In this document: one piece after another, positions 1 to 31,235 of the stretch
Layout of the letters: each line of letters opens with the position of its first letter
How positions within the stretch are numbered: the first letter of the stretch is position 1
Source: Promethearchaeota archaeon
Lineage (GTDB): Archaea; Asgardarchaeota; Lokiarchaeia; Sigyniarchaeales; SOKP01
Direction of reading: 5' to 3'
Assembly: GCA_011364975.1 (NCBI GenBank)
Contig: RDOE01000042.1
Coordinates: forward strand, 1 to 31,235
DNA: 31,235 bases
Program-made: the position numbers and the translations under genes
The notes under the pieces: model-generated
Databases searched by the model: none
Told to the model about the DNA's origin: nothing
What the model saw: only the letters and a program-made list of their open reading frames with translations

Positions 1-1
1 T

Positions 2-229
2 TTTCAATATTATGATGGCACTTGGCATACAATTATTTCAGCATATCCTAATATTTGGTATCACATTAGAATTGATTTTGAATGCGGAACAGGAACTTAT
101 AAGGCGCTTCTAGCAGATACGTTTTCTATTTATATAAATGAAATAAATACAGATTTCTGTTTTAAAATTCTATTTTTTCAGGATAAGCTGTTTCTAATAG
201 TTCAAGAGCTTTCTTGGCCATTTCATTAG
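2..229 (+). CDS. 5'-partial ORF, C-terminal fragment of a beta-rich (LamG/concanavalin-like) extracellular domain; possibly truncated
   Basis: The frame is open from base 2: FQYYDGTWHTIISAYPNIWYHIRIDFECGTGTYKALLADTFSIYINE...FH* (TAG 227-229). The WYHI-x-I motif resembles LamG-type strands. The last ~22 codons overlap the convergent gene ending at 162. Confidence 0.5.
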   Translation, partial: FQYYDGTWHTIISAYPNIWYHIRIDFECGTGTYKALLADTFSIYINEINTDFCFKILFFQDKLFLIVQELSWPFH

Positions 230-1415
230 AAATTTTAAATTTATGTTCAGATGTTTTATAAGCGTCTCGTATTTTTAACAAGAGAAATTCTGGAAAGAAG
301 ATTATGGGTTTTATATCCGTTAAAAGAAATATCCAATTTCTACCCGTTTTATCAGTAATTTCAGTGATAATATTGAAATCTTTTAGGTCATCTAAAATTT
401 CACTTACATTTACAAATTCTGAAAAAATATTTGGGATTTTATCGGAGGGATAAAATTTGTTACGCATCAAAACTAAATTGTCATATAAATCGGGGTTTAA
501 AAGTATCGAAGCTAACTTTTTAGTTTCTTCAGCAGGTTGATTAGTTGGGTCATATGGAGAAAAGAATTCAATTACTTTTTCCATATATTTAGGATATAAT
601 TCTGATTCGTTCTCTTTTAAATAATTAATTAAATTAGAGTTAGGTACCCTAACTAAGATAATATCTTTTGTTAAAAACAAACATTCTCCTTGATCTTTTA
701 TTATTCCTGTTTTTTTGTCTCGCTCCCCTTTAATCCAATCCCGTTTTATTAAATTTAATTCTAGGAAAGGTTCCAACAATAAATCCAAGTTTGGATTTTC
801 TTTAATTTGTTCCAATATTTCTCTCATTTCTTTCTTTGATTTTGGAGCTTCTCTTAGATTATTTAAGATAGTTAAGCGTTCTGGGCTGTTAAAAATCAAA
901 GCAGCTTTTTGAATCTTATCTAAATTAAATAATCGCTCAATCTGAAAATTTACGAATTTTAATTCTTTTTCTAAAGCATTATTTATATTTGATATTAATG
1001 AAACTTGATTTACTGTCCTAGCCTTTTCTAATGATTCATATAGATAATCCAAACGGGCTGCCATTTTCTTAATAATTTCCTCAAATATTTCGATATCATC
1101 TGTTAATGAAAATATAAGTATAGTTACAAATTGGGTTTCATTCTCCACTTGCTTGAAATAAGAATAGACTTGATATGGATGTTCCTTTAATCGACCCATA
1201 TAGAAGTTGCTAAAACTTCCTCTAATTTCATGAATACCAGTAGTATGATGATAAAAAATTGAAAAAATATCACTTTTTGATATTAAATCTGAATAATTCG
1301 TGTCAGAAAACTGATCATTATTAAAAAGAAGTATTATTGGTTGAAATTCAGGTTCAACTTCTCCTGAAGGTTTTTGATTTAGTATAAATTGAAAAGTTAA
1401 GATACTTTCGAGCAT
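162..1415 (-). CDS. Asgard-type protein, predicted N-terminal longin-like domain followed by winged-helix-like domains
   Basis: 417-aa ORF. The N-terminal ~125 aa show a beta-beta-alpha-beta-beta-beta-alpha longin-like pattern (YQVYSYF...FVTILIFSLTDDIEIFEEIIKKM). Two HTH/wing-like segments follow: SPERLTILNNLREAPKSKKEM...LLEPFLELNLIKR and NPDLYDNLVLMRNKFYP...ILDDLKDFNIITE...WIFLLTDI. The domain call is by eye. Confidence 0.75.
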   Translation of the reverse strand: MLESILTFQFILNQKPSGEVEPEFQPIILLFNNDQFSDTNYSDLISKSDIFSIFYHHTTGIHEIRGSFSNFYMGRLKEHPYQVYSYFKQVENETQFVTILIFSLTDDIEIFEEIIKKMAARLDYLYESLEKARTVNQVSLISNINNALEKELKFVNFQIERLFNLDKIQKAALIFNSPERLTILNNLREAPKSKKEMREILEQIKENPNLDLLLEPFLELNLIKRDWIKGERDKKTGIIKDQGECLFLTKDIILVRVPNSNLINYLKENESELYPKYMEKVIEFFSPYDPTNQPAEETKKLASILLNPDLYDNLVLMRNKFYPSDKIPNIFSEFVNVSEILDDLKDFNIITEITDKTGRNWIFLLTDIKPIIFFPEFLLLKIRDAYKTSEHKFKISNEMAKKALELLETAYPEKIEF

Positions 1416-1795
1416 TTTAATACAATAACATTTTTTTTTGTTAAATTTATAATCTTACTACTAAAATAAAAATTTACTGAGCTTTTGATGTAATATCGGA
1501 AAAAAAAATTTAATTAATACTTTATTTTAAAACTTATTTATAGCCACGAAAGTAAATGAAAAACTTGAAAAAATCCTTAATTATTACTAGTAAATCGAGA
1601 CATACCTTACAAAAGCCTTTCGGATATGATATCTATTGAGTTTTTCTTACCTTAATCTAATATAGAACGCTAAAATTGTTATTTTACCCATAATTTATAT
1701 AGAGTTTCTTTTACTGTAATAATAACAAAATTATTTTCTTTCAATTTCTATCTATTTTTTAAAATACTGGTCAAAATAGAAATTGCATACTAAAA

Positions 1796-4700
1796 ATGAG
1801 ATTAAATAAACTTAATCATAGAAGATTGTTTATTCTATTAGGACTGATCTGTGTATTTATTATTAATATTAATTATTCCAATAATAATTTTTTTGATGCC
1901 TTAAAAACAAAAGATAATTCTTCTAACACTCTCCTAGATTATAATAATTTGCCTTTAGAAACCCAAACATTAAGTCCTGAAAATGAATATTACGGGATAG
2001 GGCAAGAATGGAATGTAACTCACTGGGCAAATAGAACAGATAATAACTTAGAAGCTACCTTTCAAAGCACTTCTTATGATGTAGTAAATATTCCATTAGG
2101 TTATGGGTGGCAAGGATATAATTTAAGCGCTAGCATAAATGATCTATATGAAAAGCGAAATTGGGCAAATGGGACATTTAATTGCGGTCCTGATGATAAT
2201 ACTTCGCCTAATTCAGATTGGTCTGATAATGATAGCAGCTATTTACAGAATTGGACTTTTGGAAAAAATGATGTAGTTGGCTATACAAACCCTATGAGTG
2301 GAAATTATTATGATAGCGGAAATGCCTATACTAAATATCAAGATTGTTTAGAATTAAGAATTAGAGGAGGGCCAAGCGCAGATCCATACGGATATGATCA
2401 AGGCGATAATTGTTGGTGGTCTACTGATTTTCAAATACCTAGAGGTAAAGCTATTGAAGCAGAGTTAAATATTGCATTATATTCTTATAATAATGATGAA
2501 TGGGGTGATCAATTCAATTTTCAAGTGCTTCTTAATGATAAATTCATTTATGGTATGGGATTTTATAGCTTGGAATTATTAGCGGGAGCCCAAACTTGGT
2601 ATCCTCTAAAAATTCAATTAACCAACTGGTTAAATGATCCAAGTGTTTTTTCCGATCCTGTAAATGATACAGATATCAATCTAAAATTAAGGTTGTATAA
2701 AACAGGGGGAACTGATCATTGGAGTGAATACGAAACATATTATAGTCTATTTTTGGATAATGTATCATTAATTTTAAAATCTCAAGCACTTCCTACTCAA
2801 TTAGGATTAAAACTAAATTCTACAGCAGTACAAAATATTAATTGGGGATCAGGAACAATTGATTTAAATGGAAATTGGAATGGAAGCGAAAATTCTCTTG
2901 TTAATGCTAATTTTAGTTGTACTAATGAATGGGCTTTAGGCGATTATGATGTGTCTTTTAAAACAAACTTAAATCTTTTTACCACTAAATCTTACCCAGA
3001 AACTAATTATGAGACTAATACAATGTCAATAGGCACGTCTTTTGAGGCGATTAATAACAGTAATATTGTTAATTGGGAATGTTATGCATATTTTGGAGTA
3101 CCAACTGGATATCAAGAAACTTTGATGAAACTAGAATTTCCAGAAGATGTTAATATTACATGGATTTCTAATCCTCAACAACCTGATACTAATGTACTTA
3201 GTCAATGTAATAATTTAACTCATGGTTTGTTAATAGTACCCGTTAATTCGATTTTGAGTACTCCAGATGGTTTTTGGAAATTCAAGGGAATTTCTCCTAA
3301 TTATTGTACGGAATTAAAAATTTATAATAATAATACTGGTTCTTGGGTTGAAGATACTAATTTTTTTAGCGGAGGTTATGTTAATATTACTTCGAAAGTG
3401 GTTAATTCAGCATTGATTTCTAGTTATATTCAAAATACTAAAGCTAAAGTTCAAATTAGGTTCCCTAACGGATCGATTTGGTCAAAGCAGAGCCAAATTA
3501 AGAATCTAGATATTAATGGCAATGTTAAGTTTGACGTTTTTCAGATTCCTCTAACCCCTCCAGAATATATGGTAGGGGAATATGAAGTAATTGTAACCTG
3601 GAATAATTCCTATTCAATTAACTCTTTTAACGAAATCGGGATAATCTCCAAAAAGTTAACTGTTATTCACGAATCTGTGTTAATCCCAGATAAGTCTTAT
3701 TATGAAAAAGTATTTGAAGGAACTCTTCTAAATTTAAAAGTTACTTTTAAAGATATCAAGAATAATAAACCAATTGAAGATGCAGTAGTTTATCTTTACA
3801 ATTTTACAGGAGGAATCCAATACTTTAGCGAAATAAATCCAGGGTATTACTTTCTTGAATATAATAGTAGCGGGGGATTTTCTGGAAACAATATAATTAC
3901 AATTTACGGTAATTCTACCTATTATCAAAATTTTAAAGTAAATATAACAGTTGAATTAATCCTTGAAACAAACCTGAAAGTAGAGGAATTTCCAAGTTTA
4001 CAAGTAGTTTGGAAAAATAATTTTACAGTTCATCTTAATTATACTGAAAAAATTACTGGAAATGGTATTATAACCTCACCTCAACATAATTGGATTGGAG
4101 ATTATCACACTATTATGGTTAATCCAGGGGTATATTATATCTCATTCAATAGTTCCTTATATGAGGTGAATAAATTCCATTCGCTTATTATTAATCTAAA
4201 TGAAACAGGTTTTGAACAACAAACTATTATAGTAGAAATTCAAGTCCTAGAAAGAAGTACTTATCTTGATAAAATATATTTAAACGATTTCGAAAGAACA
4301 TCAATTGAAATTGCCTGGAATAAGATATTGAATATAACGACAAACTATAAGGATATTAATGGATTATTAATTAGCGGAGCAATTATTCAATTACGTGATG
4401 GAACAAAGATTTTAGGGACATTTTCAGAGCAAGCAAATAAGTATTATTCTCTTTTAATAAATACAACCTTATTTAATGTTGGAGTAAATTCATTGGCAAT
4501 TTATGCTAAGCAAACTAATTACACTGCCTCATTTACAAACCTCATTATAACTATTGGAGAACGATCAACATATTGTTTAATATTTCTGGATTCCGAACAA
4601 ACATCATCATGTGAAGTACCTTGGAATGATAATTTAAATATTACTGCTATTTATCGGGATCAAGAAACTAATAATTTCATTGGTGGGGCAACGCTACAAT

Positions 4701-7051
4701 TACGCTATGGTTCGGATATATTAGGTACATTATCTATACATACATCTTATGATCAATACTATTTACAGATAAATACTACGATTCTAAGTGTGGGAGTTAA
4801 TGGTTTAACAATTTATGCTAAACAAGATAATTATTCTATTTGTTTAGAAAACCTTATTATAACGGTAATAGAACGAGAAACTACTAGTTCAATTTACCTT
4901 GATAATCAGATTAGAGATTCTTATCAACTTGAATGGAGAAATATTATGAATATTACTACTATTTATAAAGATTTAGAGACAAGTGAATTTATAGATGGTG
5001 CTTTAGTTCAAATCCGTAAGGGTGCGATTACTTTAGGTGTTTTTTCTAAGGATTCTTTACAGAAGCAATATACTTATATTATTAATACTACTCTTTTAGG
5101 TGTCGGGGTTAATACATTAACAATTTATGCTAAGCAAGATAATTATTCAATCACTGTAAATAATATTATTATCACAGTAGCAGAAAGAACCACGCAACTC
5201 CAAGTTCTATTAGATGGAAGAGATCTGAATACAATAATTCGTTATAATATTTCAATGGGGGAAGCATTAAATATTACTGCAATTTATAAAGATGATTTAG
5301 ATCAATTTATCGATGGCGCTACGGTCAACTTAGTAGGTGGGACAATTTCTGAAATTTTTATACGAAATCTTGTGTATGAACAATATAACCTAATAATCTT
5401 AGCTGAAGATTTAGGAGTAGGTGTAACTTTCTTAACAATTTCAGCTAAACAAATTAATTATTCTATAGTTTTTAGTAATTTAATGATAAACGTAAAAGAA
5501 AGAAAATCAGATATCCAATTATTCCTGAATGAAGAGAATAAGACTCTCGAAAAATATATCAAAGCAGAAGTTAATACGTTAATAAACATAACTATAATTT
5601 TTAGAGATTACTTAAACGGCTCCTTTATTAGTGGTGCAACTGTTCAATTTGTTGGAACAATAGAAGGATTCTTAACTCAACATCCCGTTCATGAACAATA
5701 TAATGTCACAATAGATTCAAATAATTTAGGGCAAGGTGTAAATTTCCTAACCATTTTTGCACAAAAAGATGGTTATGAATCAAAATCAATTTTAATTACT
5801 ATTGAAATTATTGAATTAAAATCTATATTACACTTGTTTCTCAATGAAGCTAATAAAACATTAGATAAATCTATTAAAGTCACAATTGGTCAAATAATCA
5901 ATATTACAACAATTTACGAGGATTATTTAGGTAACTTTGTTGAAGGAGCTCTTGTTGCTATTGTTGGAGAGGGAATATCAGAGAATTTTACTAGACACTT
6001 AGTCTACAATCAATATAATCTATCTCTTGATTCCAGAAATCTGAATTTTGGAGTCAATTTTTTAACCATTTACGCCCAGAAGATAAATTATCAACCCCAA
6101 ACCACAATAATAAAAATAGAAATTGTTGATAAAGATACTAATATAAATCTATTTCTAAATCAGCTTAATAAAACATTAGATTCGACGATAGAGCTTCCTT
6201 ATGGGGCTATATTAAATATTACTATTAAATATTTTGAGGTAGAATCTAAAGAACATATATCAAATGCAATGATTCAATTAATTGGTGAAGGCCTTTCTGA
6301 GGTTTTAATTGAGTTTGGAACATTAAATCAATATTCAATAATTATAAATACTAATCAATTAGATATTGGAGTACGATTTTTAACGATATACGCTCAAAAA
6401 GCAAACTATCAATCATGCTCAAAACTTTTAAAAATTCAAGTAAATAGAATAAAAACTAATGTTTCAACATATTCAGGAATTTCTGTATTTAACAAGAAAC
6501 CGGGAGATTCTTTCGAATTAGAAGTTCTATTGATGGATCTTGATTTTAATCAACCAGTTTTAAATGCGTCGGTTACTTATACTTGGACGTTTGGTCAAGG
6601 ATCATTATTGGATCAAGATGATAATGGAATTTACACTGCTACTTTAACTAACTTAGTTGAAGGTATTCATGTAATAACAATCACGGTTTATGCAGGAGAT
6701 GATTATGAATTCGAGAGATATAGAATTACTTTAAATGTTATTCAACCTGCTGGAGAGGCGTTACTATTCCAAATTTTAACCGTTGTAGGAATTGCCGCTG
6801 CTGTTGGAATTGGAGGTTATTTAATTGCTTACCAGAAAGTATTAAAGTATCCAAAACAAATCAGAAAGATACGTAAAATTAAAAAGACATTAAAAAGTAA
6901 AAAGTTACCCAAAATTGAAATCCTACCACGGAAAAGTGAGATTAATGAGATATATTACTTAAATTATATTGCATCCAATAAGAATTTAAAAGATAAGATC
7001 ACAGAAAAGTCAGTAAAAGAAGCAGAAAAATTAAAAAAAAACAACAGTTGA
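1796..7051 (+). CDS. Large membrane-anchored cell-surface glycoprotein with tandem Ig-like repeats
   Basis: 1751 aa. Basic plus hydrophobic N-terminus (RRLFILLGLICVFIINI), many N-x-S/T sequons, about 10 ~100-aa beta-sandwich-like repeats, and a C-terminal TM helix (LLFQILTVVGIAAAVGIGGYLIAY) followed by a Lys/Arg-rich tail (KYPKQIRKIRKIKK). Confidence 0.9.
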   Translation: MRLNKLNHRRLFILLGLICVFIININYSNNNFFDALKTKDNSSNTLLDYNNLPLETQTLSPENEYYGIGQEWNVTHWANRTDNNLEATFQSTSYDVVNIPLGYGWQGYNLSASINDLYEKRNWANGTFNCGPDDNTSPNSDWSDNDSSYLQNWTFGKNDVVGYTNPMSGNYYDSGNAYTKYQDCLELRIRGGPSADPYGYDQGDNCWWSTDFQIPRGKAIEAELNIALYSYNNDEWGDQFNFQVLLNDKFIYGMGFYSLELLAGAQTWYPLKIQLTNWLNDPSVFSDPVNDTDINLKLRLYKTGGTDHWSEYETYYSLFLDNVSLILKSQALPTQLGLKLNSTAVQNINWGSGTIDLNGNWNGSENSLVNANFSCTNEWALGDYDVSFKTNLNLFTTKSYPETNYETNTMSIGTSFEAINNSNIVNWECYAYFGVPTGYQETLMKLEFPEDVNITWISNPQQPDTNVLSQCNNLTHGLLIVPVNSILSTPDGFWKFKGISPNYCTELKIYNNNTGSWVEDTNFFSGGYVNITSKVVNSALISSYIQNTKAKVQIRFPNGSIWSKQSQIKNLDINGNVKFDVFQIPLTPPEYMVGEYEVIVTWNNSYSINSFNEIGIISKKLTVIHESVLIPDKSYYEKVFEGTLLNLKVTFKDIKNNKPIEDAVVYLYNFTGGIQYFSEINPGYYFLEYNSSGGFSGNNIITIYGNSTYYQNFKVNITVELILETNLKVEEFPSLQVVWKNNFTVHLNYTEKITGNGIITSPQHNWIGDYHTIMVNPGVYYISFNSSLYEVNKFHSLIINLNETGFEQQTIIVEIQVLERSTYLDKIYLNDFERTSIEIAWNKILNITTNYKDINGLLISGAIIQLRDGTKILGTFSEQANKYYSLLINTTLFNVGVNSLAIYAKQTNYTASFTNLIITIGERSTYCLIFLDSEQTSSCEVPWNDNLNITAIYRDQETNNFIGGATLQLRYGSDILGTLSIHTSYDQYYLQINTTILSVGVNGLTIYAKQDNYSICLENLIITVIERETTSSIYLDNQIRDSYQLEWRNIMNITTIYKDLETSEFIDGALVQIRKGAITLGVFSKDSLQKQYTYIINTTLLGVGVNTLTIYAKQDNYSITVNNIIITVAERTTQLQVLLDGRDLNTIIRYNISMGEALNITAIYKDDLDQFIDGATVNLVGGTISEIFIRNLVYEQYNLIILAEDLGVGVTFLTISAKQINYSIVFSNLMINVKERKSDIQLFLNEENKTLEKYIKAEVNTLINITIIFRDYLNGSFISGATVQFVGTIEGFLTQHPVHEQYNVTIDSNNLGQGVNFLTIFAQKDGYESKSILITIEIIELKSILHLFLNEANKTLDKSIKVTIGQIINITTIYEDYLGNFVEGALVAIVGEGISENFTRHLVYNQYNLSLDSRNLNFGVNFLTIYAQKINYQPQTTIIKIEIVDKDTNINLFLNQLNKTLDSTIELPYGAILNITIKYFEVESKEHISNAMIQLIGEGLSEVLIEFGTLNQYSIIINTNQLDIGVRFLTIYAQKANYQSCSKLLKIQVNRIKTNVSTYSGISVFNKKPGDSFELEVLLMDLDFNQPVLNASVTYTWTFGQGSLLDQDDNGIYTATLTNLVEGIHVITITVYAGDDYEFERYRITLNVIQPAGEALLFQILTVVGIAAAVGIGGYLIAYQKVLKYPKQIRKIRKIKKTLKSKKLPKIEILPRKSEINEIYYLNYIASNKNLKDKITEKSVKEAEKLKKNNS
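4253..6448 (+). repeat. Seven tandem 103-106-aa Ig-like protein repeats (309-318 nt period) inside the surface protein
   Basis: Units start at 4253, 4562, 4874, 5186, 5501, 5816 and 6131. Consensus LNITxxYxD...FIxGAxVQL...QY...INTxxLxVGVNxLTIYAKQxNY. More diverged units flank the array. Confidence 0.9.
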
Positions 7052-7061
7052 TTAACTACTA

Positions 7062-7081
7062 TTTTTTTTATTTTATTTTTT
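7062..7081 (+). terminator. Probable oligo-T archaeal terminator
   Basis: The T-rich run ttttttttattttatttttt starts about 10 nt after the stop of the surface-protein gene. Confidence 0.45.
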
Positions 7082-7206
7082 AAAAATCTATTAATTTTAA
7101 ACGATTTTAATGAGTTAACTATCCGAATAATGAAAACGATAAGAAAAGTTACAATAATTATGGATTAATAACCATTTCTAAATGTGTAAGATAAAAAAAC
7201 TCAAAT

Positions 7207-7232
7207 TTTACGTAAATTTCTTTTATATAAAA
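7207..7232 (+). promoter_or_regulatory. Candidate TATA box with an upstream palindrome
   Basis: A perfect 10-bp palindrome TTTACGTAAA (7207-7216) lies just upstream of TTTTATATAAAA (7221-7232), ahead of the 7352-9022 gene pair. The AT-rich background weakens the signal. Confidence 0.25.
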
Positions 7233-7351
7233 CATAAATATATGTATAATTATATTTACTTTAGAATTTTACCTAACTAATTCAAAATTCTTGAAAAAAT
7301 GAGAACTAATATAATCAAATATCAAATCCAAAAATAATCCTGTTGGTTCAA

Positions 7352-7948
7352 ATGTACAATTTAAATAAAATACTCCAATCTGATCTTGAATTTATTAATA
7401 TAAGTAATGAAGATTTTACACTTTTTGAATACAAACCGCCTCGATCCTTTAAAAATTTTGCATTAGACTTAAATATTGTTAAACAAAACACTAAGAGCAA
7501 CATCTTTTTTCATCTTTTTAGAGGTAATTTAAAAATCGTTAATATTAGATTAGATGATCTAATATATACTGCTGGATCTACTAATAAAATTCAATATCAA
7601 TTATTAGAAGCGTTAATTGAACAAACTGCAAAAAATTTTAATATTACTTATGATGTAAAGTATATTCTTTCTTATGGAAATTTTGATAATTCAATTTTTA
7701 GAGATTATAAGGATGAAATTGTTAAATTAATTCAGACTTTCGATGAGTTAAAAGCTGTTAAAGTGATTAATGTTCCGTGTTCTGTCTGTGATAAAGTATT
7801 ACCATTAATCGTTAAAAAAAGTTTTATTGAAAATGCTGAATCTTACCCCGCTCCCCTCGTATATATGCATGAAGGCCATTCAATTTTATGTTTTATTGAT
7901 AAAAATTATGATGTTAGAGGAGTAGAATTAGTCAATATTACAGGATAA
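7352..7948 (+). CDS. Hypothetical protein: longin/profilin-like N-domain plus C-terminal CxxC...HxxH putative metal-binding domain
   Basis: The ORF track starts at TTG 7343; the first ATG is 7352. C-terminus: VPCSVCDKVLPL...YPAPLVYMHEGHSILCFIDKNYDVRGVELV. Confidence 0.75.
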   Translation: MYNLNKILQSDLEFINISNEDFTLFEYKPPRSFKNFALDLNIVKQNTKSNIFFHLFRGNLKIVNIRLDDLIYTAGSTNKIQYQLLEALIEQTAKNFNITYDVKYILSYGNFDNSIFRDYKDEIVKLIQTFDELKAVKVINVPCSVCDKVLPLIVKKSFIENAESYPAPLVYMHEGHSILCFIDKNYDVRGVELVNITG

Positions 7949-8010
7949 TTTTTTCTTAAAAACAAATTAGCATGATGTAATTCAAATTAATCAATTTGAA
8001 AGATTAAACT

Positions 8011-8015
8011 AGGTG
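8011..8015 (+). promoter_or_regulatory. Shine-Dalgarno-like site
   Basis: AGGTG lies 5 nt upstream of ATG 8021. Confidence 0.55.
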
Positions 8016-8020
8016 CGATT

Positions 8021-9022
8021 ATGGAAGAAAATAATAAATCTGAAAATCCTACTTTTTATGAAGAGATAATAAAGAAAACAAAAACAGGGATCACTTTCCC
8101 TAAGGATTTAAGGGATGCTTTATTTGGGGACGAGGAAGAAGTTTATTTCAAAATTATTGTTCCAAATGAGAAGGATAAAATTATACTAGAATTTATCAAT
8201 AAATCAGAAGCGAATAACTATACAAAAAAAGAAAAAGAAGTAAAAACTAAAACTAGCAAAGAATTGAAACCTAGGACATCTGCGAAGGCTAGTAAATCAG
8301 TTGAATTTAGCCCCAATTGGGGTGCTTATTTTCTTTATGATTTTAAAAACCAAGATAAAGTTCGACCAATTCTCGAATCAGCATTTTATAAGTTTTCAGA
8401 AACACCAATGAATTTAGAAGACGCAATGGGGCGGGTGAAATACGCATTAGTTTCATTTTTAACTTCAACCAAAACAGAGAATGCAAAATTATATTTTTCA
8501 GTAATTCGGTTTCTTTCTGATGTTATTGAAAAATTTAATCTTCCAAATTTAATAGATTGGATTTTTGAAAAAATAATTCCTAATGTTGAGAGTAAATTCC
8601 TTTATGAACAAGCTTTACTCGAATTATTAGAATTAAGCTTGAAAATTAATCGATATGAAAAAGCAGAGCTCTTTATTTTTTATATTCTAAAAAACATAGA
8701 TGACTATCCTCGATCAGAGTTATATAATATATTTAATTCATTCAAAGAATTAGTAAAAAAAGTGAGAAACATCGAAAGAACAGAAAAAATTGACGTGTTA
8801 TTAAAAGAAAAATTAATAGAATATGGTGAAGGTGTGTCAGATAGCGATTATAAGATACAAATTGTTGAATTTCTCGAAGATTTAAATTATATTGAGTTGG
8901 CTTATAAACTTGCTAAAGATATTCAAAATAGCCTTCCTGCTGACAGTGTGAAAGTTGAAGAAATTCGAAAAATAGTAAAAAGATTGTATACTACCCCAAT
9001 TACAGAAAATAAGATAGAATAA
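8021..9022 (+). CDS. Hypothetical protein with N-terminal AbrB/SpoVT-like DNA-binding motif and C-terminal all-helical repeat-like domain
   Basis: IKKTKTGITFPKDLRDALFGDEEEVYFKII...DKIILEF matches the AbrB pattern (G-x-I-T-I-P-K-x-x-R-x-x-L). A Lys-rich linker and amphipathic helices follow. Confidence 0.7.
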   Translation: MEENNKSENPTFYEEIIKKTKTGITFPKDLRDALFGDEEEVYFKIIVPNEKDKIILEFINKSEANNYTKKEKEVKTKTSKELKPRTSAKASKSVEFSPNWGAYFLYDFKNQDKVRPILESAFYKFSETPMNLEDAMGRVKYALVSFLTSTKTENAKLYFSVIRFLSDVIEKFNLPNLIDWIFEKIIPNVESKFLYEQALLELLELSLKINRYEKAELFIFYILKNIDDYPRSELYNIFNSFKELVKKVRNIERTEKIDVLLKEKLIEYGEGVSDSDYKIQIVEFLEDLNYIELAYKLAKDIQNSLPADSVKVEEIRKIVKRLYTTPITENKIE

Positions 9023-9061
9023 ATCTTTTACTGATTAGCTAATTACTATACTAATAATAAT

Positions 9062-10297
9062 TTAGTTCGCTTCTTTATCATTTTCACCTTTTTTAGCTAA
9101 TCGATCTAGAGATTCATCAGCGTTTTGCAGTTCATCTTCTAAAATTTTTTGTTCTTTTTCTCTGATCTTTTTCTGTTTTAATTCAAGTTCGACTTGCGAA
9201 AGCTCTGTTTCTTTTTCTAATAATTCTTCTTTCATTTTTAATGTTTTTTCTTTTTCCTGAATAGCAATCTCTTCAATCTCTTGTTCTTTTAACTCTAACT
9301 CTAATTTTTTCTTTTTAATTTCAAGATCTTTCTTTTTTAATTCAATAGCTTTGTCAATAATTGCTTCTTCTTCTTTTTTCATTTTTTTTATTACTTTTTT
9401 AGGAATATCTTCTTGAGTTTGGGGAATTTTACTTTCTTGTTCTATCAAATTTTCTTTAATTTTGAGTGTTTTCTCTTTTTCTTTAATCATTTTTTCTTCT
9501 ATCGCTTTTTCTTTTTCTTCTATTTCTAATTTCTTTTTTTTGATTTCTAATTCCTTCCTCTTTAACTCTAATTCCTTATCAACAATTTCAGCTTCTTCTC
9601 GTTCTAATTTTTCTTCCTCTGTTAATGTTACTTTCTCCTCTTCTTCCACAATTTCTTCTATTTTTTCAACTGTTACAATTGCTTTCAATATACTATCAAC
9701 TGCATTCTTAAGATTCTCGTCTTCTGGATGCTCTTTGCTATAAGAAGTTATTATTTTTGTAACAAGAGACGGAGTATTGCGACCTATGGCTTTTAAAGCT
9801 TGAATAGCTTTTTCAATAACAAATTCTTGGGTATCACTTAGTAGTTTAGCAATATTTTTTATTAATGACTCATCATCAATTTTTTTATCTCCTCCAGCCA
9901 TAAAAATAAGTAATTGGAGATCAGCTTCTCTAACATTTGGATCATCAGAGCTTAATAAATCTTCACTATATGGTAAAAATAACTCGCATTCATTTTCACA
10001 TAAAGATTTAAGTAATAAAAGAAAAGAATATCTTAAAACTGAGTCACGTTTTGAAAGATTTTCTAATATGGAGGGGATATCGATAATTAATTGTTCAATT
10101 AGAAATCTAAGAACTGTTCTGCCACCATGTAATAATAACAGAGTTTCAATAACATCTTCTAATCTATCTAAATAATTAACCTCTGTTGAATCACCTAAAT
10201 ATAATGCAATAATATTAGCAGCATCGTCAAACCTTTTATCATTAACAAAATCTTTAATTTTTTTAATTTCAGGATTTTGGCTTTCTTTTTCACTCAT
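9062..10297 (-). CDS. HEAT-repeat protein with long charged coiled-coil tail
   Basis: HEAT-like units (LENLSKRDSVLRYSFLLLL; DLLSSDDPNVREADLQLL; KLLSDTQEFVIEKAIQALKAIG), then about 190 aa of E/K-rich coiled coil containing an internal duplication. GAGTGA SD-like site upstream. Confidence 0.85.
   Translation of the reverse strand: MSEKESQNPEIKKIKDFVNDKRFDDAANIIALYLGDSTEVNYLDRLEDVIETLLLLHGGRTVLRFLIEQLIIDIPSILENLSKRDSVLRYSFLLLLKSLCENECELFLPYSEDLLSSDDPNVREADLQLLIFMAGGDKKIDDESLIKNIAKLLSDTQEFVIEKAIQALKAIGRNTPSLVTKIITSYSKEHPEDENLKNAVDSILKAIVTVEKIEEIVEEEEKVTLTEEEKLEREEAEIVDKELELKRKELEIKKKKLEIEEKEKAIEEKMIKEKEKTLKIKENLIEQESKIPQTQEDIPKKVIKKMKKEEEAIIDKAIELKKKDLEIKKKKLELELKEQEIEEIAIQEKEKTLKMKEELLEKETELSQVELELKQKKIREKEQKILEDELQNADESLDRLAKKGENDKEAN
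9205..9615 (-). repeat. Internal duplication with 75-aa (225 nt) period in the coiled coil
   Basis: EEAEIVDKELELKRKELEIKKKKLEIEEKEKAIEEKMIKEKEKTLKIKENLIE versus EEEAIIDKAIELKKKDLEIKKKKLELELKEQEIEEIAIQEKEKTLKMKEELLE. The equivalent Asp codons are at 9578-9580 and 9353-9355. Confidence 0.85.
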
Positions 10298-10339
10298 TCA
10301 AATCACTCTTTAATAGTTTTTTAAATAACCTCTTTCTCT

Positions 10340-11299
10340 TTAAACCCAAAGAATATAAAAATCTTCATATAGACGATAAAGAATGTTAAAGATTAGTCTT
10401 AAATCCCTATATCTTAACATACCTTTCATTTTTTTGTCTAAATAATAATCCGATTCAATTCCAATTCTGATTTTGATTTTAAGATTATCTAATTTATCAT
10501 AATAAATATTAATTTCCTTTGCAAATTGACAGAGAGCGTCTATATCATTAGGAAAGACATTCCAGAGATAATTATCTTTTTTAGAACTATTCTCATCAGG
10601 TGGGACCTTACTGATTTTAAATAAAGTTTCTTTGGGAATCATTGTAGTAAGTTCTATACAATCATTTGGGATCATCTTTAAAGAAATTTCAGGAAAGTAA
10701 ATTTTCGCGAACAATTTAGTTAAAGCATGCAATAATTCTAACTCCTTAATACTTTCACGAGTGGCATTGCATAATACATAGTTTTCTTCGATAAAAATGA
10801 CGTGAAGTTTATCATCATATTTAATAATCATAAATTTTTTTTGTTCTGAAAGTAAATAATCAAAATTTTCCTCTCTATTATTAATGCGATCGTTAAAAAC
10901 TTTATTAATCTCTTTGAAATCTTGTTTTGTGAAATATTTATTGAGTTTTCTGTAATCTCCGTGAAAAAAAACGTCAAGAAAATCAATTAAGTAAAGATAA
11001 GAATCATTTGGTTTGTAAACTACGGTTTTATTCCTAAAATCTCTTAAAACTATATTTTTATGTACACTATAACAAAAACCTGGTTGATCTTCTACTTTTA
11101 GCCCATTTAATAATCTTAATTTTAAAAGAAACCTTCTAGAGCATAATGGTGTTAAGGTACATTGAATTCGGTCGATCTGGCATTCTTCAAAACAGAGTTT
11201 ATTAATTCTTAGATTTAATAAATCTAAGAGTTCTGATTTGAACTTCGAATCAGTCTCCGTATCTAAAAAACTTGAAATATGCTCCGGTAATAATGGCAT
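10340..11299 (-). CDS. Hypothetical protein with N-terminal cysteine cluster
   Basis: 319-aa ORF with CFEECQIDRIQCTLTPLC (C-x3-C-x6-C-x5-C) plus PGFCYSVH. It ends 42 nt before the start of the HEAT/coiled-coil gene, suggesting an operon. Confidence 0.8.
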   Translation of the reverse strand: MPLLPEHISSFLDTETDSKFKSELLDLLNLRINKLCFEECQIDRIQCTLTPLCSRRFLLKLRLLNGLKVEDQPGFCYSVHKNIVLRDFRNKTVVYKPNDSYLYLIDFLDVFFHGDYRKLNKYFTKQDFKEINKVFNDRINNREENFDYLLSEQKKFMIIKYDDKLHVIFIEENYVLCNATRESIKELELLHALTKLFAKIYFPEISLKMIPNDCIELTTMIPKETLFKISKVPPDENSSKKDNYLWNVFPNDIDALCQFAKEINIYYDKLDNLKIKIRIGIESDYYLDKKMKGMLRYRDLRLIFNILYRLYEDFYILWV

Positions 11300-11499
11300 T
11301 TTGGGTAATCCGTGAAATATATAACTTTAACTAACTATTCTTTAATAATTAATGATTTCTAAAAATTTTTAGTATTTCAGTAAAAGAGTTCCATATTTAA
11401 TTTAATCTTAATGAAATTATCTAGGTCAAAAAGGTTTAGGACTATAAAAGGAATTAATAATATTAATTTTGAAATTTATCAACTTACAGAGATTTTTCA

Positions 11500-11919
11500 T
11501 TAATTACCACAATATGGACAAAAGCGAAAATCAGGTTCCATTTTATGTCCACAATAAGGACAGAAATTTTTTGGCTTGGAAGCGGAATTGGTCGACACCT
11601 TTTGAGGAGAATAATTTTTATTTAGATAATTACCTTTAGTAGTGTATCCTTGAAAAGAAGGTTTATCTCTCATATAATTGAGACCCATATTGACTCTCGT
11701 TAAGCCTTTAGTTTTCAAGATTAAGGTTTTAAAAATTAGTATTGAAGAGAGTATTAATACAGTTGCAAAAAATATAATCCAACCAATAGTAAAGGATAAA
11801 ATACCAATTCCGTTCATAAAAACAATAAACATCATGCTTGATAAGACAATTATGGCAGAAATAATACCACAAAAACTGTCAACTATTATCTTATGGCTAT
11901 CATCTCTTTCGGCGGGCAG
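11500..11919 (-). CDS. Small membrane protein with C-terminal zinc-ribbon domain (probable CTG start)
   Basis: C-terminal FCPYCGHKMEPDFRFCPYCG. The frame stays open upstream of ATG 11835, adding LPAERDDSHKIIVDSFCGIISAIIVLSS, which completes a first TM helix. CTG at 11919-11917 lies 7 nt after AGGTGA (11932-11927). The minimal call is 11500-11835. Confidence 0.75.
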   Translation of the reverse strand: MPAERDDSHKIIVDSFCGIISAIIVLSSMMFIVFMNGIGILSFTIGWIIFFATVLILSSILIFKTLILKTKGLTRVNMGLNYMRDKPSFQGYTTKGNYLNKNYSPQKVSTNSASKPKNFCPYCGHKMEPDFRFCPYCGN

Positions 11920-11926
11920 ATTAAAT

Positions 11927-11932
11927 TCACCT
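11927..11932 (-). promoter_or_regulatory. Shine-Dalgarno AGGTGA
   Basis: TCACCT on the + strand, 7 nt from an in-frame CTG. Confidence 0.55.
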
Positions 11933-12169
11933 TTATCTAATTATGCTCTCTATGTAAAATGATAAACAATTATACTTATAAATACTTGTATCTCATAGAT
12001 TTAGATTAATTTTTAGTTTCTTCCTCTCGAGTCTAAAAAGAAAGATTGATTATTTGGTATTTATTACAAATCAAGATAAATGAATTGTAAAGTATATTAA
12101 TAAGGGTTATTTATATTTTTATTAAAAAGAATAAAAAGTATTGCTTCATTATATTAAATCTCGAGAAAA

Positions 12170-13684
12170 ATGATAAGACAAGTTCACGTTTTCTATAAAG
12201 GAGATAGGATTTATAATTATTCATATGCTATTGGTTTATCAGATGAGGATTTAAATAATGTAAAAAAAATTATTCAATCATTCTTAGATATGCCTATTTC
12301 TGGGAAAATTTTTCAGCGTCCTGTTTCAGAAAACTTTCAAATTTTCCATAAATCTGAACAAAGTATTTTATTTTTAATTATTGCTGATTTAACCGACCAG
12401 ATTGAGTACGTTAAGAATATTATTAATAAAATTATAGTTAAGTTTAATAAACTTTTTCCTGATCCTAGTAGCATTCACCTTGAGAGTGATAAAAAGTCAG
12501 AATTTGATCTTTATCTTAGAGAGATTCAATATGATTTACATTCAAAAATTACAATTTTAGGACCTTTTAATTCTGGTAAAACAACCCTATATAACCTTTT
12601 AAGGAGTAATAATGAGAAATTAATTATGAATTTCGCAAAATCATCTCTTTTTAAAATTGAAAATTTAAAATTTGATTTATGGGACTTTCAATTAGATGAT
12701 AATTTTTCACTATTATGGTCTAAATTTGTAAGTGGTTCTGATTTAATTATTCTTCTATTTGACTTATCAAATTATCATTTGAAAGTTATAGACCACTTTT
12801 TAAATTTGATCAAGCGGGAAAGCAAATTTTCAAAAGTTATTATTTTAGGAAATAAAAGAGATTTAGTGGAAGAAATTGATATAAAATTAGTCAGGAATGA
12901 ATTAAATTTACCCCATTTTGAAGAGATATCACTAATAAATGATAATGTAAAGGACCAAATCCTATTTTTAATCTCAAAAACCTTAGCATTGAGAAAATAT
13001 TTACCTCAAAACTTTAAACATTTAATGAAGGATGCAATAGATACTGAAAATGAAGGAAAATTAGTTTTAGCTATTGCAAAATATAAAGAGTTAATTAAAA
13101 TTTGCAATGAGTATCAAGATTTTACATATTTAGACACATTTAAACAAAAAGTTGATGAACTACAAAAAATGGTTGAAAAGCAATCAGAACGAAGAAGAGC
13201 TGAAGAAAGCAAGAAAAAGTTTGAAATACCTGGTAAAATTATATTTACAAAAAAAGTTTTAGTAAAACCCCTTCCTACTTCAGAATCTGAAATTACACAA
13301 TCGTCTATTGAAATACCTCAGGTCCCTAAAAAGTTTGAGAGTGAGATTACCAATAAAAAAACTGCTGAGGATCTAACTTTATTTAATAAAGAGGAAAAGA
13401 TTCAACAATTAAGAAAAGATTCATGGCAACCACAGGAAATAAAAACGGAATTTAAAGTGATTGCCCCTATTGAAACCTCAATTTCATATAAAGAAATGCC
13501 AGATTTGTTAAACTACCCTAAAACTCTTCAAAATTTAATTGAACAAAAAGGTAGTTCCCTTAGTTTGAAATTATGTGAACAACTAGTTAGAGAATTGCAA
13601 AATACTCTAGCACGAGTCCTAACCATGGAAGATATACAAATGGCTGCAGAAGTTTTTGTAAAACAAGAATCTTCCACAATCTAA
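12170..13684 (+). CDS. Longin-domain / small GTPase (Arf/Rab-like) fusion protein with helical C-terminal region
   Basis: N-terminal longin pattern (MIRQVHVFYKGDRIYNYSY...ILFLIIADLTD...IINKIIVKFNKLF). G1 GPFNSGKTT, G3-like LWDFQL, G4 NKRD, G5-like EISL. Then a three-helix MIT/TPR-like segment, a low-complexity linker and a small C-terminal helical domain. Confidence 0.85.
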   Translation: MIRQVHVFYKGDRIYNYSYAIGLSDEDLNNVKKIIQSFLDMPISGKIFQRPVSENFQIFHKSEQSILFLIIADLTDQIEYVKNIINKIIVKFNKLFPDPSSIHLESDKKSEFDLYLREIQYDLHSKITILGPFNSGKTTLYNLLRSNNEKLIMNFAKSSLFKIENLKFDLWDFQLDDNFSLLWSKFVSGSDLIILLFDLSNYHLKVIDHFLNLIKRESKFSKVIILGNKRDLVEEIDIKLVRNELNLPHFEEISLINDNVKDQILFLISKTLALRKYLPQNFKHLMKDAIDTENEGKLVLAIAKYKELIKICNEYQDFTYLDTFKQKVDELQKMVEKQSERRRAEESKKKFEIPGKIIFTKKVLVKPLPTSESEITQSSIEIPQVPKKFESEITNKKTAEDLTLFNKEEKIQQLRKDSWQPQEIKTEFKVIAPIETSISYKEMPDLLNYPKTLQNLIEQKGSSLSLKLCEQLVRELQNTLARVLTMEDIQMAAEVFVKQESSTI

Positions 13685-13885
13685 TCCCTCTATCTCAAAA
13701 ATCTAATTATTATAGCATAGTATAAATTAACTCAAGTATTTAAGGATAAAATCCATGTTAATAAAGATTGACTATTAAAACTTTTTTACATTTTAATAAA
13801 CCAATTTTTAAATAGAAGAAAAAAATCAAAAAATTATAATTCATTTAGGTATCGATTATATAGGTTATATACATTATAGTCTTAT

Positions 13886-13891
13886 AGGTGA
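13886..13891 (+). promoter_or_regulatory. Shine-Dalgarno AGGTGA of fprA
   Basis: AGGTGA lies 6 nt upstream of the in-frame ATC at 13898. Confidence 0.65.
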
Positions 13892-13897
13892 TTAAAA

Positions 13898-15139
13898 ATC
13901 GAACCAATTAAACTAGCAGAAGATATTTATTGGATTGGTGCAAATGTTCATACAGAGGACTTATTTGAGGGAATTTGGCCTATACCAAATGGAGTAGCAC
14001 TTAATGCATACGTTGTTAAAGGAAAAAAGACTGCAATAATTGAATGCGTGCGTGAATGGGGGGGCGCGGCACTCACATTTATGGAGAACTTAAATCAACT
14101 CTCGATTTCTCCACAGAATATTGATTATATAATCTTAAATCATTTGGAACCTGATCATACGGGATTCACTTATATGCTTAATAATCTAGCTCCTAATGCC
14201 CAATTTGTAACTACTTCAAAAGGAGTAGAGTTATTAGAAGAATTTTATGGAATTAAGGACAGTAGTATCAGCGTTAAAACAGGTGATAGTTTAGATTTAG
14301 GAAATGGGAAGAAATTTTCATTTACCGAGATACCCCATGTTCATTGGCCGGAAACGATGGTTAGTTATGAGGAAAAATCTAAAATTCTTTTTTCCGGGGA
14401 TGCTTTTGGAGCATTTGGCGTACATCAGGGACCTATTTTTGATAATGAAACTCCAAACGTAAGTAAAGAGTATTGGGAAGAAGAAATGCTACGTTATTAC
14501 GCAAATATCATCGCGATGTTTTCTCCTAATGTTATTAAGGCTATAGATTCCCTAAAAAATCTTGAAATCCAACAAATTGCTCCATCCCATGGTCTTATTT
14601 GGAAAGGTAAACCAGAAGTGGTTATTCGTAAATATAAAAGATATGCAAATTATAATCAGGATTACGCTGAACCAGAGATATGTGTGGTCTGGGGGAGTAT
14701 GTATGGAAATACTGAAAAAATGTTGAACGCGATTCTTCGAGGGATTTCTCAAGAAGGACTTCCTGTGAGTGTTTTTAGGGTACCAAATGATGATCCTTCA
14801 TATATTCTTGCCAAAGCTTATAAATCAGCGGGTTTAATAATCGGAACTCCCACATACGAGTATTCAATGTTCCCCCCTATGAAATATTTTATGGAATTGC
14901 TTCAAAAAAAGCATATCTATTACAAAAAAGTATTATTTTTTGGTTCATATGGATGGAGTGGAGGAGCCCAGAAAGATTTTGAAAAGTTATCACAAAATAT
15001 GAAGTGGGATATATTTGAACCTCTTTCTTTTAAAGGACATCCTACAAAGGAACAGCTTCAAAAAGGGATATCTTTAGCGATAGAACTAGCACAACAAGTG
15101 AAAAAAATTCCTCCAAAAGTTAATGATGAGACCTATTAA
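13898..15139 (+). CDS. fprA: Flavodiiron protein (FprA family A-type flavoprotein; O2/NO reductase)
   Basis: Metallo-beta-lactamase di-iron ligands HLEPDH, PHVHWPE, SGDAFG and PSHG; flavodoxin motifs SMYGNTE, GTPTY and FGSYGWSGG. The conserved N-terminus IEPIKLAEDIYWIG...LFEGIWPIPNGVALNAYVVKGKKTAII is encoded in frame 150 nt upstream of the track's GTG (14048). Confidence 0.93.
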   Translation: MEPIKLAEDIYWIGANVHTEDLFEGIWPIPNGVALNAYVVKGKKTAIIECVREWGGAALTFMENLNQLSISPQNIDYIILNHLEPDHTGFTYMLNNLAPNAQFVTTSKGVELLEEFYGIKDSSISVKTGDSLDLGNGKKFSFTEIPHVHWPETMVSYEEKSKILFSGDAFGAFGVHQGPIFDNETPNVSKEYWEEEMLRYYANIIAMFSPNVIKAIDSLKNLEIQQIAPSHGLIWKGKPEVVIRKYKRYANYNQDYAEPEICVVWGSMYGNTEKMLNAILRGISQEGLPVSVFRVPNDDPSYILAKAYKSAGLIIGTPTYEYSMFPPMKYFMELLQKKHIYYKKVLFFGSYGWSGGAQKDFEKLSQNMKWDIFEPLSFKGHPTKEQLQKGISLAIELAQQVKKIPPKVNDETY

Positions 15140-15208
15140 AATTGAAAAATCGATTAATTTTTAGATTTACAATACATTTTTTATCTTATATTTAAAAAAT
15201 TTTATAAA

Positions 15209-16714
15209 ATGGTTTTTAGAATGAATGCTGTTAAAGAACTAAGTGAATATTTCAGTGAAATTATGCATTTAAATTATATCCAAGCCTTACTCGGTTGGGA
15301 TCAACAAGTAAACATGATGGGATATAAATCTGTTACGGGAAGAGGAGAACAAATTGCACTTATTCACCAACTGCTCCATAAGAGATTAACATCTGAAAAG
15401 TTAGGGAAATTAATTATCGAAGCAGAAAAAGTAAAAAATCTTAATGATATAGAATCTGCAATAATTAGAGAATCTAAAAGAGCTTATGAACAAGAAATAA
15501 AGTTACCTGAGGAATTGGTAATTGAAATAGCAAAAACAACCACATCGGCCCAACAAGTATGGCAAGAAGCAAGAAAAAAAAATGATTTCAAAATGTTCCA
15601 ACCTTTACTGGAAAAAAATATTGAATTACAAATTGAAAAAGCTAAAAAACTGGAAACTCATCCTGATTTATATTCTACATTGATTGATTTATTTGAACCT
15701 AGTGCAACTTATGATTGGATTAATAGTGTTTTTAAACCTATAAAATCAAAACTTAAAGATTTAGTAAAGAAATTAGATTCTTCTCCAAATAAGCCAGAAG
15801 ACTCAATTTTAAAAAAACATTATGATCCTAACAAACAATTTGAACTAAGTCATAAAATAATTGAAAAATTACAGTTCGATTTTGATCGTGGACGTCAAGA
15901 TCGATCAACTCATCCATTTACAACTTCATTAGCTGCCTTAGACACTAGAATCACAACAAGAACAACAGAGCCTTTTCCTGATTGCATAACAAGTACTATT
16001 CATGAATGTGGTCACGCACTCTATGAAATGGGAATAAAAGAAGAATTACATAATACTATTTTATGTCAAGGTACATCTATGGCAATACATGAATCCCAAT
16101 CTAGGATGTGGGAAAATTTTATAGGAAGAAGTAAAGAATTTTGGACTTATTGGTACCCTACGTTCCAGCGATATTTCCCTGAAAATTTAGAAAACTATCC
16201 ACTAGAAGAATTTCATAGAGCTATTAATATAGTTGAACCTTCATTCATTAGAGTGAATGCAGATGAGGTGACTTATGGATTACATATTATCTTACGATTC
16301 GAATTAGAAAAAAGCCTTATTGACAGAAAAATACAAGTGAATGAATTACCAGAATTATGGAATTCTAAATTTGAAGAATTATTGGGAATTATCCCTCCTG
16401 ATGATATTAAAGGTGTTTTACAAGATGTTCATTGGTCATCGGGATATTTTGGATATTTTCCTACATATTTTCTAGGAAATCTTTATGCGGGACAAATTTA
16501 TTCATATGCCTTAAAGCTCAATCCAAACTTTCCCCAAGATTATGAAAAAGGCGAATTTTCTGGCTTGCTATCATACTTAAAAGAAAATATTCATCAATAT
16601 GGAAGCATTTATCGTGCTAACGATTTAATAAAAAGGGTTACTGGTGAAGCCTTAAATCCAGAATATTTTCTAAAATATATTGAACAAAAATATTATCCTA
16701 TCTATAAAATATAA
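15209..16714 (+). CDS. Carboxypeptidase M32 (Taq/Pfu-type metallocarboxypeptidase), copy 1
   Basis: HPF, DTRITTR, HECGHALYE (HEXXH), HESQSR, FIRVNADEVTYGLH, QDVHW and GYFPTY. The alternative start ATG 15221 (MNAVKEL) aligns with the start of copy 2. Confidence 0.95.
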   Translation: MVFRMNAVKELSEYFSEIMHLNYIQALLGWDQQVNMMGYKSVTGRGEQIALIHQLLHKRLTSEKLGKLIIEAEKVKNLNDIESAIIRESKRAYEQEIKLPEELVIEIAKTTTSAQQVWQEARKKNDFKMFQPLLEKNIELQIEKAKKLETHPDLYSTLIDLFEPSATYDWINSVFKPIKSKLKDLVKKLDSSPNKPEDSILKKHYDPNKQFELSHKIIEKLQFDFDRGRQDRSTHPFTTSLAALDTRITTRTTEPFPDCITSTIHECGHALYEMGIKEELHNTILCQGTSMAIHESQSRMWENFIGRSKEFWTYWYPTFQRYFPENLENYPLEEFHRAINIVEPSFIRVNADEVTYGLHIILRFELEKSLIDRKIQVNELPELWNSKFEELLGIIPPDDIKGVLQDVHWSSGYFGYFPTYFLGNLYAGQIYSYALKLNPNFPQDYEKGEFSGLLSYLKENIHQYGSIYRANDLIKRVTGEALNPEYFLKYIEQKYYPIYKI

Positions 16715-16860
16715 TAGAAATAGAATTCCAATTTTTATAATCTCTTTTTTTATTATTTTAATTTAAAAAGATTTTAAATAATTATTTCAAAAATTTTTGG
16801 TAAACTCTTATCTAATATCATAAATATAACTACTAAATATATTTGTTAATTGGTTAAATT

Positions 16861-18351
16861 ATGTCTGCGATAAAGGAACTTTGGAGTTATTTTAATGAAA
16901 TTAAGAAATTAAAATATATTGAAGAACTATTACAATGGGATTTAAATGTTAATATGCCTAAAGGTTCTATCGAAGGAAGGGCTGAACAGCGTGAATTAAT
17001 ACGGGGTTTAATTCACAGAAAAATGAAATCTCAAAAAGTTGGAGAGCTGATAAAGGATGCTGAAAATTCAAATCCTCTTACTCAAACTGATTTAGCACTA
17101 ATTAGAGAAGCCAAAAGAGAACATGACCACGCTAAGAAAATACCAGAAGACTTAATAAGTGAAATTGCTAAAACTGGAGCATTAGGATATATTGAATGGG
17201 AGAAAGCAAGAATTAAGTCTGAATTCTCTAGATTTGAACCTTATCTTGAGAAAATGGTTTCACTACGCACCAAATTTGCTGAGTTTTTAAATACCGGTCC
17301 TACTCCTTATTCAAGCTTAATAGATTTGTTTGAACCTGGAGCAACTTATGAGTGGATTGCAGGAATTTTCAATAAAATGAAAATTAAACTAGTTAAAATT
17401 ATACATAAATTAGTTGATTGCTCTGAAGGTCCAGACCAATCAATATTAAGAAAATACTATGAGACTGAAAAGCAATGGCAATTAAGTCTTGAAATTATTA
17501 AGAAATTGAATTTTAATTTTAATATTGGTCGTCAAGATAAGTCAACTCATCCCTTTACTGCTTCAGTATCTTCAATAGATACTCGAATAACAACTAGAAT
17601 ATGGGAAGACTTTCTTCCCGCTTGCCTCTTTGGAACTATTCATGAATGCGGCCATGCTCTTTATGAAATGGGATTTAATGCCCAATTAAGAGGGACTTAC
17701 CTAGCTGATGGATGTTCTATGGGTATGCATGAATCACAATCACGATTATGGGAAAATATTGTTGGGCGTAGTAGAGAATTTTGGGTATATTGGTATCCTA
17801 TATTACAGAAATTCTTTCCAGAAAATTTGAGAGCTTGTTCATTAGAAGATTTTTACCGTTCGATAAATGTAGTTAAACCTTCATTTATACGAGTAGAAGC
17901 GGATGAAGTTACTTATGGATTACATATTATATTACGCTTTGAATTAGAAAAAATGATGATTGAGGATAATCTTCAAGTAAGTGAATTACCTCAAATATGG
18001 AATACTAAATTTGAAGAATTATTCGGAATTGTACCTCCAAGCGATAAAGAAGGAGTTCTACAAGATCCTCATTGGATTGGAGGATATGGATACTTCCCTA
18101 CTTATGCACTAGGCAATCTTTATGGGGCACAAATTTATCATAGCACATTAAAAGATCTTCCTAATCTGCCTTATGAATATGAAAAAGGAGAATTTTCAAA
18201 TTTATTAAAATATTTGACAGAAAATATTTATCAATATGGCAAAATTTATAGAGCTCCCGAATTACTCGAGAAAATGACGGGAGAAGTGTTAAATCCAGAC
18301 TACTTTATAAAATATGTAGAAAATAAATTTTATCCGATTTATGGCTTATAA
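16861..18351 (+). CDS. Carboxypeptidase M32, copy 2
   Basis: HPF, DTRITTR, HECGHALYE, HESQSR, FIRVEADEVTYGLH, QDPHW and GYFPTY. Confidence 0.95.
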   Translation: MSAIKELWSYFNEIKKLKYIEELLQWDLNVNMPKGSIEGRAEQRELIRGLIHRKMKSQKVGELIKDAENSNPLTQTDLALIREAKREHDHAKKIPEDLISEIAKTGALGYIEWEKARIKSEFSRFEPYLEKMVSLRTKFAEFLNTGPTPYSSLIDLFEPGATYEWIAGIFNKMKIKLVKIIHKLVDCSEGPDQSILRKYYETEKQWQLSLEIIKKLNFNFNIGRQDKSTHPFTASVSSIDTRITTRIWEDFLPACLFGTIHECGHALYEMGFNAQLRGTYLADGCSMGMHESQSRLWENIVGRSREFWVYWYPILQKFFPENLRACSLEDFYRSINVVKPSFIRVEADEVTYGLHIILRFELEKMMIEDNLQVSELPQIWNTKFEELFGIVPPSDKEGVLQDPHWIGGYGYFPTYALGNLYGAQIYHSTLKDLPNLPYEYEKGEFSNLLKYLTENIYQYGKIYRAPELLEKMTGEVLNPDYFIKYVENKFYPIYGL

Positions 18352-18390
18352 TCTTATAAAAATTGATAAATTTAAGAGATTCAATCTAAC

Positions 18391-18972
18391 ATGCTCCTAC
18401 AAGTAAAGAAGTTTTCAGAAAAACTTTTACTTCCATTAGCGAAAAAGATAAAGAAATTTCCTGCTAATTATCTTACAATTTTAAGCTTAATATCTGCTGT
18501 GATTGTATTTTTAGGATTTTTATTAAATTGGATTTTACTTTTCTTAATTTTTTTATTTTTTACGGAATTTTTTGACCAACTTGACGGAATCGTTGCTCGT
18601 CTTCAGGGACCTACAAGATTGGGAGCCTTCTTAGATTCTACTTTAGATAGATTAGGGGATTTTTTTATTTATGTTGGTATAATTTTAGGTGGTTATATTG
18701 ATGTTTATATTGGTTTAATTGTATTAATCGGCTCTTTTATGACTTCCTATACTAGAGCAAAAATAGAAGCATTAGGTCTTAACGAGATGTATGGAATAGG
18801 TTTACTGGAAAGGACAGATCGTATTCCAATTTTATTTATAGGTTCTATTTTTCAATTATTATTTCCTAAGGCAATTTACTGGACAATGATTTTTCTCGCA
18901 TTTGGGACAGTCATTACATCATTACAACGTATAACTTATGCTTATAATAAACTTTCTAAGAGACATGAATAA
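18391..18972 (+). CDS. CDP-alcohol phosphatidyltransferase (archaetidylinositol-phosphate synthase-like)
   Basis: Signature DQLDGIVAR...G..LGAFLDSTLDR, N-terminal ANYLT and several TM helices. SYTRAKIE and GLLERTDR resemble the AIP/PIP synthase subgroup. Confidence 0.9.
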   Translation: MLLQVKKFSEKLLLPLAKKIKKFPANYLTILSLISAVIVFLGFLLNWILLFLIFLFFTEFFDQLDGIVARLQGPTRLGAFLDSTLDRLGDFFIYVGIILGGYIDVYIGLIVLIGSFMTSYTRAKIEALGLNEMYGIGLLERTDRIPILFIGSIFQLLFPKAIYWTMIFLAFGTVITSLQRITYAYNKLSKRHE

Positions 18973-19088
18973 TTTGAGATTGTTATCGTTATTTTTATTG
19001 AAATAACTTGGATTCTTCTTTTCCTTACCTAAGTAATATAACTATATTTATATACTTCTCTTGTTATAATTTAATAAAATATTTCTTA

Positions 19089-20117
19089 ATGCATATAGAT
19101 TTGAACATGATTGTTTCTGAAATCAATATTAAACTAACAATTCTTGGCTACTGGGGTGTCGGAAAAACTTCAATTGTAAACAGTTTTATTGGTAAGAATT
19201 TTCCAGATATGTATATTCCAACAATAGGTTCTAACATACTTAGAAAAGAATACAAATTAGGAGACAATCATATAAGACTTAACATTTGGGATATAGGAGG
19301 TCAAAGATCTTTTAATCCACTGAATCCTGTTTTTTTTAGCAATTTGGATGCCGCATTTTTAGTTTTTGATTTATCGAATCCAAAAGAAACATTTTCAGAA
19401 CTTTATAATACTTACCTAAAAAATCTTGCACAAAATTCTCCAGATTGTTTAATATATGTTATAGGAAGTAAATCAGATTTAATAAAACCTGAAGATTCAG
19501 AAATTCTCTTGAATAATATTCGAAAGCAAGAGATAAAAGATTTTCCCGTAATTTTTGTATCTGCAAAACATCAAGATAATATCTCAGGAGCATTTTCTCT
19601 TATGATATATGACTTCTTAACAAAATTGTTGAAAGAAGAAAACAATAGAGCTCTTGATGGGATAAAAATAGCATTTTTAAAGTCAATTGGAAAAACTGAG
19701 CGTGAATTGAAAGATTTGGTCATAAATTTAGAAGATATCGATTCAAGTACACTTCACAGTAAAATAACACCTACAATCATCAAAAAAGTAGTAAAATCTA
19801 ATGATACAGATTTATTAGGTTTAAGGGAATTCAAAGAAATTAAAGAGTTAAAATCGAGTTATCCAAATATTGAAATCTTAAAAAAAAATATTATGGATGC
19901 TTATGAGAATAATATCATTATCATTACAGATTTAATAAACAATTTAAAAAAAACGCCAATAAATTCACTTATTAAAAATATTGATAAGTCTATTGAAGAT
20001 TTAATGAATTTAAAGAAAGACTTCGATTTAAAATTAAAATCAATGTTAGAGTTAGAGTTAAATGAAGCTAGTTCACAAGAATTTAAAAATTTAACCAAGG
20101 AAAAGAGAAATGCCTAA
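19089..20117 (+). CDS. Rab-like small GTPase with long C-terminal helical/coiled-coil extension
   Basis: G1 GYWGVGKTS, G2 YIPTIG, G3 IWDIGGQ, G4 variant SKSD, G5 SAK. The real start is more likely ATG 19089 or 19107 than the track's TTG 19008, because a TTTATATA box sits at 19047-19054. Confidence 0.88.
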   Translation: MHIDLNMIVSEINIKLTILGYWGVGKTSIVNSFIGKNFPDMYIPTIGSNILRKEYKLGDNHIRLNIWDIGGQRSFNPLNPVFFSNLDAAFLVFDLSNPKETFSELYNTYLKNLAQNSPDCLIYVIGSKSDLIKPEDSEILLNNIRKQEIKDFPVIFVSAKHQDNISGAFSLMIYDFLTKLLKEENNRALDGIKIAFLKSIGKTERELKDLVINLEDIDSSTLHSKITPTIIKKVVKSNDTDLLGLREFKEIKELKSSYPNIEILKKNIMDAYENNIIIITDLINNLKKTPINSLIKNIDKSIEDLMNLKKDFDLKLKSMLELELNEASSQEFKNLTKEKRNA

Positions 20118-20781
20118 AAAAGATAAAATTGAAGAATTTTCAATTAAGGAATTTCAAAAATTAATTGATGAGGTTTATAGGTTAGAATCAGGTTTTTCTA
20201 CATTTCAAGATCTACCGAAAAATATGCAATCCTTGAATGATCAAATTAAAAAAATTAAAGGAAAATTAGATGTTTACAAGGATACCGGTAAAGCAGTACA
20301 GAATTTAACAGAGAAAGTCATAAAAATAAATGAAGATCTCAGTTATATTAAAAAAGAAATCGATCTTATAAAAAAAGATATTATTTTAAGCCAAGAAAGA
20401 ATCGAACAAACCATAAAAACTCAAGAAGAAATAATAATGGATATGATAAATAGATTCAATGAAGAGTTATTAAATCATAAAAACACAGTTTTAGAAGATA
20501 TTCAGAAGCTCAAAACCCAACAAGATGTTTTAAAAATCTCAAATACAGTAAATGATAAAAAATTGATCGCAAAAATGGAAGATATTGTTTTAACAGCTAT
20601 TAATCATAAATTGGAGGGAAAAGAAAATGAAATTCTAATGAAAATTTGGTTAACAGATCTCAAAGAAATTATTCTTAATTTTGAAAAGCTAAAAACTCTA
20701 AAACCTAAAGAATTTAGTATTAAACTTGACGAAATCTCAGAAATTCTTGAGATTTACAAACAAAAACTTCAAAATTATTAA
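20110..20781 (+). CDS. Coiled-coil hypothetical protein
   Basis: 223 aa, heptad-rich throughout. Its start overlaps the GTPase stop by 8 nt (ATGCCTAA). Confidence 0.8.
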   Translation: MPKKDKIEEFSIKEFQKLIDEVYRLESGFSTFQDLPKNMQSLNDQIKKIKGKLDVYKDTGKAVQNLTEKVIKINEDLSYIKKEIDLIKKDIILSQERIEQTIKTQEEIIMDMINRFNEELLNHKNTVLEDIQKLKTQQDVLKISNTVNDKKLIAKMEDIVLTAINHKLEGKENEILMKIWLTDLKEIILNFEKLKTLKPKEFSIKLDEISEILEIYKQKLQNY

Positions 20782-20806
20782 TATAAAAAGTAGAAAAGTA
20801 GAAGTT

Positions 20807-21946
20807 TTACTTTAATTTGGGTGGAGGAATATAAACTTTTCTCACTCCTTTTAATAGTACAATGGCATTCTCTGAACAAAAATGTGCACAAACCCCACAA
20901 CCTATACAGTATTGATCATTGACTTCAGCTTTGTTATTTTCATTTAACTCTATAGCATCAACCGGACATTTTTCTATGCAAGTGCCACATGCTATACATA
21001 ATTCTTCATTTATTTGTGATAAATAATTTGTTGAGTTAATTAATGCCGTTAATCCCATCCTCCACCATTCTAATGTTCCACAACAATCTTTGCAGCAATT
21101 ACAAATGGAGGTTTCTTCTTTAGTAATATCTGAATTAGGATGAAATGCTTTATGTACTAACCCATCTGCTTCAGATAATTTCATTAATTTAAATGCCTCT
21201 CCTTTAGAGATAAGCCTACCAAAACCTTGCTCTGCTACATATTTTGCAGATTTACCGAAAGTAAAACAATTTTCTCTAAGTTTTGTCTGTTTACATGGTT
21301 TTCCTAATATATCTTTATGATGACGACAAAAGCAGTGTCCAACAGCAATATCTTCAAATTTATCTATTAATTCTTCAACTTTTTGAGTGAGAACTATTTG
21401 TTCCTCAGGTACATCTAAGATTTTACCCATTTTTATTTCTATCTCATATCCTTCAACGCTCTTATCTAAAATTGAGAGGGTTCTATCATAAGGACGCATA
21501 TTTTCAAAAATAGGTAATATTGTATCATAGTTGGATTGTATAAAATCACTAACATCATGAAAATATTTTTCAAATAATTCAGCAATTATTTTTTCTTCTT
21601 CAGTATGATTGATTTTTTTCATAAATATGTATTCAAAAGCACCAACCATTAATACAGGCATCAACCTAAAAACCATTACTCCTTTAGAGTTAGGTTGATT
21701 AAAGATAAAGCCTTTTTTAGCTAAAATTTTCACATAATTCAAAATCTCATTTTCCTCTAACTTACTGGATTTTTTTAGCTCTTCCATTGTTTGCGAAGTT
21801 TTGCGTTTAAATGCATCTATAAAAGTTAATTCATCTTCGGTGAGTAAAAGTTGCAAAATCCCAATTAGGGTCTCATTAATTGGAAAGGGTAAGGTTCCTG
21901 CTTTAATAATTGTTCTGGCAGCTTGTTTATAAATATCTTTTGACAT
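20807..21946 (-). CDS. 4Fe-4S dicluster-domain protein with N-terminal HTH-like region
   Basis: C-terminal ferredoxin motifs CIACGTCIEKCP and CIGCGVCAHFC; additional Cys groups CFCRH...C...C and ICNCCKDCC. Confidence 0.88.
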   Translation of the reverse strand: MSKDIYKQAARTIIKAGTLPFPINETLIGILQLLLTEDELTFIDAFKRKTSQTMEELKKSSKLEENEILNYVKILAKKGFIFNQPNSKGVMVFRLMPVLMVGAFEYIFMKKINHTEEEKIIAELFEKYFHDVSDFIQSNYDTILPIFENMRPYDRTLSILDKSVEGYEIEIKMGKILDVPEEQIVLTQKVEELIDKFEDIAVGHCFCRHHKDILGKPCKQTKLRENCFTFGKSAKYVAEQGFGRLISKGEAFKLMKLSEADGLVHKAFHPNSDITKEETSICNCCKDCCGTLEWWRMGLTALINSTNYLSQINEELCIACGTCIEKCPVDAIELNENNKAEVNDQYCIGCGVCAHFCSENAIVLLKGVRKVYIPPPKLK

Positions 21947-22268
21947 TCTAAATAAAATTTAGTATCTACTAAAAATGTTATTTATTCTCTATCTGTTTAA
22001 TCTACAAAAAATTAAACCTATAAATAAATTGATAATTAGAGTTATTATTAGAGAAATACAATAAAATTTTTTGATAAAAATGTGAATATAAATGGAAGAG
22101 ATTCTATTCAATATAGAATTTGACTAATATTTCATAAAATAATCATTTTCTTTTTTTCCTCATAATTATTGGTTAATAAACATGTTAAAAATCGTTTTAA
22201 AACAATTTTTATTAAATTGAAGTGATTATTATTATAAATCCAAAATTTTATTAAATTGAGGGTTATTA

Positions 22269-23591
22269 ATGGTTAATGCATTAGTTATTGGTCATGGAGC
22301 CCGGGAACATGTAATTGGTGAAACCCTATCACGATTCGGAGCAAAATTGCATGCTTTTATGAGTTTTAAGAATGCGGGGCTTGAAGATTTAAGTCAAGGA
22401 AGAATTAAGATCCATTCAGAAACTGATTTTAAAGAAATTATTGACTACTGCAAAGAAAACAATATTGATTTTGTTGTAATTGGACCTGAAGCACCTTTGG
22501 TTGTGGGTATTGTGGATGCTATCGAAAAAAATGGAATTCCATGTGTAGGCCCTAAAATTGAAGCTGCTCAATTAGAAGGATCAAAAATTTTTACTAGAGG
22601 ATTATTACAAAAATATAAAATCAATTCCAATATTCTTAGTAAAAAATTTAATAGTCTTGAAGGAGTCAAAGAATACATTAAAGAGAGGGGGATAGATAAT
22701 ATCGTTGTTAAACCTGATGGTTTAACTGGTGGTAAAGGGGTAAAAGTTTATGGTGATCATCTTTTTTCATTAGAGGACATATTAAATTATTGTAGTGATC
22801 TAGTAAAAGGTAGAAACTCTTTTTTATTAGAAGAAAAATGTGATGGTGAAGAATTTACACTTCAAACATTTGTTGACGGAAAAAACGTTGTTGGGACTCC
22901 TTTAGTGCAGGATCATAAAAGAGCTTATGAGAATGATGAAGGCCCGAATACAGGAGGGATGGGTTCTTATTCAATGGAAGATCATCTAATGCCCTTTATT
23001 TCTAAAAATGATGTAGATGATGCGATAAATGATATGAAAAAAGTTGTTGCTGCAGTGAAAGCAGAAACTGGAGTTGAATATAAAGGATTTTTATATGGCC
23101 AATATATGAAAACAGCAAAGGGGATCAAATTGATCGAGTTCAATGTGCGACTTGGCGATCCTGAAGCTATGAATGTATTACCACTCCTTAAAACAAACTT
23201 TATTGATATTTGCTTAGGAATTATTAATGGAAATTTGAGTTCAAATATCTCCTTCGAAAAGAAAGCCACTGTATGTAAATATTTAGCACCTGAAGGATAC
23301 CCTATAACTCCTAAGAAAGATGCTCCTATAATAGTCAATCGGAACAAGTTAGAGGAAATTGGAGCTAAATATTACTATGCCTCTGTTTATAGAGAAAATG
23401 AAAGAATTTTTACCACAAGTTCAAGAGCAATGGGAATTTTAGGTATTGCCAATGATCTAAAACAAGCCGAGGAAATAGCAGAGAAAGGAGTTAATTGCAT
23501 TGAAGGAGATTTATTTCACAGGAAAGATGTTGGGACTATGAAATTATTACAAAAAAGAATTGATCATATGAACTCGATACTTAACAAGTAA
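22269..23591 (+). CDS. purD: Phosphoribosylamine--glycine ligase (GAR synthetase)
   Basis: LVIGHGAREH, VIGPEAPL, AAQLEGSK, VVKPDGLTGGKGV, QDHKRAYENDEGPNTGGMGS and EFNVRLGDPE. GAGG SD upstream. Confidence 0.97.
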   Translation: MVNALVIGHGAREHVIGETLSRFGAKLHAFMSFKNAGLEDLSQGRIKIHSETDFKEIIDYCKENNIDFVVIGPEAPLVVGIVDAIEKNGIPCVGPKIEAAQLEGSKIFTRGLLQKYKINSNILSKKFNSLEGVKEYIKERGIDNIVVKPDGLTGGKGVKVYGDHLFSLEDILNYCSDLVKGRNSFLLEEKCDGEEFTLQTFVDGKNVVGTPLVQDHKRAYENDEGPNTGGMGSYSMEDHLMPFISKNDVDDAINDMKKVVAAVKAETGVEYKGFLYGQYMKTAKGIKLIEFNVRLGDPEAMNVLPLLKTNFIDICLGIINGNLSSNISFEKKATVCKYLAPEGYPITPKKDAPIIVNRNKLEEIGAKYYYASVYRENERIFTTSSRAMGILGIANDLKQAEEIAEKGVNCIEGDLFHRKDVGTMKLLQKRIDHMNSILNK

Positions 23592-23687
23592 AGGTAGATA
23601 AGAACTTCTTTATCTGATGTTTTGATTATGATTATAAAATATAAAAGTCAGATTCTAATAAAACTACATCTTATTTTTACATGAATT

Positions 23688-24179
23688 ATGGATTGGCAAG
23701 CTAAAAATGCTAAGTTCAACCAATTAATTAAACAAATCTTCCATGATAATGAACCCGAGAATAGAGCTAAGGCAGCTCGACAATTAGGTTTCTTAAAAGA
23801 TGGAAGAGCCGTTAACTTATTATGTCGTGCTCTAAAAACAGAAAATGAAGCTTTAGTAATTAATCGCATTATTGAAGCACTGGGTTTGATAGGAGATGGA
23901 CGAGCAACTTTGGGAATAATTGAAAAGCTAAATGAAGAAACAAAAAACCCTGAGATTGGTTATGATAAATTGAGATTAACTTATATCCTAGAAAGTTTAA
24001 AAAGAATCAAAGATAAAAGGGCATTGCCTGCAATTAGTATATTTCTTAATACTTCTGATGATCGGTTGAAAATTTTAACTCAACAAGTTTTTGATGCAAT
24101 CGAACCGAATTGGCGTCAAATTATTGAAGAACAACAAAGAAAAAAATCTATCGAAGAGATTTTTAACTCTAAAATATAA
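23688..24179 (+). CDS. HEAT (PBS-lyase-type) repeat protein
   Basis: RAKAARQLGFLKDGRAVNLLCRAL; IIEALGLIGDGRA; ILESLKRIKDKRALPAI. Confidence 0.88.
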   Translation: MDWQAKNAKFNQLIKQIFHDNEPENRAKAARQLGFLKDGRAVNLLCRALKTENEALVINRIIEALGLIGDGRATLGIIEKLNEETKNPEIGYDKLRLTYILESLKRIKDKRALPAISIFLNTSDDRLKILTQQVFDAIEPNWRQIIEEQQRKKSIEEIFNSKI

Positions 24180-24305
24180 AATTCTTAATTATCAAGTAAA
24201 GCAAAACCTTTCCGATAACGTAAATAATTAAAGTTAATACAATTATCTTCTATTTTGTAACATAATTAAAATAACTCCCATAGAACTAATTCTAGAGGAA
24301 TAAAA

Positions 24306-27161
24306 ATGTCATCAAGTTCTAACCTTAATTATAATATAGCTAATATATTTACCGAAAATTATGATGGATTAATTTATGTTTTAAATTCTGAATTTAAGTG
24401 TGAATATGTTAATGAGCGAATACACAATGAGAAATTAGGGTATTCATTATCAACAAAAATGATTCATGATGTTATTCATTATGCGGATTTGAAACGTGGA
24501 ACTAAATTTTTGACTGAAGTATTAAAATACGGGAAAGGATCAGAAAAATTAAGAATAAAACAATATAACAATTATGCTTTTTTTAGGTTTAATGGAACTA
24601 AATTTCTTGATAAAGACCATAACACTAAAATACTCCTAATTGGCACTGATATCTCGCCTTATATAGAATTAGAAGATGAGTGGGCTGAAAGAGAGAAAAA
24701 TTTAAGAAAATTAGCAGAATCCATGCCCGAAATTAGATTTTGGAAATTACTTCAAACAAAGAGCGAAAAAACATCATTTCAAAAATCTAGGGAGATGCTT
24801 GATTTGGTTATTGATAATATTCCCCATTTTGTTTATTGGAAAAACAAGAATTTCGATTATGTAGGTTGTAATGAGAATTATGCTTTGATCAATAATTTAG
24901 AGGATCCATGTTATATTATAGGAAAGTCTGATCAACAACTTCCTTGGACAAAATTAAATTATCAAAAATTATATGAATCAGAAAAAAAGGTAATGGAAAC
25001 TAATAAAAGTGAAGAAAAGATTGAATCTTGGGAGACCCCCAATGGTGATATTGAATATTACGAAATAAATAGGATTCCTTTACAGAATTTAAACCAGAAT
25101 GTAGTTGGTATTCTTTGTACTTATAATAATATAACTAATCGAATAGTTGCTGAACAAAAGCTAAAAGCATCTGAAAAAAAATATCGGAGTATATTAGAAA
25201 ATATCAAAGAGGGATACTTTGAGGTAGATTTAAGAGGCAATATTACGTTTTGTAATGACTATTTATCTGAAATAATGGGATACCCTAAAAATGAGTTGCT
25301 AAGCAAAAATTATAAATTTTTAACGGATGGTGAAAACCAAAAGAAAATTTTTGAAGTGTTTAATCAAGTATTTATCACTGGAGAAAGCATAAGATATTTT
25401 CAATTTGAGTTTTTTGACAATAAAAGTAATAAAGTCATTGCTGAAACGTCTGTAAATTTAAAATATAATCAGTTAGGCGAAATTAGCGGGTTTTATGGGA
25501 TTATTCACGATGTTACAGAAAAGTATCATCTAGAGCAACAATTAAAGTCATCCATTTTAAAATTGCAGAAATCTGAAGAGGAATTGCTAATTTTAAATAA
25601 GAAGCTAGAACAAATGGTACTTGAAAGAACAAAAGAGTTAGGAGAATCTGAAGAAAAATTTAGAAATATTGCTGAACAAACTTCTTTAGGTATCGCAATA
25701 TTACAAAATGGATATGTAGTTTATACTAACCAAGCTTTAGCTGATATAGCAGGTTATTCAAGTCAAGAAATAAATTATTGGTCTCAGAATAAGTTTGCTA
25801 GTAAAATCCATCCTGATGATCTCCCTAATGTTTTAGAACAATTACGTAGAAAGTTAAACGGAGAAAAAGACTTAGTATCTCATTATTCATGCAGGATTTT
25901 AACGAAATCAAAAAAATATAAGTGGATTGATTTGCATTCAAAAGCAATTACTTTTAAAGGAGAATTTGCCGATCTTATAACATTTATCGATATTACTGAT
26001 AAAAAAGAGGCGGAACAAAAACTTTTAGAGTCTGAAGAAAAATTTCGCCATCTATATCAAAATTCACCGTATGGAATCGCACTGATTAATTTGAATGGTA
26101 CCATAATCGATATTAATTCTACCATACCTCTTTTATTTGGATATACCAAAGAAGATTTAATTGGGAGTAATTATCTTAATCTTATAGGGCTCTATCCTAA
26201 AGAAACGAAGTATGCGATAAGACCGATTAACCAATTAATGGCCAAGAGTAATAAAAAAGAAGATTTTTATAAACCCCAAATTACCCAAATCTTAAAAAAA
26301 GATGGCTCAAAAGCGTGGATCGAGTCTGAAATTTCTGTAATAAATGTAGGAGTGGAAAAATTAATACAAGCAATTATACAGGATATCACAGAAAAAAAAA
26401 TAGCTGAAGAAAAACTTAGAGAATCTGAAAAACTATTACGTCAACAAAATGTAGAATTAAAGGAACTTGATAGATTAAAAACTGATTTTATCAGTATTGC
26501 TGCTCATGAATTGAAGACACCACTTATTTCGATTGGGGGATTTATTGATCTAATTCTTCTTCGTGAAAAGGAATTAAAGGAAGAAATTAAAGAAGACTTA
26601 GGGCGAGTATTAAGTAATGTCCATAGATTAGAAGAATATATCAATAAGTTATTAGATATTATGAAAATTGATGCCAAGAAAATGCAGTTAGTCAAGAAAG
26701 ATGAAAAAATTTATAATGTCATCAAAAATTCACTTTTAGAGTTAGATTTTCAAATTTTACAGAAAAATATTAACGTATTTGTGAATGTTCCTCAAAATCT
26801 TGAATTAAAAATTGATTTTTTTAGAATAGGACAAGTTTTTTCAAATATTTTATCTAATGCTGTAAAATATACCTCGGAACAAGGATTCATAGAAATTTCC
26901 TCAATAGAAGAGGAAAATTTTTATATTATTAAAATTAAGGATAATGGAAAAGGCTTAACTCAAGAGGAAAAGCAAAAATTATTTGGTAAATTTGTAACCC
27001 TTGGACAGGGAGCAGATAATTTTTCAACATTTAATAAAGGAAGTGGCTTGGGATTATATATCGCTAAAGGTATAATCGAAGCTCATGGTGGTAAAATTTG
27101 GGTACAATCAGATGGAATTGGAAAAGGAACAGAATTTAGCTTTACTCTACCGAAAGAATAG
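24306..27161 (+). CDS. Soluble multi-PAS sensor histidine kinase
   Basis: Five PAS/PAC units ending in TDIS, NNIT, HDVT, IDIT and QDIT. H-box AAHELKTPL, N-box NILSNAVKY, DNGKG and GSGLGL. No TM segment. GAGG SD upstream; TAG stop. Confidence 0.95.
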   Translation: MSSSSNLNYNIANIFTENYDGLIYVLNSEFKCEYVNERIHNEKLGYSLSTKMIHDVIHYADLKRGTKFLTEVLKYGKGSEKLRIKQYNNYAFFRFNGTKFLDKDHNTKILLIGTDISPYIELEDEWAEREKNLRKLAESMPEIRFWKLLQTKSEKTSFQKSREMLDLVIDNIPHFVYWKNKNFDYVGCNENYALINNLEDPCYIIGKSDQQLPWTKLNYQKLYESEKKVMETNKSEEKIESWETPNGDIEYYEINRIPLQNLNQNVVGILCTYNNITNRIVAEQKLKASEKKYRSILENIKEGYFEVDLRGNITFCNDYLSEIMGYPKNELLSKNYKFLTDGENQKKIFEVFNQVFITGESIRYFQFEFFDNKSNKVIAETSVNLKYNQLGEISGFYGIIHDVTEKYHLEQQLKSSILKLQKSEEELLILNKKLEQMVLERTKELGESEEKFRNIAEQTSLGIAILQNGYVVYTNQALADIAGYSSQEINYWSQNKFASKIHPDDLPNVLEQLRRKLNGEKDLVSHYSCRILTKSKKYKWIDLHSKAITFKGEFADLITFIDITDKKEAEQKLLESEEKFRHLYQNSPYGIALINLNGTIIDINSTIPLLFGYTKEDLIGSNYLNLIGLYPKETKYAIRPINQLMAKSNKKEDFYKPQITQILKKDGSKAWIESEISVINVGVEKLIQAIIQDITEKKIAEEKLRESEKLLRQQNVELKELDRLKTDFISIAAHELKTPLISIGGFIDLILLREKELKEEIKEDLGRVLSNVHRLEEYINKLLDIMKIDAKKMQLVKKDEKIYNVIKNSLLELDFQILQKNINVFVNVPQNLELKIDFFRIGQVFSNILSNAVKYTSEQGFIEISSIEEENFYIIKIKDNGKGLTQEEKQKLFGKFVTLGQGADNFSTFNKGSGLGLYIAKGIIEAHGGKIWVQSDGIGKGTEFSFTLPKE

Positions 27162-27305
27162 TTAAGTATGTCATCTAAACTGTTTAGTGTGCTAAATTGT
27201 TTGTTCTTTATTAATAAATAAGAATTTTATTATCAGTAGTCTTTTATATATCGTTAAATACTTAATTAGATAATTATATCATCATTATTCGAAAAGAATT
27301 TTAAA

Positions 27306-29477
27306 ATGACAACGATTATTGTCAGTGAAAAAAATAAGGCAGCAAAAGCAATAGCTGAAGCGCTTGGTGCTATAAAAACAATAAGTATTTCAAAAAGGAT
27401 AGACATATATTATGTCTCTGCCAAAGATGTTTATGTAATCCCCCTCAGAGGTCATATCTGTGAATATAAAAATTCATCTTTATTTAAAAGCTGGACTAAA
27501 ACAAATCCTCGTGATATTATAACAAATCCTAAGGCTATTGAAAAGGTACCGATTAATTATGCTGCTCCTTATATCAAGATATTAAAGGATTATTCTAAAA
27601 AGGCTGATTTATGTATTATTGGAACAGATGCTGATATAGAAGGATGTAATATAGGATTATACGATGCCTTGCCTTATATTATGCAGGTTAATGCAAAGAT
27701 TGTAGTAAGTCAATTATGGCTAAGTTCATTACAGAAAAGTGAAATCCAACAAAAATTCAACAATCTCATCCCCCCCAAGTTTAGCTGGGGAGCATCTGGA
27801 GAAGCTAGAGCAATTATAGACGCAGTTATTGGCTTTTCTGCAACAAGAGAACTCACGAATACTCTAAGACCGCTACTAAATAAATTTAAAATTAGATTTA
27901 CTTCCATAGGCAGGGTTCAAACTTGTTTATTATATTTAATATATCTTAGAGAAAAAGAGATAGCCAAGTTTATTCCTGAACCTTATTTTAACATTGATGC
28001 AAATTTAATTCACCAAACAGGATTTTTTAATGCTCATCATGAAAAAAATCCATTTAAGAAAGAGTTTGAAGCAATAGCAAAAATAATTTTTGATAAAATT
28101 AAAAATGAGAAAATAGCGAAAGTAGTTGATAATTCAAGTAAAATTATTCAGCGAGGACCGCCATCTCCATTAAACACTTCAAAAGCTTTGGTTTTATTAA
28201 CTAAACATTTGAAAATCACAGCTAATATGGCATTGAATACTATGAATGCATTATATCTTAACCAAATAATATCTTATCCAAGAACGGATAGTGATGTTTA
28301 TAAGCCAGATTTTAACCATCGCCCTATACTAGAACAAATTAGTTCACATTCTAACTATGGACCTTATACTCAAAATTTGTTAAAAAAAAAGCGAATCTTC
28401 CCCACCAAAGGTTATAAGGATGCGGGGGATCACCCTCCAATCACACCACTTGAGAGTTTGGAACCTTCAAATCCTAAATTTGAAAATAAGTTACAAGTAA
28501 AAGTATATGATCTTCTCACAAGACATTATTTAGCACTATTTGGAGAAAATGCAACAGAATCGAAACAAATTTTAAAACTCTTGATAAAAGATGAACCTTT
28601 TAAATCAGAAATTGTAGCACTTATCACCGAGGGATTTTTAGAAATCGCACCCTTTTTGAAACCACATTATGATAAAATGATACAAATTATTGCTACTGAT
28701 ATTCCTATCGAAAAGATAACTTTAGAAAAGAAATTCACACAACCTCCTCCAAGATATACGGATTCTTCGTTATTAAAACTAATGGAAAAAAATAATCTTG
28801 GCACAAAATCAACAAGACCTCTTATAATTAAGATTTTACAAACACGAGAAGTGATAAAAAGAATTAAAAGACAATATTTAATTACTGAATTAGGAAATTT
28901 TATTATTGAAAATTTAACTAAGGTTTGGTTACCTTTTTTAAAACCAGATTTTACTAGAAAAGTTGAGGAAAAACTTGAGGAGATTAAAGATGAAAAACGA
29001 AATATGGCAGATGTCGTAAAAGAGGTGAAAAAAGATTTTTTAGATTTATTTGATAAGTTTTTATCTCATAAGAAAAATCTGCTTAGGGAAATCAATAATT
29101 ATGATCCGATTAAAATACCAAATACAGCTATTAAGTTGTCGCAACCTAGTGTTACTAGTTCATATTGTCCCGTGTGTAAATCTGATAAAATGAAGTTTAT
29201 TAATTTAAAAAATAAGCGTTTTCTTGTTTGTAATAATGATACCTGTAAAAAATTTCTTTCATTACCTAAAAAAGGAAGATTAAATTTGTTAGATAGTACA
29301 TGTTCTATATGCGGTTTTAATGTGTTTGAAATATCCCTCCGTAGAAATAACAAATATTATAAATATTACCTTTGTCCGAAATGTTGGAATGAGAGTTTTA
29401 ATTCAAACAATGGAAAAGGATTTTGCTCAAATTGTGAAGAATATTGTATTATTGACGGTAAATGTGTAAAAAAGTAA
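27306..29477 (+). CDS. topA: Type IA DNA topoisomerase (archaeal TopA/Topo III-like) with C-terminal zinc ribbons
   Basis: TOPRIM SEK...DADIEG, SIGRVQT, catalytic Tyr in ISYPRTDS, DHPPITP, LGTKSTR. C-terminal CPVC, CNNDTC, CSIC, CPKC and CSNC. Confidence 0.93.
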   Translation: MTTIIVSEKNKAAKAIAEALGAIKTISISKRIDIYYVSAKDVYVIPLRGHICEYKNSSLFKSWTKTNPRDIITNPKAIEKVPINYAAPYIKILKDYSKKADLCIIGTDADIEGCNIGLYDALPYIMQVNAKIVVSQLWLSSLQKSEIQQKFNNLIPPKFSWGASGEARAIIDAVIGFSATRELTNTLRPLLNKFKIRFTSIGRVQTCLLYLIYLREKEIAKFIPEPYFNIDANLIHQTGFFNAHHEKNPFKKEFEAIAKIIFDKIKNEKIAKVVDNSSKIIQRGPPSPLNTSKALVLLTKHLKITANMALNTMNALYLNQIISYPRTDSDVYKPDFNHRPILEQISSHSNYGPYTQNLLKKKRIFPTKGYKDAGDHPPITPLESLEPSNPKFENKLQVKVYDLLTRHYLALFGENATESKQILKLLIKDEPFKSEIVALITEGFLEIAPFLKPHYDKMIQIIATDIPIEKITLEKKFTQPPPRYTDSSLLKLMEKNNLGTKSTRPLIIKILQTREVIKRIKRQYLITELGNFIIENLTKVWLPFLKPDFTRKVEEKLEEIKDEKRNMADVVKEVKKDFLDLFDKFLSHKKNLLREINNYDPIKIPNTAIKLSQPSVTSSYCPVCKSDKMKFINLKNKRFLVCNNDTCKKFLSLPKKGRLNLLDSTCSICGFNVFEISLRRNNKYYKYYLCPKCWNESFNSNNGKGFCSNCEEYCIIDGKCVKK

Positions 29478-29574
29478 ACTTATTCCTAAAATTAAATAAA
29501 AAAGTAAATAATGATATGCTTATCTAATGATAAAATCAGCATTTATCTTGTCGTAATATCTAAAAAGACCTAAA

Positions 29575-29940
29575 TTATTCCATTTGAAATCGATATTTAT
29601 TATAAGCTGCTCTAGTTAATCCAACATAATTATCTGATATTTTATAAAACATTTTTCCATTTATTACTTTACGCTCAACGTAATCATTCTTTAAGGTATG
29701 ATTTAACGAGTTAACCATAGTTCCTAAGGTTACTGCGCCCATATATTTTTGTTTTTTCTTGGCTATTCTAATTAAATCTAATTCTGAATGCCATGTTCCA
29801 TCCAATAACCCTATTAGGATATCATTTTTAACAGGTGTCTTAATATCTTTTATTTTATTAAACAGTTGAGAATAATCTGGTCTATAATATTTCTTTAAAA
29901 GATTAGTCTGTTCATATTTATTATTAAAGGATTCTTCCAT
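29575..29940 (-). CDS. Small winged-helix-like protein
   Basis: 121 aa. PVKNDILIGLLDGTWHSELDLIR...VTLGTMVNSLN...YVERKVINGKMFYKIS follows a helix-helix-helix-wing pattern. Confidence 0.75.
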   Translation of the reverse strand: MEESFNNKYEQTNLLKKYYRPDYSQLFNKIKDIKTPVKNDILIGLLDGTWHSELDLIRIAKKKQKYMGAVTLGTMVNSLNHTLKNDYVERKVINGKMFYKISDNYVGLTRAAYNKYRFQME

Positions 29941-30071
29941 GTTCCAATTTCACTTATATTAGATTATTTTACTATGTTATAATATCAGTATGATATTTTT
30001 AATGAAATGTGTTATGCTAGTAATATGGTCTAATCAGTTTATTGGTAATTTCTAAGTTTTTTAATCATGAT

Positions 30072-31187
30072 TCAAATTAAATCCTCAGGAATACCTTCCT
30101 TATAGTATTGAGCTCTTGTTATCCAATGATCTTGAAATTCAGGTAACATCGATAAGATAGAACCTCCCACCCATACTGAGAAAACTCGCTCACGTGGAGC
30201 AATAACTTTAATCGATTGATTTTTTTTCTTCCTTCTTGCTAATTCTAGTTCTAATTCCTTTATAATTCTTGATTTCAAATTGGGGAACATAGATGACCCA
30301 CCTGATAAGAAGATATTATTTAATAATTCTGGTCTTACATCTACATCACACAGTTCTATCACGTCCATTATTGCTTTTGGCAGTGAATCTTCTTCCAATT
30401 CCCTTGAAGGATCAAATAATAATTCGGGGACTTCAAATCTTTCTCTACTTAGGGAAATAGTAGAACCATCTGGAAGGGAATAAGGCTTTTCATATTGTTC
30501 TACTCTTTTTAAATCCTCCTTATAATCAAGTGAGACGAAGCATGCTTTTTCCTTTAATGCTCTGACTAATTCTCTTCTAATAGAGGAATCTGCAGAATAC
30601 CCTTGCTCCCCCAAAATTTTCTCCATATAACGTGTTAATGTTCTCCCCCCAATATCAAGGATCTTAATAGCATGACTTAATTTGTATCCCTCATAAATGG
30701 GTACAATTCTAGTAATACTATCTCCAATCTCAATTACCAACCCTGTTTGAAATCCCCCGGAATATAATGTTAACATAGAGTCTAATACTGGATAGAAAGC
30801 CATACATTGATAATGTTCTAAAAAAAGCTCAAAAACTCTTTTTAAGTCACCATGCGGAAATAATGGATGAACAGCAAATAACACATTAACTAGACTTGGA
30901 TCAACTCTTAGATTATAAAAAATATAATCTATAATTTTTTCAAATGAAAGCCAATCTTGGATAATACCTTTTTCTATAGGATATATAATCTTATATAACC
31001 CTAAAGATTGCACCTCATCTCCAACATACTATTCATCTTTCTTAATACCAGAATATTCATAATCGATTTGTCTGTATTTAGGTTTGCCTACCATAGTGAA
31101 AAACACTTGAGAAGGAAAATCTTCTCCAGCATATCCACATTTGCTCGAGAATTGTCCAATGTCTAGAACAACAGTGATATTCGCCAT
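30072..31187 (-). CDS. Actin-family protein (divergent Asgard actin-related paralog) containing one in-frame TAG at codon 53; recoded gene, recent pseudogene or sequence error
   Basis: ATG at 31187 gives MANITVVLDIGQFSSKCGYAGEDFPSQVFFTMVGKPKY...KKDE*YVGDEVQSLG, in frame with the track's ORF at 31013. Downstream actin motifs: YPIEKGII, EIGDSITRIVPIYEG, GGRTLT, KEKACFV, YSLPDG, ERFEVPELLF, LSGGSSMFP and SVWVGGSIL. 372 codons including the final stop. Confidence 0.92.
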
Positions 31188-31235
31188 AATTTAATATTAA
31201 AATTATTTTTATAGCTTTTTAAATTATTTATAAAT

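Follow-up and report, generated by a model that had tools for sequence, protein, structure and literature searches.

The window analysed here, a stretch of 31,235 nt that makes up one entire contig, belongs to an assembly of 3.74 Mb in 200 contigs (30.6% G+C, 99.25% completeness, 6.09% contamination). Near one of its ends an actin-family gene is encoded on the minus strand (30072..31187). The frame runs from ATG 31187 to a TGA stop at 30074-30072, spans 371 codons and, on translation, shows a single internal stop, a TAG at codon 53 (31029..31031, minus strand). The context is AAA GAT GAA TAG TAT GTT GGA GAT GAG (KDE*YVGDE), or DE-X-YVGDEVQSLGLYK when X is written for TAG, and the plus-strand C at 31029 is the G of the TAG. 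Upstream of the start codon the contig continues for 48 A+T-rich bases (31188..31235, minus strand) before it ends, and the distance from this end to the TAG is 205 bases.

The first-pass annotation had described this locus as a full-length actin-family frame with one in-frame amber codon and no frameshift. Sequence and translation bear this out, a second stop being absent as well. With X for TAG, the Pfam Actin model (PF00022) matched without a break over the stop (296 bits against a cut-off of 27, E 4.7e-88), residues 5-365 aligning to profile positions 6-401 of 410, which places the gene in the Actin family. The same annotation had pointed out that the mechanical ORF list begins only at a GTG further in, and the list and the translation agree: restart at this codon (31013..31015, minus strand; ORF 30072..31013) would give a product without residues 1-58, among them those of the phosphate-1 loop. 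Solved actin structures were aligned to the gene (134 chains at E ≤ 1e-30, with E values of about 1e-80), and the first residue past the TAG falls on residue 53 of 375-residue actins; the site is thus directly before YVGDE, as had been proposed. A length of 371 aa, earlier called normal, is the usual one at this locus, as 20 of 20 genus orthologues measure 370-371 aa.

On the downstream side, a 121-aa neighbour without a Pfam match (29575..29940, minus strand) accompanies the orthologue at all 20 loci of the genus, and a type IA DNA topoisomerase gene (27306..29477, plus strand; Topoisom_bac at 302 bits plus Toprim) in 19 of 20. Because both neighbours are conserved at the orthologue loci, positional orthology (synteny) was confirmed. 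Elsewhere in the window, a 1,751-aa ORF (1796-7051, plus strand) and the adjoining ORFs 162-1415, 7343-7948, 8021-9022, 9062-10297 and 10340-11299 matched no Pfam family at E ≤ 1e-5. Genes for Arf/Ras/Roc-type small GTPases with long extensions (12170-13684 and 19008-20117, plus strand) and tandem genes for M32 (Taq-type) carboxypeptidases (15209-16714 and 16861-18351, plus strand) are typical Asgard content.

Three actin-family loci were found in the genome, and relatives show 3-7 matches. Full-length, stop-free orthologues of the window gene (370-371 aa, 81-85% identity) are present in 20 of 24 congeners, and nine genomes from other genera of the same order carry an orthologue at 47-59% identity. 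Another paralogue in the relatives, of about 381-390 aa, is the canonical Lokiactin; its scores against the query are uniform across families, at about 310-320 bits. Against the solved Asgard 'HC1 actin' chain (9wc4) a congener Lokiactin scored 636 bits, and about 530 bits against eukaryotic actins, whereas the window gene, compared over its 318 C-terminal residues only, reached 276 and about 262 bits, respectively. The two proteins are of the same family and of similar length, and the YVGDE and phosphate-loop regions are recognisable in the window gene. Because its identity to the congener Lokiactin is 43% and its structure-match scores are far lower, the gene is classed from sequence as a divergent ARP-like paralogue and not as canonical Lokiactin, with similarity scores as the basis of its placement among ARP clades.

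This assignment agrees with what is described for Lokiarchaeia, where one Lokiactin is accompanied by less-expressed ARP-type homologues, the lower expression of the latter being taken from the one cultured case (available part of PMC9834061). The window gene resembles Asgard ARPs, such as the three ARP-type homologues that 'Ca. Lokiarchaeum ossiferum' has (same part of that source), in its full actin fold by Pfam, in its divergence from canonical actin and in being one of several actin loci, syntenic across the genus; it differs in that the internal TAG occurs in the window copy alone. A tblastn search of this 99%-complete assembly with the Lokiactin of a congener (locus L080:137-1279) recovered no canonical Lokiactin, the best match being the window paralogue itself, and the missing gene is probably an assembly gap. 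Canonical Lokiactin was present in nearly all relatives searched.

Apart from the stop, the copy is well preserved. At 229 columns that are invariant among the 20 orthologues of the genus, the window copy has six private changes, all conservative (L/I/V, Q to K), and orthologues of comparably deep branching have six and five at the same columns. As private changes are no more numerous than in comparable orthologues, there is no sign of decay, and the stop is either very young or not real.

Codon 53 was compared across orthologues. In the genus (n = 20) it encodes Tyr in nine (TAT 7, TAC 2) and Phe in 11 (TTT 10, TTC 1), the Tyr codons differing from TAG by a single base, and in more distant orthologues (n = 9) Tyr in two, Ile in four and Leu in three. 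Further named loci (n = 32) carry TTT 11, TAT 9, TTA 3, TTG 3, TTC 2, ATC 2, CTA 1 and CTC 1; 13 of these duplicate the first set, leaving 48 distinct orthologues, none of which has TAG at codon 53. TAG does serve as the true stop of this same gene in four of 29 orthologues.

Public sequencing runs containing most of the stretch numbered 20, from seven studies, none recorded as RNA; they were consulted as Logan contigs. Four runs from four studies (X1, X2, X4 and X9) were compared over 29500-31235. All six contigs that cover 31029, from three runs and three studies, read A at this position, which corresponds to TAT (Tyr), with the limit that Logan contigs omit rare variants, so that a minor C allele could be hidden. 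Each of the three runs contributed two contigs, and the depth reading A was 48.3 of 48.3 in X1, 13.3 of 13.3 in X2 and 13.2 of 13.2 in X9. Several of the contigs are near-identical to the window: record 11 of X2 differs at three of 1,258 bases, record 22 of X9 at six of 1,635 bases, and record 7 of X1 at one of 175 bases, namely 31029 itself. Run X4 has no contig over 31029; it shows a gap at 30882-31029, and a contig of depth 3.5 starts exactly at 31030, which hints at a branch or a read split at that base. An exact search of metagenome_contigs with the 30 bases just downstream of the TAG gave no match. The TAG occurs in this assembly alone, TAT is the codon of the population, and the stop is not conserved at its site in either the orthologues or the covering contigs.

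The reading that we favour, with a probability of roughly 0.55, is that the TAG is a consensus or base-call error and codon 53 is really TAT; the cause is one that we infer rather than a direct observation. It is favoured because the site is near a contig end, because thin support is hinted at in X4 and because three other private stops occur in the assembly. The organism's codon 53 would then be TAT (Tyr), its third base miscalled as G (plus-strand C at 31029) where the sequence is weakly supported, 205 bases short of the contig end. The ARP-like actin paralogue of this Lokiarchaeia-type (Promethearchaeota) archaeon would be intact and under selection, and its normal translation would yield 371 residues.

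A close second in probability is a real and very recent nonsense allele, TAT having changed to TAG either in a minor variant that happened to be assembled or as fresh pseudogenisation of a dispensable paralogue. From such an allele one would expect a peptide of 52 residues or, at best, the fragment from GTG 31013 without the phosphate-1 loop. The X4 contig beginning at 31030, with none over 31029, would be what a branch in a k-mer graph is expected to leave, and the absence of other decay fits a very young mutation. Several actin paralogues exist and those other than Lokiactin are less expressed (available part of PMC9834061), so that a loss might be tolerated. Against this, TAT in six of six covering contigs from three other studies means that such an allele is unfixed in the species, and 20 of 24 congeners keep the gene intact and in synteny. 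Four conserved genes would also have to be broken together, including a DNA polymerase at an invariant Tyr, a pattern that fits noise better than a viable genotype.

These four genes carry the private point nonsense codons detected in conserved genes over the whole assembly, at least four in number (two TAG, one TAA and one TGA). The second TAG interrupts a family-B DNA polymerase gene at residue 747 (C54:52037-55003, minus strand, frame 55003..52037; L118:1-2967) in the context CAA TAG TCA, shortly before the YGDTDS motif. Its column is Tyr in all 23 orthologous loci, drawn from 22 genomes (TAC 12, TAT 11), and the stop is private to this assembly. With about 4.6 kb between it and its contig end, it shows that private stops are not confined to contig ends. 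The TAA, likewise private, is found in a cytidylyltransferase-like gene (within C54:33001-33639, minus strand; L221:1-639), where 17 of 17 orthologues have Asp, Asn, Glu or Lys (GAT, GAC, AAT, GAG, GAA or AAA). The private TGA is found in an isomerase-like gene (within C1:6941-7843, minus strand; L197:223-1125), at a site with a sense codon in 18 of 18 orthologues (GGA 8, GGC 6, GGG 1, GGT 1, GCA 1, AGT 1), 16 of them Gly; this gene has no Pfam match, and the case was found by eye and by orthologue continuity.

Under uniform single-base change and the codon usage of the genome, the expected shares of new stops are 0.50 for TAA, 0.28 for TGA and 0.22 for TAG, and two or more TAG among four events have P = 0.21. 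Each of the two point TAGs takes the place of a Tyr codon whose third base has become G. Changes to TAG start from Tyr codons in 39% of cases, giving P = 0.15 for two of two; the Tyr origin is a mild coincidence, which systematic error or biology could explain. No TAG-specific signal is significant. Single-base codon changes yield a stop in 5.6% of cases and, by inference, the four detected stops would imply private substitutions numbering several dozen over the genes surveyed. The window stop resembles sporadic substitution errors or rare alleles in MAGs: it is one of several private changes of a single base that create stops of all three types in conserved genes, population and congeners having sense codons, and no feature departs from that ordinary picture. 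With private nonsense codons of this kind scattered over the assembly, single in-frame stops in it should be given no biological reading without reads.

In-frame stops were surveyed genome-wide. Mechanically called ORFs of at least 200 aa (n = 2,274) end with TAA in 1,686 cases, TAG in 298 and TGA in 290. Same-frame ORF pairs split by one stop number 39 for TAG, 208 for TAA and 80 for TGA, or 131, 123 and 276 for every 1,000 stops of the respective kind in long ORFs. Each of the 39 TAG pairs was scanned against Pfam with X at the stop, and a domain extends across the TAG in three: the actin gene, the family-B DNA polymerase and a BcrAD/BadFG-type ATPase on contig C126. As a control over all three stops, pairs were retained if the shorter piece had at least 50 aa and the longer at least 120 aa and if they were unshadowed by a longer ORF in another frame. 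This shadow-ORF filter replaced a coding-potential filter based on codon usage, which gave no discrimination, antisense junk ORFs also scoring positive. The control left 20 TAG, 125 TAA and 25 TGA pairs, for which 70 residues on either side of the stop were searched with Pfam. A domain spans the stop in three of 20 TAG pairs (two point changes and one insertion), one of 125 TAA pairs and two of 25 TGA pairs, counts that are limited to genes with a Pfam family and leave aside two weak, ambiguous membrane-protein matches among the TAA pairs. The three TAG cases were also recovered with the 70-residue flanks. An excess of internal TAGs, put forward earlier as a mark of recoding, is not seen as a TAG-specific one once the TAA and TGA controls are included.

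The machinery for amber decoding was searched for with the NCBIfam models of PylS (C-terminal), PylB, PylC and PylD, each of which was passed by the Methanosarcina acetivorans control alone. The best match to the PylS model TIGR02367 reached 31.7 bits against a cut-off of 178 and fell in a 533-aa class II synthetase-like frame. Among the models for the biosynthesis genes pylB, pylC and pylD, the best scores were 22.8 bits (cut-off 150), 25.4 bits (cut-off 348) and 45 bits (cut-off 248). Run without introns, ARAGORN reported a 'tRNA-Pyl(cta)' at C21:6638-6714, a fold whose acceptor stem has two mismatches and whose D arm has a single pair. Run with introns, it gave a well-formed tRNA-Lys(CUU) at 6609-6714, with the CTA inside a 31-nt intron. 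The Rfam tRNA model matched 6609-6713 of the same contig (L047:310-414) over the full length at 54.4 bits, CUCUU being followed by a 33-nt insert. The exons are contiguous in eight or more congeners, where they form an intron-less tRNA-Lys(CTT), and among 30 homologous loci the 'Pyl' call occurs at one, that of this genome itself. The tRNA-Pyl(CTA) was therefore rejected as an artefact of an intron-bearing tRNA-Lys(CUU), on the intron-aware fold and the intron-less congener genes. A CUA anticodon in place was found in none of 22 intron-aware ARAGORN calls and, at positions 34-36, in none of 25 Rfam tRNA hits, a census that is incomplete, tRNA-Tyr also being missing from it. Pyrrolysine decoding was thus rejected, with no pylS, pylB, pylC or pylD above its cut-off and the tRNA-Pyl call an artefact.

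Prokka relies on ARAGORN. The intron-bearing tRNA-Lys(CUU) artefact may bear on published "remnant tRNAPyl" calls: 'tRNApyl' sequences of Lokiarchaeia obtained with Prokka are presented as possible remnants in the available part of PMC9723677. A "tRNA-Pyl" called by ARAGORN or Prokka in Lokiarchaeia can be such a tRNA-Lys(CUU), and a check with an intron-aware model is needed. In the part of the source that was available (Sun et al. 2021; PMC9723677), Lokiarchaeia are without a pyl cluster and pyl amber decoding is reported in Sifarchaeia. The earlier remark on amber decoding as Pyl in some Asgard lineages accordingly holds for Sifarchaeia and does not extend to Lokiarchaeia. With the pylTSBCD decoding described there the window gene shares an in-frame TAG within an otherwise intact archaeal gene; it differs in that its genome is without pyl genes or tRNA-Pyl, its TAG is unconserved and the gene is no methylamine methyltransferase.

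Recoding, one of three options in the first-pass annotation, is refuted by the tests named there beforehand: public contigs carry the sense codon TAT, 48 of 48 orthologues have a sense codon, and neither pyl genes nor a credible CUA tRNA were found. The ranking of a nonsense mutation or a base-call error above recoding holds. Partial readthrough of UAG confined to this strain, by Pyl, a Tyr-inserting CUA suppressor or near-cognate tRNA-Tyr, with full-length actin still made, is very improbable, as pylS, pylB, pylC and pylD are missing from a 99.25%-complete genome whose sole CTA call sits inside a tRNA-Lys(CUU) intron, none of the 25 tRNA-model hits has CUA, TAG ends many long ORFs and four of 29 orthologues of this very gene, TAG-split pairs are no commoner than TAA-split ones, the TAG is unconserved in orthologues and near-identical contigs, and TAG readthrough leaves the private TAA and TGA unexplained. 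On its side are the two point TAGs, both in conserved domains at Tyr positions of otherwise intact genes, and the tRNA census (22 ARAGORN calls, 25 Rfam hits, no tRNA-Tyr), which could miss a suppressor. With a leaky UAG that inserts Tyr, changes from TAT or TAC to TAG at Tyr positions would be nearly silent and both point TAGs would be explained; we give this only a slender chance. The 129 nt from the TAG also fold somewhat better than shuffles (MFE -26.3 kcal/mol, z -2.3, four of 200 shuffles as good), a value for a single sequence, the orthologues having no stop at the site. A PYLIS-like structure downstream of the TAG is weakly supported by this fold. Were readthrough true, the gene would encode the first recoded cytoskeletal protein and hint that the archaea nearest to eukaryotes have a new variant of the code. 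The literature searches brought up no account of an amber codon in an Asgard actin.

The third domain-spanning TAG pair, in the BcrAD/BadFG-type ATPase gene (C126:18193-19014, minus strand; L126:1-822), was rejected as a recoded codon, its TAG lying within a 30-nt, hairpin-containing insertion that 20 orthologues lack. The insertion site is within the conserved MNDKCAAGTG motif. Two other congeners (L175 and L195) have inserts of 33 and 35 nt, stops included, at the identical site. The sequences of the hairpin stems differ and all pair, and the inserts have in common a 3' tail, AGTCAAA, which is complementary to exon sequence about 18 nt upstream. From its sequence the insert resembles an intron, perhaps one of an archaeal mRNA, or else a very small mobile insert; the insert folds yielded no canonical bulge-helix-bulge. 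A genome-wide family of hairpin plus AGTCAAA was not found: a perfect hairpin of at least 6 bp stands just upstream at 19 of 577 AGTCAAA sites, which by a hand estimate is about the chance level in A+T-rich DNA.

Both TGA pairs spanned by a domain in the control are HdrA-type (L274 and L277), with the TGA in FPTDDC(A/S)I-X-(I/L), which is consistent with selenocysteine use. Separately, a tRNA-like match at C106:34349-34413 (minus strand) combines a long extra arm with the anticodon loop CUUCAAA (anticodon UCA), as fits a tRNA-Sec.
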